In this document: positions 1-64,000 of the stretch, in pieces
Numbering within the stretch: the first letter of the stretch is position 1
Layout: every line of letters begins with the position of its first letter
DNA from: a virus
Strand: one strand, 5' to 3'
Virus record (IMG/VR): IMGVR_UViG_3300036761_003567
Coordinates: 43,224 to 107,223 of that record
Length of the DNA stretch: 64,000 nucleotides
Program-made: the position numbers and the translations under genes
The notes under the pieces: generated by a model
Database searches by the model: none
What the model was told of the DNA's origin: nothing
What the model saw: the letters and a program-made list of their open reading frames with translations, nothing else

Positions 1-180
1 GAGGCGCTTGCCGTCGGCGGAGGCATCTCCGTAAAGGTAGCCTGGTCAGACAAGTACAGGAGCTTCTCCATAGCTTCAGGGTCCATGATCATCCCGCTCA
101 TCAAGAAGGGGCTCGAGCCAGACGCGCCGGTTCTACCTGCCCCGGATGAATTAGAGGAAGCTTATGCTGCTGACGAGTAA
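1..180 (+). CDS. 3' end of a CDS running in from the left edge (unknown product)
   Basis: Frame 1 is open from base 1 to TAA at 178-180 (EALAVGGG...EEAYAADE*). Confidence 0.6.
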   Translation, partial: EALAVGGGISVKVAWSDKYRSFSIASGSMIIPLIKKGLEPDAPVLPAPDELEEAYAADE

Positions 181-397
181 GGATGGCATCGCCTGCGATC
201 TATGCGGGAGAGAATACAAGCACAAGTTCTCGTATTACTCTGCGGAATTTACGAAGATCTCGGCCGACGCCGAGAAGAAGATCACTGGCCCAACGGAAGT
301 GGACAAGAAGTATCTGAACCTGGACATCTGCCAGATCTGCTATGACGGCTTCGCAAAGAAGGTCGTAGAAGTCGCTAAGGCTAAGGGCATGGCCTAG
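164..397 (+). CDS. small Zn-binding hypothetical protein
   Basis: CDLC...CQIC pairs; tightly packed in the operon. Confidence 0.6.
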   Translation: MLLTSKDGIACDLCGREYKHKFSYYSAEFTKISADAEKKITGPTEVDKKYLNLDICQICYDGFAKKVVEVAKAKGMA

Positions 398-406
398 GAG
401 ATAAAG

Positions 407-754
407 ATGGGAACCTATGATATGCTAGAAGTCGTCATCGGCGGCGAGACGATGCAGGCACGGCCCGTGGCCTGGGCTGAGGAAGTGCCCATCAAGTTCC
501 AGACGACTTGCCCGAAATGCTCACAACTCATCGAGTTCGATGGGCACGACTTCGTCTGTGCCTCCTGCGGGACGCCCGGGGCCGTAAAGAATAACCCGCC
601 GCCCCCGGTCGGGATAACGGTGGCGGTCTTTCCGGATCTCAAGAACGTGGGGATGGTGGAACAGAAGATCCCAAAGGGGCCTATCCTGGACCCCCTGGAT
701 GAGGGCCTGTTCCCGAAGGACTTGCTGGATCTCCAATACCTGGAAAAATCATGA
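407..754 (+). CDS. Zn-ribbon hypothetical protein
   Basis: AGGAG SD; CPKC...CASC; ATGA overlap with the next gene. Confidence 0.65.
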   Translation: MGTYDMLEVVIGGETMQARPVAWAEEVPIKFQTTCPKCSQLIEFDGHDFVCASCGTPGAVKNNPPPPVGITVAVFPDLKNVGMVEQKIPKGPILDPLDEGLFPKDLLDLQYLEKS

Positions 755-1680
755 AAGTCGTAATCCTAGGAAGCGGCTTAGTTGGCCTACTCGCCAAGGA
801 AATCTTCGAAGATGCCGTAATCATCCCCTTCGGCAAGTCGCGATTCTTCTATTTCGCCCCACCCCTCGCTGATGACTTCATCATCCGTAGCGAGAAGATA
901 GACCCTTTCATGGGCCCGTGCCTAAGACAGTTTTTTGGGCACCTCGCAGCCGCACCTCTCATCATGAAAAGGGTAATTTCACTGGGCGGACAACTCGCAA
1001 CTGATTCTATCGCAATCAAGCAGTATATTTCGAAGGTCTACGAGGATGCTCCAGCCTACGCGCAGGACCTACTGAAGACGGAATTCGCTACTTATCCGAT
1101 GACGTGCCACAATCTTTATAGGAAGCTTCTGGCGAAGCACATCAATGCCTTGAGGGCCGAGATAGAGGTTCGCGGCATCCCATTGAAAATAGACCCGGGT
1201 ATCGTCCATTGCGATCTCGGCACCGTGGAATATGACCGAATCATCTCGACAATCCCGCTGGACGTCCTGCTGGAACTTACTGGCGTGTTTCAGTCGCTCT
1301 CCGCGCACGATGAACACTGCTTCCACATTACGACGGATGCTCTGGACTTTGAGGGAGCAAGCCAGGTCCTAGTCGCGGACAATCCTATCGGCTTTCACAA
1401 AGTCGACAAAGTCGGCATTTATGACTACATCTTTCACAATCTGGGATCCATTGAGACGCCGCTCCCTTATTTCGATGCCTTTATTGCCCATAACCGTTAT
1501 CGTATCGTCGGAGAGACGAAAATCCTTAAGGCGATCCCGAAATCGCCGCACGCTCCCCGGATTCCAGAACTAAAGGACAAGTTCAAGATAGACCTGGTCG
1601 GCAGCTGTGCGCAATGGGACGACTTCATGGACATCGCTTCGTGCACCTGGCGGCTTCTCCAGCTGAAGGACAAGCCGTAG
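751..1680 (+). CDS. FAD/NAD-dependent oxidoreductase (UDP-galactopyranose mutase / amine oxidase-like fold)
   Basis: N-terminal Rossmann motif VVILGSGLVG, central YDRIISTIPL, C-terminal GSCAQW. Confidence 0.7.
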   Translation: MKVVILGSGLVGLLAKEIFEDAVIIPFGKSRFFYFAPPLADDFIIRSEKIDPFMGPCLRQFFGHLAAAPLIMKRVISLGGQLATDSIAIKQYISKVYEDAPAYAQDLLKTEFATYPMTCHNLYRKLLAKHINALRAEIEVRGIPLKIDPGIVHCDLGTVEYDRIISTIPLDVLLELTGVFQSLSAHDEHCFHITTDALDFEGASQVLVADNPIGFHKVDKVGIYDYIFHNLGSIETPLPYFDAFIAHNRYRIVGETKILKAIPKSPHAPRIPELKDKFKIDLVGSCAQWDDFMDIASCTWRLLQLKDKP

Positions 1681-2388
1681 ATGACTTTCACTCAGGACTT
1701 CCCTGAAACCTCCAGTCTCCTACAATACTACCTCTTTCTGGATAGAAATATGAACAAGGATAGAAGGCACAGGATGCTGTCGTTGCTCGGAGCAGTATGC
1801 CACGAATGCCAGATGTGCGTCCTCGGAGAGCATGCCCAGGAAGTCAGGGGGCACAAATTCGACCCGCATTGCTGGAGTTCGATGAAAGTCTCAAAGATCA
1901 TGGTCATCGGACAGGGGCCTGGCCTGAATGAATGTCTGGAGGGGGTGCCATTCGTAGGGGATTCAGGCAAGAACTTCAATGAGGAGCTCGCGCGGCACGG
2001 CCTGACCCGGGACAATTTCTACATCAGCAACACGGTAAAATGCTATGCGCCTCAGAATCGTGCGCCGACGGAATCAGAAGTCAGTGCGTGTAAGCTCTTC
2101 TTACAGATGGAAATGGCCATTTTGAGGCCGGTGCTCATCGTGACCCTCGGGCAAGTCGCCTTCGACAGGATGTGTCCAAACCACGATTACTCGTCAAGCT
2201 TGGGGACGATTTCCAGAGATAACGGTTCGGGCCATGTGCCTGTCTTTGCGGTTTATCATCCGTCGCCGAGGAACTTGGAAGTGCCAGAACGGAAGGCGAG
2301 ATTCAAGAGACAGATGGCCGTCCTTTGTGCTCTCGTTAAGAAGATTGAGGCTGGCGCTCTAAAAGATAGCCCTGAGTCGTTTTCTTGA
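1681..2388 (+). CDS. uracil-DNA glycosylase, family-4-like
   Basis: CxxC cluster, GQGPG..E..G.PFVG.SG, N.VKC...NRAP, LGQVA and YHPS motifs. Confidence 0.85.
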   Translation: MTFTQDFPETSSLLQYYLFLDRNMNKDRRHRMLSLLGAVCHECQMCVLGEHAQEVRGHKFDPHCWSSMKVSKIMVIGQGPGLNECLEGVPFVGDSGKNFNEELARHGLTRDNFYISNTVKCYAPQNRAPTESEVSACKLFLQMEMAILRPVLIVTLGQVAFDRMCPNHDYSSSLGTISRDNGSGHVPVFAVYHPSPRNLEVPERKARFKRQMAVLCALVKKIEAGALKDSPESFS

Positions 2389-2680
2389 GCTTCCAACCAT
2401 CCTTCTCGACGAACTTCCGCAGCTTGCAGATGAGGGCGCTCGGGAAGCAGATTCCGAAGGCTTCTACCAGGTCCTTCGACGACACAGGTCCGCCCGCGGT
2501 CTGAAGCTTGTCCCTTAAGATCGTCAGCTTTTCCGGGCTATAAAGACAGAAGACTTCTCTCGGCTTGGACGCATCGATGAGGGATTTTAATCTCGATTGG
2601 AAAGTATCTGAAAATACGGCGGGGACTATCGTCCTGACTTCCTCGTCAGTAATTAAGAATACGTTCAGTATGTTGGGCAT
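2336..2680 (-). CDS. hypothetical protein
   Basis: 114-aa ORF with GTATTT 8 nt upstream of the ATG. Confidence 0.55.
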   Translation of the reverse strand: MPNILNVFLITDEEVRTIVPAVFSDTFQSRLKSLIDASKPREVFCLYSPEKLTILRDKLQTAGGPVSSKDLVEAFGICFPSALICKLRKFVEKDGWKLKKTTQGYLLERQPQSS

Positions 2681-2695
2681 GGAGATTTAAATACC

Positions 2696-3469
2696 ATGGC
2701 AAAATGTTGCCTCTACTGCGGAACACAGGAGAAGATCGTCATAGACATGACGATGTCCCTCGTGGAAGGGGAATCGCCGGTAGCCATCTCCCTGTGCGAA
2801 CAGCACCAGAACAAGACGCAACTTCCGTCTCTGAAGAAGGCCTACCTAAAGAAGAAACAGGCTATCGAGAAATTGAAGCAGCAAGCCAAGCAATACGGCT
2901 TCGACGTCATGGACACTGCCCCGGCAGGGCAGGCTATCAAAGTCTCAGTGCCCGCTAAGGCTGCTGGGCCTACTATCGTGCACGTCCAGAAATCTGGAGA
3001 GCAGACATCGCAACCTGCGCCCCAGGCTGCGCCGGCTTCACAGCAATCAGACGCTCAATCTGCCGTTTCTACGCAAGGAAGGCCTCTACTTGCCAATGTT
3101 CCGGAGGATACCGAGGCACCCAGATTCGCTGCTCACGAAATCGACAAGAAGAAGGCACCAAAGGTCCTATCAACCACGGAGCAGATTTACGAGCGTGGAG
3201 ACGGCCTGCCCATTAAATTGCCGAAGAAGATCGTGAGCGAGGCGGGCGAGACGAACATCCGGGTAGTCCAGACCGGTGGGGACGCTGCTATGCAGGCGCG
3301 GCTCAAGAACCTGAAAAGCCAACTGGACCAGAACGAGAACGCGCACTCCTTCAACAAGGACGGATACGCCCTGCGGACATGCACGCTCTGCCAGGGAAAG
3401 GGGAAGACGGCCATCAACGGTCAGATATGTACGAAGTGCAACGGAGCTGGTGAGGTGTCGAAACTCTAG
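2696..3469 (+). CDS. hypothetical protein with C-terminal DnaJ-type Zn finger
   Basis: CTLCQGKG and CTKCNGAG repeats; N-terminal CxxC. Confidence 0.7.
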   Translation: MAKCCLYCGTQEKIVIDMTMSLVEGESPVAISLCEQHQNKTQLPSLKKAYLKKKQAIEKLKQQAKQYGFDVMDTAPAGQAIKVSVPAKAAGPTIVHVQKSGEQTSQPAPQAAPASQQSDAQSAVSTQGRPLLANVPEDTEAPRFAAHEIDKKKAPKVLSTTEQIYERGDGLPIKLPKKIVSEAGETNIRVVQTGGDAAMQARLKNLKSQLDQNENAHSFNKDGYALRTCTLCQGKGKTAINGQICTKCNGAGEVSKL

Positions 3470-3789
3470 GGCCTGTCGAATTTGCCCTTCCTCTGAAGGA
3501 AGCCGGAGTGCCTTGAGCCCTTCCGCTTCGGTCCAGCGTCCCCGCCCATCAGATCCCCGCCTAATGGACTTCCGCGGCCAATCTTCCCCTGTACGGCGCC
3601 AATCGGCGCATTGAAGTAAATCCGATGCCTCGGCTTGAGCGGCGTATCTTGATTACCAGATCTCTGTGGCAGGAGCTTCTTTTGTGCGGGGTATGATCTA
3701 AGCGGGTCCTGCATTCTCTTGAAATACCGCAGACCCATGGCTTGCTTGAGGTCGCCTGCTGTGGATTCGAATAGCGCGGTCAGTCTCAT
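3466..3789 (-). CDS. basic protein, MRLTALFE N-terminus (putative head-packaged protein)
   Basis: N-terminus shared with other minus-strand ORFs; K/R-rich. Confidence 0.6.
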   Translation of the reverse strand: MRLTALFESTAGDLKQAMGLRYFKRMQDPLRSYPAQKKLLPQRSGNQDTPLKPRHRIYFNAPIGAVQGKIGRGSPLGGDLMGGDAGPKRKGSRHSGFLQRKGKFDRP

Positions 3790-4304
3790 TTTGCAGCTTT
3801 TAGGGCCTTGTCCCTCTCAGGTTGTGGGTTTGGCCCGCCCCCGGTCCAGGGCGGCTCGTGAGACATTTCGTGCTTGTCGGCATTGGAGGTGAGGTCGACC
3901 AGCTCGTCCATCCGCGGATTCCAGCCAGCAGCCCTCTCTCCGCCCTCCACCAGCTCCTTGATAACCTTGTCGACTGACTTCAGGGCGAGGTCGCGGTCCT
4001 CTTGCGGGAGGCCCATGGAGCGCATTTCGGTGTCCATCGCCAGCTTGAACGTCGGATCGTCGATGTACTTGTGGCAGTGAACCTTGCTGAATGCGGCAGT
4101 GAGGGAGTCGGCGAACTTACTTTCGGAGATCGCAAGCTGGTACATATCGTCGATGGTCTCTCGATGGAACTGCATGAAGTGAGAAGACTCCCGCTTCACC
4201 TGGTCCGGCTTGTGATAAGCCAGACCTAGCCTAGCATCCTGGTGCAACATGTTGCGGACGGCTTCCAGGAGGAGCTTCTCACTAGCGTTCATGGCAGTCT
4301 CCAT
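3786..4304 (-). CDS. hypothetical late-type protein (LLLE near the N-terminus)
   Basis: CAAAGATA motif upstream at 4318-4325 (minus strand); overlaps the next gene. Confidence 0.65.
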   Translation of the reverse strand: METAMNASEKLLLEAVRNMLHQDARLGLAYHKPDQVKRESSHFMQFHRETIDDMYQLAISESKFADSLTAAFSKVHCHKYIDDPTFKLAMDTEMRSMGLPQEDRDLALKSVDKVIKELVEGGERAAGWNPRMDELVDLTSNADKHEMSHEPPWTGGGPNPQPERDKALKAAK

Positions 4305-4336
4305 TTAATGGTCAACATATCTTTGAGGAAGGCTTT

Positions 4337-4582
4337 ATGTTTAGACAAAATGACATCGTCCGTTTGAAGGAAGAAAAGCACGTTAAATATGTCTCCGGCC
4401 CAAAGGGCAGGCCAGCCACGCCCAAAGGGGATTGGATAGTCGTCGGTTCCATGGGTGCGGATCTCATGCTGGCTAGAAACAATACTATCATCCGAATTCC
4501 CATGATCGACGTCGTCAAAATCGCTTCGTATGACATGGGTAGGATTCTCAAGGCAGTCGACGACGCAAAGCCAGTATTTTAA
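4337..4582 (+). CDS. small hypothetical protein (SH3/KOW-like)
   Basis: GAGGA SD; beta-rich 81-aa ORF upstream of recA. Confidence 0.6.
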   Translation: MFRQNDIVRLKEEKHVKYVSGPKGRPATPKGDWIVVGSMGADLMLARNNTIIRIPMIDVVKIASYDMGRILKAVDDAKPVF

Positions 4583-4610
4583 TTGAGCGCGGCCCCTTTA
4601 AGAGTATCCC

Positions 4611-5657
4611 ATGGCGAAAGAAAAAGATGAGTTCCAGGCCGAAGAGAAGGCGATCCAACATGCCTGGGATTCTGTCGAGAAGGACTTCGGCAAGGGTTCC
4701 GTCATGCACGGGCAGACGATCATCCGCGATATTGAGGCTATCCCGACGGGATCCCTTCGCCTGGACATCGCCCTCGGAATTGGGGGAGTTCCTCGTGGCC
4801 GTATCACGGAGATCTATGGTCCTGAGGCGTCAGGGAAGACGACACTCTGCATGGAAATTGTCAAGAACGTCCAAGCCAAAAAGGGCCGGGCAATGTTCGT
4901 TGACGTCGAGAACGCCTTCGACTCTGCCTATGCCAAGAGGATTAATTTAGACATGGACAAGCTCTACCTTTCCCAGCCAAACAGCGGCGAACAAGCCTTA
5001 ACCATCGTCGAGAGGTTCGTAGCATCGAATGCCATGGACCTTATCGTCATCGATTCCGTCGCCGGCCTGGTCCCCCAGGCAGAATTGGAAGGCGACCTCA
5101 TAGATAAGCAGATGGGCGCCCAGGCAGCCCTCATGTCAAAAGCCTTACGCAAGCTGGCGCCCATCGTAAACAAGACGAAGACCTGCGTCATTTTCACGAA
5201 CCAGCTGCGAGAGAAGATCGGAGTCATGTTCGGAAATCCGGAGACGACATCCGGAGGCCGCGCTCTGAAATATTGGGCGTCTGTCCGGATCGAGATCAGG
5301 CGCCTTTCGACCGTCAAGGAAGGAGACGATGCCGTCGCCATCATCGTCCGCGCCAAGGTCCAGAAGAACAAGGTCGCCCCGCCGTTCCGCCAGGCCGAAT
5401 TCAAACTCGTCTTCGGGAGAGGCATCCAAAGGGAAGCTTGCATTGCCGACATGGCGGAGCAGTGTGGTATCCTGAAGAGGGCCGGCGCCTGGATTTGCTT
5501 CAAGGACGAAAAGATTGGGAACGGCATAGATCAAGCTCTTAAATTCCTTGTAGAAAGGCCCGAGATAACAGCGGAACTGGAGAACCTGGTCCGGGAGGAG
5601 ATCCGGAAGAGGGACGTGATCATCAGCAAACCGGAGGAGGAAGCGCCGGAGGAATAA
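4611..5657 (+). CDS. recA: RecA recombinase (bacterial type)
   Basis: IPTGSLRLDIALGIGGVPRGR, Walker A GPEASGKTT, IDSVAGL, FTNQLREKIGVMFGNPETTSGGRALK, KNKVAPPF. Confidence 0.97.
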   Translation: MAKEKDEFQAEEKAIQHAWDSVEKDFGKGSVMHGQTIIRDIEAIPTGSLRLDIALGIGGVPRGRITEIYGPEASGKTTLCMEIVKNVQAKKGRAMFVDVENAFDSAYAKRINLDMDKLYLSQPNSGEQALTIVERFVASNAMDLIVIDSVAGLVPQAELEGDLIDKQMGAQAALMSKALRKLAPIVNKTKTCVIFTNQLREKIGVMFGNPETTSGGRALKYWASVRIEIRRLSTVKEGDDAVAIIVRAKVQKNKVAPPFRQAEFKLVFGRGIQREACIADMAEQCGILKRAGAWICFKDEKIGNGIDQALKFLVERPEITAELENLVREEIRKRDVIISKPEEEAPEE

Positions 5658-5688
5658 AAGATACGCCAGGCCCAATAGGAGTCTGGCT

Positions 5689-6081
5689 ATGGCTATTGTC
5701 AGCGCATTCCGGATCGATGACGTCGTGTATCTAAGGTCCTCGGCGCAGATCGGCTTCCTGGAAGCCTACAAGATCAGCGGGATCTTCCAGCTCAGGAACG
5801 ACCGGTATGTCTACACGATCGACATCAACAGGAGGCCGCCGTCCGCTCAGACGCTCGGCGACCATATTGACCTGAAGCGCATCCAGACGCTCTACTTCAC
5901 GGAGGATGAGCTTCTGACGTTCTGCGAGGCCGAGACGCTTGTCGTGCAGAATCTCGAGAGAAGGCTGCGGGAGGAGAAGGCTCGGTTCGCTGCCAGATGT
6001 TCAGTTTCACCAGGATCGGGAAGCACCGGTCCGACTCCGCCTGGAAGCGGGAGCGCCGGATCAACTGGGAGTGCCCCATGA
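5689..6081 (+). CDS. hypothetical protein with G/S/P-rich tail
   Basis: AGGAG SD; AAAAGATA motif upstream. Confidence 0.65.
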   Translation: MAIVSAFRIDDVVYLRSSAQIGFLEAYKISGIFQLRNDRYVYTIDINRRPPSAQTLGDHIDLKRIQTLYFTEDELLTFCEAETLVVQNLERRLREEKARFAARCSVSPGSGSTGPTPPGSGSAGSTGSAP

Positions 6082-6527
6082 ACAGACGATCTCTTTTAAA
6101 AGCCCTCACACTCCTCCCATTTGCACCCCTGCTCGGACGCAAGACAGAAGCAGCCATTCCGAATGGAGAAGACGACCTAGCCTATTGGCGGCGCATTCCG
6201 AATGGAGAAGACGACCTAGCCTATTGGCGGCACAAAGTAGAGCATTGCGAATCGATTGGGGACCATAAGAAGGCAGAGCTTTACCGCAGGAGACTGCTGC
6301 TCGCCGAGGACGTCGCTCTAATCCACGACATCCAACGGGCCAGAAATGGTCGGAAATTCTCTATGCACGTGGAACGTGTTGGTCGGGAAACTCTTTGCGT
6401 CACGATTCCAGCCGACCTATCGCCCCAGGAGGCCGTGAAGTATCTCGATTCCATAAAGAGACACTTTCGAAAAGTTGGGTGTCGCAATGCACGACGAGGT
6501 CTGGCACAAGCATATCTATTTAGCTGA
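6078..6527 (+). CDS. Tat-signal-like protein carrying a T4 gp20 portal-like fragment
   Basis: ATG at 6078 overlaps the previous stop; MNRRSLLK plus hydrophobic stretch; LLLAEDVALIHDIQRA...DLSPQEAVKYLDSIKRHFRK resembles portal [16 protein letters not shown]...GNMPARKA. Confidence 0.6.
   Translation: MNRRSLLKALTLLPFAPLLGRKTEAAIPNGEDDLAYWRRIPNGEDDLAYWRHKVEHCESIGDHKKAELYRRRLLLAEDVALIHDIQRARNGRKFSMHVERVGRETLCVTIPADLSPQEAVKYLDSIKRHFRKVGCRNARRGLAQAYLFS
6155..6231 (+). repeat. 39-bp in-frame tandem duplication (IPNGEDDLAYWR twice)
   Basis: cattccgaatggagaagacgacctagcctattggcggc at 6155 and 6194. Confidence 0.95.
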
Positions 6528-6536
6528 ACAAAAAGA

Positions 6537-7949
6537 ATGTCAGACGAACAGACCCTTCACGATAAGGATTCTCGCACGTTCGGCGAGAACGAAGAACAAG
6601 CCATCATAGCGCTAGCCTTCGACCTCCCGGAGTTTTTTAGCTCCGTCGTGCCCTACCTCCAGATCGATCACTTCAAGCACATCCCGTCCAAGTTCCTGTT
6701 CGCCATCATCAAGAAACTCATAGAGAAGCACCGGGTATCGCCGACCCGCGGCCTGGTAAAGGACATTGCCAGGAAGAATCTCACGGTCGATGACGATTAT
6801 GAGCCGATCATCTCCCTCATCGACAAGCAGTCTGATCCCCGGGAAGCTCCGGTTGTCAAGCAGTCCGTCGTCGAATTCGCCAAGCGTCGCGCCCTGGGAC
6901 TCCTCTACTCCAAGGAAGTCATGGAGGAAGTCTCGCGCGGAAATTATGACCGCGTGAACGAGATCGTCGAATCAGCCAGGAAGATCACCGACGTCAGCCA
7001 GACGGGAATCTGGTTCTTCGAGCGCGCTCACGAGCTCTTCACGGTGGAGAATGAGATCAAGTTCACGACGGGCTTCCCGAAGCTGGATAGGTACATCAAC
7101 GACGGCGGGCCTACGATAAGCGACGTCTTCGTCTGGATGGCTCCGACTAACGTCGGCAAGACTTACATGCTCTGCAACACGGGCGAGGCTAACGTGCGGG
7201 CCGGGCACAACGTCGTACACTTCTCCTTCGAAGGAGACATCAAGAAGACCCAGGTCAGGTACGCCGGCGCATTCACCAATGTGCCGGTCGTCACGCATAT
7301 GCATCGGATGGCGCACAAGGATCAGATCACGCAAATCCTGAGCCGATGCAAGGCCCATTATGGAGCGGAACTCGTCCTCTACAAGTTTCCTGCGGACGAG
7401 GTCAGCGTAGACACCCTCCATCAGGTCATGGACTTCCTGAGGCGGAACAAGGGCTTCAATCCGAGAGTCGTGATTATCGACTACCTGGAACTCATGGTCT
7501 CGCGGAACAAGTTCATGAACCGGGACGATTACGCTAGACAGAAGTCCATCTCCACGGAGCTGTGCGGATTCGCCGACAAGGAAAACGTGGCAGTCTTCAC
7601 GGCGACGCAGACCAACCGGTACGGCATGAACGAGGAAGAGCAGTCCAGCAAGAAGACGGCCGGGACTGGCGGCGGGAAGTCAATCGACCTGGATAAGATC
7701 GCAGAGTCCTTCGGGAAATCTATGCCGCTTTCCTACGTCGTGAGTATCAATCAGACGAAGAACGAATACGAGGCCGGCTACGACGCGAGCCGGGCTGAAA
7801 ACACAGCCGCCCGAGCGAGACTCTTCATCGCCAAGAATCGGAACGGTCCGAAGTCCGAGACAGTAGCTATCCGTATGAACTACGTCACCATGAAGGCCAA
7901 GGAGGACGAGCCGGCCGTCAACATTACGACGGTAGGCGGGAATTCCTAA
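6537..7949 (+). CDS. replicative SF4 DNA helicase (DnaB / T4 gp41-like)
   Basis: TTGFPKLD, Walker A APTNVGKT, SFE, IIDYLEL, ATQTNR, IAKNRNGP. Confidence 0.92.
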   Translation: MSDEQTLHDKDSRTFGENEEQAIIALAFDLPEFFSSVVPYLQIDHFKHIPSKFLFAIIKKLIEKHRVSPTRGLVKDIARKNLTVDDDYEPIISLIDKQSDPREAPVVKQSVVEFAKRRALGLLYSKEVMEEVSRGNYDRVNEIVESARKITDVSQTGIWFFERAHELFTVENEIKFTTGFPKLDRYINDGGPTISDVFVWMAPTNVGKTYMLCNTGEANVRAGHNVVHFSFEGDIKKTQVRYAGAFTNVPVVTHMHRMAHKDQITQILSRCKAHYGAELVLYKFPADEVSVDTLHQVMDFLRRNKGFNPRVVIIDYLELMVSRNKFMNRDDYARQKSISTELCGFADKENVAVFTATQTNRYGMNEEEQSSKKTAGTGGGKSIDLDKIAESFGKSMPLSYVVSINQTKNEYEAGYDASRAENTAARARLFIAKNRNGPKSETVAIRMNYVTMKAKEDEPAVNITTVGGNS

Positions 7950-8308
7950 TGCCAACTTACAACTACATCTGCGAACATCACAAGACGGAAGATAGTCAGG
8001 ATTTCGTCTTCGAAGTCAATCACGGCATGAACCAGAAGCCGGAAGTCCTCTGTCCCCAGTGCAAGAAGCCCTGTAAGAGGACTTGGCTGGGGATGACGTT
8101 CCAGTTCTTCTTCCCTGGCAATGGGCTGGTCAGAGATAAGGCAGGCGCCAGGCGTAGTATGAACCTACACCAACTCGAGAACGACGACCCCTATGGTTAT
8201 ATGCGCCAGCCGGGCGAGAAAGCGGACTTGGTGGACAAGCTCCGAAAGGGCGGCAAGCACCAGGGACACCCGAAGGTCATCGCGACCCACGGGATCAAGA
8301 AGAAATGA
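7949..8308 (+). CDS. FmdB-like Zn-ribbon protein
   Basis: MPTYNYIC...FEV.H.M....CPQC. Confidence 0.7.
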   Translation: MPTYNYICEHHKTEDSQDFVFEVNHGMNQKPEVLCPQCKKPCKRTWLGMTFQFFFPGNGLVRDKAGARRSMNLHQLENDDPYGYMRQPGEKADLVDKLRKGGKHQGHPKVIATHGIKKK

Positions 8309-8631
8309 GCTACTGTGGAATGCGTTTTCCAGGGTCGCCAGGTCTACTTCAAATGAAAACGTGGTACAGCGCCATCTGTCGCAAATGTGGAGAGGGCGCG
8401 CAGATCTTCGTCTCAAATCCGAGCTGTACTATGGCCTACCTTGGAGAGAAGGATAAGGAGATTCAAGCCTTCCTAGAGAAGCACTTCGGATGTGAGCTCG
8501 AGCTCATCTGGCGGGATGACCAACTGGACGCACTCTTCAATTCGGGCTGGAAAGTCAGCATTCTCCCGGGCGTCTGCCGTTATTTCCGACCGGAAAGTAT
8601 TTCATCTCCGTGTCCAAGCACGCCTTCGTAA
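8305..8631 (+). CDS. hypothetical protein
   Basis: Fills the gap between flanking genes; CxxC...HxxC; start uncertain. Confidence 0.5.
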   Translation: MSYCGMRFPGSPGLLQMKTWYSAICRKCGEGAQIFVSNPSCTMAYLGEKDKEIQAFLEKHFGCELELIWRDDQLDALFNSGWKVSILPGVCRYFRPESISSPCPSTPS

Positions 8632-9794
8632 TGTGTCAGTACACGAAGCAGTCCTCTCGTCCGCTCATGGCTGCCTTCATGGACGACGGGAGTGATGCCG
8701 TCAGATCGTACCCCCTGCTTCTCTCTGGCGTCGGTCTCAGCTTGAAGACGGTCTGGGAGAGCGCAAAGGCCATCCTTGGAGAATTCAAAGGGAGTCCTCT
8801 TCCCGCCGTAACGATGAACGACTTCAAAACGGTCCTTGATTTCCTGGACCGCGAATGCAACCTACTGGCGCATCCGTTTAACGTCTGGGATTTTGGCATC
8901 CCGAAGCAGCCGAATTACGGCACGCTGTCCGCCGAGAGGGCAAGGGAGATCTGCGAGAAGCTCGTCCGCGGCGTTGCCAGCATCCAGCCCACCCCCTGGA
9001 TGAAGCTGCTTGGAAGAGCCACGCAAGTCTACCACATGCTCCAAAAGCGCGGTCTCATGAATGGCCATCTTCTTACCTATCCTCGGTATGTCCTCAACAC
9101 GGTCAGTGGCCGGTCGAAGACGCTGGGTTTCAACGTCCAGGGGACGGACGCATCCTATGACGTGAAGCACCCCGATGAAGAAAAATCCTATTTCATCCAT
9201 CTGGACTGGATCTCAGCAGACCTTAAGGCTGGCCAGATCCTGAGCGGGGACGAGCTCCTTGCTGAAGCCTTCAGGAAGTCCGATCCCTACACCGTCATGG
9301 CGAAGGGAGACCTGACCCGGGCAGATTGCAAGGGCATGATGATCCGTGCGCTCTATGAAATGGATCAAGATAGTCCAGCCCTTCAGTTCTGGCCAGACCT
9401 TCAAAAATGGGTCGCGGTCGAAAAAGCCAAGTTGGAAGACAGAGGCTGGACGGAGTCCGTTCTGGGTAGAAGGTTCAGAATGGCCACAGAAGGCGATCCT
9501 CTCCACAATATGAGGAGCGTATTTAACGCCTCGCTCCAGGGGACGGTAGTGCACGCCATGCACAACGCCCTCTGGCAGATTTACAAAGTGATGCCTGATT
9601 GTATCGTGGCGGAGATGCACGACTCGATTACTCTGGCAGCGAACAGGCATGCGATTAAGGAAGTTCTGAATGTCGGCGTCGAAGCCATGCTCCATCCGTT
9701 CAAGGACATACTAGATAGCAATCCGACGTTTCCGCTTCGGATTTACGTCGGCCGTCATTGGAAGAAGTGGAAGCTTTACAAGGAAATCCGATGA
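8610..9794 (+). CDS. minimal family-A DNA polymerase-like protein
   Basis: TVSGRS..FNVQ, motif A DWISADLK, motif B R.DCK....LY, NASLQG, motif C MHDS. Confidence 0.8.
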   Translation: MSKHAFVMCQYTKQSSRPLMAAFMDDGSDAVRSYPLLLSGVGLSLKTVWESAKAILGEFKGSPLPAVTMNDFKTVLDFLDRECNLLAHPFNVWDFGIPKQPNYGTLSAERAREICEKLVRGVASIQPTPWMKLLGRATQVYHMLQKRGLMNGHLLTYPRYVLNTVSGRSKTLGFNVQGTDASYDVKHPDEEKSYFIHLDWISADLKAGQILSGDELLAEAFRKSDPYTVMAKGDLTRADCKGMMIRALYEMDQDSPALQFWPDLQKWVAVEKAKLEDRGWTESVLGRRFRMATEGDPLHNMRSVFNASLQGTVVHAMHNALWQIYKVMPDCIVAEMHDSITLAANRHAIKEVLNVGVEAMLHPFKDILDSNPTFPLRIYVGRHWKKWKLYKEIR

Positions 9795-10291
9795 CAGCCC
9801 CCAAGAACAAATGGTTTGCCGACAATATTCCTGAGGACGTTGCGAATATCGTCGTCCGCATCCACGTTAAGGTGCCAGGTGGCGGCACCATCTCTCGAGA
9901 CTTTAGGACTGATGTAGAAATAGACTACGACAATCTCGAAGAGCAGCTCGCAAGGACACCAAGCGCGTTTTCTTATTGGGCCGGAGTCATGAGCGAGCAG
10001 AAGATGGTGGTCGGCGTATTCGAGCGCAAGATAAAGAGACGCAGAGCCATAGTCGCAGAACAGATCCTTAATACAGCCAAGGCAGAAGGCGTTTCCCTGC
10101 GTGCCGCAGACATAAAGGAACTCATTGAGGCAGATGACATTCTGGAGAAGCTGGAAGCGGAGCTCCTGATCGCGCAGAGGTCCTCTGGCAAGCTTTACAA
10201 CATCGTAGAAGCGATAAAGATGAAGTCTGAACATTTGCGGTCATTGGCGGGCTTTAAGAGACAAGAACTCAGGGACGCCGGAAGCGTGTAG
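9791..10291 (+). CDS. UvsY-like recombination mediator
   Basis: Helical ~166-aa protein between the polymerase and SSB genes; EQLARTP..F.YW and LRSLAGFKRQE end. Confidence 0.6.
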   Translation: MTAPKNKWFADNIPEDVANIVVRIHVKVPGGGTISRDFRTDVEIDYDNLEEQLARTPSAFSYWAGVMSEQKMVVGVFERKIKRRRAIVAEQILNTAKAEGVSLRAADIKELIEADDILEKLEAELLIAQRSSGKLYNIVEAIKMKSEHLRSLAGFKRQELRDAGSV

Positions 10292-10327
10292 GCCGTATTT
10301 CACGGAGAACCATTAAAGGAGGAAGTC

Positions 10328-11404
10328 ATGACAGTGATCCGGGAGAACGAGGACATTGCGCGAATCCGCAAGCTGATGCAGGACAAGAAGGGCGGCGGCC
10401 AGAAGGATCCGAATGAGTTCCGGTTCCCCAAGGCCAAGGAAAACGAGACGCTCACTTACTACATCAAGTTTCTACCGCCCGTTCCGAGCATGGGCGACCT
10501 CTGGTTCTACATGAACGGCAGCCACTTCATCGACAACAAGCGGCTGGAATGCCCGCGCATCCACGACCAGGGAGCGGAATGCCCGCTCTGTCAGTTCGGC
10601 TTCCAGCTGATGGACGGGATGGACAAGGAGCAGAAGAGCAAGATTGCCAAGACATACCTCGCCAGGAGCTACTACGGCGTCAACATCTACTTTCCACAGT
10701 CCACCAACGTGCAGGAAGATCTCCGCGGCAAGGTCTTCTGGGCCAACATCCCGAAGACGCTCTACGACAAATGCGAGGAATGCATCCTGCGGGACGACGC
10801 AGGAAGCGAGGATGATCCCGCGCCGTTCGGCCTGTTCTACAGCGAAAAGGCCGGATACGTCATGAAGGTCGTCATCAAGAGCAAGGGCGGCTACAACAAC
10901 TACGAAGAGTCCAAGTTCCTGGTCACGACCAAGGGGCCTCTGTCCAAGGACGAGGCCAAAGTCAAGGAGATCCTGTCCAGGCGGCATGATGTGCCTACGA
11001 AATTCGTTGCACGCGATCTGGCGGCGCTCCAGGCGAAGGTGGACCAGATCCTGAAGAAACCGTCGACCGTCACGGCGGGAGACGATGCCGGCTTCCACGA
11101 GGATCACACGGAAGAACAGCCCGTGGCAGCCAAGTCTGCGCCGGCCGCAAAGCCCGCGGCAGCCAAACCTGCCCCAGCAGCAGCCAAGTCTGCGCCGGCC
11201 GCAAAGCCCGCGGCAGTCAAACCTGCTCCTCCTGCGGAGGAATTCCAGGACGAGGTTACGGAGGAAGCTCCTGCCAAGCCATCGGCTAAGACAGCGGCCG
11301 CAAAAGCTGCGCCTGCGCCGGAGCCCGAGGAGTCTCCGGCAGATGGTGGGCCCATCGCGGACGCGGAAATCGACAGCCTACTGAAGGAAATCAAGGACGA
11401 GTAG
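10328..11404 (+). CDS. single-stranded DNA-binding protein (T4 gp32-like)
   Basis: IKFLPP, H...CP....CPLC Zn site, Y.ESKF, acidic tail EIDSLLKEIKDE; strong SD. Confidence 0.85.
   Translation: MTVIRENEDIARIRKLMQDKKGGGQKDPNEFRFPKAKENETLTYYIKFLPPVPSMGDLWFYMNGSHFIDNKRLECPRIHDQGAECPLCQFGFQLMDGMDKEQKSKIAKTYLARSYYGVNIYFPQSTNVQEDLRGKVFWANIPKTLYDKCEECILRDDAGSEDDPAPFGLFYSEKAGYVMKVVIKSKGGYNNYEESKFLVTTKGPLSKDEAKVKEILSRRHDVPTKFVARDLAALQAKVDQILKKPSTVTAGDDAGFHEDHTEEQPVAAKSAPAAKPAAAKPAPAAAKSAPAAKPAAVKPAPPAEEFQDEVTEEAPAKPSAKTAAAKAAPAPEPEESPADGGPIADAEIDSLLKEIKDE
11126..11226 (+). repeat. 54-bp tandem repeat in the Ala/Pro/Lys linker of the SSB
   Basis: gcagccaagtctgcgccggccgcaaagcccgcggcag at 11126 and 11180. 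Confidence 0.9.
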
Positions 11405-11429
11405 CCGGTTCTGCTAAAGCGTAATCGGA

Positions 11430-11460
11430 GGCGGGCGCGGGACACCGCGCCCGTTTCTTT
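11430..11460 (+). terminator. intrinsic terminator after ssb
   Basis: cgggcgcgg-gaca-ccgcgcccg followed by tttcttt. Confidence 0.7.
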
Positions 11461-12312
11461 ATGAAGCACCTCCTGGTAGACGGCCGCAACTCGATCTACC
11501 GCGCCATGTTCGCGGGAATGGCGGACCCTGCCTTCCGAAAGTCCGGGTTCCACACCATCATCATCTTCGTTCGGTTCCTCCACCACTACCTCCGCACGTT
11601 CAGGCCATCAGAGATCCACGTATTCTGGGATGACAAGCCAGAAAACCTCTGGCGCCGGAAATTCTTCCCGGCTTACAAGGCACAAAGAAAGGCGGAGCGC
11701 GACAAGAGGAACGCCTTTGACGTCGATAAAGTCATGGCAGATTGCGTCAATGTTGCCATGGCGATCATACCGGAAATGGGCATCCGGATGTACTTCCGTG
11801 AGACACAGGAAGCGGACGACCTAATTTACGCGTTCATTCAGACCCTGCAGGACAAGGAGTCCGCGACGATAGTCTCCAGCGATAGCGATTTCGTACAGCT
11901 CGAGAAGGGAAATGTTCATGTCTTCAATCCGATGCACACTGGACACCGGAAGGAATATAGATATCCTCTCTTAATGAAGTGCATGATGGGCGACAAGGCC
12001 GACAACATTCCCGGCTATGTCGGCATAGGTCCCAAGAGGGCTGCGAAGCTCTGTGAGAATGATGGTGAAATGAAGGCCTTCCTGAAGACCAGGGGCATCA
12101 AGACGCTCGTCGATAATAGGTTCCTCATCGATATGTCGAAGTGCCCGTTCGTTGAGGACAATGTCAAGTACGTCAAGGCTATAAGATCCTCACGCCCTGT
12201 CTTCAACGGGCCTGCCATAGAGACGGCAGCAATGCGGCTCAAGATCCGGGGTCTCATAGGGGAATTCCATAGATTCGTCCTCCCATTCAAAAATCTAACC
12301 AGGATAAGTTAA
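11461..12312 (+). CDS. 5'-3' exonuclease / flap endonuclease (T4 RNase H-like)
   Basis: LLVDG, WRR..FP.YKAQR, EADD, SSDSDF.QL, GDKADNIPG..GIGPK. Confidence 0.92.
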   Translation: MKHLLVDGRNSIYRAMFAGMADPAFRKSGFHTIIIFVRFLHHYLRTFRPSEIHVFWDDKPENLWRRKFFPAYKAQRKAERDKRNAFDVDKVMADCVNVAMAIIPEMGIRMYFRETQEADDLIYAFIQTLQDKESATIVSSDSDFVQLEKGNVHVFNPMHTGHRKEYRYPLLMKCMMGDKADNIPGYVGIGPKRAAKLCENDGEMKAFLKTRGIKTLVDNRFLIDMSKCPFVEDNVKYVKAIRSSRPVFNGPAIETAAMRLKIRGLIGEFHRFVLPFKNLTRIS

Positions 12313-12323
12313 AGGAGAAAAAG

Positions 12324-12569
12324 ATGGCAAGCGTACACGTCGCCTCCACGATTATAAAGCCGATCGACGCCACGGGAAGCGTCGTAGACAAGAACAACAC
12401 GACTATCAGCGTCATGACCAAGAGCAGCTCGGAGATCCGCGTCGACGTAGCTGGATTCCCGACTATCGAAGCGTATCTCGCGGCTGAGTATGCCAGCGGG
12501 TTCAGACTCATACACATGGATCAGACCTATATCATCACGGATGATACGCTAATCGGCAGCAATCCATAA
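12324..12569 (+). CDS. hypothetical protein
   Basis: AAGGAG SD; followed by a hairpin. Confidence 0.65.
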   Translation: MASVHVASTIIKPIDATGSVVDKNNTTISVMTKSSSEIRVDVAGFPTIEAYLAAEYASGFRLIHMDQTYIITDDTLIGSNP

Positions 12570-12596
12570 CGAGCCAGCTCCCACTGGCTTGACCTA

Positions 12597-12628
12597 GCTG
12601 GCCCGCAGGTTCGTGCTTGCGGGCCAGC
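12597..12628. terminator. GC-rich hairpin
   Basis: gctggcccgcag...ttgcgggccagc. Confidence 0.55.
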
Positions 12629-12652
12629 AGCGTATATAAGTCAGGGTGAACA

Positions 12653-13222
12653 ATGGGTAATTCGTGGAAAGTCGCTGAGCGAAAAGTAGCCCGTCTCCTG
12701 GGTAAGTGGGCTTGTGGAAATGAAGATGCCCTCCGCCGGATGCCCCTCCAGGGGCGCATGATGGAAGAGTATCTCGGCGACATTATAGTAAACGAGGCGG
12801 CTCCGGAAGATGTCCGAAAGAAAGGCGCCGCCTTCCTCAGCAAGTTCATGATCGACGTCAAGAAGAGGATAACCAAGCAGAGCGCTACGGGATGGCATTT
12901 CGAGCAGTTTCTGACCAGTCCGAAGCACCAAATATTTGCCTGGTGGCGAAAACTCGAGGGAGCGGCAGAGAAGTACCAGAAAATGCCACTTCTGATCATT
13001 ACCAAAGGGGACAGAAACTGGTTTATATTGGTAGATGAAAAATTGTATGGTAGGGTCAAAGTCAGAAGGCAGGGTCTAATGCCGAATTCCATCACTATTA
13101 AGTGCCTGGAAGCAAAGACACTTATGGCAATGAATCTCTTTGACTTCCTGAAGATACCCGTGGAGGCCATATGGCCTGTGGAGCCTGCGGCAAGCGCCGA
13201 GAGCAGCAAGGCGCAAGCGTAG
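12653..13222 (+). CDS. PD-(D/E)XK nuclease, Holliday junction resolvase-like
   Basis: ERKVARLL..W, GDI, IDVKK, P.LI pattern. Confidence 0.7.
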   Translation: MGNSWKVAERKVARLLGKWACGNEDALRRMPLQGRMMEEYLGDIIVNEAAPEDVRKKGAAFLSKFMIDVKKRITKQSATGWHFEQFLTSPKHQIFAWWRKLEGAAEKYQKMPLLIITKGDRNWFILVDEKLYGRVKVRRQGLMPNSITIKCLEAKTLMAMNLFDFLKIPVEAIWPVEPAASAESSKAQA

Positions 13223-13395
13223 CCCCAAAGGGCTCACATATTGCCATAGGTCGCCCTGTCATTAGCGTCGGCGTTGCCGAACGCTGCCCCAGGTGCGGCT
13301 GGCCTATGAGACGGGTACATAAGTTCGACAGGGAGAAGAGACAGCCGACGCTCGCCCTGGTATGTATCAACAACCACTGTAGGTTCTCTCAGTGA
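13171..13395 (+). CDS. small Cys-rich protein
   Basis: MACGACG, CPRCG, CINNHC. Confidence 0.55.
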   Translation: MACGACGKRREQQGASVAPKGSHIAIGRPVISVGVAERCPRCGWPMRRVHKFDREKRQPTLALVCINNHCRFSQ

Positions 13396-13817
13396 CGCAA
13401 CTATGCCAATCTCTCCTACTCTGGCTCATGGCCGCCCTGGCCGTCGAGGCCGTCACTGAGATTGTCGTATCATCCAGCCTATTCTTCGGCCTCCGTACCG
13501 GCATTTCGCGTCTTCCAGGCCGGATCGGGGCGTTCTTCGGCGAGCTCGTTTCCTGCGGCTACTGCTTTTCCGTTTGGGCAAGCGCAGCCGTGGCATGGGC
13601 CCTTCCGGGGGCCCTCTTCCCCGGCGAGTATGGCTGGGTTGCCGATATTGCCTTGCGCACGTTCGCACTTCACAGGGTATCTAACTTCATGCACGGCAAG
13701 ATAAAGATGGCGTGTGACCGGCCACCCCAGGAGCATGTCCTGACGCTGTTCATCCGGGAGAAAGACGATGACCAAGGAACTGAAACTGGAACCAGTAATA
13801 GTCAAGAGCCAAGCTGA
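13392..13817 (+). CDS. membrane protein (DUF1360-like)
   Basis: Hydrophobic segments and a CGYCFSVW motif. Confidence 0.6.
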   Translation: MTQLCQSLLLWLMAALAVEAVTEIVVSSSLFFGLRTGISRLPGRIGAFFGELVSCGYCFSVWASAAVAWALPGALFPGEYGWVADIALRTFALHRVSNFMHGKIKMACDRPPQEHVLTLFIREKDDDQGTETGTSNSQEPS

Positions 13818-14082
13818 CATCGTCCAGGCCCTCAAGCCTTTCATGGACGACAAGCATCAGCTCCGGGCTTCACTCCTGGAAGGCTTTGAGCTGGTCAAAA
13901 AGCGAAAGCTGTTCAACGAGAAGACGGATTCCGGTCTGGACGTGGACCAGATGCACTTCTGGGTCGATGATCTTATCAAGCAGCGGATGGGTGGCAAGCG
14001 CAAGGACATGGTCGTCGTCTGGGAGTTGCCAGAAGGGAAGTTCCAGTTCGAACCTCTAACAAAGAAGCTTTCCGATGCCTGA
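13768..14082 (+). CDS. hypothetical protein
   Basis: GGAG SD; operon packing. Confidence 0.6.
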   Translation: MTKELKLEPVIVKSQADIVQALKPFMDDKHQLRASLLEGFELVKKRKLFNEKTDSGLDVDQMHFWVDDLIKQRMGGKRKDMVVVWELPEGKFQFEPLTKKLSDA

Positions 14083-14383
14083 TCAATCAGTGATGGTGGA
14101 CCTCGCCCATTATGCCGCCATAAGCACTTGGCAGCCTAAGATGGGCGACATCGTAATCTGGCACGGCTGGTTTACGCACTGGTATGGCGTCGTGAACCAG
14201 GTCCAGGCCAGTGGGCACGTTTCCGTTATCCGCGGCGGCCTTCCGCTCCTCCTGTTCACGATGGATCAGGATTCCATGCAGAGGAAGACGAAGCTGGTTC
14301 ACATCACGAAGATCAGGGCGTCCCGAGGCGGAGAATGGGCGGCTATTCAGACGGCCAACAATCAGATAACCTGGTTCGTATGA
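14075..14383 (+). CDS. hypothetical protein
   Basis: Overlaps both neighbours. Confidence 0.6.
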   Translation: MPDQSVMVDLAHYAAISTWQPKMGDIVIWHGWFTHWYGVVNQVQASGHVSVIRGGLPLLLFTMDQDSMQRKTKLVHITKIRASRGGEWAAIQTANNQITWFV

Positions 14384-14904
14384 CGCCAACCATCCTCCCC
14401 TATGTCCCGCTCCTCGAGCTGAAGGATGTCAAGCCAATTCTCGGGCGCCTTTGTTACTTCATAGAACCCTACAAGCTGGAAGGCGTCGCTGTAGTCATCT
14501 ATCTGTCCAAAGGGCTCTTTCACGTAAAAGCCAGCAAGTGGAGTGGAATGACGGTCTCTGCTGACCTGGACGTTACGAAGATCAAGAAAGGAACGCTGGA
14601 AGCAGATATTCTGGCGAGGTGGATACCGCACATCATCAAGATTATGAAGTATGCGAAGATCATCCAGGCAGAGTACTATTTCAGTGGGATGATGCTCGTG
14701 GACGTAAGGCTATCCGTGGACAAGTTCATCGGACCCGGCATGCTCCGGGACCTCTTTGCCAAGACCATTTCCACCCAGAAGATCTTGAAGGTCGCGGCTG
14801 CGACGGAAGAGGAAATGAAGGGCATAGCCGCGATTCTGAAGCCCTCTGTATACAAAACTATAGTAGCCGGAGATGATATGGTCCCCCTTTACTGCAAGAT
14901 ATGA
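14380..14904 (+). CDS. hypothetical protein, weakly ligase/nucleotidyltransferase-like
   Basis: ATGA overlap; YKLEG resembles ligase motif I (KxDG). Confidence 0.5.
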   Translation: MTPTILPYVPLLELKDVKPILGRLCYFIEPYKLEGVAVVIYLSKGLFHVKASKWSGMTVSADLDVTKIKKGTLEADILARWIPHIIKIMKYAKIIQAEYYFSGMMLVDVRLSVDKFIGPGMLRDLFAKTISTQKILKVAAATEEEMKGIAAILKPSVYKTIVAGDDMVPLYCKI

Positions 14905-15008
14905 AACTCAAGAGACTTCACTCCAACATCGCGGGCGTAACCCTCGTGAGGCCGCTTCCGATGTTCCTAGAAGCGAAGCGAAAGCGAAAGGCGCGCCGCA
15001 ACAAGTAG
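14901..15008 (+). CDS. 35-aa basic peptide (not in the ORF track)
   Basis: ATGA overlap; MKLKRLHSNIAGVTLVRPLPMFLEAKRKRKARRNK* fills the gap exactly. Confidence 0.5.
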   Translation: MKLKRLHSNIAGVTLVRPLPMFLEAKRKRKARRNK

Positions 15009-15015
15009 ATATGTC

Positions 15016-16935
15016 ATGCCCCTCATCGAATTTGTCAATCCGAACCAGCATAGCGTACACTTGATGGGTCCGGACAAGAAGGTCATCGTCGTAGGCGGCA
15101 AGCAGAAGGTCGTCCTCCAGGATTGGTTTTCCAGGTATGCGCCCAACTTCATCCGACCGGTCCGCGGAGTAGAAAGGGATTCCATCTCCGTAATCAATCC
15201 CAATACGCGTCCGCAAGTCCAAGTCGCACGTGCCACCCGACCCAAGATCCCCACTGGCATAAAAGGAATTCGAGTAGAATATGCGAATCGTGCGATCAAG
15301 GTATTGAATGAGCGGCATGGCCATCCGCGCCAGCCAGTAAACATTAGGAACCATGGTCCTATCGTCGGAAAGACGACCTTTCACGGGGAGGTCGCGACAA
15401 AGTATTTCCAGATGATCATTCCGTCTTTCAGAATTTGCCTTTCCAACGACATTGGCGTCGGCATCTTAAGTTACAACAGGCTCGGATCCATCCAGCGACT
15501 TCTGGCGTCTATTGCGGCTCACACGAACCTCCAGAGAACAACCGTCTTCGTCAGCGATGAGTCATCCCAGCCGGAAGTGAAGCAATGGCTGCGGACCGTC
15601 GACTGGATCGTCCTTTTGGACAATCAGGAACGTCTTGGGGTTGCAGGGAATACAAATCGCCTCATCCAATGCCTAGATAGGTTCAGACATAAGGTCATCC
15701 TCAATGACGACGTCGAGATCCTGGCCAATGGTTGGGAGCAGTTTTATCCGGTGGCTACGGCCGAATCCGGGATCCATCATTTCTGCTTCAGACAGCTTGG
15801 CGTCTATGGCGCAGCAAAGACTGGCGTCGTAGAAACCAGAATCAAGGGCAGGCTCATCAAGTCGGTCCATGATAAGCCGCAGGGCGCCGTGATAGCCTAC
15901 GACGATGCCGCGGCCAGGGCCGTCGGCTTCATGGACGAGTCTATGGGGCTCTATGGAATGGAGCACGTCGACTGGTCCAATCGCATATCCCTTTCCGGCA
16001 TCCAGCCGCGAGGGTTCCACGACGTGGAGGGCTCGGAGCAGTTCTTCAAGCTCCATAATGAGTCTTCCGCCGTCGAGGGCAGGGTTCAGCTGCTGCTCAA
16101 GGCGCGAGAGCTCTGGGAAAGCGTAAAGACAAATCCTGCTCGAATTCACGTCCAGCGCACGCCGCGTTCAGACGTACCGAGCGTAAGCTGCGTCATTCCC
16201 TGCCGCGGTTTGGAAAGACAGAAGTCTGTCGATGCGGTCATCGCCTGTATCAAGGGCCAGAACTTCCCCGCCGTAGAGATCCTGGTCGTCGAGCAGGACG
16301 AGACGGAGAAGATCCGCCTGAGCCAGTTCGCTCGGAAGTTATTCATCAGGGCACCACGCGAACAGCCTTTCTGCAAGGCAGTCGCCTTCAACAAAGGCGT
16401 AGCAGAGACGAAGCATCTACAGCTGGTCCTGCAGGACGGGGACATTATCTTCCATAGGGATTATCTTAGAAAGCTCATGGGCGTGCTGAAAGGGCAGCAA
16501 GGAGCCCACATCGGCAAGGAAGTTATCTACATGGACAGCGCTAGCACGAGTGAGATTATTTCCCAATTCAGAATCAGCGAGAGCCTGAAGTCGAGCCAGG
16601 TCGTCGGTTATTTCGAGGGAGGCTCTCTGGCCTGCACAAAGCAGGCGTACTTCGCCTGCGGCGGGTTCCTAGAGGAGTTCATCGGCTACGGATGTGAAGA
16701 CTGCGACTTTTTCAATAGGCTCAAGAACCTCGGAAAGTTCTTCGACGTGCGGACGGAGGCCTTCATCCATCTAGATCATGGTCGCCCGCCGGGATGGAAG
16801 GAAATTCACGCGAAGAATAAGAAGCTCTTCGCCAATCTCAAGGTCGGGCATGACATGACCCAATTGTCGGGATATTGTCGCGGAAAGCTGCGTACTGCCG
16901 GGTACGGCCCCCTCATGGATAGCCTGGGCATTTAG
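15016..16935 (+). CDS. two-domain GT-A glycosyltransferase (GT2 plus GT2/GT7-like)
   Basis: ILSYNR...SDES...LNDD...YGMEHVDW; second domain VIPCR...VEQD...FNKG...DGD...GYGCEDCDF. Confidence 0.85.
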   Translation: MPLIEFVNPNQHSVHLMGPDKKVIVVGGKQKVVLQDWFSRYAPNFIRPVRGVERDSISVINPNTRPQVQVARATRPKIPTGIKGIRVEYANRAIKVLNERHGHPRQPVNIRNHGPIVGKTTFHGEVATKYFQMIIPSFRICLSNDIGVGILSYNRLGSIQRLLASIAAHTNLQRTTVFVSDESSQPEVKQWLRTVDWIVLLDNQERLGVAGNTNRLIQCLDRFRHKVILNDDVEILANGWEQFYPVATAESGIHHFCFRQLGVYGAAKTGVVETRIKGRLIKSVHDKPQGAVIAYDDAAARAVGFMDESMGLYGMEHVDWSNRISLSGIQPRGFHDVEGSEQFFKLHNESSAVEGRVQLLLKARELWESVKTNPARIHVQRTPRSDVPSVSCVIPCRGLERQKSVDAVIACIKGQNFPAVEILVVEQDETEKIRLSQFARKLFIRAPREQPFCKAVAFNKGVAETKHLQLVLQDGDIIFHRDYLRKLMGVLKGQQGAHIGKEVIYMDSASTSEIISQFRISESLKSSQVVGYFEGGSLACTKQAYFACGGFLEEFIGYGCEDCDFFNRLKNLGKFFDVRTEAFIHLDHGRPPGWKEIHAKNKKLFANLKVGHDMTQLSGYCRGKLRTAGYGPLMDSLGI

Positions 16936-18004
16936 ATTGATGTGCTCGGAGCATTCTTTTAAATTCAATTAACGCGTGATAGCTCCGAGCCAAATTGACC
17001 CACACGCATACCAATTGGATGTTATCCTTTAGATAGCCAGTCGAATTCTCTATCCTGTCGATGCTACAGGAATTTAGATGACCTCCCTGGAGTCTCATCG
17101 GCACTTTCGTGATAGCGCATCGTCCTTTTTGACTCTTATAAAGATCACATAAGAAATCGAGCGTTAAGTTATGGTTAAAACCCTTTCGTCTTTTGAATAT
17201 TTTGCTATGAATACGTTGTCTTATTACTCGGAATAAATGTCTGAAGTATGTTCTGATTTTGGTATCATTGGTATTGTATTCCCGACCGCCGCCATTTCTA
17301 AACTGTTTTAGTGTTTCTCTAAATTCTCTGGCCGTATGTCTTCGACGGCCCAAATTTACCCATTTGCATACCAGTCTAATATTTCCTTTGTTATACCCCA
17401 TATTGTTATCGATGCGGTCAATAGATACTGAAAGAAGATGTCTAAAGCAGTGTGTCATTTTAATGCCGGTGGCTTTACATCTTCCATTTTGACGTTCCCA
17501 TAGCTGCATTAGGTATTCAATGCCAAAATCGCAAGGTTTTCGTAGCCTTGCCAGAGCGGATCTGAGGAAGTTTTCCGGAGTGCTCTCTCTGTGCTGTTTT
17601 ATGGAGTCGTTGTGCTGCCGTCGCCTAGCCGGGCTACTTTGCCTTTCTCTACTTTCTAGTCTTTTCTTTAATTTCCTACACTCATAACAAATATTCTTGC
17701 GTTTTGGTCTGAAGCGGGATAACTCGGTAGTGCCACATACGTTGCACCTTGGGGTAAGATTAGTTTGGCTTCTTGATAAATGTTCCCTTGCGCGGCACCC
17801 ACAATGTGGCGGGTATGATTTTGCCACATAATTCACTTCTGATATGCACTTTACGCATTTATTACCACATTCGCAGTAGAATTTATAGAAAACGCGCTTT
17901 GGTTCATGTTGCATATGAAAAGGGCGACTCACCACTTTTAGATGGCCGACGATAGTACCTATCTTTAGTCGCCGATGCTGCGAATCTATTGGCAAAAAGT
18001 ACAT
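16913..18004 (-). CDS. free-standing HNH-type homing endonuclease with two nuclease repeats
   Basis: Two copies of QxGRC..T...M....SIDRI....GY...NI.LVC.WVN; N-terminal CECG..CGC Zn ribbon; AT-richer than flanks; start uncertain. Confidence 0.75.
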   Translation of the reverse strand: MYFLPIDSQHRRLKIGTIVGHLKVVSRPFHMQHEPKRVFYKFYCECGNKCVKCISEVNYVAKSYPPHCGCRAREHLSRSQTNLTPRCNVCGTTELSRFRPKRKNICYECRKLKKRLESRERQSSPARRRQHNDSIKQHRESTPENFLRSALARLRKPCDFGIEYLMQLWERQNGRCKATGIKMTHCFRHLLSVSIDRIDNNMGYNKGNIRLVCKWVNLGRRRHTAREFRETLKQFRNGGGREYNTNDTKIRTYFRHLFRVIRQRIHSKIFKRRKGFNHNLTLDFLCDLYKSQKGRCAITKVPMRLQGGHLNSCSIDRIENSTGYLKDNIQLVCVWVNLARSYHALIEFKRMLRAHQSKCPGYP

Positions 18005-18011
18005 AGATGAT

Positions 18012-18998
18012 ATGCGCGTGCTATTACCACATAGACCCGGGGGCGCTTTCAGCTTCATATCAGATGGATGGCTCAATGCCTTCATTGCCACGGGTCACCA
18101 AGCGCAACGCTGGGACGGCAAACAAAGCTCCTGGAATATATTTGATCCGGATCTGATAATCGCATGTTCTGGCCACCGCCAACCCATACCCGCACCGCGC
18201 GGCAGAACAAAATTGGCCGTCCATGTGAACCCTTACGGGCCAGAAAAAATTAAAGGCATTGATGAGCCACAGGAGGCTATAAACTGGACTCTCGCGCAAC
18301 GGCCAGATGCCGTATTCGGATACGGCCACAAAGACGACGGGAGATTCTGGGAGTATTGGACTTCAAAACATGGCATCCCTTGGGTGCCGATGGCTACGGC
18401 CGGGGATGCCACTGTCTTCTACTCCAGGCAAGGTCTAACAAACGCCCCGGTGCCGCGCGACATCCCCATAGGGTACGTTGGCGGTCGCTGGGATTACAAG
18501 GCCAAGAATTTGGACAGATATCTGTTTCCCCTTTTCTCAAACAAGACGCTTGGCTGTAAGGTCCATGGCTGGGGCGGTTGGCAGCCCGGGATCAGCTCTG
18601 GTGTCATTCGGGACGAGGACGTGGCTGGTTTCTTTTCGAGATGCCGAGTCTGCCCCTGCGTTGCCGAACCCCATACCACACAATGGGGTATAGACTTGCC
18701 GGAGCGCGTATTCAAGGTTATCCTCTGTGGCGCCCTGGCTATCCACGATCCTGTAAAGGGCCTGGAACGATTCTCGACGAACATCGTCATGGCCAATGGC
18801 CCGATGGAATTCATAGAGCTCTGTGTCAAATGGTCCAGACCGGAGATGGAACCACAGCGGCAGGAACTCGCCCGGAAACAGCGAAGGGACATATTAAACG
18901 GACACACTTACTTCCACAGGCTGGCAGGACTGCTGAGGACAGTAGGATTTGCAGGGGAGGCGGATAAGATGCTCGAGCACGCCAAATCAATAGTCTAA
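18012..18998 (+). CDS. GT-B glycosyltransferase (CgeB / Glyco_trans_1_2-like)
   Basis: IGYVG, ERVFKVILCG, C-terminal HTYFHR. Confidence 0.8.
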   Translation: MRVLLPHRPGGAFSFISDGWLNAFIATGHQAQRWDGKQSSWNIFDPDLIIACSGHRQPIPAPRGRTKLAVHVNPYGPEKIKGIDEPQEAINWTLAQRPDAVFGYGHKDDGRFWEYWTSKHGIPWVPMATAGDATVFYSRQGLTNAPVPRDIPIGYVGGRWDYKAKNLDRYLFPLFSNKTLGCKVHGWGGWQPGISSGVIRDEDVAGFFSRCRVCPCVAEPHTTQWGIDLPERVFKVILCGALAIHDPVKGLERFSTNIVMANGPMEFIELCVKWSRPEMEPQRQELARKQRRDILNGHTYFHRLAGLLRTVGFAGEADKMLEHAKSIV

Positions 18999-19345
18999 GC
19001 CGGCTTCTCTTCCCTCTGTTCCGCTTCCAGCTTCGCCACGAGCTTCTTCAAGTCCACGAGCGGTACCTTCTCCAGTTTGATGCCCTCATCCAGGAAGGCA
19101 AAGTCCACTTTCTTCTTTCCGATCCCGTCCAAGACCTTCCGGAGGGCCGCCCCAGAGGCCTTCATCCAGAATTGGGCCTTTTGCTGGCTAAGCTTCCTAC
19201 GATATTCCGTCGCAAGCCTGATGATAATGAGATCCCCATCCGCGAGGGAAAGCTTTTCTATTACGGACTTCAGGAGAGCATCCTTGACGTCGGGCGCTGG
19301 TTCGCCGCCAGGCAGATAGGGTGGTTTCGGAGATCCGTTGTTCAT
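18995..19345 (-). CDS. hypothetical protein
   Basis: Convergent on the GT gene; GTATTT upstream. Confidence 0.6.
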   Translation of the reverse strand: MNNGSPKPPYLPGGEPAPDVKDALLKSVIEKLSLADGDLIIIRLATEYRRKLSQQKAQFWMKASGAALRKVLDGIGKKKVDFAFLDEGIKLEKVPLVDLKKLVAKLEAEQREEKPA

Positions 19346-19361
19346 GGGGGTCCCTTTTGGA

Positions 19362-19874
19362 TTATGCGTGTGAAATACAGGTAGCCATCGCTATCGTCCT
19401 TGCGGACACGAGGATGTTGCCGATATAGAGTTCCTCGACGAGGACAGCCGGCTTGCTCTTGTCGCTATGGAACCAGGATTTGGCAAGGAGGAGGGCTTCG
19501 TTGGGCCTATACTGTCTTTCTGAGTGCGACCAGGCGAGATTTTGTGGCAGGAACGGATGGCCTTCTATGCTCGCCATCTCGCGGTAAGCCCTGTAGTATC
19601 GTTCCTCTTTTCCCGTTGGGATGAATTGTGATCTGTCGAGATGCGCTGCAATGAAGACCTTTCCATTACCTGTGCCGCACGGAGAACCCGTATACCTGAC
19701 AGTGTAAATAAGGGTACCGGCGCTTTTCATATCACTTATATCGGAAGAGCTACAGATGACGTCTTCTTTGGACGGAGGGAAGAGAGAACCATCCCTGACG
19801 TCGGCCCCCAGCCGGACGGCAAAATGGCTGATTTTCATACAGACATTTAAAACAGACTTGGATTCTGCTGTCAA
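19362..19874 (-). CDS. hypothetical protein
   Basis: 170-aa ORF filling the gap. Confidence 0.5.
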   Translation of the reverse strand: MTAESKSVLNVCMKISHFAVRLGADVRDGSLFPPSKEDVICSSSDISDMKSAGTLIYTVRYTGSPCGTGNGKVFIAAHLDRSQFIPTGKEERYYRAYREMASIEGHPFLPQNLAWSHSERQYRPNEALLLAKSWFHSDKSKPAVLVEELYIGNILVSARTIAMATCISHA

Positions 19875-19895
19875 TCATTTGTGTATCTAATAAAT

Positions 19896-20249
19896 ATGGA
19901 ACCACTTCGCCTCAGGCTCGTGAAGCAGGCAAAGGAAGAGGAATCAAAGTACTTTCAGAAGTATATCGTCATCAAGAGAGAGAAGATTGGCGGCCTATTT
20001 GCCAAGTTCATGAAGGCCGTCTTCAACGCAGACATCGGCCCCCGGGAAATCGAGACGTTCAAGAGTACGCTGGATGGCATGATGAATCTCCAGGGCCTCC
20101 ACTATTTCGTCGTCAATCTGGATGAAAAAGAAGGCCGGGAAGCCATGATCCAGTACTGGCTCTTGAAAGGCTATCCTCGCGAAGAGATAGAGAAGTGCAT
20201 CCCAAGTTTAAAGGAAGAAGCCAATGACCAAGCCAAAGGCAAAAGCTGA
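19896..20249 (+). CDS. hypothetical protein
   Basis: GTATCT-N7-ATG at 19883-19898. Confidence 0.6.
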   Translation: MEPLRLRLVKQAKEEESKYFQKYIVIKREKIGGLFAKFMKAVFNADIGPREIETFKSTLDGMMNLQGLHYFVVNLDEKEGREAMIQYWLLKGYPREEIEKCIPSLKEEANDQAKGKS

Positions 20250-20892
20250 GCAGAAAAAGGAAGTCCCACCGTATCCGGTCGTCCCAGCAGACCTCCGGGA
20301 GATGGCAGGCCGGATTCAGTTTAGCCTGAAGCCGAGTCCCTTCGTAGCGGACAAGGCTGCGGACGACTTCGCTACCTTCGTGACAGCGAACATCAACCAT
20401 AGCGCCCTCCGTATACTATCTCTGGAAGCTAAGATAAATGGCGACAACCCCACGGTTGCGATCCAGAAGGCGGATGAAGCCTTCGGCGGAGTTGCGGAAT
20501 TCATTTTCGTACAATGCCCGTACTGCCACACCCCACTTCACATCATCGACAACATACACCTCGCGAATTGCCCCGAAGTCCAGAAGAAATATTCCGGCAA
20601 GACGGAGCTCTGGACGACTGGGCAGTGCCTGAAGGATTTCCCGGATACCCAGATGAGATCCTGGCTTGCTTCCTACATTGCACATCTTTCAGTAATGGCG
20701 CCCGGCCCGGTTGCTGAGACGAGCCCGATTCCGCCGCGTCCGGCAGTCATCGACAAGCGCAAGGGGTTGAACGCGATTCAGCCCAAGATCCGCGTCGTGG
20801 GGCAACCTATCCGGGTCCAGCCACAAGTTTCTGCGGTATCGCAGAGGAAGGGATTCGTACCGCCGCGGATGCAGAGAGGGTTCCGGAGGTGA
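20224..20892 (+). CDS. protein with a Ros/MucR-like Zn finger
   Basis: CPYC...IHL..C...FP...S pattern. Confidence 0.55.
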   Translation: MTKPKAKAEQKKEVPPYPVVPADLREMAGRIQFSLKPSPFVADKAADDFATFVTANINHSALRILSLEAKINGDNPTVAIQKADEAFGGVAEFIFVQCPYCHTPLHIIDNIHLANCPEVQKKYSGKTELWTTGQCLKDFPDTQMRSWLASYIAHLSVMAPGPVAETSPIPPRPAVIDKRKGLNAIQPKIRVVGQPIRVQPQVSAVSQRKGFVPPRMQRGFRR

Positions 20893-21063
20893 TTACTTCT
20901 GGCTTTTGAAGAACTCGACTTCGCCTAGGCGCTTTACGGCTCCCTTTCTCGACGAAGACGTGCCGAGGTTCTTCCCCTTCTTGGATAGGACTCGCCATTT
21001 CTTGGGGCCGATCTTCTTGATGCGTTCCAGGATCACATCTTCGGTGAGTAATCTGAGCTTCAT
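20893..21063 (-). CDS. 56-aa basic protein, MKLRLLTE N-terminus (not in the ORF track)
   Basis: MKLRLLTEDVILERIKKIGPKKWRVLSKKGKNLGTSSSRKGAVKRLGEVEFFKSQK*; CAAAGCTA-N4-ATG. Confidence 0.7.
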   Translation of the reverse strand: MKLRLLTEDVILERIKKIGPKKWRVLSKKGKNLGTSSSRKGAVKRLGEVEFFKSQK

Positions 21064-21237
21064 AAGGTAGCTTTGCTGTGATCACGCACAAGGAATGTCG
21101 GAAGAATCTCGGCGGATGCGGGCAGGTCAAACTGGTTGGAGAGTTTGGCGTGGACATCAAGAACTGCGATGGCCGCAGAAACCTCTGCAAGATCTGCGCG
21201 AATGCAAGAAGAAGAGCGGCATACAAGACCAAAGGAC

Positions 21238-21786
21238 CTACCGAAGCTTCTGCGCCCCCGGCATGACCTCGAGCACGGCATTCTTCGCCCAATCCCAAAT
21301 ATCCAGTTTCAGGTCCTTTAGCCCCGATGACGTAATGGGATAATTCTGGGTCTCCACCACCTTCTCTTTTTCCATCGCTTGCACAACCATGATTGGGCCC
21401 GCTTGCACGCGCCTTTCTTTATTTAGAACACCGAAGATCGTCCTTGCCAGGAAGAGAGGTATGCTCTGCGTAGCCTGTTCCGCCTTCCGCATGATATCCG
21501 CCCACTTTTCATCCCTCGTTTTCTGCTTACCGGGCTTACCCGTTCCAAGGCTTATGAGATAAGTCCTCTCCGCGACGGATCTGCCACCGGCTCCGGCGCT
21601 TACGCGGCATCTTATGACGTCGTCGCGGATGGTGTCGCTAACGGGGCTGGGCCAGTTAAACTGGAATGAGTGGAAGTCCTTTCCAAGTCGCTTAATCCCA
21701 GAGAATACTTCACTCTCCAGAATTCTGGCGACTTGGATAATGTCTATCTGGCCTGCTTCGGCTTCATGTAAAAGACAAAGTCTCAT
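21238..21786 (-). CDS. protein with MRLCLLHE N-terminus
   Basis: CAAATATA-N4-ATG places the start at 21786. Confidence 0.65.
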   Translation of the reverse strand: MRLCLLHEAEAGQIDIIQVARILESEVFSGIKRLGKDFHSFQFNWPSPVSDTIRDDVIRCRVSAGAGGRSVAERTYLISLGTGKPGKQKTRDEKWADIMRKAEQATQSIPLFLARTIFGVLNKERRVQAGPIMVVQAMEKEKVVETQNYPITSSGLKDLKLDIWDWAKNAVLEVMPGAQKLR

Positions 21787-22091
21787 AGCGTATATTTGGA
21801 TCCGTCGGCCATCTTCTTTGTATTTAAGAAACGGAGCGGGAAAGATACAATGAAGGTTCCCAAGCCAGTAAGACGTCTGATCTGCCAGATCTTCGGCCAC
21901 CGATGGAAACTGATGCTGGACAAATGGGACAGGCCATGGCCGCTCTATTGCGTGCGTTGTGAGACGGCAGACCTGAATACTAGGCTATTCAGCATACGCC
22001 AGATAAGGGATAGGTGGCTCTGGAGGAAGAAGCGAGGCCTTCCGAATGAATTGGCCGACCGCGGAGACACGATAGAGTTCCTGGAGCAGGA

Positions 22092-22559
22092 ATGAGCAAG
22101 ATAGTCGTCCTGCATGACAAAGAACCGACCCGGTGTCTGGTGGGTACCATAAACCTGAACCAGGACGGGCAATTTCCTGTCTTCGCCGCGGACTATCGCC
22201 AATCGGCGAACCAAGAGAGCGCAAGCAAGCTTCTTCGGTTCCTGTCCGGGCAGCGATTCATCATCTTAAGGATCTTCAGCAGTACCTACCACGTGTTCGT
22301 CGATGAGGATGTGGCGGTCCCGGTCGCGATCGATGGGAAACTCTGTGCCATAAACTGGCACTTAAATTATCAGCCCAATGAACCAGATCACGTTGCGTTT
22401 TTCAAAGCTCTTTTGGAACACGGAAGCTGGGTCCTTTGCGTCGTCACCCAAGACAAGGTCTTGCGGACCGTCATCGGACCCCGATGCCAGGTAATTACCT
22501 CCAGTACCGTGGACGCCACGTTTGAAAATACGGAGATTTTCGATCGCATTAGTACATAG
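22092..22559 (+). CDS. hypothetical protein
   Basis: GGAG SD; ATGA overlap with the upstream ORF. Confidence 0.6.
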   Translation: MSKIVVLHDKEPTRCLVGTINLNQDGQFPVFAADYRQSANQESASKLLRFLSGQRFIILRIFSSTYHVFVDEDVAVPVAIDGKLCAINWHLNYQPNEPDHVAFFKALLEHGSWVLCVVTQDKVLRTVIGPRCQVITSSTVDATFENTEIFDRIST

Positions 22560-22825
22560 GAGCCAAAATGCCGAAGACAACGGAAGACCGCCGGATTCTG
22601 ATCATGGCCCGCGATTTCCTACAAGATGGGATTCAGGGAAATCCGGATGCCGGAGACGTTGCTACGATAGTAGATTGGGACAGGTATGACAAAGTTATGT
22701 TGAATATCAATGGTTATCTGAACAAGACCCAGAAGAAGGCGAGATGATGGAAGAAGAACTTTTTAGATATCAGGTCCTGATCGTAGTTCTCGTCGTGAGC
22801 ATTATTCTCATTGTCATAGACCGCT

Positions 22826-23278
22826 TCAGAAAGAAATAACCCGATTACCGAGTTCGCCGATCGGACCAGAAACCGTCTCGCCCGCCTTCTTCCCGTCCAG
22901 ACGCCATTCCTTCCCGTCCCAGACCAGCACGCCGAATCCCTGGATGGAGATCTTCTTGCCAAGGCCCTCTGCAGTCAGCGTGACCTCCCTGACCCCATTC
23001 ACGGGGGCGGAAGAGACGGAGACCTGGACCGCCTGAGGTGAATATTGGCCCTGATTACCCAGACCCTGCAATCCCACAGAACCCTGCCAGCCTTGATAAC
23101 CCGGCGGGCCGACAAACCCTTGAACGCCTTGAGAAGGGCCAGGGTAGATATCATCATCTGGAGCAAGCGGATTCCAGTTGGGATTGACGGCTCCGGGAGC
23201 TGTAATTGGCTTCGCCTTTCCGGCAAGAAAACCCTTCTTGCCAGTCAGCTTCTTGATGAGGTCTGCGAGCGGGCTCAT
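22826..23278 (-). CDS. hypothetical protein with a short collagen-like G-x-Q run
   Basis: QGVQGFVGPPGYQGWQGSVGLQG. Confidence 0.6.
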   Translation of the reverse strand: MSPLADLIKKLTGKKGFLAGKAKPITAPGAVNPNWNPLAPDDDIYPGPSQGVQGFVGPPGYQGWQGSVGLQGLGNQGQYSPQAVQVSVSSAPVNGVREVTLTAEGLGKKISIQGFGVLVWDGKEWRLDGKKAGETVSGPIGELGNRVISF

Positions 23279-24237
23279 GTCGGATCCACCTTTCTGCCTC
23301 CCATCTTGCCAAGCGGCAATCCCGACGGTTTATCTATGACCGCGGGAGGGGAGAGCGGATTACCAAAAGCAGGCAATTGCTTATTCTGGAGTTGTAGGAT
23401 GCCCAGCTGTTGCAGTTTTTGCAGAGTTGCAAAGTCGCAGTTCTTCAAGACATCAGCTAGAGTTGCGGGCGAGACCTGGGACGGAGCCGCCCCCCCGATT
23501 TTATAATCATCTTCTGGCGCATATAGGGAATTTTGCAATTTCTGATTCATGAGGACTAGCTGCTGCTTCAAATCAACTGCCTCTTCCTCTTTTATTTTGG
23601 CAACCTTCTTGGCTTCTTCTGATTCGTAGAGGACCTCCGGTAAGATGATCTCTACGCCCCTCAGGCTGAACGTACCCTCAAATGTGTCCTCTGGATCTGT
23701 TCCTTCGCGCGTGATCAGGACATAAACGGATTTGTCGCTTTTGTCGCCTATTATCTTGATGTTATCAAAAAGAATTTGACTATTCCAGCTGTCTTGGACA
23801 GGGACTACCTTCCTGATTATCTGTGCATTCTCGTAGGGAGACCCCATGTTCGTTATCTTGACGTGAAAGACCATCTGCTTGTTCTCGAGCGACTCTGCGA
23901 TTTTTACTATGTCCGTATCCTGATCATCCTTGGGCAGATCCATGATCTTGGCGATGCAGGACGGACCAAAGTCCGAATTTATGTGTCCGTTAAGCACCAC
24001 GCGTATTGTGGTCCATTTCTTACCATCGCTCTTGAACAATACCCCCGCCGCGCTCTGCTTCTTGGAATAGAAGAGCATATCCCCGTTGCTGTGAAGAGGC
24101 GGGCCCTTGTCGCCAAGTTTCTTGGTCTGGGGCTGGAGATCTTTCGCTTTAAAGGAATAACAGCCATTTGCGGCCTTGTTCTGGCCTTCCTGCCAGCCCT
24201 GGGCTCCAGCCCAACCAGATAGAGGCATGGGAGACAT
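23275..24237 (-). CDS. hypothetical protein
   Basis: 320-aa ORF; GTATTT-N7-ATG. Confidence 0.7.
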   Translation of the reverse strand: MSPMPLSGWAGAQGWQEGQNKAANGCYSFKAKDLQPQTKKLGDKGPPLHSNGDMLFYSKKQSAAGVLFKSDGKKWTTIRVVLNGHINSDFGPSCIAKIMDLPKDDQDTDIVKIAESLENKQMVFHVKITNMGSPYENAQIIRKVVPVQDSWNSQILFDNIKIIGDKSDKSVYVLITREGTDPEDTFEGTFSLRGVEIILPEVLYESEEAKKVAKIKEEEAVDLKQQLVLMNQKLQNSLYAPEDDYKIGGAAPSQVSPATLADVLKNCDFATLQKLQQLGILQLQNKQLPAFGNPLSPPAVIDKPSGLPLGKMGGRKVDPT

Positions 24238-24462
24238 GGCTTTTAAATACGAGACGGTGAATTATTGACGCCAAACGAATCCTGTGGTTTGATACCGTCA
24301 TGGAAACAACCTGCCGATATTGTCGGGGCGTGGCCAGGCGTACGCGAGAGACATGGGACGGTGCCTATGTCTGGGTCTGTGAGGGCGTAGGTGGCCTGGG
24401 TGGGTGCAAGCGGAGGATGATCTACAACTTCCAGTACAAGCTCGTCGTCATCTCGCCAAGCA

Positions 24463-24957
24463 TCAAACCTCGCCAAGGGCCTTCTCAAGCCTCTGCCGCA
24501 AAGACTCCGGGTATCCAGCGCGTGATGGAAGCGGAGGCGGCTCCTCAGGAGCAGCCTTAGGGAGCGGAGGCGGCACCTCTGCCTTCTTCTCCGATGCTAG
24601 TTTCGCGACGACAGCCCGCACATCCTTCTCAATCGCGGCTTCCCATTCACCACGGACGTTGTTGTGCCAGAGATTCTTGGGGATCGTCACGCCACCCACT
24701 TCCCACTCCAGGACTTCTATTTCTGCCTTCTGGCCTGGAGCCGCAACCGCAACGCCATCCGCCGCGATAGGCCTCTTCTTACCGAAATCCGGCTTGTCGT
24801 GCTTGAGCTCGGCCCGCCAGTCCACCTCGATGATGTCGCCGACCGAGCGGTCATTGGTAAGCTTTACATCGAAGAACGTCCGAGGATCGAGAGCCACCGC
24901 ATGGCGTCCGGAAATGACTTCGCTGATCGCCTGTTCCAGCCGTTCCAGGAATGTCAT
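24463..24957 (-). CDS. hypothetical late-type protein
   Basis: CAAAGATC-N4-ATG; MTFLERLEQAISE N-terminus. Confidence 0.6.
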   Translation of the reverse strand: MTFLERLEQAISEVISGRHAVALDPRTFFDVKLTNDRSVGDIIEVDWRAELKHDKPDFGKKRPIAADGVAVAAPGQKAEIEVLEWEVGGVTIPKNLWHNNVRGEWEAAIEKDVRAVVAKLASEKKAEVPPPLPKAAPEEPPPLPSRAGYPESLRQRLEKALGEV

Positions 24958-25550
24958 GTCTGATCTTTGCTAAAATAGGGGATTATGCTTCCGTTGTGTG
25001 CCTTATAGAGGACGGCATCAGGCCACTCCTTCCCGATCGCATCCAAGACAGTCGGCTCGTTATCGATCACGAACTTGGGTATGTAGTTCTTCCTCTTGAT
25101 GGCATCCACCTTATATTCTGGCGCCTTCAGCATCCGCTGGCCTTCCGGCTTCAGGATGATATCCGTCAGCGGAATGCCCTTGAGCACTTTCATGGCGCTG
25201 TTGATCATCTTTTCCGGCCGGCCGGAGACGGCTACCACGGGGAGGCTTGACTTGCTGGCCAGGATACGGATGAAATCGTAAATGGCTCTATGTGGCGCAT
25301 CCAGATGCGTGAAGGCGTCGTCCAGGAACATCTTGAAGAACTGACTGACCTTGTCCCTATCCTCCTGGGATTGCTTCGCCTTCTGTTTTAGGGCATCCAG
25401 CTTTTCTTCCCAGTCCTCGGGGGTGGCCTCGATGTCGAGCTGCCTGAGGGACTCTACTGCCCGATTCCCGACCGCGACGAGGGTGTCGTCGATGTCGGTT
25501 ATGATGACCTCGAGGCCGAGGACTTCACAGAGCAGACGTTCGAATGCCAT
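24954..25550 (-). CDS. HAD-superfamily phosphatase (PNKP-phosphatase-like) with LLCE leader
   Basis: DIDDTL, VSGRP, YK, VIDN motifs; CAAAAGTA-N4-ATG. Confidence 0.75.
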   Translation of the reverse strand: MAFERLLCEVLGLEVIITDIDDTLVAVGNRAVESLRQLDIEATPEDWEEKLDALKQKAKQSQEDRDKVSQFFKMFLDDAFTHLDAPHRAIYDFIRILASKSSLPVVAVSGRPEKMINSAMKVLKGIPLTDIILKPEGQRMLKAPEYKVDAIKRKNYIPKFVIDNEPTVLDAIGKEWPDAVLYKAHNGSIIPYFSKDQT

Positions 25551-25579
25551 ACGGTACTTTTGGTTCGTATTTTAATTCC

Positions 25580-26242
25580 ATGGACGCGCCAAAGGTCAAG
25601 AAGTATCCCTTCATCGACGAGGTTGGTTATGTCCCGAATGAGATTATAAAGAAATGGGCGGGGGTCATAGGTAAAATACCCAAAGGGCCTCTGCCCAAAA
25701 TCATCTCAAGCCAGGAAGAATTCGTAAAAGAGTTCGGCACACCCTCACCCGCAAATTCATTCGAGAAGAATTTTACATTTCCCTTGCTCAAGAAAGTGAA
25801 TCCCGGCGTGAATTTCTTCGCCGATAGTCTGGTCAGCGTGCAACCAATGCCGACACCGTCCATGAAAGGGCTGAAGGCAGCCTGGTCCGTAGAGGCTGTG
25901 GAAGACCTAAAGGCGGTTCACGGCATTGACATAGGAGAGCGACTTCAAGAAGAACTGATCCAGGCAATGTCCCAGCAGATGGCCAAAGAGGTCGATGAAC
26001 AGATTCTTAAAGACCTTATAGAGCAGGTCCAGGAAGCGAAGCGTAGGGTGGCGATAAAGGCAGAGGAGAAGAGAAGGGAAGCCGTGTGGCGCAGTACTTT
26101 CAGCGTCATTGGCCGGAGATATTTGGACCCGGAAGAAATAAGAGCCGAAGAAGAGTCGGAAATCGAGACAGTGGAAAGAAAAGTCATCGTGGTCGTGCCG
26201 GACTTGCCGTTCGGATTAGGCTGTAGGCGGGTTCTGGTCTAG
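25580..26242 (+). CDS. mosaic of T4-type major-capsid (gp23) and tail-sheath-like fragments
   Basis: FPLLKKV.P...ADSLVSVQPMPTPS joined directly to LKAAWSVEAVEDLKAVHGID...EVDEQILKDL; upstream KGP..ISSQEEFVKEFGTP; GTATTT-N7-ATG. Confidence 0.75.
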   Translation: MDAPKVKKYPFIDEVGYVPNEIIKKWAGVIGKIPKGPLPKIISSQEEFVKEFGTPSPANSFEKNFTFPLLKKVNPGVNFFADSLVSVQPMPTPSMKGLKAAWSVEAVEDLKAVHGIDIGERLQEELIQAMSQQMAKEVDEQILKDLIEQVQEAKRRVAIKAEEKRREAVWRSTFSVIGRRYLDPEEIRAEEESEIETVERKVIVVVPDLPFGLGCRRVLV

Positions 26243-26428
26243 ATTCGGCAACTCAGGTGGGGCTAGCTGCACAGACTCCCACCGCGGACAGCTCATGTCA
26301 TCCCAGGTGCCTTCCCGGGTATTGGGATTATCGGGAAAAGGCGGCTTCATAGCGCAATCCCCGCAGTTCGTCTGCTGGAATTGCGTATAGTGCTTGCACG
26401 TCTTACAGACCTTTTCTTGATCTGCCAT
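26216..26428 (-). CDS. small Cys-rich protein
   Basis: CKTCKHY...C.DC...C..W. Confidence 0.55.
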   Translation of the reverse strand: MADQEKVCKTCKHYTQFQQTNCGDCAMKPPFPDNPNTREGTWDDMSCPRWESVQLAPPELPNLDQNPPTA

Positions 26429-26429
26429 A

Positions 26430-26870
26430 TTAGCTCCCCAGCTTGCTCAGGATCTCTTCTGGATTTGCAGCGAAGGTCCTCTCCTGTCCGGTGGACGATT
26501 CCCTTCGGAAGCCGAGGTTCCTATAATACTCTTCCATTCCCGCAATGCTATTGAGCCAAATCTGCTTCTTTGCCATCTTCGCCTTCTCGGCTAGATATTT
26601 CATGAGCATCGATCCGGCGCCCTTCTTCGTGGATCCGAACATGTGCATCCAAATGACCTTCGGTTCCTCAGACCAGGATATGGCACCGATGACCTCGTCG
26701 CTGTCCAGCACGGCAGTCCTGGTCATATCGTCGTTGGTCAGAGCCCCTACGACGAAATTACTATTCTCCTTCTCCAGGTCCACCTGGTCAGCTAGCTCGG
26801 ACTTCGCACCCGGGCGCAGCTCAATAATGCGGTATGAAGGCTCAGCTTCTGTCAATAAGGATAGGCGCAT
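26430..26870 (-). CDS. GNAT acetyltransferase with MRLSLLTE leader
   Basis: KKGAGSMLM (acetyl-CoA loop), YYRNLGF; CAAAGTTA-N4-ATG. Confidence 0.75.
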   Translation of the reverse strand: MRLSLLTEAEPSYRIIELRPGAKSELADQVDLEKENSNFVVGALTNDDMTRTAVLDSDEVIGAISWSEEPKVIWMHMFGSTKKGAGSMLMKYLAEKAKMAKKQIWLNSIAGMEEYYRNLGFRRESSTGQERTFAANPEEILSKLGS

Positions 26871-26904
26871 AAAATAACTTTGCCAATGGAAGAGAAGGGG
26901 AGCG

Positions 26905-27357
26905 TTAGAGGGCGACCGCGGTGAGCTTCTTCTCGAGGTCTTCGAGCGTGCTGTCGTTCTTCACGACTTCGTCTGCGTCGTCTGCGACCAGTTCGTCGGA
27001 GAATCCGCCGTCGACGCCGGGCCTGTCTATCCAGATGACCTTATCGAACAGAGGCCTGACGACTCCGAGCTGCCTTCTGGTCCGTACCCCGGAGACGACA
27101 TCCGCCTCCCGGACCGCCTCATCTACTGGATAGGCTGCGTCCTTTTGCTGCCTAGCAAGGCCATACTCCCAGAGCTGCTTCCGATATGTCTCCTTGTCAG
27201 CCAGGATCTTCTCCGGATCGAGGCCTTTCTTGGCGGCGAAGTCGCGGATGATGTATTTAGAGGTGCTATCGACAACCTTGACACCCAAGATCCTGCCGAG
27301 CATCCGGGTTGCTTCGGTCTTGCCGGACCGCGTGTATCCGAGGACGAGGATTTTCAT
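26905..27357 (-). CDS. deoxynucleoside monophosphate kinase-like P-loop protein
   Basis: MKILVLGYTRSGKT, GVR, IWIDRP, VKND.TLEDL; GTATTT-N7-ATG fixes the start at 27357. Confidence 0.75.
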   Translation of the reverse strand: MKILVLGYTRSGKTEATRMLGRILGVKVVDSTSKYIIRDFAAKKGLDPEKILADKETYRKQLWEYGLARQQKDAAYPVDEAVREADVVSGVRTRRQLGVVRPLFDKVIWIDRPGVDGGFSDELVADDADEVVKNDSTLEDLEKKLTAVAL

Positions 27358-27438
27358 GGTATTTAAATACTTGAACGGATATTCCAGTACCTGGTTTAAT
27401 ATCTTTGCAAACGTATCTAACTCCTCCAGGAGGAAGCC

Positions 27439-27726
27439 ATGGAAGAATTGATGGGACAGCTCCGGCTGCTTCAGAAACAGGATCTGGAGCTTGAGAGGGC
27501 CAAGAAGCGCCTGCGCGAAGTCGAGAAACAGGCCATAAAAGCAGCCTTGACTGTCATCGGCCTCGTCCTTTCCGCGGTCCTCTTCGGCCTGGCTATCGTC
27601 TATTTGGATCTTGATACGCCGATCTGTACCTACCATCTGCTCCTACTATCGCCTTTCCCTTTCATGTGCTGGGTTCAAGGCGTTCAGGGGAAGGAATGGG
27701 AAAAGTTTAAGAAGGACATGGGATAG
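27439..27726 (+). CDS. small two-TM membrane protein
   Basis: GGAGG SD; two hydrophobic segments. Confidence 0.6.
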   Translation: MEELMGQLRLLQKQDLELERAKKRLREVEKQAIKAALTVIGLVLSAVLFGLAIVYLDLDTPICTYHLLLLSPFPFMCWVQGVQGKEWEKFKKDMG

Positions 27727-27927
27727 GCCTGATGAAACAGAAGAACGCCCTGGAGTCCGGTTTCTGCACGGCGCTTCGCTGCCGGGTATTCGTCAGGAAC
27801 GGGGATGGCGTGCAGTTCGTGGACGGAAAGAAGGAAATCCAGCGCTATTGCTGGAGGTGCTGGCTGCGCAAGGTCTTGGACGTTCCAGAAACGGTGAAGT
27901 GATACGCGGTGTCCTCTCTCCACCTCA

Positions 27928-27962
27928 AATCCTTGACCAGGGATTCCTCTATCTGCTAAAAT
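27928..27962 (+). promoter_or_regulatory. sigma70-type promoter with AATCC-N8-GGATT dyad over the -35
   Basis: TTGACC-18-TAAAAT with extended TG. Confidence 0.65.
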
Positions 27963-27988
27963 TAGCCAGTGGACAAGGAGATTGACGC

Positions 27989-28741
27989 ATGGACGCGGGA
28001 ACGACGGAAATCTTCAGAGGCCATTTGGACGAGTGCCTAAAGCACCTCGACACCAGGCTGGCCATATTGGCGCCAAGACGCTCAAGGAACTCCGCAAAGT
28101 CCAGGCTGCCTATGGCGATATTCTGCGGTATCCAGGGTAAGTCAATCTTGGAGTGGTTTAACGAGAAAGCCAAGCCCAAGGGTACGCAGCTCTTCAAGTG
28201 CATGTGTTATTTGGACATGATCGGGTACAGGGTCATTGAGCTTGAGAGGACGAAGAGGGTCAAGCGCAACATCGTGGAGCTTATCGGCTTTGGCGTCTTC
28301 TCTTCTCAGCAAGTGACTGAACTCTTGGGTTATGCTTCTTCTTCCCACTTCTTCCGTGCCATGGAAGGACAAGCTGACAAGACCATGGAACAGAAGATGT
28401 GGGATCTTTGGAAGGAGAGAAAGGAGGAGCTCGACAAGAAGAAGCAGGAAGCGAAGCCTCAGGCGATCGTTGTTCCGGCGGCTGCTCCGGCGGCTGCTCC
28501 GGCGGTTATCGTAGAGACGCCACGTGCGCGTGCGGCGAAAGAAGGGACCAGCGGAGACATTCATACGGGTGCCGCAGCTGGCTCTCTCGTCGTGAACTTC
28601 ATGAAGGGCCTTCTGGTCCTCCTTGAGAGTGTCTCCGACGAGTCCCTTCTGAATCTTACGAGGCAGGAATCGGGTATGATTCTCAAACTCTCAGCGCGCA
28701 TGAGCACGCTGAGTTCCAAACTCATTGGAAAGGCTCAGTGA
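27989..28741 (+). CDS. putative DNA-binding protein with two HTH-like segments
   Basis: MAIFCGIQGKSILEWF...PKG and SQQVTELLGY; AAGGAG SD. Confidence 0.6.
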   Translation: MDAGTTEIFRGHLDECLKHLDTRLAILAPRRSRNSAKSRLPMAIFCGIQGKSILEWFNEKAKPKGTQLFKCMCYLDMIGYRVIELERTKRVKRNIVELIGFGVFSSQQVTELLGYASSSHFFRAMEGQADKTMEQKMWDLWKERKEELDKKKQEAKPQAIVVPAAAPAAAPAVIVETPRARAAKEGTSGDIHTGAAAGSLVVNFMKGLLVLLESVSDESLLNLTRQESGMILKLSARMSTLSSKLIGKAQ

Positions 28742-29526
28742 TTATGAAGACAAAGATGGTTGCGATCAAGGACCTGAAGTCCAACCTGTTCGTACGCGAG
28801 TGCCTGAATCAGGATCACGCGCTTCACCTGGCGGCGCTCCTGGAGAACGGTGTCAAGCTGCCGCCGATCAAGGTCAATCCGGAACTCATCGTCATCGATG
28901 GCCGTCACCGAATCGAGGCTCACGACGTCCTCAGCCGTAAGCAGATCGAGGCGGAGGTCGTCGACATCACCGACGAGACGAAGCTCATCGCCGAGGCGTA
29001 TAAGGCGAACATCGGCGGGTCGCTGCTCCCCACCAAGGAAGACACCGAACACACGGTTACGCTCCTGGTGGAGCGTGGCGAGAGCATCAAGACTATCGCC
29101 GAGATGCTCGCGCTTCCTCCCGGCATCACCCGTTCCTATGTCTCAAGTGTGAAATCCATTATTACACGGCGCAACCTCCAACGCGCTGCCGAAATGGTCA
29201 CCAATGACGTACTTTCGACCGCCCAGGCCGCCGAGAAGTACAAAGTCGACCTTAATACGCTCAAGGAGAAAATGGACGGCCGTCGCCATCCAATCAAGCA
29301 CGGCGTTAGGGAACTCAAGGACCAGATCTCCAAGCTCTACCGCTCGACCGCCCAAAGGAACGCCGGAATCTTCAAGGGCCTGCTGCACAAGTACCAGGAT
29401 GCCGTCTTCACGGAGCAGCAGGTTACGGTCTTCATTAAGCATATTGAGGGCCTCCAGGATAACCAGTCTCGCACGCTGCTCAAGTGGAAGCAGCGGTTCG
29501 AGGCTCTGATCAACAATGGCAAGTGA
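28738..29526 (+). CDS. ParB/Srx N-terminal domain protein with HTH
   Basis: LPPIKV...IDGRHRIEA; SIKTIAEML; start may be ATG 28744. Confidence 0.8.
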   Translation: MIMKTKMVAIKDLKSNLFVRECLNQDHALHLAALLENGVKLPPIKVNPELIVIDGRHRIEAHDVLSRKQIEAEVVDITDETKLIAEAYKANIGGSLLPTKEDTEHTVTLLVERGESIKTIAEMLALPPGITRSYVSSVKSIITRRNLQRAAEMVTNDVLSTAQAAEKYKVDLNTLKEKMDGRRHPIKHGVRELKDQISKLYRSTAQRNAGIFKGLLHKYQDAVFTEQQVTVFIKHIEGLQDNQSRTLLKWKQRFEALINNGK

Positions 29527-29647
29527 CCGTATTTCATTCCGGGTGGCGCGCGGGGTCTGCCGAATAAGTGCCTTGTGGCACAAATAAGGCAGGGCGGCTC
29601 GAGCCGACACCATACTCCGCGCGCTACCCGTCCTCGGAGGCTAGACA

Positions 29648-30268
29648 ATGGGTTTAGACGAGCCTGTTTGCCCGAGATGTGGAAGTCGGGAGTGGTCCCG
29701 CCATTGCCATGAGGGTACGTGTTTCTACGTCGTCCCCGCCGAATTAGACCCTGGTACCCAATATGGGCCAGACCCGGAAGCGTCACCCTTCTACAAAGAA
29801 GAAACTAATAAGCTCCCTACTCACGTCGTCGAGCCCGTCATGATCAGCAAAGGCTATAGTCCCATTCCGCAACAGCATGTGCCTCCCGAACTCTTGGAAA
29901 AGCTCAAAGCCGTAACTGCAGAACGAGATGCTCTTAAAGCCGACGTCAAGCGGCTGGGCGGGATGCTGGGAGAGAAGTTGCTGGAAAAGGTGGATGGGGC
30001 TCTCAAGACTCTCTCCGCCGTCGAGGACTCGCGGGAAGCCTACCATAAGGAGCTGGTAGCAGAGAATGAGAAGCTCCGGGAGGAGCGAGATACCCTGCGG
30101 GCGTTATTCGCCGAGGACCGTTCCTACGATGACAAGAGCATCCTGGACCACATGGACATAGCGGGGGTGTTGCTTCACAATAAGTGCGGAGAGGTGGGAT
30201 TCGCACTCAGCAATAAGTTCTCCGGCTGGATCAAAAAGGCGCAGGCCGTCATATCGGGTAAGACATGA
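29648..30268 (+). CDS. hypothetical coiled-coil protein
   Basis: GGAGG SD; TAERDALK segment shared with 37114..38115. Confidence 0.6.
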   Translation: MGLDEPVCPRCGSREWSRHCHEGTCFYVVPAELDPGTQYGPDPEASPFYKEETNKLPTHVVEPVMISKGYSPIPQQHVPPELLEKLKAVTAERDALKADVKRLGGMLGEKLLEKVDGALKTLSAVEDSREAYHKELVAENEKLREERDTLRALFAEDRSYDDKSILDHMDIAGVLLHNKCGEVGFALSNKFSGWIKKAQAVISGKT

Positions 30269-30864
30269 ATAACTACATCCTGATCGCAGCACGTGTGGCG
30301 GCTGGCTACCACCAGCAGCAAGTCCGTAAATATACCGGTGCCCCGTACATTGTGCACCCCGCCCGGGTGGCTGCCCGCCTGACTCGTCATCCCTTGGGGA
30401 CCGAGGAAGGCGTCTGTGCGGCGTGGCTTCATGACGTGCTGGAGGACTGTGAAACCAGGCCACGCGACATACGGCTCTCGTTCCCGGATGAGCCCATACT
30501 ATCCGAGGATATCGACTATTTCCTGGGGAAGAAGACTGATGAACGCCATTTCGGCGAGCGGGTGGCCGATCTGATCCTGGAGCTCACCAATCCGTCCAAG
30601 CAGCATCCAGAGCTGCCGCGAGCCGAACGCAAGAAGATGGACCGGGATCACCTGCTTACCGCCTCCGTGCAGGCTAAGCTCATTAAGTTAATAGACAGGA
30701 CGGACAACTTGCTGGAAATGGGCGATGCGCCGGCCGACTTCGTCCAGGTGTATGGGGAGGAGTCCAAACTCCTGTTTGAGGTGTTGAGCGGCACGGATGT
30801 AGGGCTCGAGCAGGAATATATTGCCGCCCTGCACGCCGCACTCAGGAAGGTAGGACGTCCATGA
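30265..30864 (+). CDS. HD-domain (p)ppGpp hydrolase-like protein (small alarmone hydrolase / Mesh1-like)
   Basis: H..Q.RK....PYIVHP..VA, AAWLHDVLED, ELT, IKLIDRTDN. Confidence 0.85.
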   Translation: MNNYILIAARVAAGYHQQQVRKYTGAPYIVHPARVAARLTRHPLGTEEGVCAAWLHDVLEDCETRPRDIRLSFPDEPILSEDIDYFLGKKTDERHFGERVADLILELTNPSKQHPELPRAERKKMDRDHLLTASVQAKLIKLIDRTDNLLEMGDAPADFVQVYGEESKLLFEVLSGTDVGLEQEYIAALHAALRKVGRP

Positions 30865-31118
30865 CGAGATGGACCGCACTAGCCATCTATGAGGGAGGCG
30901 ACGACATCAAGTGTGAGGTGGGAGGCCCCTGTACCGAGGAAGGTCCGTGCAAGGGCAAGTTCATAGGCTGGATCCAGTTATACCGCGACGGGATCCTTCA
31001 CACGCCGCTTCTGAGTTCGAATCCCGTCTTCGACGACGCAGAATCTGCCAAGAGGGCGATGGAGAAGATCGTGGCCGACGTCCGCGCCCTGTCGCTTGAT
31101 AAACTGATGTCCGCCTAG
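30861..31118 (+). CDS. hypothetical protein
   Basis: ATGA overlap; followed by a terminator. Confidence 0.6.
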   Translation: MTRWTALAIYEGGDDIKCEVGGPCTEEGPCKGKFIGWIQLYRDGILHTPLLSSNPVFDDAESAKRAMEKIVADVRALSLDKLMSA

Positions 31119-31151
31119 GGGCCTGGACCAGCAAGTGGCTGGTCCAGGCCC
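31119..31151. terminator. bidirectional terminator between convergent genes
   Basis: 14-bp stem gggcctggaccagc / gctggtccaggccc. Confidence 0.75.
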
Positions 31152-31157
31152 TTCTAT

Positions 31158-31847
31158 CTAGGAATCTGTTCTGGCCGCAGAATCACCGCGCTCCGCCCGC
31201 CTCTTGAGTTCCTCCACCTTGGATGCCACCCGCTTGCGAGTTCCCTCGAACATCGTGCCGATGAAGTTGTGCATACTCTCGGCCGTCGAGCGATCGATCT
31301 TCCAGCGCGCCATCATCCATTCGATGACGGCCTTCTCGTCCTTCCCTCCGAAATCACGCCGGATCTGCTTAGAGATCTCGGAGGCCACCTTATCGGTAGT
31401 CCATTTCCTAATCTCGTCGGCCGGCGTGGCCATCCCGGGACGTCGGGTGCTCACGGCAGCATCTCCTGCCGGCTTGAGCAGCTTGTCCAGCTCGCCTAAC
31501 TTGGCGGCCTCTCTCTCCGCCAGGGTGCGGGTTAGATGGGCAAGTTTTTCGTCTCCCTGCTTGAGCCCCTCCTGTTCCTTGCGCCAGACGGGCGACTGTT
31601 TCCTCCGGATCTCGATGAATACGCGCAGGAGAGCCTGGACCGTGGCGTCTCCGTCGCCGCATGCATAGTCGGCATCCGCCTTCTTGGTCCATGTTTCCAG
31701 GATCGTCTCCAGCGCCTTCAGGTTGCAGCACCTGAGATTTCGACGAGTGATCCAGCTAGCCAGTTTGGCCAGCCCAATGTCGTCCCTCTTGAATGCCTCC
31801 AGCAGGGCTGCCTGGATCCGACCGTCGCTTTTGACCTGCTTACTCAT
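31158..31847 (-). CDS. hypothetical late-type protein
   Basis: AAGGAGG SD; CAAACGTA motif at 31893-31900; ALLEA near the N-terminus. Confidence 0.7.
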   Translation of the reverse strand: MSKQVKSDGRIQAALLEAFKRDDIGLAKLASWITRRNLRCCNLKALETILETWTKKADADYACGDGDATVQALLRVFIEIRRKQSPVWRKEQEGLKQGDEKLAHLTRTLAEREAAKLGELDKLLKPAGDAAVSTRRPGMATPADEIRKWTTDKVASEISKQIRRDFGGKDEKAVIEWMMARWKIDRSTAESMHNFIGTMFEGTRKRVASKVEELKRRAERGDSAARTDS

Positions 31848-31945
31848 AGCGCGCCTCCTTGAGAAGGGAAATAATCCGAACTTTCCGTGAAATACGTTTG
31901 CCCGCGAGCTCGCTCCTATTGTTGTATTGCTCTAGGATACAACGA

Positions 31946-31980
31946 AATCCTTGACGAGAGATTCCCCTCTGTATTTTAAT
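31946..31980 (+). promoter_or_regulatory. sigma70-type promoter with AATCC-N8-AGATT
   Basis: TTGACG-18-TTTAAT; same architecture as 27928. Confidence 0.55.
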
Positions 31981-32024
31981 GATCTTGTTGATTGAAGGTT
32001 CTTGGAACTTTGGAGGGCGATCAA

Positions 32025-32597
32025 ATGAGGACTTTTCGAGTGGCGCTGAAGAATCCGGTAGACGGCTCGATCACGACAGAAGAGGTCAAAGCAAGCGGAC
32101 TGAAGGAGATCCTGTACAGCGAACGGGTCCAGGCGCTCGTCGAGACGGCCGGATTCTCCTTAACCGTCGAGCCGGTTCCGCACGGGAACTCCAGGATGGT
32201 CGGACAGAAGCGCGTCTCTCGCCGCAGACGGGCCTTCAGTATGTCCGGCGACAAGCAGTGGGAGGGGCGCGTCAGGTGCCACTTCAGCACCAAGACCTGC
32301 CCCGTCTGCGTCAAGGAATCCTGGACGCGGGGGCAGTGCGACGACCACATTGTGGAAGTTCACAAGATGGATGACATCCAGACGGAAGCGGCCCGCGGGC
32401 GGCTGAAGGCCTGGCTTTCTGGGACCGACGCCAAAGCCACCATGGCCAGGATCCGTTCTGCGGGTCATGAGCCGCGGTTCTGCATCCGGACTCTAAAGTC
32501 CATGTGGAAAGCGCTGCCGACCTGGGCCGAGCCCCAGTCGGCAGGGATCGAGAAGGCTCCGGCGACTCCCTCTGATGCTACACTGGCTGGAGGATAA
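32025..32597 (+). CDS. hypothetical protein with a C2H2-spaced Zn finger
   Basis: GGAGG SD before MRTFRV; CPVC-x12-H-x4-H. Confidence 0.65.
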   Translation: MRTFRVALKNPVDGSITTEEVKASGLKEILYSERVQALVETAGFSLTVEPVPHGNSRMVGQKRVSRRRRAFSMSGDKQWEGRVRCHFSTKTCPVCVKESWTRGQCDDHIVEVHKMDDIQTEAARGRLKAWLSGTDAKATMARIRSAGHEPRFCIRTLKSMWKALPTWAEPQSAGIEKAPATPSDATLAGG

Positions 32598-33269
32598 ATG
32601 CAGCAGGGCCATCGCCAGGAGAACATGAGTGCTATCATTCAGCACGAGAGGGCCGTCCAGAAATGGACGGCGCTCATGCCGAAGGTCCGGGATCTCATCT
32701 ATGCAGGGAAATCCGTCCAGGAAACCGCCAATGAGCTCAAGCTTGCCTATTCCTATCTCATAGAGTATGTCAAGGAGGACCCGCAGCTCAAGGCCAGGGC
32801 AAGGCAGTCCTGGCTGGAAAAGATGAGTTCGCCTGAGCATAGGGCGCTCCTATCCAGGACCGGACGCGAACGGGCCCAGAACCGGAGCCCGGAGGCCCGG
32901 CAACAGGCGGCTGAACGCACCAGGAAGTGCTGGCAGGATCCCGCCTTCCGCGAGAACCACGTGCGAAAGATCCGCCAGAAGTGGCAGGATCCGGAGTATC
33001 GCGCCAACATGGAACGCAAGTGGAATGATCCAAACTGGCGGGCTAAGCTATCCAGTAGCCTGAAGGGCAGTACTGCCTTCCAGGCTTCCTTCGCGACCAA
33101 GGACACGAGCTTCCGACAGGACCCCGCGTGGCGGGCCCGAGTAGCAGAGAACATGAAGGAGGAATGGAAACGCAGGGGCTTCTGGACCTGGATCAAATCT
33201 TTCGACCCGGAAAAAAGAAAGAGGATACTTCAGGCAATTTATGCCTGGAAGAAGAAGCAACATGCATGA
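32598..33269 (+). CDS. HTH + W-x-D-P repeat protein, paralogue 1
   Basis: GKSVQETANEL; WQDP repeats; FWxWxxSFDPEK tail. Confidence 0.75.
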   Translation: MQQGHRQENMSAIIQHERAVQKWTALMPKVRDLIYAGKSVQETANELKLAYSYLIEYVKEDPQLKARARQSWLEKMSSPEHRALLSRTGRERAQNRSPEARQQAAERTRKCWQDPAFRENHVRKIRQKWQDPEYRANMERKWNDPNWRAKLSSSLKGSTAFQASFATKDTSFRQDPAWRARVAENMKEEWKRRGFWTWIKSFDPEKRKRILQAIYAWKKKQHA

Positions 33270-34246
33270 CCAAGTTTGAAGAGTTAGGATCTCACCTCCC
33301 AAGGATCCTAGAGCTTATCAAGGCCCAGGAGACGACGAGGTCTATCCCGCGCATCCTGGGGTGCAGCAGGACAGCCTTTAGGGAGTTCCTTTGGGATCAT
33401 CCAGAACTATGCACGGAACTTAGGGCAAATTATGCGGCCAGGCGGTCAGAAGTAGGTCGCAGGAACGCGCAGCAGGTCATTCAGAAGCGGCTCAGTCTCC
33501 CAATAGAGGAACAGGCCGCTCTGGCCCGGGAAAGGGTCGCTAGAGCCGTCAAGGGTGCAAGGGTTTCTGCCGCACTGGCTCGCGAGAAGTCCAGGCAGAA
33601 ATGGGCGGGGCTCATGCCCAAGGTCTACGAACTCATCAACGCAGGGCAGTCGGTACAGGAAATAGCTGACGAGACTGGTATAGATTTTTCTGTCATATAC
33701 GATCGCCTGAAGATTGATCCACGGCGGTCGGAACTTATGACTAGACTGAGACAGACCCGCTGGGAGCACCTCCACAGTCCTGAATACAGAGCCCTCCATT
33801 GCGAGCTGGCCCGCAAGGAGATGAAGGATCCGGAAGTTATCAGAAAGTTGTCAGAAGCTACTAAGAAGAAATGGTTAGACCCGTCCTTCCGTCAGGCTGC
33901 CGTACAAGTAGCATGTGCGAACTGGGAGCGCCCAGAGTATCGAGCGCGCATGGAACGCCTCTGGAACGACCCGAAGCACCGGGCGATGCTCGCGGCACAC
34001 ATAGCCGAGCAGCGGAAAGACCCGGTCTTCATCGCCGCCTGTAGAAACCGGGACACGAGCTTCATGAAAGACCCGGAGCACCTGGCACTGATGTCCGAGG
34101 TCATGAAGAAATGGTGGAGCACTAGGGATTTCTGGGCTTGGGTGGATACGTTCCCGCCAGAAAAGAAGAAGCAGATCCTGTGCGCCATACATGCGGGGCG
34201 CGCTACGGCCGCGACTAACTGGAAAAGGTACAAACATGATTCATAA
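33266..34246 (+). CDS. HTH + W-x-D-P repeat protein, paralogue 2
   Basis: ATGA overlap; two HTH modules; same tail. Confidence 0.75.
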   Translation: MTKFEELGSHLPRILELIKAQETTRSIPRILGCSRTAFREFLWDHPELCTELRANYAARRSEVGRRNAQQVIQKRLSLPIEEQAALARERVARAVKGARVSAALAREKSRQKWAGLMPKVYELINAGQSVQEIADETGIDFSVIYDRLKIDPRRSELMTRLRQTRWEHLHSPEYRALHCELARKEMKDPEVIRKLSEATKKKWLDPSFRQAAVQVACANWERPEYRARMERLWNDPKHRAMLAAHIAEQRKDPVFIAACRNRDTSFMKDPEHLALMSEVMKKWWSTRDFWAWVDTFPPEKKKQILCAIHAGRATAATNWKRYKHDS

Positions 34247-35387
34247 TTGGAACGAGTTGATGTCTAAGATCCGAGAGGCCATTTTAGCCGGCAAGTCCGT
34301 CCAGGAAATTGCCAATGAGTTAGGCCTGGGTTTCGGAGCCGTCTACCATCACATCAATGAGGACCCCGCGCGCAACGAGCTAAGGGCAAAGCTGTACGAG
34401 ACGCGCCTAGCAAACTATAATACTCCTAAGTATAAGGCAGCTCTGCGTGCCAGGCTAACAGGGCGCATGCGCGTCAAGTATTACGAGATAGGCGATCATC
34501 TTTCCAGGATTCGAGAACTAATTGAGGCCGGAACGGCCGCGCGCGACATTCCTTCCCTATTAGGTTGTGGCGCATCTTCGTTTTTCAAATGGCTGAAGGG
34601 TCAGCCAGACCTTCTTGCCGTCGCGAAGGCATTCCAAAGGGCCAAGATGAAGGAAGGTAAACAACAAGCAGACCTTCGGCTCAGTGCTGAAGAGCGAGAG
34701 GCCCGTGCTGCCCATCAGCGGGAAGTTGTCAGGAGAACCTACGAACGCTGGCGGGCTAGATCTAATAAGGAATGGGCCGATCTCGCACCCAAGGTCAAGA
34801 GCCTCATTTTCTCCGGTGAGACGATAGTGGACGTCGCCGTTATGACTGGCATAAATGAGAAGGCACTTGGCGCCCGTATAGATGCGGATCCTCAGCGTGA
34901 CGAATTAAGGGAAAAGCTGTATGAAAACTGGCTTGCGCGTATTAACACTCCCGAGCATAAGGCACTACTCTCTCAGAATATGAGTAGACGTATGGAGGAC
35001 CCAAAAGCCAGGGAACATCTATCCCAAGTCACTAAAGAGCAGTGGGAATGTGGCGTTCATGATGGCCACTCTGAATTCATGAAAGAGCTCTGGAAGGACC
35101 CAAAATTCCGAGCCGTGTTGGAACGCCATGCGCGGAGTCCAGAAAGGCGAATGCAGTCGTCCGAAAGGATTAAGGCTTTGTGGCGTGATCCTGCCTTCGT
35201 AGCGGCTTATTTGGAATCTAGAAAGTCTCCTGGATTGCGGGCTAAGCTATCGGAATCCTTAAAAGAGTCTTGGAGCCATAGGGATTTCTGGGAATGGCTC
35301 AATTCGTTCGATCCAGATAAGCGAGCGGAAATCCTGAGAGCAATGCATGCTTCCAACGCGGCCCGCAGGGCCTTAAGATTGGCCTAG
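34236..35387 (+). CDS. HTH + W-x-D-P repeat protein, paralogue 3
   Basis: Three HTH modules; same tail. Confidence 0.75.
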   Translation: MIHNWNELMSKIREAILAGKSVQEIANELGLGFGAVYHHINEDPARNELRAKLYETRLANYNTPKYKAALRARLTGRMRVKYYEIGDHLSRIRELIEAGTAARDIPSLLGCGASSFFKWLKGQPDLLAVAKAFQRAKMKEGKQQADLRLSAEEREARAAHQREVVRRTYERWRARSNKEWADLAPKVKSLIFSGETIVDVAVMTGINEKALGARIDADPQRDELREKLYENWLARINTPEHKALLSQNMSRRMEDPKAREHLSQVTKEQWECGVHDGHSEFMKELWKDPKFRAVLERHARSPERRMQSSERIKALWRDPAFVAAYLESRKSPGLRAKLSESLKESWSHRDFWEWLNSFDPDKRAEILRAMHASNAARRALRLA

Positions 35388-35757
35388 GGAAAGCCCAGAA
35401 GGGTTTCGATCTTCACGAAGGAGCGCGCCTTCTTGACCGCTCTAGTCCCTCGGCAGTGGGCAGACATCCAGAAGGATTCTTAAGCTGGACCGGGTTTCCA
35501 GTATATCCTTCTGCGGACCAGCTTTCAGTGATCTAACATGACAGCCCAAGGGTTCCAGGAACCGTCGATCGCGGAAGCTCTTCGCCAGAGGGTCCAGCAG
35601 CTCGAGCGAGCCCTGTGTAAGATGCACGGGTTTGACGGCAAGGCGGAGCGCTTCGCCGGTCAGGAACCCTGCCGCTTGTGCGGCCTCCCGGCGGACGACA
35701 TAGTCCACAGCGTTTCTGCCCTCCGGGAATCCACGGACCAGCCATCAGGAGGATAAA

Positions 35758-36114
35758 ATGCTTACCCTGCTTACTCGCAAGCAGATCGAGGCACTCACCG
35801 ACGCGGAGGCCAGCAAGTATCTGGCCGAGAAGGTGATGGGGTGGACATTCTCCTACGGCACCTGGTGGACGGGAGATATCAGCCGAACGAGTTCTTATGC
35901 CGCCCAGTTTGCCACCGATCTCAACCAGGCTGTCGAGGCGGCGGGGAAGATGGGGCTGGAATTAGAGGGATTGACTTTTGGTCTCGTCTGGAATTTAGGT
36001 ACGAAGAAGTGGATGGCCGGATGGGGTGCCGTAGTGGATTGGATGTCGCATAGCGCCCCCGCCCGCGCCGTCTGCAATGCAGTCATTGCAGCCCATGAGG
36101 CGAAACATGCTTAG
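35758..36114 (+). CDS. phage ABA-sandwich-like protein
   Basis: LAEKVMGW...FATDLNQA...PARAVCNAVI. Confidence 0.6.
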   Translation: MLTLLTRKQIEALTDAEASKYLAEKVMGWTFSYGTWWTGDISRTSSYAAQFATDLNQAVEAAGKMGLELEGLTFGLVWNLGTKKWMAGWGAVVDWMSHSAPARAVCNAVIAAHEAKHA

Positions 36115-36607
36115 CCAGAAACAAATAGCAGCGATGACCGACGACGAGGCAGACGTCTTCATTGCCTCCAAGATCCTCGGCATGACATGGAAGTCCTGGT
36201 CCTGGGACAAGGAGGGGATGGACCTCGTCTGGCCGTCTCCCAAGCCTTATGCCGATGACCACGGCTGCTGGGAGCGCGACGACCGCGCTACCGGAGGCGT
36301 CTTCGAAAGCGAGTGGGTGAACATCCCGGATTCCCACTCCTGGACGCCCGCCCGATGCATTGATGACGCGATGGAGGCGGTCAAGAAGATAGGGCTGCGC
36401 CTGCGCGTCGGCAAGCGACCTGCTCTCACCGGGCGCTTTAGCCTGATCTACCACGAAGAGCTTGACCTGTGGGTAGCCGGGTGGTTCTACGTCGTAGGAA
36501 CCGCGGATGACGCGTGGAACGAGGTCGACTGGGAAGGCACTGCCAAGCACCCCGCCCGTGCCGTCTGCAACGCGGTGATTGCGGCCCATGAAATGAAAGG
36601 GAAATAA
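36107..36607 (+). CDS. phage ABA-sandwich-like protein (tandem paralogue)
   Basis: IASKILG...WTPARCIDDA...PARAVCNAVIAAHE. Confidence 0.6.
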   Translation: MLSQKQIAAMTDDEADVFIASKILGMTWKSWSWDKEGMDLVWPSPKPYADDHGCWERDDRATGGVFESEWVNIPDSHSWTPARCIDDAMEAVKKIGLRLRVGKRPALTGRFSLIYHEELDLWVAGWFYVVGTADDAWNEVDWEGTAKHPARAVCNAVIAAHEMKGK

Positions 36608-37113
36608 ATGACCAGACAGACGAGATGCAGCCTGGGGCGCCGGGGACCTCAGAAGATCGATGCCAAGTCCTGGTACTACGAGTGCAAGGGCCGGATAGAG
36701 GTCGTCGTGGAATTCAGAGGCCCCGAGGGCAACTACCTCGGCACGAAACACGTCAACATCCAGGCGTCAAGGCTCAAGCGGTCGCTGGCCCGGATGGACA
36801 GGCGAAAGAGCCAAACTGTGCGGAGTACGCCTCGACGGTGAGGTCACTGGATCGGCCCTGTTGCCACAGCACTATTAAGGAAGAGTACTGTGCCAGAAAA
36901 TCCTGACCTCGGCTTGCGCCCTACGCAGCTACGCTTCCTGCGGCTGGAACCCGAGAGGTCCCTGACCGAGAAGCTGGACTTAGCAGTAGCCGCCCTCCAG
37001 GCGGTCTGCAAGGAAGACGGGCCCGGATGCGACCTTTCGCCAGCTGGACCCTGCTTTCACATCGCCGCGGAAGCACTGCACAAGATCGTCATCAAGTAAC
37101 CAGGAGGCACAAA

Positions 37114-38115
37114 GTGGGCGACCCTACAAGTCACGAGGCGCGAATTGATGCACTGACCGACGAGCGGGATGCACTGAAGGCCGGAGTAAACGGTCTAGTG
37201 CAGGAACGCGATATGTTGCGGACTCGGATAACCTGTGTGGAGGCCGCATACGAGAAACGCATCGCCACTCTGACTGCTGAGCGGGATGCGCTGAACAAGA
37301 TCGTCAATAGCCAGGAGGCTAAGGTGCCTGAAACAATCCGCGAAGGGCTCGTCAAGAAGGGTGGAGTGAACGAACCTCCCACGACGCCTCGACCGCCTCC
37401 TCCTAAGGGGCAATGTCCGCCTCCCGTGGAAGGATTTCATGACGGGAAACGATGCCCCTGCGAGTTCGAGGAAATCGAGCCCTGCGGCAGGATGTGCTCC
37501 TGCCGGAACCCGAATATGAGCGGTGCGTGTCGTCGCTGCTGTACTGTCGGATCTCCCGAGCAGCAACTGGCGAAGGCCCGGTGGCTGGTAGCCCGGGAAA
37601 TAAACTTCACTATCCTGACCCGCGAAGAGGCCATTGACAGGATCGGGAAGCTGGACGATCCCAAGCTTCGTCCGCTGATCAAGTGGATAGCGGAATCCCT
37701 GGCGTTCGGGCGGGTAGCTTATGACGTCAGGGTCAACATAGCTGAGGCAGAAAGGTCTGTGGAGAGGATCGTGGAAGGCCAAAACCCTGGAATCCCTGCT
37801 GGCGGCCTTGCTGACCATACACCCGACGTGAAGAAATGGCCCCCTCTGGACCCCGGTACGAAGGTGAAGACCACAAAGCCTTTCTGGTCTGGCCGCGGTG
37901 ACTGGACCGGAGAAGCTCTGGCGTCCAGGAAATGGGGCGTCAAGGGGACTATCCTCAAGCATCATGACTCCCACGGCCTTTGTTACGAAGTCCAGCACGA
38001 TGACGGGACGGTGGGCCATTATGACCCTTCGGAACTGGAAGTCCTAGACATATATCTGGACGTCCGGCCGGAGTGCTACCGCTCCAGGACGTCGCGCATC
38101 CGGGAGAAGAAATGA
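37114..38115 (+). CDS. mosaic hypothetical protein (coiled coil, Pro-rich, Cys-rich, SH3-like end)
   Basis: AGGAGG SD before GTG 37114. Confidence 0.65.
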   Translation: MGDPTSHEARIDALTDERDALKAGVNGLVQERDMLRTRITCVEAAYEKRIATLTAERDALNKIVNSQEAKVPETIREGLVKKGGVNEPPTTPRPPPPKGQCPPPVEGFHDGKRCPCEFEEIEPCGRMCSCRNPNMSGACRRCCTVGSPEQQLAKARWLVAREINFTILTREEAIDRIGKLDDPKLRPLIKWIAESLAFGRVAYDVRVNIAEAERSVERIVEGQNPGIPAGGLADHTPDVKKWPPLDPGTKVKTTKPFWSGRGDWTGEALASRKWGVKGTILKHHDSHGLCYEVQHDDGTVGHYDPSELEVLDIYLDVRPECYRSRTSRIREKK

Positions 38116-38684
38116 ACCTATCCAGGGAGATACGAAGGGAGCTTAAGCGCCTCCGCCGCCAATATAGGTGGGAGCTCGCCCATGGCTTCATCAAGGACCC
38201 TACAACGGGGCTGGACCTATACCGCATGTGCTCTACCACTGCTGCCATCTTCGTCTGGGAGTTCGGGGGTAAGCTCACGGGGTACCTCCATCAGCGCGGC
38301 CCCCGACCTAACAACAGTGCCGTGATCGTTGCGAAGGGGCTGGGTCACGACTTCTGCCTCATCGACGGCCGCTGGCTGGTGGACTTCTGGGCGTGGACCG
38401 GCCACTGCCTCCCCTTCCGCGAGCGCGACTTATACGACCTCCAGAATCCCAGGGACGACGCCATAGTCGACTACCTTTATGGGGACAGGTCCACCTGGAT
38501 GGACACATACGATACCTACATGAACGGATGCGGTCTAGACGTCCTGGGCGATCACCTGGGGATCGTCAGGCGGATCGGCTATTCGATCGTGATCAATGGA
38601 GGCCTGCCGCTCACCGAGCGAATTGCACATGCAAACAGGATGAGGGGGAACAAATACGCGAGGGAGATGGGCTGGTCAGCTTGA
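38112..38684 (+). CDS. hypothetical protein (possible Cys-His-Asp triad)
   Basis: C...GHDF...WLVDFW; ATGA overlap. Confidence 0.6.
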   Translation: MNLSREIRRELKRLRRQYRWELAHGFIKDPTTGLDLYRMCSTTAAIFVWEFGGKLTGYLHQRGPRPNNSAVIVAKGLGHDFCLIDGRWLVDFWAWTGHCLPFRERDLYDLQNPRDDAIVDYLYGDRSTWMDTYDTYMNGCGLDVLGDHLGIVRRIGYSIVINGGLPLTERIAHANRMRGNKYAREMGWSA

Positions 38685-38738
38685 TGTGTGCTGGCCAATA
38701 AGAAGCTTGACCAGCTAGTCCGCAGTACTTATCCCACC

Positions 38739-38902
38739 GTTCGAAGCCTCCGCGTACGCGCGTGACGCGTCCAGAATCTCAAAAAGCTGATTCTCTCAAA
38801 GCTGATTCTCTCAAAAGCTGATTCTCTCAAAAGCTGATTCTCTCAAAAGCTGATTCTCTCAAAAGCTGGTCAGCGGCATAGTTCGAAGCCTCCGCGTACG
38901 CG
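38739..38902. repeat. 16-bp tandem array bracketed by a 22-bp direct repeat
   Basis: GCTGATTCTCTCAAA(A) at 38786, 38801, 38817, 38833, 38849, partial at 38865; gttcgaagcctccgcgtacgcg at 38739 and 38881. Confidence 0.95.
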
Positions 38903-38929
38903 ATGCGCTCGCCGAGAAGCGATCCGAAA

Positions 38930-39200
38930 CGGGACCGGCCGCCCGCCCCCCGCCCGGGCCCCTGGGGGCGGGGGGCAGCACGCCCCCCGGGCCCGCCGGC
39001 CCGGCCCACCCCCCGCCCCCGGCGGGGCGGCGCGACCCCCACCCCCGGCCCCAGCCAAACCCCCCCCCCCACCGGGGGGACCAGCAGCACCCGGACCCCA
39101 GCCCGCCGCCGTCCCGTCTCGGCGGCGCGCCGGAGTCCGCCGCGTCCGGCCCCGTGCCACACCTCCGCGTGTCCGGCGGTGTGTCTCGGCCCAGCCGGTC
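38930..39200. other. extremely GC-rich non-coding tract with C-runs (G-quadruplex potential on the minus strand)
   Basis: Many runs of 4 or more C, one of about 11, plus G runs; no credible gene. Confidence 0.8.
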
Positions 39201-39223
39201 CGGCAAACCAACGGAGGCTGCCA

Positions 39224-39532
39224 ATGGCAAGCGCCACCGCCGTCCGCCCCGTCGTCTCCGCCCTCGTCGGCCCCGTGTCCGCCCGCCCCCGCCCGCTCGT
39301 CCGCCCCGTCCGGCCGGACTTCCGGCTCTGCGACCTCCGCGTCCCCCCGCTGACCGAGCCCCAACTGCTGGCCCGCTACCCGCACATGATCCCCGGCACG
39401 CTCCGGCGCGACCCCGTCGCCAACAAGAACGCGGTCGACATCCGGTGCGCGTGCGGAGCGGTCCGGATCGTGTACACCTCGGACCTGTTCCACGTCCGGG
39501 CGTGCCGCGCCTGCAAGGCCTCCGGCAAGTAG
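39224..39532 (+). CDS. TSDL Zn-ribbon protein, paralogue 1
   Basis: GGAGG SD; YPH..PGT...CACG..RIVYTSDLFHV..C..C. Confidence 0.75.
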   Translation: MASATAVRPVVSALVGPVSARPRPLVRPVRPDFRLCDLRVPPLTEPQLLARYPHMIPGTLRRDPVANKNAVDIRCACGAVRIVYTSDLFHVRACRACKASGK

Positions 39533-39672
39533 TCGCCCCGCGTGATCCCACGTGCGATCTTTGCGACCGGGCCCACCCAGCAACCTGCGCTGGGTGGGCC
39601 CATCTGGTCGTGAAACACCCCTTCCTGCTCGACCCCAGGAAGGGGAGTTCCACGTCCATTAGGAGACCAGAC

Positions 39673-39855
39673 ATGAAGCGGATCACGCCCAAGATTCGCG
39701 GGTACGCCTCGAGAGCAGATCGGGAGCGGGCCATCAAGCAGCTGTTCAGGAAGGGGTGGAATCACTTCGTCTGCTTCAGGGACGTACAGAGCGAGTTCGC
39801 GCTCCAGTACGGCCTCGCGCTCTGGGCCGGCAATTCCCCGTACATCCTGCGTTAG
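39673..39855 (+). CDS. small protein, paralogue of 50436..50609
   Basis: AGGAG SD; ADRERAIKQL.RKG.N.FV.F.D. Confidence 0.65.
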   Translation: MKRITPKIRGYASRADRERAIKQLFRKGWNHFVCFRDVQSEFALQYGLALWAGNSPYILR

Positions 39856-40923
39856 GAGACCGAACGTGCAGAAGGCGGAGCAGACGGAGGAAGGGCGGGC
39901 GACTGCCACCCTCGGCGTGCTCGCGTTCGTGGCGATCCTGGCGATTCTGTGGCTGATCCTTTAGTGCGCTAAAGGATCATATATTGAGGAGGGCAGGTAC
40001 ATGAACCGCTGGACGCTGCTCCGCGCGGCCACGCACACGTACTCGGCCAAGACCGTTGAGGTCCTGGTCGGGAAGGCGCAATTGCCCACCCTGGTGCAGG
40101 TGGGCACGATCATGAAGGACGACCGCACCGTCGCGGAGGAGTTCGCCATGGACCTCGCCATCGAGGGGCTCTACCCCTTGGACTGCGGGGACCACTGGCG
40201 CGTCTACAACATCGCGGCGTAGCCGGCGCGCAAGGCCGCCTCCCTCTCGACCCAGGGAGGCGGATTTGCTTGCCGTATACCTCTTTTCAGGAGGGCAGAC
40301 ATGCCCCGCGTCAAGATCGTGGAGAGCGAGAAGCGGTTCCGGCGCGAGCCGGACCGGGCCTCGACCCTGCGCTTCTCCGTCATCGAGCGGCTGGGACCCG
40401 ACGCCCAGGAACGCCGTGAGCAGGAGCCGGAGTTCCTGCAGGCCCAGGCCGAGGGACGCGCGTAAGCAAGCCCCGACAAGACAGAGGGTTCCCACACCCC
40501 TGCACGTTCACTCGTGTCAGGAACTGGGCACTCTGGCTCTGACGTTTTGCGAGCGGCGGCCTCTTTCAGAGGGTCCCATGCCAGAGGATTTCGCCCTCAA
40601 ACCCGACCAGGTGAAGAGCCTGGCCGCGGCAATGGCCCTGTTGTACAAGATCTGCGACGGCTCGAACGAGTCCGTGCGTCAGGAAGCAGATCCGATCGCG
40701 TCGCTCTTGCGGAACTTCATCGCCAGGCACAAGTGAGGAGGGTCAGGCCATGACGAAGACCGAGCGAGTCATGGTGGCGAAGGTCGCCCGCGAGATTCGC
40801 GTCGTCATGCGCACCGTCGGCCGTCATGAGAACGGGAAGGTCAGGGTCTGGATTCGCCAGACCCTCACGCGCTGATGTGTGTCCGTTTCCACTTCTTTCT
40901 CAACTCTCTACAGGAGGTGTACC

Positions 40924-41232
40924 ATGGCGCCCGCCATCGCCGCCCGCCCGCTCGTGGAGGCCGTGAAGGTCTCCAAGCCGTTCCCGAAGGACGCCCTGTG
41001 GGCGCAGAAGAAGGGCCCGATCTCGGAGGCCCAGATCCTCGCGAAGCACCCGCACGCGATCCCCGGGACGCGCCAGTACGACGTCGTGGCCAGGAAGTGG
41101 GCCATGACGATCCAGTGCGCCTGCGGCGCCACGCGGATCGTCTACACCTCGGACCTGCACCACGTCCGGACCTGCCGGGCGTGCAAGGCCAAGGCCGACG
41201 CCGCCAAGGTGGCCGTCGCGGTCCAGGCGTAA
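40924..41232 (+). CDS. TSDL Zn-ribbon protein, paralogue 2
   Basis: AGGAGG SD; HPHAIPGT...CACG.TRIVYTSDLHHV..CRAC. Confidence 0.75.
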   Translation: MAPAIAARPLVEAVKVSKPFPKDALWAQKKGPISEAQILAKHPHAIPGTRQYDVVARKWAMTIQCACGATRIVYTSDLHHVRTCRACKAKADAAKVAVAVQA

Positions 41233-41246
41233 GCCTCTGCTCGCCA

Positions 41247-41272
41247 TGGGACCGGCAATCTTGCCGGTCCCA
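41247..41272 (+). terminator. hairpin after the gene
   Basis: tgggaccggcaa / ttgccggtccca. Confidence 0.55.
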
Positions 41273-41376
41273 CAAGCCAGGAGCATCCACCCACCTGCAC
41301 GTTCACTCGCGCAGGACCTGGATGCTGATCAGCCAGTCCGTCTTCCACTTTCTTGTGGCTCCGACAAGGAGGCTCT

Positions 41377-41637
41377 ATGACCACGCCCGCCCAGCCGCTC
41401 GTCGTCGCCGAGGCCGCCACCAAGGTCGCCAAGATCGCCAAGGCCCCCCGCAACGTGAACGTCACTGTCGCGGACGGGAAGCTCACCCTCGTCGTCGACC
41501 TGTCCGTCAACCTCGGACCCAGCTCGTCCGGGAAGACGAACCTCATCGCCTCCGGCACCGCGAAGGTCGCCGGCTACGAGGGCGTGAGCTTCGGCCTCAA
41601 CGTCTTCAAGAAGGCGAAGAAGGCCGACAAGAAGTAG
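41377..41637 (+). CDS. small basic beta-rich protein (GPSSSGKT-type)
   Basis: AAGGAGG SD; LTLVVDL..NLGPSSSGKTNLIAS...GLNVF. Confidence 0.7.
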   Translation: MTTPAQPLVVAEAATKVAKIAKAPRNVNVTVADGKLTLVVDLSVNLGPSSSGKTNLIASGTAKVAGYEGVSFGLNVFKKAKKADKK

Positions 41638-42135
41638 GCTCATGGTCCAACGGGCGCGGCCGGACAAACGGGCGGACCGGAGGTGACCAAACCGGGAAAC
41701 CGGCGAAGGGGCCTCGCCCGCCGGCCGCGCTTTTGGGTCCTGATCCCGCGGAGCGAAAGCTCCCTAGTCTCACATGACCAGAGGAGGGCAAATGCCCCGA
41801 AAGTGTCGATCGCCCCCGGCCAATCCGCCTGAGAGATCCGCCGTGAGCCAGAGTGCCACGGCCGGTTGAGGCACGTCAGGCACCCGAACAGGGGTAGGCG
41901 AATGCCGAGAACCCCAGAAAGGTAGAGATCGAATACTCCTTACATAGCGCCACCTCCAGAGTGCCCATATAAAGGAACGGTTTGAAGATTTCTCGTTTCC
42001 CCGGGCAAGAGGTGGCGAACCGGTTCAGGACCGGCCTGACCGCGACGAGGACAGGACGTATAAAACCTGTCCGCTCCGGCTCCGCCAGGACACCGTTCAT
42101 TCGGGTCTGGCGTCCCGTCGCGGGGAGATCGGCCC
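41637..42135 (+). ncRNA. candidate structured ncRNA, copy 1
   Basis: Shares about six ordered blocks with 43134-43430; extensive stems. Confidence 0.55.
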
Positions 42136-42697
42136 CTTTCCAGGAAGGTGAAAATATGGACGAGCTGACGCAGCAGATGCGGGACCGGCTGGTCGAGATC
42201 CTGCTGACCAGCTCGAGAGATGAGGCGATCAAGTACCTGCGCAGGCAGGGCGTCCCCGAGGACCGGGCCATCGTCTACGTCGACGACGAGGAGAACCGGC
42301 TTCTCGCGTAGGTCGGCGCACAAATATGGGTCCGAACGATGACCGAAGTTCGGTATCCATGAAGAGAAAGGTAACCTGTTGGCAAGGACGGGGTTTCCTT
42401 GCCATTCCGAGTGCCACGGACGGGCATTGGATCGGCAATTGCCAACCTGTTCATCAAGCAACTAATTCCGACGGACGGAAAGGCTGGACGGCTGGTCAGC
42501 AACGTTCGGGCCGGAAACACGTGCGACGCGGTCGTTTCGAGAGTTTCGGGTTGTCGCGGTCTGGCAGGACCAGCCCGACCAGCAGACCAGCACCCGGCCT
42601 CTTGGATCAATTCTTCAACTCACACGCTGACACGGACCAGTTTGGACCGGTCACGGACGCCCCGGGAAGGGGAAGTGGCCACGTTTCAGGAGGGGAC

Positions 42698-42958
42698 ATG
42701 AAGATCGTGTCAGCCACGTACGCAGGCCTCGAGCGTCCGTTCACCAAGGTCAAGGTGGCTGTCCAGTTCGAGGACGGGACGGTGGACGAAGGCACGATCC
42801 TCTTCGAGAACGAGGGTCGGGACATCGATTTCGAGGGCTTCAAGGACGGAGACCGGGTCAGCGAGGCCTTCCCCGATCTCGATGAGGCGGACTGGGACAA
42901 GATCGAGAAGCCGGTGAAGGAGGGCATGGTGGAGTACGACGCGATCGTCGGACACTGA
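42698..42958 (+). CDS. small acidic protein
   Basis: AGGAGG SD; D/E-rich C-terminal two-thirds. Confidence 0.7.
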   Translation: MKIVSATYAGLERPFTKVKVAVQFEDGTVDEGTILFENEGRDIDFEGFKDGDRVSEAFPDLDEADWDKIEKPVKEGMVEYDAIVGH

Positions 42959-43133
42959 CACAGTTTCCGGCCTTTTCAGGAGATGGGACATGCCGAAGCA
43001 GCAGGACAACTCGACCAGCGCCGCGTGGTTCAAGCGGGACCCCCGCAAGGTGGATCGGCCCGCGAAGAACTTCTTCCACCGGCCGCTCACGGTCAAGCTG
43101 GACCATCTGGTCAGGCTCAAGCTCGTGCAGTGC

Positions 43134-43430
43134 GGCTCATGATCCAACGGGCGCGGGCTGGTATTCCGTAACGGAAGCAGGCAGGGAGTTGCCCCGCCGC
43201 CAGCCCGCGCTTTTGGGTCCTGATCCCGTGAGGCTTATGGGACGTCCGAGGACGAACGTGGACCTCCTGTTTGCTTCCAAGGCGCAGACCCAAGAAAGGA
43301 GGCCGGACCATGCGGTGAATGTGAAGGGAGGTGGCGACCCACTTCCGTCCCGTAGACCGGGCTGACCGCGACGACGCGCCAGGCCGTTAATTCGGGCTGG
43401 CCAACGGCGCCGCGAGTGGGCTGGTCTCCG
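43134..43430 (+). ncRNA. candidate structured ncRNA, copy 2
   Basis: Same ordered blocks as 41637-42135 with shorter insertions. Confidence 0.55.
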
Positions 43431-46067
43431 ATCTCTCAGTGTTATCAGGACGTCCTTACTCTTGTGTCTCTCCCGGATCAGGAAGACCCGGGAATCTTGA
43501 CGAACCGCAACTGAAATGGACACAACCCCGTGAGATCCCTTTGGGAGGAAGACAATGCGAGCCATAGACCTCAAGGTAGCCGTCCGGGTCGCGCTGCTGT
43601 ACGGGATCCGCGGCTTTGCCAGGGCGGATGACACGGGCATCATCTCGCAGGACGAATCGCAGCAGGGGATGCGGGCCATGCGCCAGTGGGAGAAGCTGCC
43701 CCTCGTCCTGCAGGGCGTGCTGGCCGTCCGGGACATGTTCGCGGCGGTGTGCTCCGATTTCAAGACATCGCCCGAGGAGTATGACGCGCTGATCCTCGAG
43801 TTCTTCGAGAAGGACTTCAGGCAGCCCCACGAAGGGGGCTAACCGAGCGGACCAACGTCGTGGACTCAATTAGGGGTTGGACCATGACCTTCGCCGAGAC
43901 GCTCGCTGCAGCCATCAAGCTCCTGGGGCCAGACGACTCCGTGTGCGTCGGCGTGGACGCATGGAGCTACCCGGGCGGCGACACCCGCCTGACGTGGGAC
44001 GTCTGGAGCGACAGCCGTCGCATGCACTGGTACGGATCGACGCCCGAGGCGGCACTCGCCGCCGTCCAGTCCACCTTGGACGAACTGGCGCACGACGCAC
44101 ATCTCCGGATCGAGGCCGTCCAGATGTAGTTCCGGATTCCCATTCCCCTCCCGTATTTCAGGAGTAGGCCCATGTTCCTGATCCGCGTGGTCGTAGCCCG
44201 TCTCTGGGCGGTCCTGACCGGCTTGGCGATCCGCAGCAAAAGCGGCAGGAACGCGTGCGCCTACTGCCGCGGGGCGGGGTGCGTGCCCGATTCGGGCCTC
44301 TTCTCCGAGGCGTGCCCGCTGTGCGGCGGAACGGGAACGTCCTCCCAGGAGGTGGCAAGGTGAAGCCGTCCGAACTCAAGGAGGGCCAGCACACCGAGAT
44401 CCGGACCAACGGGGTCTTGTGTGCCCAGTTCACCTTCGAATATGGGTGGCTGGAACTCGTCATGTGGGCGGATGACCAGGTCGTCGACGAACACATCCCA
44501 GACCACCTCCTGGCTGACAAGGTCATGTCCATCCGCTTCAACTACGGGACGTCCTTCCCCCGCAATCCCGAGGGTCCGAACCCGCTCACGCCCGAGGGTG
44601 CGGACGAAGCCTGGGTGCAGATCGAGGGAGACCTGCCACAGATCAAGGAGGCAATGTGATCTATACACAACAAGCTCTTGGTGAAGTACGACGAAAAAGC
44701 GGGATCTCCCTCAAGTCGATATGTGAGAGGAACGGATGGGCCACGACCGAGGCCCTGGCGCTGGCGAAGGACGCCTCTCTGGCCACGCTGGACGAGGTCG
44801 AGCGGCGCTACCTGGACGCGGCGAAGGCCTGCGTCGGGAAGGGGCACAACATCGAGGCGTCGTACGTCCAGGAGCTGACCGGCAACGTCATGCGGATCCT
44901 GAGACAGGAGGTGAGGGGATGAGGAACCTGGATTCATCCTCCCTGCCAGAGCCTCAATTAAGGGCGGGAGAGATCCTGATCCCATCCGGTCGCGTCGGCG
45001 ACGTCGACCTGTTTTCGGCCGCCAACGACGAAGACTTCTGCTCAAGCAAGGAAGAGAAGCTCAGGGTCCGGCAGCGGAACAGGAAATCAAGAAGGGGGTG
45101 ACGGGATGAAGGTCATGGTCCGACTCGACAAGCACAAGCAGAGAGCCGTCCGGGAGCAGAACTTCAGCCTGGCGATCAAGATCCGCTGCGAGATGCGCGC
45201 CCGGAGCTATTGGACCCTGTCCACCCTGCTCAGGTCGCTCCTGGGACTCGATCCCTTCGAGAACAGGCGGATTGAGAAGGCAGCCGAGGCCCTCGACCTC
45301 CTGGCGATCAGGAACGCCAGCAAGGCCGGCACCACCCACGAAGCCCTGTTCGGCGACGGCGACAACACCTACGGCGTCGACCTGGGAGATTTGAAGCTCC
45401 TGTAAGGAGATCAAGGTGAAGAAGGCAAAGTACTCTCCCATGGATGACCTGCGCCAGATCGTCAGCTGCATGGACGAGTACGGGCAGCTCGAGCACGAGG
45501 TGGAGGTCATACTCTGGAACGAGGACCCCAAGATGGGACAGGTCCAGGTGAAGCTCATCGACATGACGCTCGAGGATGGGGGCAAGAACCCGGCCTTCAC
45601 GCTCTCCTGGGCCGGGCGCTTCTGCGGCAGGCCGATGCTCCGGATCAAGGGGCCCAAGATCGACGTCCTGATCTCCCCCATCCCCAAGTTCGTGCTGGCT
45701 ATCCTGATGGAGGCGTAGCCGACCCGGGAATCTTGAAGAACCAAATGGGAGGTGGCATGATCGAGACCAAGACCAGCAGCAGGGACCAGGCGGTCGAGTG
45801 GCTGGAGAAGGCCATCCCGAACTTCGCCATCCGAGTGGCTCCCGTCTACCAGGCGCTCAACTGGACCTGGTGGATGAGCCCCGTCTCGCCGGATGCGGCT
45901 GCGATCGAGCGGGCGCTGCGGGAGCTGATGACCCACGTAAGGCAGGGGAGCACCTCTGCCGCGACGGGCGGGCTGGTGGTCGAGCTGACCGAGAAGTGCG
46001 GGACGCTGGAGGCGCGGCTGTCGATGCAGGTCGATGAGGAGCGCAAGTTCACAGTGGGAGGTGCCCG

Positions 46068-46481
46068 ATGAAGGCCTCTTGGAAACCCGAGGGAAGCCAT
46101 GAGTTCCTGTTCGACTTCGAGCTGGAAGGGGGAGTGAACGACGAGCACATGTTCACGATCGCCTTCAACGCGACGCCATTCTCCCCCGCCAAGACGCAGG
46201 GAGACCCGGACGACTGCCACGACGCGGAGGGAGGGGAGATCGAGGACCTGACGGTCTTCATCAATACCTACAGTGGCCCCATGAACGAGGCCTGCACTGT
46301 CCACGAGGTCCCTGAGTACCTGTGGCCCGCCCTGGGCTTCGACAGGAAGGTTCTGGTCCAGCAGTGCGAGGACCACGTCCGCGACGAGGACGAGCGGCTG
46401 GCGTCCCAGGAAGGGGACCGCAAGTGCGACGAGGCAAGGGAACGGCGCGGGGTGGAAGGATTAGGGGAAGGAGACAAGTGA
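46068..46481 (+). CDS. acidic hypothetical protein
   Basis: GGAGG SD; D/E-rich. Confidence 0.65.
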   Translation: MKASWKPEGSHEFLFDFELEGGVNDEHMFTIAFNATPFSPAKTQGDPDDCHDAEGGEIEDLTVFINTYSGPMNEACTVHEVPEYLWPALGFDRKVLVQQCEDHVRDEDERLASQEGDRKCDEARERRGVEGLGEGDK

Positions 46482-47202
46482 TGGACACGGGCTTTCTCAT
46501 CGCCTGCCTGGTCTGGCACCTGCACGACAGGTTCTACGCGACCGACACCGAGGTCTATGCGAAGGCCGGAGGCGAGCTGATACGGATGGCGGACGAATGC
46601 GGAATTCCCTGGCTCAAGGTGGCGGGAATCCTCGTGATCAAGCCCACCGAGGAGGTCTCATGAAGGCCTATTTGGTCAGCGAGTGCTGGTTCAGCCGGGG
46701 CGACGTCCGGATGAACGAGTGGCGGGCGGGGATGACCTGCCTGCCGCTAGTCGGGAAGTCCTGGCGGTGGCTGTACCTCTGGGCCCTGAACACCGTCCGC
46801 TGCCTGCGGGCGCTGTTCTTCTAGGAGATTCCATGATTCCCGCCATCTCCCGTCTGGCCGACTGGTGGACGCAGGGGAAGTCCCATCTGGTGCTGGAGGC
46901 GTGGAGGCGGTCCGTCAACATCCCCCTGATCATCCCCGTGCCCCTGCGCGAGAGCGTTGCCCAGCTGGTCTCGCTCCGGGAGCGGGTGTCCGCTTGCTGG
47001 GACTTCTGCCCCGGCTCCGTCAAGGAGGTGCTGGTCACCCGTCAGCTCCCCCGCAATCAGGCCCGTCGCCACGTCGCGAAGGTCATCTCCCGCCTGCCCT
47101 ACCGGCAGGTGATCCGGCTCAACCCGAAGGTCGCCTACCGCGTGGTCTGGCAGCTCATGTAACCTGACGTTTCCCGCTTCCCTTTCCCTTGGAGGTGCGT
47201 GC

Positions 47203-47793
47203 ATGTCGAAGAAGGACATCGTGCTGGCGGCCGGGTCCCTCCCGCCCGGGGTCGTCACGGACTTCACCGTGACGAAGGACGACGTGCTGGCGATCTTCGT
47301 CAGCAGGAAGGAGCAGGAGCTCCTGGCCGAGAAGGAGGCCGCCGACAAGCAGATCGAAGCGGTCGCCGACGACATCGAGAAGGCGAGCGAGGCGCTCAAG
47401 AAGGCCGTCGAGAAGGCCGGCGAGGACCTGATCGGCAACGTCGTCAGGAAGGTCAACGAGCTGCTGAAGGAGGCCGGGCTCAGCGGGAAATTCGAGGCCC
47501 GCACGTGCCTCATGGACGAGGACGACAAGAAGAGCCTGGAGATCGGCATCTCCGGGTGCATGGGCGGGGCGAAGAAGGCCCTGACCCCCGAGGTCAGGAC
47601 CGTGCTCAGCGACATCAAGAAGCTGGAGGAGAAGGGCGTGGAGGCCGAGAAGGCCGCCATCGCCGCCCGCCAGCAGCTGATGAAGCTGCCCGCGGAGGAG
47701 CGCCGCGTCCGGGCCAAGCTGGCCACCCGCGCGCTCAGCCAGTCCGACGCCGGCCGCAAGTTCCTGGAGTCCTTCGAGGGGAACCAGGAGTAG
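47203..47793 (+). CDS. coiled-coil hypothetical protein
   Basis: GGAGG SD; strong codon bias; followed by a hairpin. Confidence 0.7.
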   Translation: MSKKDIVLAAGSLPPGVVTDFTVTKDDVLAIFVSRKEQELLAEKEAADKQIEAVADDIEKASEALKKAVEKAGEDLIGNVVRKVNELLKEAGLSGKFEARTCLMDEDDKKSLEIGISGCMGGAKKALTPEVRTVLSDIKKLEEKGVEAEKAAIAARQQLMKLPAEERRVRAKLATRALSQSDAGRKFLESFEGNQE

Positions 47794-47865
47794 GGACCGG
47801 GCGCGCCGCAGGGAAGGGGCAACCTACCCTCCGGCGCGTACGGGCCTCACTTTTGGAGATCAAAT

Positions 47866-48996
47866 ATGGGCGATTTCGACGACTGCTCGGTTCGGGAAGC
47901 TCCAGTCCGTAAAGCTCCCCGGATGGCAGCTGCCGTGGCGGAGGATATCGACATCGGCAAGGTGTTCGTTCCCGTGGAGGATGCCAAGAAGGCTCTCAGC
48001 CTGGAGAAGGATGGGAAGGAGATCGTCTGGGCCGACAACATCAAGACCCTGACGGAGATGCTTCGCGACAGGAGCGGGATCAACAATGTCGTCGCGTTCC
48101 AGGACTGCCAGTATGGAGGGTCCAAGATCAAGGTCTACGAGCTGAATGCCCCCGTCTTCACGAATCCGCTGGACGTCAAGTCGGCAGTCAAGGGTGGCGG
48201 GAAGGCCATCCTTTACACGATTTCGGAGTCGTCCAACGACCACTTCGACGCGATCAAGAAGGTCATAGAAGACGGCACGATCAAGTCATGCTTCAGAATC
48301 GACGAATACGTCAGGAAGTCCGGCACAGCGGCGTGCTCAACCGGCATTCGCCACGCTTTCTCCCTGCTGAAGTCCTATGACAAGGCGAAGGCCAAGGAGG
48401 CCTCCAAGAGGCGGAAGGCGTGGATCGTCCAGCACGGACGGATCGACTGCAACGACCTGAACGAGGTCTTCGGCATTCTCATCAGGACCGTCCGTGATTA
48501 CTACTCATTCGACGGCTTCCATTACTTCGTGAACTGGAACTGGCAGCGTCCGAAGGAGCGCGAAGCCATCTACAAGGCCGTCATCATCCTGTCCCGGCGC
48601 ATCGACCAGCTCGTCTACGACGAATTCAGCGGAAGCAAGAAGGTCAACAAGTTCGACTTGACGTTCAGCAAGTTGACGTTCAGCAAGTACAGCAAGTGGG
48701 TCAAGATTCCCTACACGAAGTGGGTCATCAGCCTGCGTCAGTACAGGAAGGGGCTGCTCCAGACGGAGGATGGGACGAAGACAATCCGCAAGACGGAATG
48801 GAGGCCCGTGGACAAAAGCGAAGTCCACGATTCGCGTGTTGTAAACCGCGGACCGAACGAGTGGGTCAAGGTGAAGAAGCAGGTGAAGGTCAGCGGGAAG
48901 CCCGCCCGTGAGTTTGGCAAGTGGCTGGACAGCGAGATCCGCGCGTGCATCCAGTATCTCCGGTCCAAGAAGGCCAAGAAGGAGGGAAAGAGATGA
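47866..48996 (+). CDS. hypothetical protein
   Basis: 376-aa ORF with GGAG SD. Confidence 0.7.
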   Translation: MGDFDDCSVREAPVRKAPRMAAAVAEDIDIGKVFVPVEDAKKALSLEKDGKEIVWADNIKTLTEMLRDRSGINNVVAFQDCQYGGSKIKVYELNAPVFTNPLDVKSAVKGGGKAILYTISESSNDHFDAIKKVIEDGTIKSCFRIDEYVRKSGTAACSTGIRHAFSLLKSYDKAKAKEASKRRKAWIVQHGRIDCNDLNEVFGILIRTVRDYYSFDGFHYFVNWNWQRPKEREAIYKAVIILSRRIDQLVYDEFSGSKKVNKFDLTFSKLTFSKYSKWVKIPYTKWVISLRQYRKGLLQTEDGTKTIRKTEWRPVDKSEVHDSRVVNRGPNEWVKVKKQVKVSGKPAREFGKWLDSEIRACIQYLRSKKAKKEGKR

Positions 48997-49249
48997 AGAC
49001 CCAGAAGATTCCGCCACGCATCCAGATCGCCGCGGTCATCATGCTCCAGAAGCCGGACAAGGGCTGGAAGTCAGGCGACAACCCCGAGATCGACTCGCTC
49101 GCGGAAGACTTCGCGGCAGACGACCTCAACGTCGATGACATCCTCGTCAAGAAGGGCAGCAGGAAGGTTGAGTTCCTCGTGTCGTGGAGCCTGCCCAGTT
49201 CGTTCAACGGGTTCAAGATCGTCAACCTGGAGGCGATGAAGGGGAGCAA

Positions 49250-49708
49250 ATGAAGCCTGTCCTCCTGCTGGACGTCGACGGCGTGCTCAACATCGGCGGA
49301 GACCAGCGCGAGACGGTCCATCTGCCCGGAACCTTCCTTCCTCTCTGGGCCTGCCGGAACTGGAAGTCCTTCCTGCGGAAGGTGGACCAGATCTCCGAGC
49401 TGGTCTGGTGCACCTGCTGGATGGAGCGGGCGAACTTCATCGGGAAGGCGGCAGGGATCCCCGAGAGGCCGCATATTCCCATGGTCGCTATCGAGGGGAA
49501 GGATCAGGACTGGAAGTGCGTCTCCGTCGACCGCATGTTCCCCGATCCGGCCCGCAAGCTGGTCTGGGTCGAGGACGGATTCCGCGACGACACGAGGCAG
49601 TGGGCCAAGCGGCGCGGGAACATGAAGCTCATCCACGTCCGCTTTCTGAGCGGTCTCACCAAGCGGACGATGCGGAAGGTGATTCGGCATCTGAGTAAAG
49701 GAGACTGA
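49250..49708 (+). CDS. HAD-domain protein (Swiss-army-knife RNA-repair type)
   Basis: LLLDVDGVLN, LVWCTCW, WK, VWVED. Confidence 0.75.
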   Translation: MKPVLLLDVDGVLNIGGDQRETVHLPGTFLPLWACRNWKSFLRKVDQISELVWCTCWMERANFIGKAAGIPERPHIPMVAIEGKDQDWKCVSVDRMFPDPARKLVWVEDGFRDDTRQWAKRRGNMKLIHVRFLSGLTKRTMRKVIRHLSKGD

Positions 49709-50435
49709 CATGGCGAAGATCACGGTCCATTTCAAGACCCCGGACGCCGTAGACGCGGCCATCTTCGATGCCACGGGGACGGAAGTCCACGGCAACTTGA
49801 CCCAGGAGCAGCAGGAGATCAAGGACGCCCTGGCGAAGTTCATCGAGTACGGCGAGAGCATCGAGGTCGAGTTCGACACGGAAGCAGGCACGGCCACCGT
49901 CATCCCCCTCTAGGAGACCTACCATGTCGCAGACCCTTCTCGGCGTGGACGGCCCGATCGGCTGGACCGACCACTACACGACCCGGCGCGGCGTCCGCGG
50001 CAGCAACACGATCTTCAAGCCGGACGCGATCGTCGCCGTCGACCTGTCCGTCCCCCGCTTCTACAAGCTGGTCGTGCGGAACGGGAGCTCGCGGCCCTTC
50101 GTGGCCACCGGCAGCTTCCACGCGATGTGGGAGCTCTGGAAGCACCTCGGCCTCTCGGACGGCCAGATGGAAGAGGGATCCCTTCCCAAGAAGGCGGACT
50201 ACGCGTCCATCTCCCCCGTCTCGGGCAAGGGCTCGAACCTGTTCGCCTCCCGCGGGGGTGAGCACCGCGAGAACCTGCTGGCCGCGGACCTGGTGATGAC
50301 CGCCGGCGTCGAGGACGTGCTCGACGCGTGGGCGGAGCTGTCCCGCTTCGGCTGGAAGGCCAACATCCAGGCGGCGTAGCGTCGGCGTGGACAAGGCAAG
50401 GGTTTCATCGAAGACTCCATCAGGAAGGCCAACGC

Positions 50436-50609
50436 GTGATCCAGACCATCTGCCGGAGTTATGGGCGGCTCGCTGACAGGAACCGGGCGATCGCCCAGCT
50501 CAAACGCAAGGGCTACAACCGGTTCGTGCTGTTCTACGACGCCAAGGGCTTCTTCGCGCTGTCGTACACGAGGCGCTATTCTGACACCTCGTGCTCGTTC
50601 TCCTGGTAA
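50436..50609 (+). CDS. small protein, paralogue of 39673..39855
   Basis: ADRNRAIAQL.RKG.N.FV.F.D...FALSY. Confidence 0.6.
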   Translation: MIQTICRSYGRLADRNRAIAQLKRKGYNRFVLFYDAKGFFALSYTRRYSDTSCSFSW

Positions 50610-50646
50610 TTCCCATCCCCACTCTCCCTCTGGCAAGGAGCCAAAT

Positions 50647-51213
50647 ATGGACGAGATGGAAGCGTTGCAGGCGCAGCTCGAGAAGAATCTGGGCCTCGGC
50701 CAGAGGCTGATCGACAAGCCGGCCAAGCAGACGCCGAAGGCCGACGTGCCGGTGCTGGTCGTCGCCGAGGGCCAGACCCAAGTCAAGCCGGTCAAGCCGG
50801 TGAAGACTCCGGGCCTCGCCATCGTCAAGGCGATCGTCGACAAGAACAAGAAGCTCAAGCCCAAGTCAGAGATCAATGCGGCCTCGGCGAGGGCGATGAA
50901 GAGCAGGAACCCGGACGGGACGAAGAAGCCCAGAATCCCGACGCTCAAGACCAAGGGGCCGGACGAGGCAGCCCTGCTCAAGAAGTACCCGCACGCGAAG
51001 GCGGGCACGCTCTACTACCAGCCCGCCGCCAAGAAGTGGACCATCGAGATCGCCTGCGCCAAGTGCAAGGCGGCGCGGATGGTACATACCTCAGACCTCT
51101 TCCAGGTCAAGCTGTGCGTAGCCTGCAAGGGCGCGAAGCCGACCAAGCAGACGGTATCCACGGAGCAGAAGGCCAAGAACATCGAGGCCCTCGCCAAGGA
51201 GATCCTGGGGTGA
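50647..51213 (+). CDS. TSDL Zn-ribbon protein, paralogue 3 (Lys/Pro-rich N-terminal extension)
   Basis: YPHAKAGT...CAKC..RMVHTSDLFQV..CVAC. Confidence 0.75.
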   Translation: MDEMEALQAQLEKNLGLGQRLIDKPAKQTPKADVPVLVVAEGQTQVKPVKPVKTPGLAIVKAIVDKNKKLKPKSEINAASARAMKSRNPDGTKKPRIPTLKTKGPDEAALLKKYPHAKAGTLYYQPAAKKWTIEIACAKCKAARMVHTSDLFQVKLCVACKGAKPTKQTVSTEQKAKNIEALAKEILG

Positions 51214-51901
51214 GCACCGAATCGAAGATGGTCTTCGCCGGGCTTACCGGCATCTTCGGCCTGCCGCCCTCCCTGCGAGAGAGGAAGCGGGAGGCGAGGA
51301 AATGTGCGCTGCCCGGATGCGACAAGACCACCACGCACAATGGCGGGTACTGCTGCGCCGAGCACTGCAAACAACACAAGGAGGCGAAGTCATGAAACTC
51401 CTGCCTATCAATATCATCGAAGGCGATCGCACGGTACCGGCGTGCGTGAACCTGGACGCGATCGACATCATCGTGCCAGGGGAACACGGCCATATGACGA
51501 TCCACTTGCGTGGCGGCTTTTACTCCCAGATGGAGGCCGGGGAACTCGACACGATCCTCGCCGCCAATGAACTGATTTTCAAGTGCATCAAGAAGGAGGA
51601 ACCCAAATGAACGCAACAATCAAGGCCCCGACGGATCAGCAACTCGAGCTGATCACCCAGATCATGGACAACCTGTCCAAGCTCGGGAAGGGGAAGGCGA
51701 TCGCCGCAGAGACCCGCCGGCTCACCGTGAAGGACGGCGAGCTCAAGAGCGAGTACGAGCTCCGGCAGGTGAACTACGGGCTCAAGCAGCTGATCAAGCA
51801 GGAAGAGGAGAAGGCGCGGCCCAGGCCCACCGTCCTCGTGGAGGAGACCAGCCGTCGCGGTCCGGATCTGGGCCTTCAGGAACTCTAACACAGGAGGCAT
51901 C

Positions 51902-52297
51902 ATGCACCGGCTTTTCGCTCTAGTCATTCTGCTGGTCCCGCTCGCGATCGTCGGTTGTGATGACGGGAGCAAGGACCGGGAGATCAGCAAGCTCAATACG
52001 CAGCTCCAAGCCGCCCTGCGCCAGCAGCGGGAGATGGAGAAGACGCTGCCGTCCGAGCAACCCGAAGTGCTCAAGGAGAACGCCAAGCTCCGCGTAGAGC
52101 TTATCGCCACCAAGCAGGCCTTGGCCGCATCTAGTGAGCGGATTCCCGGCGAGATCCTGCCGCTGGCGATCTGGCTCAAGGAACTCCAGAAACGGCTGGA
52201 TGCGGTCGAGCCTCTGGCACGAGGAGCTTCCAGGAAGGGGGCACACGCACAGCTACAAGAAGGGCGACTCATTCCTCTCGAGCACCACGAGTCCTGA
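51902..52297 (+). CDS. predicted lipoprotein
   Basis: MHRLFALVILLVPLAIVG-C lipobox. Confidence 0.7.
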   Translation: MHRLFALVILLVPLAIVGCDDGSKDREISKLNTQLQAALRQQREMEKTLPSEQPEVLKENAKLRVELIATKQALAASSERIPGEILPLAIWLKELQKRLDAVEPLARGASRKGAHAQLQEGRLIPLEHHES

Positions 52298-52328
52298 CTA
52301 GTCTTGCTCTGCCCATTAGGAGGCCTCT

Positions 52329-52541
52329 ATGCGTTGGCTACTACTGGTCATTCTGCTGGTCCCGCTCACGACCCTCGGTTGCAGCGAAGGCGTCTCGCAA
52401 CGTGAGGGATTTGGCGTGGAGTACAAGAACAACCTGAATTCCTGGCGCGTAGTCCCGATCGTCATCGACGGGCACAAATACATCCTGGCAACCGGTGGTG
52501 ACAGCGGCGCATGCTCCATCTGCCCGGCCAAATCTGACTAG
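52329..52541 (+). CDS. predicted lipoprotein
   Basis: MRWLLLVILLVPLTTLG-C lipobox. Confidence 0.7.
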   Translation: MRWLLLVILLVPLTTLGCSEGVSQREGFGVEYKNNLNSWRVVPIVIDGHKYILATGGDSGACSICPAKSD

Positions 52542-52600
52542 TCTTCAAGTCTCCTATTCCCAGTCCCATTGAGGAGAATTCTAGACTGTATTTCAAATAA

Positions 52601-52630
52601 TTGACAATAAGATACGCTCCCTGATAGAAT
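52601..52630 (+). promoter_or_regulatory. sigma70-type promoter
   Basis: TTGACA-18-TAGAAT with extended TG and an AT-rich upstream region. Confidence 0.75.
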
Positions 52631-52675
52631 ACGCCTGTTGACGGAAGCATCCACCCCTTTCTAGGAGTTGCGATC

Positions 52676-53287
52676 ATGGCGAAAGCCCCCATCAACGTGG
52701 ACGACCTCCTCGCCGGGCTCGCGTCCGGCAAGCCCGCGAAGAAGTCGAAGAGCACGACCCCGACGATCACCGTCCCCGGCATCGACAAGGACGTGGCCGC
52801 CTTCCTGAAGGCCAAGCAGGACAGCAAGAACGCCGCGGCAGCGCAGGCGACCGCGGAAGAGGAGATCATGCCCAAGGCTCTGGCCGCCCGCATCAAGGAG
52901 CTCCGCGCCCTCGGCCGGTTCGAGAGCGCCGTCGTGCTCAACGAGGCCCTGCTGCTGGTCACCCAGAACAAGTACAGCAAGGTCCCCACCGACGCCAAGG
53001 ACGCGCTGGAGAAGGCCTTCGGCGACGAGATGGACAAGCTGGTCAAGAAGGTCACCGAGATCAGCCTCAGCGAGAAGGCGGTCAACGACCCGGACGGCCT
53101 GAAGCGGATCATCGAGGCCATCGGCATCGACAAGTTCAAGGACTACCTCGTGGTCGAGCAGTACTACGTGCCGACCGAGGCTCTCCACCACGGGATCGTG
53201 ATGGACGAGAAGATCGAGGCGAAGGCCAAGGGCCTGCTCGAGCAGGGGATCCTCAAGCCCACCAAGCCCTCGCTCCGGGCAAAGTAA
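52676..53287 (+). CDS. hypothetical protein, probably highly expressed
   Basis: Own promoter, AGGAG SD, strong codon bias, downstream hairpin. Confidence 0.75.
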   Translation: MAKAPINVDDLLAGLASGKPAKKSKSTTPTITVPGIDKDVAAFLKAKQDSKNAAAAQATAEEEIMPKALAARIKELRALGRFESAVVLNEALLLVTQNKYSKVPTDAKDALEKAFGDEMDKLVKKVTEISLSEKAVNDPDGLKRIIEAIGIDKFKDYLVVEQYYVPTEALHHGIVMDEKIEAKAKGLLEQGILKPTKPSLRAK

Positions 53288-53292
53288 ACCAC

Positions 53293-53325
53293 ATGGCCCG
53301 CCGTCCGCATCGGGCGGCGGGCCAT
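53293..53325 (+). terminator. GC hairpin
   Basis: atggcccgccgtccg / cgggcggcgggccat. Confidence 0.6.
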
Positions 53326-53998
53326 TGGAGAAAGACATGAGGCAGGTCATCTTCCAGTTCAAGATCAGGAAGGTCAAATGAAGATCCCCAAAGGATCAGA
53401 TGTGAAGTGGCTGACGCGCGAGGCCAAGCGGGTAGCAAAGGCGATGTTGGCCAGCGGCGACAACGACCCAGCCGAAGCCCTTGAGTGGACCTACCGCGAT
53501 GGGACGGAGGCTGAGGCACGATGGGTCATAGCCAAGGCTACGGTCCTGTGGAAGAAGCTCAAGAAGGCCGTGGAGACGGCATGCTGAAGATCAACACGCT
53601 GGTGGTCCTCCAGGTCAGGCAGGCCAAGCGCGAAGGCTTCCTGTCGCCCCGCTACCTCGTGGCGAGGAAGGTCGGCGACATGGTCACCATCGGTCTGATC
53701 GGGAGGGCTCACTCGGAGACGATCCACGCGGTCCTCACCCTCGACGGAGTCAAGAGGCTGGAGGACGCGCTCCACATGGTCCGCACCGTGGGAAGGGACA
53801 TCCAGATCGGCATCGTGCCAAGGAGGGAGGAGCATGCGCGAAGGGTTTCGCGTCGTCGGTCCTGACGGGAAGGCGATGCCGGAGCTGTTCCGCGAGGTCC
53901 GGCGGGACCGGTCCCAGGTCGAGGTCGAAGACATAAAGAGCGGCGCCCGTGCGGTCGTCCACTGCACGCGGATCATCTCATCCAAGAAGGAGGAACAG

Positions 53999-54472
53999 AT
54001 GGCGACGCAGAAGGTGAGCGGCACCCCGAAGTTCGACTTCAAGTCGATCGCCGGCGAGCGCTGGTCGAAGCCGATGGCGTTCGACCACAAGGGCGTGAAG
54101 GCGGAGGCCCACGTGATCGTCAACCGGATCACGAAGAAGTACCGCGCCCTCAACACGTACAACGGCAGCCTCGGCAAGCAGGGCAAGACGGGAATGTCCT
54201 TCGCGTTCAAGGACTACAACCAGCTGGTCGCCCGTCTGGCCGAGCGCGGCTACAAGCGCGTCGGCGGCGGCCCCGCGCCCAAGAAGGCCGTCGGCCCCAC
54301 CATCCTGCCGAAGACCAAGCCCGCCCCGGTGAAGCCCATCAAGGGTCCGGTCACCGTCATCCCCAAGGCGAAGCCCACGCAGGCCCTCGCCCCCGCTCCC
54401 GTGAAGGAGGCTCCGAATGCGAACGTACCCGCTCAGCCCGTCGCTCCGCCCGCCCCTCCCGCGCAGTCCTGA
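53999..54472 (+). CDS. basic protein with Pro/Lys/Ala-rich tail
   Basis: AGGAGG SD before MATQKV; an in-frame upstream ATG at 53834 is also possible. Confidence 0.6.
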   Translation: MATQKVSGTPKFDFKSIAGERWSKPMAFDHKGVKAEAHVIVNRITKKYRALNTYNGSLGKQGKTGMSFAFKDYNQLVARLAERGYKRVGGGPAPKKAVGPTILPKTKPAPVKPIKGPVTVIPKAKPTQALAPAPVKEAPNANVPAQPVAPPAPPAQS

Positions 54473-55721
54473 TCTGAAGGAGACGCACTACGAGGTCTGC
54501 AAGAGAGAGGGAATGACGGACGAGGAGATCGCCAAGGACTGGGCCGAAGTGGAGAAGGAACTCCAGGCCCAGTTCCTGCAGGTGGTGGAAGGAGATCGGG
54601 CCTGATGGACATCACCAGCATGATCGTGGCTCGCGTATACAAGATCGATGGAGAAGACGCCAGGAAGGATGATAGGAACCCGAGGATCGCGTTCCTCAAC
54701 GCCCGTTTCGTGGAAGGTCGGACCGTGGCCCCGTATCAATTCTGGGCGGGACCCTGCATGCTCCAGCTTTCCCATCTCAAAGTAGTGATCTCCCAGTCTT
54801 GCGAGGTCATTGTCTGCCACAAGGACCTTGGCATCGACATCGCGAACGTCTGGTTCCGCGACTACTGCGGGACCCGTGGGGAAGGTCTCAAAGGTCTCAA
54901 AGGTCTCGAGTGGGGAGAGGCTATCGAGCTGGTCTGGGACGGGAAGTGCTATCGGGAGCTGGGAGCCACGGAGCCCGGCGAGGGGCTGTTCATGTTCGGC
55001 AGTTCCTACGGCGGGGACGGCATCAAACTGCCCATCGCTACGAAGCTCGGCACCCGGTCGATCTTCTACAAGGAAGGGGAAGGGGACGAGGAAGGCAGCA
55101 TCAAGCGTCCGCCCATGGGATTCCAAATGGGAATGAAAGCATGACCAAGGAGAGTCCAGACTATACGACTTGGCTAATCTGCGGCATCAAGGTCAAGCGT
55201 TCCGATTTGATGCCGGAGCGGAAGGTGTCCGGATGCGCCCATCCGAAGAAGGGGGCGAAGTTCTGTCCGGAATGCGGGAAGCAATCGTGGACAACAGAAC
55301 CCCGCCCCGTCAAGGGCTACAATGAAGACGACGGCGAATACTTGGGATACCGCGTCTACCCGGTCGGAGATTCCGAAGGCGACGAAGTGATCGTCGGCAA
55401 GCAGGTGGCAGAGGTCAGGAGTGATGGACCGTTCCTGTACAACCCATCCACCCTCGACTCCGTGCGGGCCTTCATGCTGAAAAGGTCCGAGGAATGGGAA
55501 CTCAAGGGGACGTTCGGGGTATGGCTTGTCCTATACTGCTCGTACTAAGGGGACAACATGGTGTACTTGGCCCTCGCTTTCATCGTGACCGCACAATTCA
55601 TCCGGTATTTAACCACGATCGGCGACCAGCCCACGCACATACAGGCCTCGGCCGATTTGGGAATCTGCCTGCTGATCTTCCTCAGCTACCAGACGCAGAG
55701 GCTGATCAAGAAGGGGAATAG

Positions 55722-55751
55722 TTGACAGGGGATTTCCCTCCCTGATATACT
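55722..55751 (+). promoter_or_regulatory. sigma70-type promoter
   Basis: TTGACA-18-TATACT with extended TG; GGATT at the same offset as in 27928 and 31946. Confidence 0.8.
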
Positions 55752-57222
55752 GTTCCTAGGAGAACGTGTATGAACATGGAAGATCCGGACGAGCCAGAAG
55801 AGTTCGAGGGGCCTGACCCCAACGGCGAATACGGGGGCGCCTTCGGGGGCGGCGAGGAGCCCGAGGGAATGCCATCGCCTTTGGAGATCAAAGGCATGCT
55901 GGGGGAGCTGGGGAAGATCCTGGGCGGCGGCAACATCTTCGCTACCGTCGTCCCCTCTCTCGTCCCCTCCCGGTACGCGAGCCTCGTGTGTCCGCCCAGC
56001 CCGGAGGACGTGGCCAAGCTCAAGGTGAGGTTCGACCAGCACGTCGCCGAGGCGAAGGCTCTCATCGCCAAGGCCAAGGACGAAGGCAGCCCGCCGACGC
56101 AGGAGATCATGCAGTCGCTTGGACAGGTCGCCCAGGATGAGGAACTCCTGAAGCGCGCCCAGTCCCTCGTGAATTGAGGGCAGCCATGGAAGACAAGTAC
56201 TGCGACATCTGGCGCATCACACTGGCGTCTGGATCTACGGTCCATATCGCCATCCAGGTCAAGTCCAAGACATCCAGCCCGGAGGACGCGTTAGCCGCGC
56301 TCCGCTCAATGGAGTTGTACAAATCGCTCGTCGTGAAGTCCCTCGAGCGCGTGGGTGGAAGCGACTGCTTCTACTTCTCCAGTCTTGAGGTAAGGAAGGC
56401 CTGGTCCGTCGTGATTCATGCCACCTAGGAGGCCAGATGCCCAAACGCGTTCCGCCGAAGTTCCGTCGTCTCCCGACCCTGAACGAGACCGCCTCGGTCC
56501 TGGAACCGGGAGCGCCGGAATTCATCACCATGGAGGTCAGCACCTCCCCCGGTGAGGAAAAGAAGAAGATCATCTACATCCGACAGGACACGCTTCCCGA
56601 GAAGCTGCGCAAGGACGTCGGCAAGGCGGTCATCGAGAAGTGCCTCGGCCTGCCGCTGTTCCAGACCCTCGGGAACCTGGGCCAGCGGATCCTCTTGGGA
56701 GACGACGTGCCGATCTCGACCGGGAACAAGACGGACGGGCCGAGCGATCCGGAGGGTCCGGATCTGGCCACGGAGGGGGACAAATGAAGCGCCACGGGAT
56801 ACCTCCGATCCGGGTCAAACGCGGGGACATCTGTGTGCAGGGCAAGCTGCGTCTAGAGGCTTGGAAGCAACTGCGCAAGGGGAGCAAGTGAAGATCATCA
56901 AGAAGTACCTGATCGAGAGGCCCATCGGCATGATCCGGGTGCCGAAGGGTGCCACGTGCCTTTCAGCCAGCATGGACGAATACGACCGAGACGAGCATGG
57001 GGAGAGGGTCCTAGTCGTGTGGGTGATGTACGACTGGACCGATCCGATGCCGCCGAAGGGAACGGAAGCGTGGGAGACCAGATTTATCCAGTGCGAGACG
57101 GCGGACTCCCTCTTCACGCCTGGACGTTTCATCGGCTCGGTCAGGTACGAATACGCGAGCGGCGGGGTCACCACGTACCACCTGTTCGAGTCCGATGGCG
57201 AGCCTCCCAAGAAGGAGGGATA

Positions 57223-57483
57223 GTGTCCAAGCACGAGATGGTCATCGGCAACGACGGCTCGCTGCGGATGGTCTATGCCGACGAGCTGACCCCGCTTCTC
57301 TCCTTGGGGAAGGCCGAAATCCGGCGGGCCAGCCACGTCGAGCCGGCAGGAGTCCGGTGGGTCGTCAATCTCAAGCCGGTCGGCGGCCCCCGAATCGGAC
57401 CGTTCAGGACCCGGGCGAAGGCGCTCGCAATCGAGCACGCCTGGCTCGTCAAGCACAACATCCCGTTCCCCAAGGAGGCCTAA
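57223..57483 (+). CDS. conserved small protein that accompanies DUF1257/DUF2997 modules
   Basis: GGAGG SD, GTG start; IRRASHVEP...W...L.PVGGP..GPF.TR..AL..E..WL. Confidence 0.65.
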   Translation: MSKHEMVIGNDGSLRMVYADELTPLLSLGKAEIRRASHVEPAGVRWVVNLKPVGGPRIGPFRTRAKALAIEHAWLVKHNIPFPKEA

Positions 57484-57939
57484 ATGTCTCATGTCGCTCG
57501 ACTCGAGTTGGACGTGCTCGATCTGGAAGCCCTCAAGAAGGCGGTCAAGGCGTCGGGCCTCCAGTGGAAAGAAGGCCAGAAGCATCACAAGTGGTACGGT
57601 TCGTGGGTCAACGACTACCACGGGGCGAACGCCGCCTACCACCACGGGATCAAGCCCGAGGACTACGGCAAGTGCGAGCACGCCATCGGCGTCCCCGGCA
57701 ACTCGCAGGCGTACGAGATCGGCGTCTGCAAGAACCCCAACGGGAAAGGCCACGTGCTGGTCTGGGACTTCTACGCCGGCGGACACGGACTGCAGGCGCT
57801 GGCCGGGGACAATTGCTCCAACATCGTAAAGGGGTACGTCGCCGAGGTGGCCAAGAAGAAAATGACAGCCCAGGGCTACACCTGCACGCAGACCAAGCTC
57901 CCGACGGGCGAGGTCAAGCTCCAGTTCGTCAAGTACTAG
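57484..57939 (+). CDS. DUF1257 / Ycf35-like protein
   Basis: MSH...DLEALKKA...C.HAI..P...YEIG...WDFY...Y..EVAKK....GY. Confidence 0.75.
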   Translation: MSHVARLELDVLDLEALKKAVKASGLQWKEGQKHHKWYGSWVNDYHGANAAYHHGIKPEDYGKCEHAIGVPGNSQAYEIGVCKNPNGKGHVLVWDFYAGGHGLQALAGDNCSNIVKGYVAEVAKKKMTAQGYTCTQTKLPTGEVKLQFVKY

Positions 57940-57969
57940 GCGACTTCCCCCAGCACAGGAGCCTGACCG

Positions 57970-58161
57970 ATGCACACGATCACGCTAATCATCGACAACA
58001 AGGGCGGCCTCAAGATCTCGGTCGACGGGCTCAAGGGCACCGCCTGCAAGGACGCGACCAAGACGCTGGAGAACGCGCTGGGCACGGTCAAGGACGACCA
58101 GAAGACCAGCGAGTTCTACCAGCAGCCGCAGGCCAACAACCAGCAGAAACTGGGACACTGA
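57970..58161 (+). CDS. DUF2997-like protein
   Basis: I.IIDNKG...V.G.KG.AC...T..LENALG......EFY. Confidence 0.8.
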   Translation: MHTITLIIDNKGGLKISVDGLKGTACKDATKTLENALGTVKDDQKTSEFYQQPQANNQQKLGH

Positions 58162-58733
58162 TGACAAACAAGATCCTGAATCCCAAGCGGAAGGTCCTGG
58201 ACGAACGGCTCCTCCGCCTCGTCTGGCTCGTCGCAGGAAAACCCGGAGAGGAATGGGCGGATGGGCCGGTACAGGTTCCCGATGGCGGAGGCTTGCCAGA
58301 GCTGGAATTCAACCCTGCGGTGGCGGAGGCCCTGCAGATCATCGAAACTCTCGACATCGAGACGTGCGCATCAAGGCCATGGCTGTACGCGGACCAACAG
58401 ATCGGCTCCAATTGCCTGACACCGCATGAAGCCGCCGCCCGCGAGATCAAGGCGCTTGTCGCTCCCGTCCACCGAGACGGCGAATGGGACGTTGCCGACA
58501 TCAGGGAGATCCTGACCCGGCACTTCACACCCGAGACGCCGTGCGTTCCACAAGTGGAGAAGAAATTCCACGTCGAGCTAGTGCTGACCGGCGGCACGAA
58601 GGCCGTATGCCTCAAGGCCCAGTCCTGCGCGGACGCCGAGACGAAGGCCATGAAACAGGCAGGCGAGCAGATCGAGGCACTGGGCTTCCAAGGCGTCGAC
58701 ATCGAGATCGTGTCCGTGGAGGAGGGACGGTGA
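58161..58733 (+). CDS. hypothetical protein
   Basis: Start overlaps the DUF2997 stop; real part of the 512-aa ORF in the track. Confidence 0.55.
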   Translation: MTNKILNPKRKVLDERLLRLVWLVAGKPGEEWADGPVQVPDGGGLPELEFNPAVAEALQIIETLDIETCASRPWLYADQQIGSNCLTPHEAAAREIKALVAPVHRDGEWDVADIREILTRHFTPETPCVPQVEKKFHVELVLTGGTKAVCLKAQSCADAETKAMKQAGEQIEALGFQGVDIEIVSVEEGR

Positions 58734-59311
58734 AGACCACGGTATTCATGGTCCGGCACAAGCCATCCAAGCGCTGGCTTCCCAAGACGGCCGACGTCGG
58801 GTGCCAGGACGCATCTGGGTGGGTGTCCGACCTCTGGGACGCCAGACAATACAAGGGTGAGGAGTCGGCTCGTGCAGCCATCTTTGCCGCAGGCGCCACT
58901 CCATACGGGATTCAGGCTTACCGTCTCACTTGGGAGCAAAAGAAGGCCAAGCGCCAGGCCTACGTGGACCTGTGCGAGGTCGTGAAGGTGGATGTGAATT
59001 TCACCCTTACTTCGATGCCGTCGCGGTCAGCCCCGTTCGGTCAGGTGGGTGGCCGCGTATTGGAGGCCTAATGAGCGACGAAAAGCACGTCATCTGCCCG
59101 TTCGAGGACTGCCATGCCAGCGGCGCCTACATCACCGTCCACATCGAAGCCGAGGACGTGACGGGCTCCGGCATCCAGCATACGGCCCTCTGCGGCCTGT
59201 GCAACAGGACCTTCGACATCACCGAGGACGAGTACGACCGGCACGTCGACCAGATAGAGCACGCCCTGGCGCACGCAGGCTCCGTTCCCCACGTCCATTA
59301 GGAAGGAGACC

Positions 59312-59599
59312 ATGAGCTTCGTGATCGTGGAGTACCAGATCAACAGGAGCGGTTCAGCCATCCTCAGCGACCTGGACAAGCCGCCGACCTTCTTCGTCGG
59401 CTATGGCACCAAACAGGAAGCCGAGTCCGCGCTCAAGAACCTCGGCGCGAAGTGGAGCGATTGCTCATACGTTCTGACCTCAGACGATCGCCCAGGCGAT
59501 GCCAACATGTGGTGCGTCGGCGAGTCGGAAGACGAGGACAAGGACAGCCGCCGCAAGTTCGAGATCTTCGAAGCCAAGGACAAGAGCGAATTGCGTTAG
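59312..59599 (+). CDS. hypothetical protein
   Basis: AAGGAG SD. Confidence 0.6.
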   Translation: MSFVIVEYQINRSGSAILSDLDKPPTFFVGYGTKQEAESALKNLGAKWSDCSYVLTSDDRPGDANMWCVGESEDEDKDSRRKFEIFEAKDKSELR

Positions 59600-59620
59600 T
59601 TCCCTTTACAGGAGGTTCGC

Positions 59621-61168
59621 ATGTTTGACAGCTACATCAAGGCCCGCTATCCGGTGCTGATGGTCGTGAGCCCCGAGGAGGCGCGCGTCGAGCTGGAGCT
59701 CGCCAACACGCTGAAGGAGCTCAAGTGGAAGGTGGTCGTGTGGAGCCACACGGACGGCTTCATCGACGCCAACGGCAAGACCATCGACGAGGTTGACGAC
59801 CCGGTCGCCGCCCTCGCGAAGATCCGCGGCGCCGAGAGCACGACCACGTTCGGCGAGAAGGTGGTGTTCCTGTTCCGCGACCTGCACCCGTTCTTCCAGG
59901 TGCCCAAGATCGCGCGGCTCATCCGGGACATCGCCCGCGAGTTCAAGACGGCCAAGAAGACGCTCATCATGATCAGCCCGCTCAACGAGCTGCCCGTCGG
60001 GCTGCAGCGCGACGTGACGCTCCTGGAGTTCGGCCTCCCCGAGAGGGCGATCATCGGCACCATGATCGACCGGTTCGTGACGGAGAACAAGACCGTCGTG
60101 GGGGACGTCGCGAAGGACGAGGTCTTCGCCATCGTGGAGGCCTGCATGGGCCTGACCACGGTCGAGGCGGAGAACGCCATGGCCAAGGGCGTGGTGGACT
60201 GGAAGAAGTCCACCAAGGACGACCCGAAGTCCAAGACGCAGATCTCCACGCTGGTCATGTCCGAGAAGGCCAACGCCATCAAGAAGTCGGGCGTGCTGGA
60301 GTGGTACCCCGCCAAGCAGGGGATGGACGACATCGGCGGGCTGGTGGTGCTCAAGGAGTGGCTGAGCATCAGGAAGCTGGCGTTCACCGAGGAGGCCCGC
60401 AAGTACGGCCTCCCCGCCCCGCGTGGCGTGATGCTCACGGGCATCCCGGGAACGGGCAAGTCCCTGGCGGCGAAGGCGTGCGCCGCCAACTTCGGGGTCC
60501 CGCTCATCAAGTTCGACGTGGGACGCGTCTTCGGCGGGCTGGTCGGCCAGAGCGAGGCGAACATGCGGGTCGCCATCCAGACGGCAGAGGCCGTGGGCCG
60601 CTGCGTGTTGTGGGTGGACGAGATCGAGAAGGCCTTCGCTGGGATGTCCAGCTCGGGCCAGACGGACTCCGGGGTGAGCGCCCGCGTCTTCGGGTCGTTC
60701 ATCACCTGGATGCAGGAGAAGACCGCGCCGGTCTTCATCGTGGCGACGTGCAACAAGATCGACGGGCTCCCGCCTGAGCTGCTCAGGAAGGGGCGCTTCG
60801 ATGAGATCTTCTACGTCGACCTCCCGGACGAGAAGGAGCGGGAGGAGATTCTCAAGATCCACATCACCAAGCGGGGCCGCGATCCCAAGAAGTTCGACGC
60901 CCAGGGCCTCAAGGAGTGCGCCTCCAACAGCGAGGGGTACTCGGGGGCGGAGCTGGAGGAGGCCGTGATCTCGGGCCTCTACACCGGCTTCTACCGCAAG
61001 GAGGAGCTGAACGACATGCACATCCTGTCCGCCATCCTGCGGACCGTGCCCCTCTCCCGGTCCCGGAGGGGCGACCTGGAGTCGATGAAGAAGTGGGCCA
61101 GCGACTTCGCCCAGAACGCGAACCACCGCAAGGAAGAGGAGCAGAAGTCCCGCAAGGTGGACGCGTAA
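59621..61168 (+). CDS. Ycf46-like AAA+ ATPase
   Basis: N-terminal degenerate AAA (EEAR, W...G, DLH.F), IGGL..LKEW, GIPGTGKS, WVDEIEK, LPPELLRKGRFDEIFYVDLP. Confidence 0.9.
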   Translation: MFDSYIKARYPVLMVVSPEEARVELELANTLKELKWKVVVWSHTDGFIDANGKTIDEVDDPVAALAKIRGAESTTTFGEKVVFLFRDLHPFFQVPKIARLIRDIAREFKTAKKTLIMISPLNELPVGLQRDVTLLEFGLPERAIIGTMIDRFVTENKTVVGDVAKDEVFAIVEACMGLTTVEAENAMAKGVVDWKKSTKDDPKSKTQISTLVMSEKANAIKKSGVLEWYPAKQGMDDIGGLVVLKEWLSIRKLAFTEEARKYGLPAPRGVMLTGIPGTGKSLAAKACAANFGVPLIKFDVGRVFGGLVGQSEANMRVAIQTAEAVGRCVLWVDEIEKAFAGMSSSGQTDSGVSARVFGSFITWMQEKTAPVFIVATCNKIDGLPPELLRKGRFDEIFYVDLPDEKEREEILKIHITKRGRDPKKFDAQGLKECASNSEGYSGAELEEAVISGLYTGFYRKEELNDMHILSAILRTVPLSRSRRGDLESMKKWASDFAQNANHRKEEEQKSRKVDA

Positions 61169-61175
61169 GCAATCA

Positions 61176-61204
61176 GGCGCGGGGGTCAAACCGGCCCCCG
61201 CGCC
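61176..61204 (+). terminator. GC hairpin after the AAA gene
   Basis: ggcgcggggg / cccccgcgcc. Confidence 0.6.
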
Positions 61205-61679
61205 CTTGGAGGGACCATGAAGAAGGGGAACAGCGTTCCAGTCACGTTCAAGGGAGAAGCTGGCGCAGAGGCCGTCATCCTCTGCAAGGTCTGGTCGGTT
61301 AGAGCGGACGGATTCGAGATCGAAGAGAAGAACACGGTGGGGCATCGTCTCCGATTCGGACCGAGCGGCGTCTGTCTGAATTCGGATACGCCGTATGGTT
61401 CGATTTCCGTGAAGGGAGAGATATGTCTCTGATCCTAGCTCACGCCAAGCCGGAAGCCGTGGCCAAGGCCATGTTCGGATCCGTGGGGATCCGCATCAAG
61501 AAGGGCCGCTTCACCGACATTCCCTACGCGGAATTCGTCGAGCTGGTCGAGTACGTGCTCACCAACGAGGACCTCTTCCCTGCTGATCCGCGACTGGCGC
61601 TGATCAAGAAGTTGCGCAAGGCGAAGGTCGTCCACGGCTTCAATCCGACCGGCCGCAGGATAACGCTCTAGGAGGAACT

Positions 61680-61961
61680 ATGCCCTGCTTTACGAGGGTC
61701 AGCATCGAGGTCAAGGACCAGGCAGCCGCGAAGGCAGCCGCGGAGAAGCTGAAGAAGGACCACGGCTGGGAGTCCAAGATCACCAAGCTCCCGAACGGGA
61801 TGTACAAGGTCGAGCCCAAGGAGCAATATGCCGGGTTCGAGAAGCTGTTCAAGAACGAGTACGCCGCATCCCTCGCCACCGCGAAGGCGAAGCAGGCGGG
61901 GTACACCGTCGTCCGCATGAACAACGGGAACGAGATCCAGCTCACCCTGAGGCAATACTAG
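61680..61961 (+). CDS. second, shorter DUF1257-like protein
   Basis: F.....VKD..A...A...Y.......AK..GY.V. Confidence 0.5.
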   Translation: MPCFTRVSIEVKDQAAAKAAAEKLKKDHGWESKITKLPNGMYKVEPKEQYAGFEKLFKNEYAASLATAKAKQAGYTVVRMNNGNEIQLTLRQY

Positions 61962-61969
61962 GAGGATCC

Positions 61970-62158
61970 ATGAAGGAAGTTATCATCAAGATCAACGACG
62001 GCCAATGCAAGATCCATGCGGAAGGGGCCAACGGTCAGGGTACGGCCTCCTTCACCGAGGATCTGGCCAAGAGCCTGGGCAAGATCGAGGAGCGGCACAA
62101 GGGGATGGACCATGTGGTCCAGGCCAACAAGAACCAGGTCAAGCAGGGGAACGGATGA
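61970..62158 (+). CDS. second DUF2997-like protein
   Basis: EVIIKI.DG...I.AEG..G....FTEDL..SLG. Confidence 0.55.
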   Translation: MKEVIIKINDGQCKIHAEGANGQGTASFTEDLAKSLGKIEERHKGMDHVVQANKNQVKQGNG

Positions 62159-62389
62159 TGGTCAACAACCTGAACGGGGGAAAGTTCGTCCGAGTCAACG
62201 GCTTCGACAAGGTCGGCGGCGTCTGCGCCTTCGTCCCATTCGAGGTCATTCGCGCCCTCGGCCTTGCCGTCGAGCAGGGCTGCGACGAGCCGACCCAGCG
62301 GGCGCAGCATGGAGACCTGACAGTCGACTGGATCAGAGAAATGACACAGGCCAGCCAGCAGGTCAAGCAGTGACTGCGTACCAAAGGAG

Positions 62390-63055
62390 TTATCTAGGAA
62401 TAGCCCGGAGCGCCTTAATGAATGCCATCATCTCCTCGTTCGTGTTCTTATTCTTCGCGAGGTTGATGGCCTTGCACACAAGCTGGATGTTCCCAGGCAC
62501 GTAGCCTTTGGTGGAGTCGATCCGGTCTATGGATGCGCCATCAAGCCTGTATCGTTGCATTGTCATGGGAAGACCAGAAAGAGCACATTTGCCTTTTTGG
62601 TCTTCCCAAAGACCACACAGGAAATCCAGACTAACGCCCCACTTGAAGTTACTGCGTCGCCCGTGTGTTCTCCCTCTGCGCGTCTTTGCAAAAAGCCACC
62701 TGCGTGGGGAGCTTTCGTCGTAGGCTTGTATCAAGCCCAGCCGCCAGCGTTCTTTGTTGCGTACCCGGCATTTGGCGAGATAGTGTTGTCTGTAAGCTGC
62801 GTCTTCCTTGTACCGGCGCCTGTTGTACGCGTTGCATTTTTCCCGGTATTTGGGGTCTTTACGCTTACAAACCCAAGCACAAGCATAACACCTAAGACTG
62901 GCTGGGGGGAATTTTTTCTTTGGTTTGGTTACTCCGCAAATCTTGCATGGCTTGCTTTTGCGCGCACGATAGGCCAAGCACTTAAAACAAACTGGATAAT
63001 GCAGGGGAAATTTCGAATTCGGCTTTGGCGTCTTGCACCAGGCGCATTTCTTCAT
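62390..63055 (-). CDS. free-standing HNH-type homing endonuclease
   Basis: QKGKCALSG.PM...SIDRIDSTKGY...NIQLVC..IN; CxxC pairs; AT-richer; CAAATATA motif upstream at 63082-63089. Confidence 0.75.
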   Translation of the reverse strand: MKKCAWCKTPKPNSKFPLHYPVCFKCLAYRARKSKPCKICGVTKPKKKFPPASLRCYACAWVCKRKDPKYREKCNAYNRRRYKEDAAYRQHYLAKCRVRNKERWRLGLIQAYDESSPRRWLFAKTRRGRTHGRRSNFKWGVSLDFLCGLWEDQKGKCALSGLPMTMQRYRLDGASIDRIDSTKGYVPGNIQLVCKAINLAKNKNTNEEMMAFIKALRAIPR

Positions 63056-63111
63056 AGCATTACCCCATGTTGCTTATGTTCTATATTTGACTATCCCAAG
63101 TGGAGGAGCAC

Positions 63112-64000
63112 ATGACTGCTCAGGAGAAACGCGCACAATTCTTCCTCAAGATGAAAGGTCTGGACTGCCCGATCTTGGGGTCGGTTGTGTTCTGGAACGT
63201 GAGGAACGTCTCGATCACCAAGGACGAGTTCACCAAGCTGCTGGAGGAAAGCGGACTCCCGACCAAATACGCTCGCGAACATAATTACCGCAGTGCCTTC
63301 ATCCGCGCCCTGCGCAACCTGGAGGAAGGTCGGATCATCCGGCGGGTCAGCGAGGACGACGACTTCATCGTCTTCCAGTTCACGGCTGAACAGCTGACCG
63401 GCACCTCCGTCGGGTCCGGCGAGCTCAAGTACACGACCGAGACTCGGGTCATCGTGTCCAAGAGCAAGTACTACGAGACGAAGAACTTCGCCGAGGCCCT
63501 CATCTCGGAGATGCCCGGCTACACCGCCAACGCCGCGATCAACAAGCTGGTCCTCGAGCTGTTCGAGAAGGAGAAGGTCCGGTACAACTCGAGCGACATC
63601 ACCCGCTACCTCCAGCGCATCATCGAGGAGGAGGCGGACCTGATCACCCTGCGGGACCAGGGCAACGTCTACTTCGTCCCGGCGCAGTTCAACGGCGTCG
63701 TGGAGAAGGTTTCCACCCTGGTGTCGAAACTCTCCCCGAACACCAACGACGCGCGCTTCGAGTACCTTCCCGTGCCGGATGCCGAGGTCTCCAAGGTGAC
63801 CCTCGGCCGGTCCGTGCTGGAGGAGCTGGAGTCCGTCGTGAAAGGGCTGGCCGAAGAGGTCGAGCAGCTCGACCCCGGGCTCACCGACAAGGGCAAGATC
63901 ACCTGGATGGAAGCCCGGCTCAGGAAGGTCAAGAAGCTCAAGGACCGGATCGAGATGTACGGGGAGATCGTCCCCGACGTGAAGGTCAAGGAGCTCAACG
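63112..64000 (+). CDS. DUF6744/DUF3150-type protein (partial, runs off the window)
   Basis: GGAGG SD; MTAQEKR...LGSVVFW...AFIRA...LRDQGNVYFVP; frame open to the end of the window. Confidence 0.6.
   Translation, partial: MTAQEKRAQFFLKMKGLDCPILGSVVFWNVRNVSITKDEFTKLLEESGLPTKYAREHNYRSAFIRALRNLEEGRIIRRVSEDDDFIVFQFTAEQLTGTSVGSGELKYTTETRVIVSKSKYYETKNFAEALISEMPGYTANAAINKLVLELFEKEKVRYNSSDITRYLQRIIEEEADLITLRDQGNVYFVPAQFNGVVEKVSTLVSKLSPNTNDARFEYLPVPDAEVSKVTLGRSVLEELESVVKGLAEEVEQLDPGLTDKGKITWMEARLRKVKKLKDRIEMYGEIVPDVKVKELN

Follow-up and report, generated by a model that had tools for sequence, protein, structure and literature searches.

Portals are conserved phage proteins that bacterial immune receptors recognize, and the clip of the portal is the docking site of the packaging motor. 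In gp20, the portal protein of T4, residues 255 to 278 form the stem and residues 279 to 358 form the clip (PMC4493910). The T4 clip docks both the terminase gp17 and the neck, and a gp20 peptide spanning residues 288 to 311 binds gp17 and inhibits packaging (PMC4493910). SpbK docks on the portal clip helix (PMC12847820), and RAZR assembles on portal rings (PMC13017515). Here, we describe a short phage gene whose product carries part of a portal of this type behind a putative signal peptide or membrane anchor. Full-text literature searches yielded no description of a stand-alone, rearranged portal stem-clip gene, and the passages retrieved by a keyword text search of a catalogue of 268 anti-defense proteins contained no such portal copy.

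The locus and its phage

The window (the whole stretch of 64,000 nucleotides that was analyzed) makes up the right-hand 64 kb of an IMG/VR virus record that spans 107 kb and is rated 29% complete. Because this record encodes a contractile sheath, SbcCD, a split replicative polymerase, a PurZ-like enzyme, RecA, and a DnaB-like helicase, we take its source to be a jumbo myovirus. The features on which the following argument turns are collected in Table 1.

Table 1. Positions in the window of the accessory gene, its parts, and its neighbors
Feature	Position	Strand	Remarks
ORF130	5689..6081	+	Between recA and helicase lineage-wide; homologues in L010 and G002 directly adjoin the helicase
Chimeric accessory gene, 149 aa (P0001)	6078..6527	+	ATG at 6078, TGA at 6525-6527; five-member family
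Leader, residues 1-26	6078..6155	+	N-R-R-S-L-L-K, 12-residue hydrophobic stretch with two prolines, R-K, T-E-A/A
39-bp in-frame tandem duplication	6155..6232	+	13 aa, residues ~27-39 and 40-52
Helix 1, residues 42-55 (second repeat copy)	6201..6242	+	In either portal profile, the start of stem helix alpha7 gives the top local match
Portal-homologous block, residues 68-141	6279..6500	+	Corresponds to stem helix alpha5, first clip strand, and clip helix alpha6 of T4 gp20
14-residue insert, residues 95-108	6360..6401	+	Between portal R-K-F and T-I-P; in none of 69 lineage portals
DnaB-like replicative helicase	6537..7949	+	First ~10 codons travel with the cassette; first-8-codon remnant behind the L003 homologue

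An earlier note on this DNA, made from its letters alone, had placed the gene between recA and the helicase, and family matches on both sides bear this out (PF00154, 1.9e-111, for recA; PF03796 and phrog_19 for the DnaB-like helicase). The stop of ORF130 and the start of the gene overlap in the sequence ATGA, and a GGGAG is present 6 nt before the start, at 6067-6071. Since all four homologues begin at MNRRS, this ATG, and not an upstream ATG at 5997, is the real start. Neither promoter-like nor terminator-like sites adjoin the gene, and on this ground we assign it to the recA-helicase operon. ORF130 itself comprises a beta-rich N-terminal part followed by a Gly/Ser/Thr/Pro-rich tail; it has no family match, and T4 gp40, which was tried as a counterpart, is not similar to it.

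Several observations on the wider record deserve mention in their own right. Over positions 4600-11600, comparison of the window with a second phage contig, L001, gives a mosaic in which blocks of 100% identity (~6000-6800 and 7400-8800) stand beside others of 80 to 90% (recA and 9000-11400), a pattern that points to recent recombination between the two phages. Further along, GC climbs from ~0.54 to 0.60-0.65 across positions 38000-62000. Ten long ORFs in this part, and one at 37027-38115 just before the shift, had no Pfam match; four of the long ORFs in the 37027-62000 region were also scanned against PHROGs, again with no match. Two serine-recombinase-like ORFs lie at 33128-35387, shortly before the GC shift, and the high-GC segment may be a foreign segment, host flank, or a chimera. 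Outside the window, the PurZ-like gene (phrog_1211, 6.7e-35; G000:C1:14501-15820, in L006) hints that the phage may substitute 2-aminoadenine for adenine. A 958-aa helicase (G000:C1:26096-28972; L007:7096-9972) contains in mid-protein, at residues 350-551, a LAGLIDADG homing-endonuclease-like stretch that is probably an intein; the recA gene of a relative, G002, seems to be interrupted too.

Portal homology of the gene product

Standard database searches were all negative. Pfam, PHROGs, and NCBIfam assigned none of the five family members to a family (Pfam giving no match at E<=10), and neither a PDB profile search nor phmmer over 1.84 billion representatives returned a portal. Foldseek (against PDB and BFVD) and VIA-align, run on two AF2 models, found generic helical hairpins only, with Z <=8.2, and the ESM Atlas offered weak leads only. 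The earlier note had compared two peptide stretches of this ORF with a T4 gp20 motif. Both stretches are present in the translation and the motif was given accurately, as hhalign picks exactly residues 250-285 of gp20. The strength of this match is another matter; T4 gp20 as a single sequence reached an HH probability of 24%, and a profile of 40 enterobacterial T4-type portals reached 43.5%. This match lay above 412 column shuffles and 123 natural ORFs but would fail a database-wide correction, and the C-terminal part alone found nothing among T4-type portals.

It was only comparison with portals of the phage's own lineage that exposed the relationship, which we regard as a lesson in method. 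PF07230 finds no portal in the 107-kb record, the phage's own portal being absent from what is a 29%-complete sequence; lineage portals were reached via the tail sheath, through relatives at 46-53% sheath identity; four of these records carry PF07230 portals with E values of ~1e-71. Against the four portals, hhalign gave the family a probability of 94.8 (P 5e-8), and against 69 distinct lineage portals, this rose to 96.1 (P 3.4e-9, 60 columns); both alignments were collinear and ran through both of the stretches singled out by the earlier note. In the four-portal comparison, the real score was 59.8, versus a mean of 15.4 and a maximum of 26.7 for column shuffles and 14.4 for the reversed sequence. 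With HMMER, each of the five members fell on one and the same segment of the portal (P 7e-7 to 6e-5), and identity to the nearest portals, over ~59 positions, was 42% for P0001 and 46% for P0002. When the family profile was run in six frames over the whole records of the four relatives, it gave one match in each, always inside the portal gene. None of the five members matches the PF07230 model over most of its 433 positions; the shared part amounts to ~60 residues. Taken together, these profile comparisons establish, in our view, that residues ~59-141 derive by divergence from the stem and clip of the lineage's T4-type portal. The portal-fragment reading is thus upheld, although its significant support comes from the gp20-family portals of the lineage and from neither T4 gp20 itself nor structural comparison. 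A 424-aa repeat protein, P0006, was considered as a further candidate and discarded, its score having been inflated by four weak repeats.

The T4-based alignment begins at residue 59 (6252), and the shared block takes in the wing end, stem helix alpha5 (T4 255-278), and the clip up to its first third. The C terminus of the protein falls opposite T4 residue ~318, and no upstream part shows a match to the wing. Motifs shared with the lineage portals are a D-A-A-L-I-Y-R helix, an R-K-F/T-I-P strand, and the clip helix. Two charged residues of the portal signature, the D of the E-D-A motif and the R of R-A, are invariant in the family. The clip-tip residues by which T4 gp20 binds gp17 are conserved neither in the family nor between T4 and the lineage portals. 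As the earlier note had argued, a piece of ~70 aa is unable to form a portal, being without the wing, the crown, and the complete clip that a dodecameric ring requires.

The gap that had separated the two stretches in the note is also real and corresponds to the 14-residue insert (Table 1). AF2 places strands at residues 94-101 and 104-111, so that the insert and the strand after it make up a predicted beta-hairpin; on visual inspection, the insert looks like a repeat of this strand. The AF2 core model (pLDDT 72) consists of a helical hairpin, a beta-hairpin, and a helix, and in it the helix that precedes the block pairs with the alpha5-like helix. This preceding helix resembles alpha7 (T4 359-369; lineage portal 321-334) at P 0.0036-0.01, a level reached by 1 of 341 shuffles, with a match that rests on 14 columns. 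The arrangement is suggestive of a circular permutant, in which alpha7, a turn, alpha5, the strand hairpin, and alpha6 would follow one another as a self-contained stem plus clip tip.

A second resemblance lies over part of the same region. Residues 93-148 (6354-6521), which overlap the portal-derived clip helix, the 14-residue insert, and the nonconserved tail, match VanA by hhalign (Prob 77%, P 2e-5, 49 columns, 39% identity) and by BLASTP (2e-7), and VanA was the best match both in the PDB (E 0.03) and in NCBIfam (E 0.011). Within the ligase family, local matches are limited to VanA-type sequences; the Ddl family model PF07478 has no match in the record, and E. coli DdlB gave a probability of 0.2%. 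We provisionally treat this resemblance as chance or as convergence on a strand-helix unit.

Leader, duplication, and mobility

The family has five members. Searches of 5.8 billion clustered proteins and of 1.84 billion representatives gave P0001 four relatives, with identities to it of 81, 72, 68, and 37%. Neither phmmer over the 1.84 billion representatives nor a word-index search for longer proteins revealed fused or longer forms. A search of 185,579 prokaryote genomes did not find the leader sequence, nor did it turn up in any additional viral contig.

All members start with the same leader, and its layout is as the earlier note had described it, with RR at residues 3 and 4, SLLK, a 12-residue uncharged stretch, RK, and TEA-A, an arrangement kept in all five. 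Near the N terminus, every member has N-R-R-S-L/I/M-L-K/G, which fits the Tat twin-arginine consensus S/T-R-R-x-F-L-K. The uncharged stretch varies from 12 to 16 residues among members, is leucine rich (mean Kyte-Doolittle value, 1.75-2.0), and is followed by a glycine and R-K; small residues occupy positions -3 and -1 in four of the five. Of the 165 other ORFs in the record, a simple rule for N termini of this kind selected none, and of Met-started sub-ORFs it selected 0.18%. The Tat-signal models PF10518 (Pfam, E<=1) and TIGR01409 (NCBIfam, E<=10) gave no match, although HMMER filters may drop short weak matches. Measured against described Tat consensus features (PMC5539426), the basic residues of the c-region are a Tat trait, whereas an h-region rich in leucine is closer to Sec signals. 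Conservation is highest in the first 22 residues (73% identity in the member with 37% overall) and is lower in the body, an unusual pattern for a plain signal peptide. We describe the leader as a putative twin-arginine-type signal peptide or membrane anchor. Export of the 149-aa protein appears on balance the better supposition and, given export, we lean with similar caution toward Tat as the route.

Immediately behind the leader lies what the earlier note had called a fresh 39-bp duplication, and so it proved. Tandem Repeats Finder reports it at 6155-6231, with a period of 39, 2.0 copies, and 100% matches; read by eye, the two units differ solely in their last base (A at 6232 versus G at 6193, Arg to His). 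L001 carries the duplication base for base, and since its recA is ~15-20% different, the repeat is not an assembly artifact. At the same place, the homologue P0004 has an independent, older tandem duplication of 20 aa, and P0005 has an unrelated insert behind its leader. Judging from these alignments, the region directly behind the leader is a hot spot of length change where the helix has repeatedly been lengthened.

Every indel among the members is in frame. In the one pair with DNA sequence for both genes (with L003; 46 changes), dN/dS was 0.69 overall, with values of 0.41 for the leader and 0.84 for the remainder. The overall ratio does not lie significantly below 1, and by this estimate the gene is fast evolving. 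With respect to decay, which the earlier note had tied to a dN/dS near 1, the signs are divided: the ratio leaves room for it, whereas the ORF is intact in five lineages down to 37% identity.

Because L010 (helicase 69% identical) and the more distant G002 (44%) keep recA, the ORF130 homologue, and the helicase adjacent to one another without the gene, we regard it as an accessory insertion. In the contig L003, what is shared with the window is limited to the gene from its ATG onward and the first ~30 nt of the helicase gene (L003:239-692 versus window 6078-6568). This promoterless cassette lies in L003 between two copies of a local ribosome-binding motif, AAAAGGAGAA(A)GGACATG; the remnant of the helicase start (its first 8 codons) there forms a 13-codon mini-ORF whose TGA overlaps the ATG of the next gene. 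Its surroundings, small zinc-ribbon genes and an HNH gene, are unrelated to the window. The gene also has the lowest GC3 (0.51) and the lowest codon index among its neighbors. These comparisons show that the gene, in the replication operon of a jumbo myovirus, is an accessory insertion that is horizontally mobile and moves as a cassette.

Possible functions and relation to known systems

We tentatively favor, from sequence, the view that the product is a monomeric portal stem-clip mimic, exported or membrane targeted, that competes for a portal partner. The surface it would copy is the portal face that contacts neighboring subunits, the large terminase, the neck, and, in other hosts, portal-sensing immune proteins, and the mimic would compete for one of these candidates: terminase or neck, portal protomers, or a host sensor. 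The leader might carry it as far as the inner membrane, the site of nucleation of T4-type portal rings, or across it, and early coexpression with the replication genes would have it ready before the real portal is made. The 14-residue insert turns a single clip strand into the predicted hairpin, and the helix before the block, possibly derived from stem helix alpha7, would complete the permuted stem and clip tip. Several points weigh against this mimic. A cleaved export signal would deliver it to the periplasm, where there is no terminase, portal, or known portal sensor. The h-region of the leader is more like that of Sec signals, and Tat-signal HMMs do not match it. The phage's own portal is absent from the 29%-complete record. 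The gp17-binding tip residues of T4 are not retained, the dN/dS is compatible with relaxed selection, the alpha7 resemblance is short, and part of the body is also VanA-like.

A possible, if somewhat unlikely, alternative is that the portal piece has been exapted as a folded scaffold of an export protein. The leader would then be a Tat or Sec signal, and the mature 12-kDa protein would act in the periplasm in a role unrelated to portal partners, such as control of the envelope or of lysis, or superinfection exclusion. Spackle and other small secreted proteins of T4 work in that compartment. The conservation of a canonical signal-peptide layout throughout the family fits such a role, as do an acidic early mature region and weak language-model neighbors that include Tat-signal clusters; fast evolution, repeated in-frame duplications by the leader, and cassette mobility are likewise typical of conflict genes. 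However, the protein resembles neither Spackle, the T4 periplasmic superinfection exclusion protein (hhalign Prob 0.14%), nor any PHROG or PADLOC-type family that was searched. The invariant D and R of the portal signature hint at retained portal-like contacts, and a leader more conserved than the body is odd for a simple signal peptide.

It is unlikely that the gene is evolutionary debris, i.e., a captured and rearranged portal fragment in a hyperplastic region that persists as an ORF through chance or weak selection, without function. In its favor, the dN/dS ratios of the one pair are not significantly below 1, codon usage is not adapted, and a family of five among billions of proteins is small. 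Yet the ORF has stayed intact, at similar length and with its indels in frame, in all five lineages; the leader is constrained, and the cassette has spread to an unrelated phage context with translational coupling kept on both sides.

We consider it improbable that the product is a membrane-tethered portal-assembly factor or poison, its uncleaved hydrophobic N terminus anchoring at the inner membrane a portal copy that would bind protomers and either nucleate the ring, in the role of gp40, or cap the rings of coinfecting relatives. Assembly of the T4 portal ring takes place on the inner membrane and involves gp40 and YidC (PMC4493910), and gene 40 sits exactly between uvsX and gene 41, which is the position occupied here. 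The strongly conserved N terminus, with basic residues on both sides of a short hydrophobic stretch, would suit an anchor. Against this, T4 gp40 (phrog_999) was rejected as a relative of P0001 (hhalign Prob 0.15%, no PHROG match), and the gene is missing from relatives that keep recA, ORF130, and the helicase, which argues against a core assembly factor; the L003 copy lies in another context, and 12 residues, two of them prolines, do not suffice to cross a membrane.

The earlier note had offered, as guesses at function, a decoy (with Avs4-type sensors in view), a dominant-negative inhibitor of competing phages, and an exported protein that reuses portal helices, all of which stay conjectural. 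The leader, if it truly exports the protein, argues against a cytoplasmic Avs4 decoy. The two halves of the protein might in principle cooperate, the mimic binding a cytoplasmic Avs4/SpbK-type sensor or a rival's terminase and Tat then removing or sequestering the complex. Tat does carry folded partner proteins in what is called hitchhiking, but we hold this variant to be very improbable. Least probable of all is that the portal likeness is convergent or fortuitous and the C-terminal third stems from a VanA-type D-Ala-D-Lac ligase (ATP-grasp) fragment; the VanA matches above, and some short ATP-grasp matches by Foldseek, are outweighed by a portal match that is stronger (P 3e-9), extends in the right order over the helix and the strand-helix unit, gains strength as the profile deepens, and is recovered by unbiased genome searches, while PF07478 and E. 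coli DdlB fail to match and no Ddl appears among the 1.84 billion representatives.

If the mimic that we favor does bind a portal partner, it would offer a natural template for packaging inhibitors or sensor blockers, and the gene would be a fragment of a structural gene turned weapon or shield.

Among the nearest known systems is the T4-type portal itself (gp20, PF07230), with whose lineage members the product is collinear over ~60 residues. At 149 aa, compared with 520-700 aa, it is without the wing, the crown, the tunnel loop, and the rest of the clip, and it adds the leader, the hairpin insert, and possibly permuted stem helices. With Tat signals, the leader shares a polar residue, R-R, x, two hydrophobic residues, and K; the short h-region, the basic c-region residues, and the small residues at -3 and -1 in four of the five members recall such signals in outline. 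It differs from them in an h-region rich in leucine and proline rather than glycine and alanine, in its short length (25-26 aa), and in being more conserved than the mature part. Like T4 gp40, the protein is small, is encoded between a RecA-like gene and the replicative helicase, and has a link to portal and membrane; unlike the window gene, gp40 has no N-terminal hydrophobic leader, and the window gene is not conserved in relatives. The T4 gp20 peptide 288-311 (PMC4493910) has its equivalent here in a clip helix held inside what is predicted to be a folded unit; the T4 peptide, however, is an experimental tool and not a gene, and the tip residues differ. The logic of the proposed mimic also recalls that of DSAD1 against DSR2 (PMC11087589), in which a small phage protein occupies the sensor's site for a structural protein. 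In the present phage, the sensor would be a hypothetical one, and the leader may remove the product from the cytoplasm. Moreover, DSAD1 is not described as derived from the tail tube (PMC11087589), whereas the candidate described here would be a copy of a fragment of the trigger itself.

What the first reader, a model, noticed from the sequence alone, without database searches (positions are those of the whole stretch)
25580..26242. Mini-protein spliced from non-adjacent capsid motifs, including the Gol-equivalent peptide, plus a sheath-like motif
Seen: FPLLKKVNPGVNFFADSLVSVQPMPTPS is followed immediately by MKGLKAAWSVEAVEDLKAVHGID...MAKEVDEQILKDL and preceded by KGP..ISSQEEFVKEFGTP. Known (from memory): in T4 gp23 the first block corresponds to the Gol peptide (VRRAIPNLIAFDICGVQPMNSPTG), which binds EF-Tu and activates Lit. 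The second block (LKA.YS.ELAQDL.AVHGMDA) lies far downstream in gp23. KGP...S...F...FG.P is typical of gp18 sheath N-termini. The gene has the GTATTT motif rather than the late-type one. Inference: a capsid mimic, decoy or assembly modulator.
Basis: partly seen in the sequence, partly recalled or inferred. Interest (0 to 1): 0.85.

Follow-up and report, generated by a model that had tools for sequence, protein, structure and literature searches.

The report
Tagged capsid-excerpt mini-protein, huge phage
An uncultured huge phage keeps a small, conserved gene whose product strings together short copies of the most conserved bits of its capsid and tail-sheath proteins and ends in a peptide tag shared with four other proteins. 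It belongs to a class of "tagged fragment" genes for which I found no published description, and its job, probably molecular mimicry, is untested.

Summary
Window 25580-26242 (+) is a real 220-aa gene. Seven same-sized homologues from independent assemblies share the junction.

It is a mosaic:
- a capsid N-terminal motif (res 20-34);
- a motif matching the phage's own sheath N-terminus (res 27-57, z 7.2);
- the Gol-equivalent gp23 block (res 63-93);
- four residues later, the E-loop return strand plus spine helix (res 96-151). In full-length capsid proteins this lies about 30 to 205 residues further on;
- a private C-terminus ending in PFGLGCRRVLV.

That ending is a tag, PxGx[LMV]GxR[KV][VIL], found 2-3 residues before the stop of exactly five ORFs in this 107-kb record. 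It is invariant in homologues of two unrelated families.

It is not a capsid or vertex protein: E-loop and A-domain are missing and no fold is predicted. The Gol/EF-Tu idea is weakened, because that block is the least conserved part.

Other huge phages carry dispersed mini-ORFs with gp23 excerpts and their own shared tag. One complete 533-kb genome has a whole capsid gene, five excerpts and ten tagged ORFs.

This scan has met the class before on other DNA. This lineage and its tag are new to it.

Function is untested. I favour bait-and-handle mimicry.

The parts
25580..26242 (+). Gene for the 220-aa mosaic mini-protein (stop codon included)
   Evidence: Seven homologues of 147-226 aa, 56-99% identical.
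25567..25574 (+). GTATTTTA motif 13 nt before the start codon; there is no Shine-Dalgarno sequence
   Evidence: GTATTT[TCA]A lies within 40 nt upstream of about 9 of 157 crude gene calls, against about 1.4 expected; four of them, this gene included, are at -13/-14. No sigma-70-type promoter was found.
25637..25681 (+). Res 20-34 (NEIIKKWAGVIGKIP): N-terminal (propeptide-region) motif of gp23-type capsid proteins
   Evidence: BLASTP and hhalign against capsid res 21-35. Shuffle test for res 20-62: z 6.2.
25658..25750 (+). Res 27-57: motif like the N-terminus of the phage's own tail sheath (IG..KG.L..P...S..E..V..FGTP)
   Evidence: z 7.2, 0/2000 shuffles. Weak phrog_23 hit on res 27-62.
25766..25858 (+). 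Res 63-93: gp23 block 1, the Gol-equivalent stretch ending VSVQPMPTP; the least conserved part of the family
   Evidence: Conservation.
25859..25870 (+). Res 94-97 (SMKG): the junction that replaces the whole E-loop and insertion domain
   Evidence: The junction is present in P0001-P0004.
25865..26032 (+). Res 96-151: gp23 block 2, the E-loop return strand plus spine helix
   Evidence: Pfam 3e-10. hhalign probability 98.8%. T4 gp23 257-308. AF2 helix with pLDDT 74-87.
26033..26083 (+). Res 152-168: charged helical linker that varies in length between homologues through EQVQEA-type duplications
26084..26197 (+). Res 169-206: private, highly conserved C-terminal region (VWRSTFSVIGRRYLDPEE.., acidic stretch, KVIVVV); no detectable capsid-protein homology
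   Evidence: No hhalign or HMMER match. Dynamic-programming alignment against shuffles: z 0.9.
26198..26239 (+). Res 207-220 (PDLPFGLGCRRVLV): the C-terminal tag shared by five ORFs of this record
   Evidence: Invariant except 3 positions in all homologues.
23275..24237 (-). Second tagged gene (320 aa, ends PLGKMGGRKVDPT), same GTATTTAA motif at -13
   Evidence: The tag is invariant in 7 homologues down to 51% identity.
22826..23278 (-). Third tagged gene (150 aa): collagen-like repeats, then GVLVWDGKEWRL, ending PIGELGNRVISF
   Evidence: Weak tail-fibre PHROG hits, E about 0.02.
58751..59071 (+). Probable fourth tagged gene in the window (about 106 aa, ends PFGQVGGRVLEA). A fifth lies outside the window at G000:C1:35130-35747 (ends KPGELGERKVEA).

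Best explanation
The gene encodes a modular 'bait and handle' protein.

**Bait.** The bait is a string of short excerpts of the most conserved, interface-forming segments of two virion proteins:
- the gp23-type capsid N-terminal motif;
- the strand leading into the E-loop;
- the E-loop return strand plus spine helix;
- the sheath N-terminal motif.

It cannot fold as a capsid subunit. It is predicted to be one long helix with flexible flanks. I propose that it acts by mimicry: it occupies whatever normally recognises those conserved segments. I think host pattern-recognition defences that sense conserved virion proteins are the most likely target.

**Handle.** The handle is the C-terminal tag PxGx[LMV]GxR[KV][VIL]. 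It would couple this protein and four other tagged proteins to one common partner.

**Shown:** the mosaic anatomy, the conservation pattern, the shared tag, the non-structural gene context, and the recurrence of the design in other huge phages that also keep an intact capsid gene.

**Inferred:** that it binds anything, what it binds, and that the outcome is inhibition.
For: - **Anatomy:**
- **Not an independent fold:** AF2 pLDDT 44 and 51; only helix 120-175 is confident.
- **Selection on bait and handle:** region identities are N-terminus 0.86, spine block 0.71, C-terminus 0.84; the tag is invariant. The tag of an unrelated tagged family is invariant at 51% overall identity.
- **Tag statistics:** 4 of 157 gene tails match against 0.04 expected, with no internal match in 31,000 residues. 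A tag HMM picks exactly five ORFs, always 2-3 residues from the stop.
- **Gene context:** neighbours are a polynucleotide-kinase/HAD-like gene, GNAT, dNMP kinase and ParB-like genes, not head genes. The sheath gene is 64 kb away, and no portal, protease, terminase or second gp23 match is in the record.
- **Two assemblies in one chain:** excerpts of capsid and sheath together argue against a role in a single assembly step.
- **Generality:** G003 (533 kb, complete) has a whole capsid gene plus five capsid excerpts and a protease-like fragment. All end in KKKYRSIDDPW, whose codons differ at synonymous sites. G001 has two excerpts with a shared tail.
- **Precedent for a phage mimic of a virion-protein trigger:** DSAD1 mimics the tail tube protein to trap DSR2 (PMC10973363).
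Against: - No partner of either bait or tag was identified.
- Known Avs sensors read whole conserved folds rather than linear segments (bioRxiv 10.64898/2026.01.04.697583). Isolated excerpts may therefore not be recognised.
- A decoy that binds a sensor might trigger it rather than block it.
- The host, the expression time and the presence of the protein in virions are all unknown.
- The phage's own capsid gene is not in the 107-kb record (CheckV 29% complete).
- The sheath-motif match, though z 7, is marginal once corrected for 157 possible targets.
- No DNA of the homologues could be fetched, so dN/dS was not computed.
Confidence: 0.38

Rival explanations
1. It is a dominant-negative 'microprotein' acting on assembly. 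The excerpts are the strands and helices that make subunit contacts: the spine helix, the E-loop base and the sheath N-terminal arm. They would insert into assembling capsid or sheath subunits. This could poison a co-infecting rival phage with gp23-type proteins, or hold back the phage's own subunits until the right time.
For: - The retained segments are the most conserved, contact-forming ones.
- G001's excerpts are 62-70% identical to canonical 480-aa capsid proteins, yet only about 30% identical to that genome's own compact capsid-like gene.
- The gene sits among early/middle-type genes.
Against: - G003's excerpts are 43-80% identical to its own capsid protein, so self-poisoning would have to be avoided.
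- This reading gives no explanation for a shared tag.
- No assay was done.
Confidence: 0.2
2. It is a head-associated accessory or cargo protein. On this reading the C-terminal tag is a capsid- or scaffold-targeting peptide. It would resemble encapsulin cargo-targeting peptides or, functionally, the T4 capsid-targeting sequence. The five tagged proteins would be loaded into, or anchored on, the head.
For: - The tag sits at the extreme C-terminus of unrelated proteins, after Pro-rich linkers.
- GELGERKV resembles the Thermotoga encapsulin targeting peptide GGDLGIRK, which binds the inner face of an HK97-fold shell (PMC10960027).
- Another tagged protein is a collagen-like fibre.
Against: - The resemblance covers only 5-6 residues. 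The second hydrophobic position of encapsulin peptides is not kept, and this protein's own tag is one residue shorter.
- The genes lie far from structural genes.
- No tag was found in the head module of the nearest capsid-bearing contig, L002.
- Nothing was tested.
Confidence: 0.17
3. It is a Gol-type EF-Tu binder. The retained first quarter of gp23 would bind elongation factor Tu, as the T4 Gol region does. It would either modulate translation or pre-empt a Lit-like protease.
For: - Block 1 is homologous to T4 gp23 about 94-122.
- A review states that a 29-residue Gol region, together with about 100 aa of the first quarter of gp23, binds EF-Tu (PMC3014915).
Against: That block is the least conserved part of the family: 26% identity and 52% gaps. 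It is absent from P0005 and degenerate in P0004 and P0007. In other genomes most excerpt proteins carry only the spine block.
Confidence: 0.05
4. It has no function of its own: a decaying remnant of a duplicated or captured capsid gene, for example debris of homing-endonuclease traffic.
For: - Huge phages carry many gene fragments, and this genome has fractured genes according to earlier first-stage notes.
- The Gol-like block is eroding.
Against: - The ORF is intact in all seven homologues, down to 56% identity.
- The C-terminus and tag are near-invariant.
- In G003 the shared tag is conserved as peptide but not as DNA, and nothing is conserved beyond the stop codon.
Confidence: 0.07

Closest known systems
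T4 gp23 major capsid protein and gp24 vertex protein (Pfam PF07068, HK97 fold; PDB 6uzc, 5vf3, 1yue)
   Same: Three segments are homologous and colinear with gp23: the N-terminal motif, the stretch ending VQPM, and the E-loop return strand plus spine helix.
   Different: - It lacks the E-loop, insertion domain, A-domain and C-terminal P-domain strands.
- It cannot be a capsomer subunit or a vertex paralogue.
- It carries a sheath-type motif and an unrelated tagged C-terminus.
- It lies outside any head module.
'Tagged capsid-fragment mini-proteins' of huge phages, noted earlier by this scan on other genomes and re-found here in G001 and G003; I found no publication
   Same: A small conserved ORF. 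It holds excerpt(s) of conserved core proteins, followed by a Pro-rich or charged linker and a short C-terminal tag shared by several ORFs of the same genome.
   Different: - A different tag: PxGxLGxR[KV][VIL] instead of basic + RSIDDxW.
- Several excerpts from two different virion proteins sit in one chain.
- There is an extra 50-aa private region.
- No sequence relative of this lineage is in the scan's notes.
DSAD1 of phage SPbeta, inhibitor of DSR2
   Same: A phage protein that mimics a conserved virion protein (the tail tube) to occupy the sensor's binding pocket (PMC10973363). This is the mode of action proposed here.
   Different: DSAD1 is not an excerpt of the tail tube gene, has no shared tag, and its activity is demonstrated. 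Here nothing is demonstrated.
Encapsulin cargo-targeting peptides (e.g. Thermotoga GGDLGIRK)
   Same: A short C-terminal peptide on unrelated proteins with a G-x-L-G-x-R-K core; the encapsulin peptides bind an HK97-fold shell (PMC10960027).
   Different: The similarity spans few residues, there is no encapsulin shell gene, and binding is untested.
Eukaryotic microProteins / dominant-negative fragments, and the T4 capsid-targeting sequence (both recalled from memory, not checked here)
   Same: Small proteins made of one interaction segment of a larger protein; or, for the T4 sequence, a short peptide that sends unrelated proteins to one destination.
   Different: Different kingdoms and sequences. 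The T4 capsid-targeting sequence is N-terminal and is cleaved off.

Membership tests
gp23-type major capsid / gp24 vertex protein (PF07068, HK97 fold) | Pfam score above the gathering cut-off | tested here: met
   40.5 bits against 24.4, but only profile positions 148-198 of 376 are matched.
gp23-type major capsid / gp24 vertex protein (PF07068, HK97 fold) | A complete HK97 fold: E-loop, A-domain and C-terminal P-domain strands | tested here: not met
   Only 4 residues replace the E-loop. HMMER and hhalign find no match after the spine helix. Colinear dynamic-programming alignment against shuffles gives z 0.9. AF2 predicts no such fold.
gp23-type major capsid / gp24 vertex protein (PF07068, HK97 fold) | Gene located in the head-morphogenesis module | tested here: not met
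   Neighbours are nucleotide-metabolism, GNAT and ParB-like genes. No portal or prohead protease gene is in the record.
Tagged fragment mini-proteins of huge phages (scan class, unpublished) | A small ORF made of excerpt(s) of conserved core phage proteins | tested here: met
Tagged fragment mini-proteins of huge phages (scan class, unpublished) | A short C-terminal tag shared by several otherwise unrelated ORFs of the same genome | tested here: met
   Five ORFs carry it; 0.04 would be expected by chance.
Tagged fragment mini-proteins of huge phages (scan class, unpublished) | The tag is kept by selection at the peptide level | tested here: met
   The tag is invariant in the homologues of two families. 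Synonymous variation could be shown only for G003's tag, because no DNA of this family's homologues was obtainable.
Tagged fragment mini-proteins of huge phages (scan class, unpublished) | The same tag sequence as in other genomes (basic run + RSIDDxW) | tested here: not met
   An HMM of 18 such tails finds nothing in G000. This genome uses a different tag.
Gol-type activator of Lit / EF-Tu binder | Homology to the gp23 Gol region | tested here: met
   Res 63-93 correspond to T4 gp23 about 94-122.
Gol-type activator of Lit / EF-Tu binder | The region is conserved in the family, as expected if it were the functional part | tested here: not met
   26% identity and 52% gaps; the region is deleted in P0005.
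Gol-type activator of Lit / EF-Tu binder | Binds EF-Tu domains II/III | not testable with these tools
   This needs a binding assay or co-folding.
Contractile tail sheath (gp18 type) | Sheath domains (PF04984, PF17482) | tested here: not met
   No Pfam sheath hit. Only a 30-residue N-terminal motif resembles the phage's own sheath.
Encapsulin-type cargo-targeting peptide | A C-terminal G-x-L-G-x-R-K-like motif on unrelated cargo proteins | tested here: inconclusive
   Position and core residues fit. The second hydrophobic residue is not kept, and this protein's tag is one residue shorter.
Encapsulin-type cargo-targeting peptide | Binds the inner face of an HK97-fold shell | not testable with these tools
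   No co-folding tool was available, and the phage's capsid gene is not in the record.

The most novel reading that the evidence does not exclude
Huge phages may carry a 'bait library'. This would be a set of dispersed small genes that display excerpts of conserved virion and core proteins (capsid, sheath, prohead protease, perhaps others) on a common peptide handle. The proteins would serve as programmable mimics against host pattern-recognition immunity or against rival phages. The window's lineage would show that the design arose or diversified with an entirely different handle (PxGxLGxR[KV][VIL]), and that excerpts of different virion proteins can be combined in one chain.
Probability: 0.3. 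Interest if true: 0.9.

Novelty: categorically new. Interest (0 to 1): 0.7.

Why it matters
**If the bait-and-handle reading is right.** This would be a general, modular counter-strategy of huge phages. It would be built from the very protein segments that bacterial immune sensors, or rival phages, depend on. The tags would then be handles for finding the unknown partner.

**Even without a function.** The result gives three practical things:
- a clear rule for recognising such genes: an excerpt of a conserved core protein plus a genome-wide C-terminal tag;
- a warning that Pfam Gp23 hits in small ORFs are not capsid genes;
- two tag motifs that can be searched for.

**The window's protein specifically.**
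- It shows a second, unrelated tag.
- It shows a mosaic of capsid and sheath excerpts.
- It argues against a role in a single assembly step.

Tried and rejected
**Ideas tested and rejected**
1. *'Motif skeleton' idea.* A MAFFT alignment placed the C-terminal 70 aa on the conserved motifs of the capsid protein's C-terminal half. hhalign and HMMER find nothing, and a colinear dynamic-programming alignment scores z 0.9 against shuffles. Rejected.
2. *A split capsid gene.* G003 has an intact 478-aa capsid gene besides its excerpts. Rejected.
3. *The tag as read-through into a mobile DNA element.* In G003 the tag codons differ at synonymous sites, including AGC versus TCN for serine, and nothing is conserved after the stop. 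Rejected.
4. *GRRYLDPEE as the counterpart of the KKYRSIDDPWE tag.* The tail HMM does not hit G000. Rejected.

**Analyses that gave nothing usable**
5. Structure: two AF2 runs gave pLDDT 44 and 51. No fold search was run on such models. ESM Atlas gave TM of 0.33 or less.
6. Searches:
   - longer homologues;
   - the metagenome scan;
   - viral contigs for P0044 and P0154;
   - tblastn of two tagged proteins and one tag against phages;
   - the Protein Data Bank for the N-terminus;
   - PF22671;
   - the tag in L002;
   - Pfam and PHROGs for four other tagged or suspected fragment ORFs, including 5997-6527.
7. Literature: no paper contains the RSIDDPW motif, and none describes truncated capsid-protein decoys.

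The 284,750-nt contig holding P0006 and the homologues' DNA could therefore not be read.

Full report
**1. What is at the coordinates**

Window 25580-26242 (+) is an open frame of 220 codons. An upstream ATG at 25544 overlaps the divergent gene 24954-25550 (-). All homologues begin MDAPK, so 25580 is the start.

A word-indexed search of 5.8 billion proteins found seven relatives of 126-226 aa, 56-100% identical, from Logan, ENA and JGI assemblies. An exhaustive profile search of 1.84 billion representatives found only three clusters of this family. The gene is therefore real, rare and conserved. Its odd junction recurs in independent assemblies.

**2. Anatomy**

- *Spine block.* Pfam Gp23 (PF07068) matches res 96-150 only, to profile positions 148-198 (E 3e-10). 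phrog_138 (major head protein) agrees.
- *Two colinear matches to a full-length capsid protein.* The comparison is with a 533-aa gp23-like protein from a viral contig (L002:9098-10696). Res 20-93 match its res 21-100 (37%). Res 98-152 match its res 308-358 (42%). Profile-profile comparison gives probabilities of 82-91% and 98.8%.
- *The junction.* In the mini-protein only SMKG separates the blocks. Even compact 380-400-aa relatives have a 30-40-residue E-loop hairpin there, and large ones have about 200 residues.
- *N-terminal half is itself mixed.* Res 20-34 match the capsid N-terminal motif. Res 27-57 match the N-terminus of this phage's own 973-aa sheath protein (Smith-Waterman 53, z 7.2, 0 of 2000 shuffles; pairwise E 0.004) and not the capsid protein (z 1.1). 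Library profiles are weak (phrog_23 E 0.3), and after correction for 157 possible targets the match is only moderately secure.
- *C-terminus.* Beyond the spine helix there is a charged helical linker of variable length. It is followed by 50 residues with no detectable capsid homology.
- *Fold.* AF2 predicts one confident long helix (res 120-175) and low-confidence flanks.

**3. Conservation**

| Region | Mean pairwise identity, five diverged members | Note |
|---|---|---|
| N-terminus | 0.86 | |
| Gol-like block | 0.26 | 52% gaps; deleted in P0005 |
| Spine block | 0.71 | |
| Linker | 0.64 | |
| C-terminus | 0.84 | no gaps |

The ends and the spine block are the constrained parts.

**4. The tag**

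Following an earlier first-stage note, I tested the C-terminal motif.

- A pattern G-x(1-2)-G-x-R-[KRV]-[VIL] occurs in the last 16 residues of 4 of 157 crude gene calls. It occurs nowhere in their 31,000 internal residues. Random expectation is 0.04.
- An HMM of the tags picks exactly five ORFs, with the tag always ending 2-3 residues before the stop.
- The five are this gene, 23275-24237 (-), 22826-23278 (-), about 58751-59071 (+), and G000:C1:35130-35747.
- The 320-aa tagged protein has seven homologues down to 51% identity in which PLGKMGGRKVD is invariant.
- The pattern was derived from these sequences, so the statistics are somewhat flattering. The invariance in two unrelated families is independent support.

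**5. Context**

The record (G000) is 107 kb, estimated 29% complete.

- Neighbours of the gene are polynucleotide-kinase/HAD-like, GNAT, dNMP-kinase and ParB-like genes.
- The sheath gene is at the far left of the record.
- No portal, prohead protease, terminase or second gp23 match is present. The phage's capsid gene therefore presumably lies in the missing part.
- GTATTTTA sits 13 nt before the ATG. Three other genes show the same arrangement, one of them a tagged gene.
- No sigma-70-type promoter or terminator was found.

**6. The wider class**

The profile search returned dozens of short proteins that hold only the gp23 spine block in non-capsid contexts. Several lie on long contigs.

*G001 (101 kb).* It has two excerpts, corresponding to capsid res about 245-312 and about 410-478. 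They are 62-70% identical to canonical capsid proteins. They share a tail found in no other ORF of that record. There is also a compact 318-aa capsid-like gene.

*G003 (532,729 bp, CheckV 100%).* It has an intact 478-aa capsid gene and four mini-ORFs detected by Pfam that cover different parts of gp23. All end in (K)n-YRSIDDPW.
- A degenerate DNA pattern finds ten such ORFs. They include a fifth capsid excerpt, a prohead-protease-like fragment in which GELDHP reads CELGPV, and a weak gp32-like piece.
- The tag's codons differ at synonymous sites, and nothing is conserved after the stop. The tag is therefore kept as a peptide.
- Related tails (RSI[DT][DE]xW) end at least eight further spine-block proteins from other sources.

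*Other mosaics.* P0044 joins the spine block to a P-loop/terminase-like N-terminal piece.

*Earlier scan notes.* After finding this, I learned that earlier agents of this scan had described the same class in other genomes and had also found no publication. No note concerns this lineage. G000's tag is different from theirs.

**7. Interpretation**

The protein is not a capsid, vertex or decoration protein, and it is not debris.

Its design is: excerpts of conserved, contact-forming segments of two different virion assemblies, then a flexible linker, then a handle shared with other proteins. This is best explained by mimicry with a common downstream partner. I give 0.38 to a decoy-type action on whatever reads those segments, with host sensors favoured. 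DSAD1 is the precedent.

The rivals are:
- dominant-negative action on assembly (0.2);
- head targeting through an encapsulin-like peptide (0.17; resemblance to GGDLGIRK);
- EF-Tu binding (0.05; one search gives the background, speak against it);
- no function (0.07).

The known Avs sensors read folds, not linear pieces, and that counts against the leading reading.

**8. Novelty**

No paper in the searchable library contains the tag motif or describes capsid-excerpt genes. The library is incomplete. I rate the design as lying outside known kinds. Its function remains unproven, and this scan has already met the class on other DNA.

Noticed in passing
G003 (IMGVR_UViG_3300049215_000771): L104-L113, L097: A complete 533-kb phage genome has ten ORFs carrying (K)n-YRSIDDPW. 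Five are excerpts tiling its own 478-aa capsid protein (43-80% identical). One is prohead-protease-like, with GELDHP replaced by CELGPV. One is weakly gp32-like. They occur as tandem clusters at about 351 kb and about 518 kb.
   Followed up: partly
G001 (IMGVR_UViG_3300005825_000057): 56887-57202 (+), 90220-90597 (+), 29532-30353 (-): Two capsid excerpts share a tail (K-run, V.W, then [SN][SN][VI].[DE]) found in no other ORF of the 101-kb record. There is also a compact 318-aa capsid-like gene without the insertion domain.
   Followed up: partly
Proteins P0044, P0019, P0052, P0154, P0025, P0142, P0027: Other mosaics exist:
- P0044: spine block + P-loop/terminase-like piece, on a 345-kb contig.
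- P0019: a Tat-like signal (RRTFLKG) + spine block + block 1, in reversed order.
- P0025 and P0142: spine block joined to the YAPYIPL motif.
- P0027: two spine blocks.
   Followed up: partly
Tails of P0010, P0013, P0036, P0040, P0042, P0055, P0056, P0071 and G003: The widespread tail, a basic run followed by RSI[DT][DE]xW[EQ] at the extreme C-terminus, recalls the C-terminal clamp-binding peptides of T4/RB69 polymerase (S-L-D-x-x-F type). This is from memory only and was not checked.
   Followed up: no
window 25567-25574, and upstream of 23275-24237 (-), 2336-2680 (-), 8610-9794 (+): GTATTT[TCA]A lies 13-14 nt before four start codons, with no Shine-Dalgarno sequence. It lies at about -33 before others. 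This could be a phage promoter giving leaderless or very short-leader mRNAs.
   Followed up: partly
window 22826-23278 (-): A 150-aa tagged protein with collagen-like G-x-y repeats followed by GVLVWDGKEWRL. The latter looks like a fibritin-foldon-type trimerisation end (from memory). The tag follows.
   Followed up: no
window 23275-23367 (-) and G000:C1:35650-35747 (+): Two tagged proteins also share FGNP[IL]..PP about 15 residues before the tag, so the shared C-terminal module may be about 25 residues long.
   Followed up: no
window 25862 (Met95): A gene caller on a 284,750-nt contig called only the 126-aa part from Met95 (P0006, 100% identical). This Met is not conserved in P0005 or P0007, so a conserved internal start is unlikely.
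   Followed up: partly

Follow-up and report, generated by a model that had tools for sequence, protein, structure and literature searches.

Do two large paralogous spacers in the early region of a phage genome belong to a new family of non-coding RNAs, or do they serve the transcript in which they lie? An earlier note, made from the letters alone, took each of them for one RNA with a conserved core and variable arms. We followed up this proposal in the window, that is, the whole stretch of 64,000 nucleotides to which all positions refer, in the remainder of the 107-kb record and in related contigs.

Two paralogous spacers in an early gene block

All of the sequence blocks that had been described for the two spacers, e1 and e2, are indeed present in both, collinear, on the plus strand and far above chance (Table 1). 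Block b1 has two matches at up to three mismatches where 0.04 are expected, and one copy used as a BLAST query against the 107-kb record retrieves only the other copy (E 1e-7 to 4e-3 per block). Each element is flanked by small genes of like orientation; it begins 0-36 nt past a stop codon and is over before the ribosome-binding site of the gene that follows. In e2, b1 includes the final three codons of gene D together with its stop. A start exactly at the upstream stop codon, as first described, holds for the window copies but not for the relatives L017, L009 and L008, in which a 34-36-nt hairpin spacer separates the stop of gene A from b1. No long spacer of the region lies beyond the initial 4.4 kb of the early block, and farther downstream the genes abut. 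Three such tracts (e1, 42312-42697 and e2) account for about 1.3 kb of a 2.2-kb stretch.

In the predicted folds b1 pairs with b2, which confirms the pairing proposed for them, and b4 pairs with the 3' strand of its own hairpin. Both elements, e1 and e2, fold more stably than shuffled sequences (z -3.7 and -2.5). They are modular, consisting of a D1 hairpin, a variable centre and a D3 hairpin, and the fold resembles beads on a string, with no supported long-range or pseudoknot pairing.

Table 1. Positions of the elements, blocks, hairpins and translation starts in the window.
Feature	Position	Strand	Details
Element e1	41637..42135	+	entire spacer, gene A (41377-41637) to gene B (42156-42311)
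Element e2	43134..43431	+	initial 300 nt of spacer, gene D (42990-43142) to gene E (43555-43842)
Block b1	41637 (e1), 43134 (e2)	+	GGCTCATG(G/A)TCCAACGGGCGCGG
Block b2	41726 (e1), 43206 (e2)	+	CGCGCTTTTGGGTCCTGATCCCG; identity 23/23
Block b3	42009 (e1), 43328 (e2)	+	GAGGTGGCGA
Block b4	42029 (e1), 43355 (e2)	+	GACCGG(C/G)CTGACCGCGACGA
Capped hairpin	42094 (e1), 43385 (e2)	+	cap CGTT(C/A)ATTCG
CG(T/C)CGCG block			common to e1 and e2
D1 of e1	41637..41748	+	long b1:b2 hairpin in the fold; UUUU at 41731-41734
D1 of e2	43134..43228	+	same design as D1 of e1; UUUU at 43211-43214
GNRA-capped hairpin	41750..41763	+	GGAGC-GAAA-GCUCC; loop GAGA in L013, L012, L006
Translation start and 25-codon sORF, e1	41782..41869	+	AGGAGGG-N4-ATG; ATG at 41792; ORF 41792-41869
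Central branched domain, e1	41803..41936	+	closed by GUGUCGAUC/GAUCGAAUAC
Hairpin with b3, e1	41948..42017	+	closed by GCGCCACCU/AGGUGGCG
Three-tier hairpin, e2 centre	43230..43277	+	same architecture in window and L007
Translation start (mini-ORF), e2	43297..43318	+	AGGAGG, 7 nt, ATG CGG TGA
D3 of e1	42028..42134	+	b4 (42029-42048) pairs with 3' strand 42116-42134
D3 of e2	43352..43429	+	b4 (43355-43374) pairs with 3' strand; cap hairpin 43378-43401
Free-standing long hairpin	40485..40534	+	CG-UUCACU-CG cap; between genes 40301 and 40578
Second free-standing capped hairpin	41282..41326	+	between Zn-ribbon gene (40924-41232) and gene A

Hairpin modules, centres and their relatives

Orthologues of e1 were identified in nine and those of e2 in six sediment-metagenome contigs, all from one metagenome scan. 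Identity to the complete orthologous copies is 92-100% in D1 and D3, 75-93% in genes A, B and D and 52-69% in the centres. The picture of structured elements with conserved blocks and variable arms is borne out. Conservation of b1, b2 and b4 is near-invariant, beyond the needs of pairing. Covariation, which had been named as a check, appears as compensatory or wobble-compatible changes in several stems (D1, the e1 hairpins, the e2 centre hairpin and D3), its support being limited by only three to six distinct sequences per element; GNRA loops are kept as GAAA or GAGA.

D1 looks like an intrinsic terminator on the coding strand. A GC stem of 10-13 bp is directly followed by UUUU, 0-36 nt past the stops of genes A and D, and this order of stem and U run holds on the plus strand only. 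Below the GC-rich upper stem there is a lower helix, which uses sequence 3' of the U run. The base of D1 comprises 27 pairs, with 91.9% of cells paired vs 30-58% in slid controls, and three of the pairs are changed on both sides. D1 of e1 has 100% identity to relatives in which gene A has only 75-80%; the branched tip of this D1, which contains a GAAA tetraloop (41692-41703), is replaced in L013, L012 and L011. The L007 copy of e2 has the classic form of hairpin and U run: its tip is reduced to an 8-nt loop on a 13-bp stem, with UUUU directly behind. The tips in the window are branched and 38-60 nt long, unusual for an intrinsic terminator, and the UUUU is short and can pair with CCAAC-GG of b1 inside the lower helix. 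A terminator scan did not call the D1 sites, and terminator-like sites were not enriched in a consensus scan. The two-storey design recurs in an unrelated terminator cassette at 40224-40275, which is itself repeated.

D3 is a long irregular hairpin with a UUNAYU cap loop and no U run on its 3' side. In e1 it encloses an extra hairpin (42049-42075), where an A-U pair is swapped for G-C among relatives (pair 481-500), and the capped hairpin itself (42083-42112, loop UUCAUU); identity among complete relatives is 92-99%, L008 being excluded by the contig end. In e2 the cap loop reads UUAAUU in the window and UUGAUU in relatives, and an A-G mismatch (columns 23/56 of alignment A10) is a U-A pair in L007 and L016. 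Four UUNAYU-capped hairpins are present in the region, two in D3 and two free-standing (at 40505 and 41300); in the latter of these, 41282..41326, a G-C pair is G-U in L011, L012 and L013. A covariance model built from D3 of e2 finds every e2 copy but misses D3 of e1, the tract 42312-42697 and the capped hairpins that stand alone.

The centres of e1 and e2 are unrelated to each other. The inner hairpins of the e1 central domain are replaced in L009 and L008, and the b3-containing hairpin of e1 keeps its closing stem with a C-G to G-C swap (pair 376-438) and has its interior replaced in half of the relatives. The 3' strand of the three-tier hairpin in e2 is largely different in L007, and wobble pairs of the window are Watson-Crick there. 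Block b3, listed among the shared blocks, was found in both window copies but is deleted from the e2 orthologues in L007 and L016.

As wholes the elements are non-coding, in line with the earlier note, and a coding reading of a whole element is rejected by indels of 1, 2, 5 and 14 nt among relatives outside the short sORF. The claim that they hold no credible ORF does not extend to their translation starts: e1 carries a 25-codon ORF and e2 an AGGAGG-N7-ATG-CGG-TGA. The start region of the e1 sORF resembles that of gene 40301 (GGAGGGCA..ATGCCCCG, MPR). No relative breaks its frame, L008 having an insertion of 12 nt that is itself in frame, and in L006 and L011 the sORF is in frame with the inserted gene X; two substitutions are synonymous and three are not, with no sign of coding selection. 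The e2 start shows no change in its Shine-Dalgarno sequence or ATGCGG but a variable spacer between the two, and L007 and L016 read MRR-stop. Both starts read as vestigial, that is, as remnants of start sites, and the e1 sORF may be functional rather than a remnant, given the frame kept in all relatives.

Gene content differs among relatives at and around the elements. L016 lacks 92 nt of D1 in e1, about half of the module. Gene X (114 aa) is inserted in e1 of L006 and L011 between 41843 and 41844, with one further gene in L011; gene C is present or absent between two copies of a start motif (TTTCAGGAG..GGGACATG), and gene E is exchanged for other sequence past a conserved block. The breaks of these gene C, E and X events fall in the e1 centre or at start-site repeats; D1 and D3 are not where most gene indels break. 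The same variants, plus one additional junction inside b4, are present in DNA contigs of other runs. The half-deleted D1 of L016, the genes inside e1 of L006 and L011 and the D3-type hairpins standing alone elsewhere do not fit the proposal of a single RNA unit; what the elements share is two separable modules, D1 and D3, and not a core of the kind that a ribozyme, a decoy or another stand-alone RNA would have.

Searches of the window and the other 44 kb of the record with Rfam 15 gave zero matches at the gathering threshold. At E up to 10 there were only two chance-level matches (an animal miRNA and an archaeal sRNA), and GOLLD and ROOL were absent; the lack of a relevant Rfam match is what the earlier note had expected of a new family. 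ARAGORN found no tRNA or tmRNA. The region had no BLAST match in 50,697 phage records, and exact 20-mers of b2 are absent from viral contigs and from 185,579 species genomes. The b4 19-mer has ten matches in viral contigs, which we attribute to chance: all are inside coding sequences that would read PTGLTAT, in unrelated GC-rich phages. For ten genes tested in 38.9-44.7 kb, Pfam and PHROGs gave no matches; gene A falls into unnamed viral clusters only in a protein atlas, and a profile of the Zn-ribbon protein retrieved no relative from viral contigs. We reject a group I or II intron, because the four genes A, B, D and E are intact and unrelated and because intron models give no match.

A proposed role in the early transcript and its closest parallels

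We give about even chances to the reading that e1 and e2 serve an early polycistronic transcript as hairpins for termination, processing or stability, placed where gene cassettes meet in a hyperplastic early region. Judged by their sequence, they resemble hairpins of termination or processing more than a new RNA gene standing on its own. They would be paralogous cis-acting spacers of an early operon, all on the plus strand, rather than RNA genes. The lower helix of D1 would form only when transcription passes the U run. Transcripts stopping at D1 would end in a protective hairpin, by analogy with lambda sib/tI, and read-through RNA would form a rod of ~27 bp, a plausible target for a double-strand RNase or an attenuator. 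D3 and the other UUNAYU-capped hairpins would add further punctuation ahead of the next gene, with a possible role in processing or stability or as candidate protein-binding sites. The interval from D1 to D3 may be a cargo slot, filled here with leftover hairpins and start remnants and, in the e1 slot of relatives, with one or more genes.

D1 and D3 stay near-invariant while nearby genes are swapped; they may therefore mark, and perhaps help to create, module boundaries. What the sequences show is the anatomy of the elements, their conservation and compensatory changes, their modularity and the polymorphism of the cargo; termination, RNase cleavage and any role in recombination are our inference. 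An antitermination or other cis-regulatory role is possible as well. The size of the elements argues against the reading as punctuation, as 300-500 nt far exceeds known terminators or RNase III sites. If it is true, this phage lineage marks the borders of its earliest and fastest-changing genes with unusually large, near-invariant hairpin modules, and the same sequences set the reach of early transcription, decide the fate of the upstream message and persist as fixed points for the gain and loss of ORFan genes.

One close parallel to D1 is the retroregulator sib/tI of lambda, in which an RNase III hairpin contains a terminator. In both cases a hairpin and U run stand directly behind a gene, and nucleotides past the U run are needed to complete the helix, so that RNA ending there folds differently from read-through RNA. 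The sequences themselves are not similar, however, and the likeness comes from the predicted fold; the D1 tip is long and branched, and D1 occurs twice, in an operon of tiny genes. The early region of T7 has RNase III processing sites, R0.3 to R1.3, of about 60 nt. Like e1 and e2, these are paralogous, irregular two-storey hairpins between co-transcribed early genes near a genome end, here a possible one, but e1 and e2 have 300-500 nt with several additional hairpins, and no RNase III gene was found in the 107 kb here. The put RNAs of HK022 are cis-acting antiterminator RNAs of about 70 nt located just behind a promoter; they also form a pair of paralogous structured RNAs in early transcripts, but are far shorter and promoter-proximal. 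GOLLD and ROOL share with the elements a large, ornate structure and occurrence in phage DNA, but not a match in Rfam even at E up to 10.

At the level of genome organization, the elements resemble the promoter-early stem-loop (PeSL) cassettes of T4-type phages (PMC2839356, PMC4122927). These, too, are repeated intergenic terminator-like stem-loops among ORFan early genes of a hyperplastic region, their motifs outconserve the flanking genes, and genes are gained, lost and replaced around them. Unlike PeSL, e1 and e2 have no adjacent sigma-70-like promoter, exist in two copies only and are about ten times larger. The motif itself is broken in the replaced D1 tips, the 92-nt deletion in L016 and the b4 junction, but gene indels mostly occur at ribosome-binding-site/ATG repeats or in the e1 centre. 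Reading the elements as early punctuation would extend the PeSL and sib ideas from T4-type phages and lambda to an unrelated, uncultured large myophage.

A further parallel is provided by the untranslated repeats in the pre-early (first-step-transfer) DNA of T5, which contain DnaA boxes and form an inverted pair (bioRxiv 10.1101/866236). Large non-coding, palindrome-rich tracts in the earliest-entering DNA, conserved relative to ORFs and in one case split by a gene in some relatives, are common to both, but e1 and e2 lack DnaA boxes and repeat in direct orientation. We can only guess that a genome end lies at the 38.7-39.2 kb boundary.

Alternative readings

It is unlikely, although no other alternative fares better, that e1, e2 and perhaps 42312-42697 form a new phage ncRNA family, processed from the early transcript and acting as a decoy, sponge, scaffold or ribozyme. 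Elements of 300-500 nt, more stable than shuffles, in which closing stems are kept and tips vary, with GNRA loops and compensatory changes, are what such a family would look like. The blocks are better conserved than neighbouring genes, no known family matches, and three tracts occupying more than half of a 2.2-kb stretch are costly for a phage. However, the shared parts are two separable hairpin modules around unrelated centres, D1 of e1 is half deleted in L016, and genes sit inside e1 in L006 and L011. The terminator-like hairpin lies at the 5' end, with none at the 3' end, and would be self-defeating as the start of an RNA gene. The two copies also lack a common promoter, because the sequences upstream (40 nt before each b1) are unrelated coding DNA; no sigma-70-like promoter was found in or beside e1 and e2, and the only site in 38.6-46.5 kb, inside gene E, compares with 0.9 expected. 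Long-range or pseudoknot pairing finds no support, and the covariance model of D3 from e2 misses its e1 counterpart. There is a caution here for RNA discovery: that a phage spacer has a paralogue, is conserved and shows compensatory changes is not in itself enough to make it an RNA gene.

Equally doubtful, in our judgement, is a more ambitious joint reading with two versions. In one, large structured RNA modules of phages would form a new class, with e1, 42312-42697 and e2 as members. Cleavage at the D1 and D3 rods would release them from the first-expressed transcript, and they would then act as stable RNAs or ribosome-sensing switches, with the UUNAYU hairpin binding an early phage protein. 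In the other, D1 and D3 would be hairpin recombination sites of an undescribed cassette-shuffling system in large phages.

Somewhat less probable again is an action at the DNA level, with the palindromes bound or cut as DNA. They could give a signal for injection stop or entry, after the fashion of the untranslated T5 repeats, take part in replication or partition, or be attC-, REP- or PeSL-like hairpins at which gene cassettes recombine. Both strands fold equally well overall, e1 better on the minus and e2 better on the plus strand, and the invariance of b1, b2 and b4 exceeds what pairing needs. The elements lie 2.4-4.2 kb downstream of a boundary with iterons and a GC tract, a possible genome end, and the same GC tract opens contig L012. 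Variation of cargo genes at or near the elements would also fit, as would the T5 precedent, whose repeat regions outconserve nearby ORFs and include one split by an inserted gene (bioRxiv 10.1101/866236). On the other hand, the changes from wobble to Watson-Crick pairs make sense on the plus strand only, GNRA loops are kept and the U run is oriented for a plus-strand transcript. Because folding energy has no consistent strand preference, the case for selection at the RNA level is made by these features, the wobble changes among them being few. As to recombination, (G/A)TCCAAC at the 5' side matches the first integron attC box (RYYYAAC), but TTTTGGG at the 3' side fails to match GTTRRRY; a search of the 107 kb, by CheckV's estimate about 29% of the genome, gave no integrase, tyrosine recombinase or Y1 transposase, and gene indels mostly break at start-site repeats, not within D1 or D3. 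As to replication, the window has no match to the DnaA box TTWTNCACA.

Very unlikely, finally, is a pair of leader-type switches, in which the partner of the D3 3' strand, and with it the expression of the downstream gene, would depend on ribosomes at the e1 sORF or e2 mini-ORF. This strand does have two mutually exclusive partners, b4 or 41800-41821 in e1 and b4 or 43298-43317, with the Shine-Dalgarno sequence and ATG, in e2, and the ribosome-binding site of gene B is immediately 3' of it. The conserved Shine-Dalgarno sequence and ATG around a variable spacer, as well as the sORF frame kept despite the 12-nt insertion, can be read in the same way. Alternative pairings come easily in GC-rich sequence, however, and several pairs of the long-range e2 helix are broken in relatives; the downstream genes B and E are unrelated, with E replaced in relatives, and the sORF substitutions carry no mark of coding selection. 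The start regions in both elements resemble those of neighbouring genes, as deletion scars would.

Modules D1 and D3 in two early-region spacers

The window, which carries the two structured elements e1 and e2, spans bases 43224-107223 of a 107-kb IMG/VR virus record with a completeness of ~29% (CheckV); GC content is 57%. Gene products of the record include a tail sheath, a split DNA polymerase III alpha, a DnaB-like helicase, a gp32-like protein, a helicase with an intein and an actin-like protein (matching Pfam Volactin, E 3e-61); the record is therefore assigned to a large uncultured myophage. Nearly all genes from 39224 onward are on the + strand. Long spacers are confined to the first 4.4 kb of this block (140, 145, 78, 112, 144, 518, 386 and 412 nt), past which neighbouring genes abut or overlap; e1 is the 518-nt spacer between early genes A and B, and e2 is the first 300 nt of the 412-nt spacer between genes D and E. 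None of the ten early-region genes tested matched Pfam or PHROG.

All sequence blocks listed in the earlier note were found, collinear and on the + strand, in both elements, and matches to block b1 (up to 3 mismatches) number two against 0.04 expected. When either copy served as query in a sensitive BLAST search of the full record, only the other copy was returned, which confirms the paralogy of e1 and e2. Each is a string of independent hairpin domains; they have in common the modules D1 (holding b1 and b2) and D3 (holding b4), and their centres are unrelated. Block b3, present in both window copies, is missing from two e2 orthologues. Both window copies start at the upstream stop codon, but this does not hold for three relatives, where the stop of gene A and b1 are set apart by a hairpin spacer of 34-36 nt. 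The supposed lack of a credible ORF needs qualifying, since both elements contain a ribosome-binding site and ATG. These start-site remnants lie in the centres: AGGAGGG-N4-ATG with 25 codons in e1, its start resembling that of the gene at 40301, and AGGAGG-N7-ATG-CGG-stop in e2.

The upper storey of D1 is a GC-rich stem followed by UUUU. Folding bears out the proposed pairing of b2 with b1; in the lower helix GGCUCAUGRUCCAA pairs with UUGGGUCCUGAUCC, so sequence 3' of the U run is used. Across five distinct sequences the 27 pairs of the D1 base are 91.9% paired, versus 30-58% with the partner slid, and three pairs show changes on both sides. The tip is variable: e1 has a branched 60-nt insert with a GAAA loop, relative L013 has a different insert, and the L007 copy of e2 has a plain 8-nt loop, giving a textbook hairpin and U run. 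The two-storey design is also seen in an unrelated terminator cassette, whose U-rich run is enclosed by a lower helix and of which relatives carry several copies.

In D3, b4 is invariant and the 3' strand differs between e1 and e2, the pattern of helices and internal loops being the same in both. D3 is topped by a hairpin whose loop is CG-UUNAYU-CG. The window contains four such caps (0.46 expected), all of them in + strand spacers within the early region. Two belong to long hairpins that stand alone (40505 and 41300), which have CCUGC/GCAGG stems as against CCAGG/CUGG in D3. Genes B and C are separated by a third long structured non-coding tract (42312-42697), to which six relatives show 81-99% identity; positions 42553-42571 of the window tract are 84% complementary to b4 of e1, and L017-type copies contain a b4-like strand, CUGGACCGCGACGA, paired with GUCCCGGUCCAGC.

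Coordinates of features in the window, in relatives (L006, L011, L012) and on L028-L030 (the DNA polymerase III alpha ORFs precede the window)
Feature	Position	Strand	Description
D1	41637-41748 (e1); 43134-43228 (e2)	+	two-storey hairpin
D3	42028-42134 (e1); 43352-43429 (e2)	+	b4 paired with 3' strand
Terminator cassette	40224-40275; L012:1325-1385, 1860-1915		GCGYGCAAGGCCGCCUCCCU..AGGGAGGCGGAUUUGCYUGCCG
Zn-ribbon paralogues	39224-39532; 40924-41232; 50647-51213		small proteins, CxC..CxxC, motif YPH..PGT..YTSDL.HVR.CR.C
Gene X inside e1	L006:1288-1681; L011:899-1400		114 aa
Start-motif copies	42684-42700 (gene C start); 42974-42992 (gene D start)		TTTCAGGAG..GGGACATG
Invariant 48-nt block after e2	43471-43518		hairpin UCCCGG..CCGGGA, then AUCUUGACGAACCGCAACUGAAAUG
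Helicase, actin-like protein, adenylosuccinate-synthetase-like gene (coordinates in order as listed)	L029:6159-8972; L029:15852-17267; L028:14501-15775		helicase intein carries LAGLIDADG endonuclease
DNA polymerase III alpha ORFs	L029:17529-18878; L030:1316-3403		split gene

Conservation and cargo exchange among relatives

No similar sequence was found in public phage genomes, viral contigs or species genomes. The Zn-ribbon family beside e1 and e2, which alignment shows to have three paralogues in the window, has no Pfam domain, and its 26 relatives were seen only in metagenome protein sets. One metagenome scan with this family yielded 12 sediment contigs, nine with e1 and six with e2 (identity 74-100%), in which gene order is kept: Zn-ribbon gene, A, e1, B, (C), D, e2, E or a replacement, F. 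Identity to complete orthologous copies is 92-100% for D1 and D3; in these relatives nucleotide identity is 75-93% for genes A, B and D and 52-69% for diverged centres. Several observations point to selection on pairing. In e1, an A-U pair of the extra D3 hairpin is exchanged for G-C, and a C-G pair at the base of the b3 hairpin (its interior replaced in half of the relatives) is exchanged for G-C. An A-G mismatch in D3 of e2 becomes U-A, and a GAAA tetraloop becomes GAGA. The three-tier hairpin of the e2 centre keeps its shape despite much of one strand differing, window wobble pairs becoming Watson-Crick in L007.

Larger changes argue against a single RNA unit. L016 has lost 92 nt of e1 D1. 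Within the e1 central domain, between 41843 and 41844, L006 and L011 carry the 114-codon gene X together with a hairpin and a ribosome-binding site, and L011 has an additional gene there. The window's genome contains no relative of gene X. A GC hairpin of 13 bp and UUUUU precede this gene, which shares its frame with the 25-codon e1 sORF upstream, and from the sequence a joint product of 150 aa would be possible. DNA contigs of other sediment runs show the same e1 variants and another junction inside b4. Gain or loss of gene C takes place between two copies of a start motif: four relatives, and one contig from a different run, lack exactly this gene between the copies. Early genes in general have the start context YTTTCAGGAG-N6-8-ATG. 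Gene E is replaced by an unrelated gene, with the breakpoint at the end of the invariant 48-nt block, which is kept in all six relatives while both flanks change. A 22-nt partial copy of this block (45720-45742) precedes gene 45757. Thus, the early region is a hyperplastic array of ORFan cassettes in which D1 and D3 stay fixed; the interval that they enclose is a slot for cargo and is almost empty in this genome.

Proposed punctuation of the early transcript and alternative readings

The feature is real, conserved and previously undescribed, and is best read as an oversized, new form of known phage intergenic regulatory cassettes rather than a new RNA gene. Most economically, e1 and e2 are read as cis-acting punctuation of the early transcript. 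D1 stands at the expected terminator position with its U run oriented for the + strand, and termination is predicted there. Its lower helix needs downstream sequence, so terminated and read-through RNAs would fold differently; we propose for D1 the logic of lambda sib/tI, where the two RNAs also fold differently. In size, the D1 rod (~27 bp) matches a T7-type RNase III site. D3 and the other capped hairpins may also function in processing, stability or protein binding. Homology between the near-invariant blocks would, in addition, allow modules to be exchanged, a part played by PeSLs in phages of the T4 type (PMC2839356, PMC4122927). We infer these roles of D1 and D3 in termination, cleavage and recombination. 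The punctuation reading is weakened by an inconsistent strand bias in folding energy, by a size far above that of known punctuation signals, by invariance of b1, b2 and b4 beyond what pairing requires and by the e1 sORF frame, kept in every relative.

A discrete ncRNA family is unlikely. Rfam, tRNA and tmRNA searches gave no matches, in agreement with the suggested absence of a known RNA family, but the single conserved-core RNA of the earlier note did not hold, only D1 and D3 being common and the unit being broken in relatives. Somewhat less probable is a DNA-level site, resembling the T5 pre-early DNA untranslated repeat regions or a hairpin recombination site: the window has no DnaA boxes, neither an integrase nor a Y1 transposase was found in the 107 kb, and the wobble changes, few as they are, speak for RNA. 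A ribosome-sensing switch, to which the two alternative partners of the D3 3' strand would point, is poorly supported and quite improbable.

Features outside the early region

DNA polymerase III alpha is encoded by at least two separate ORFs, one with PHP and the first part of the NTPase domain, the other with the remainder, fingers and HHH; no Rfam intron match was found in the ~2.4-kb gap between them. At 38700-39220, directly before the first early gene, an iteron-like 16-bp array is accompanied by a tract of 270 nt that is almost pure G/C and contains long runs of C. A C-run tract of the same kind starts contig L012 (1-200), before its first Zn-ribbon gene, so the tract is a conserved lineage feature.
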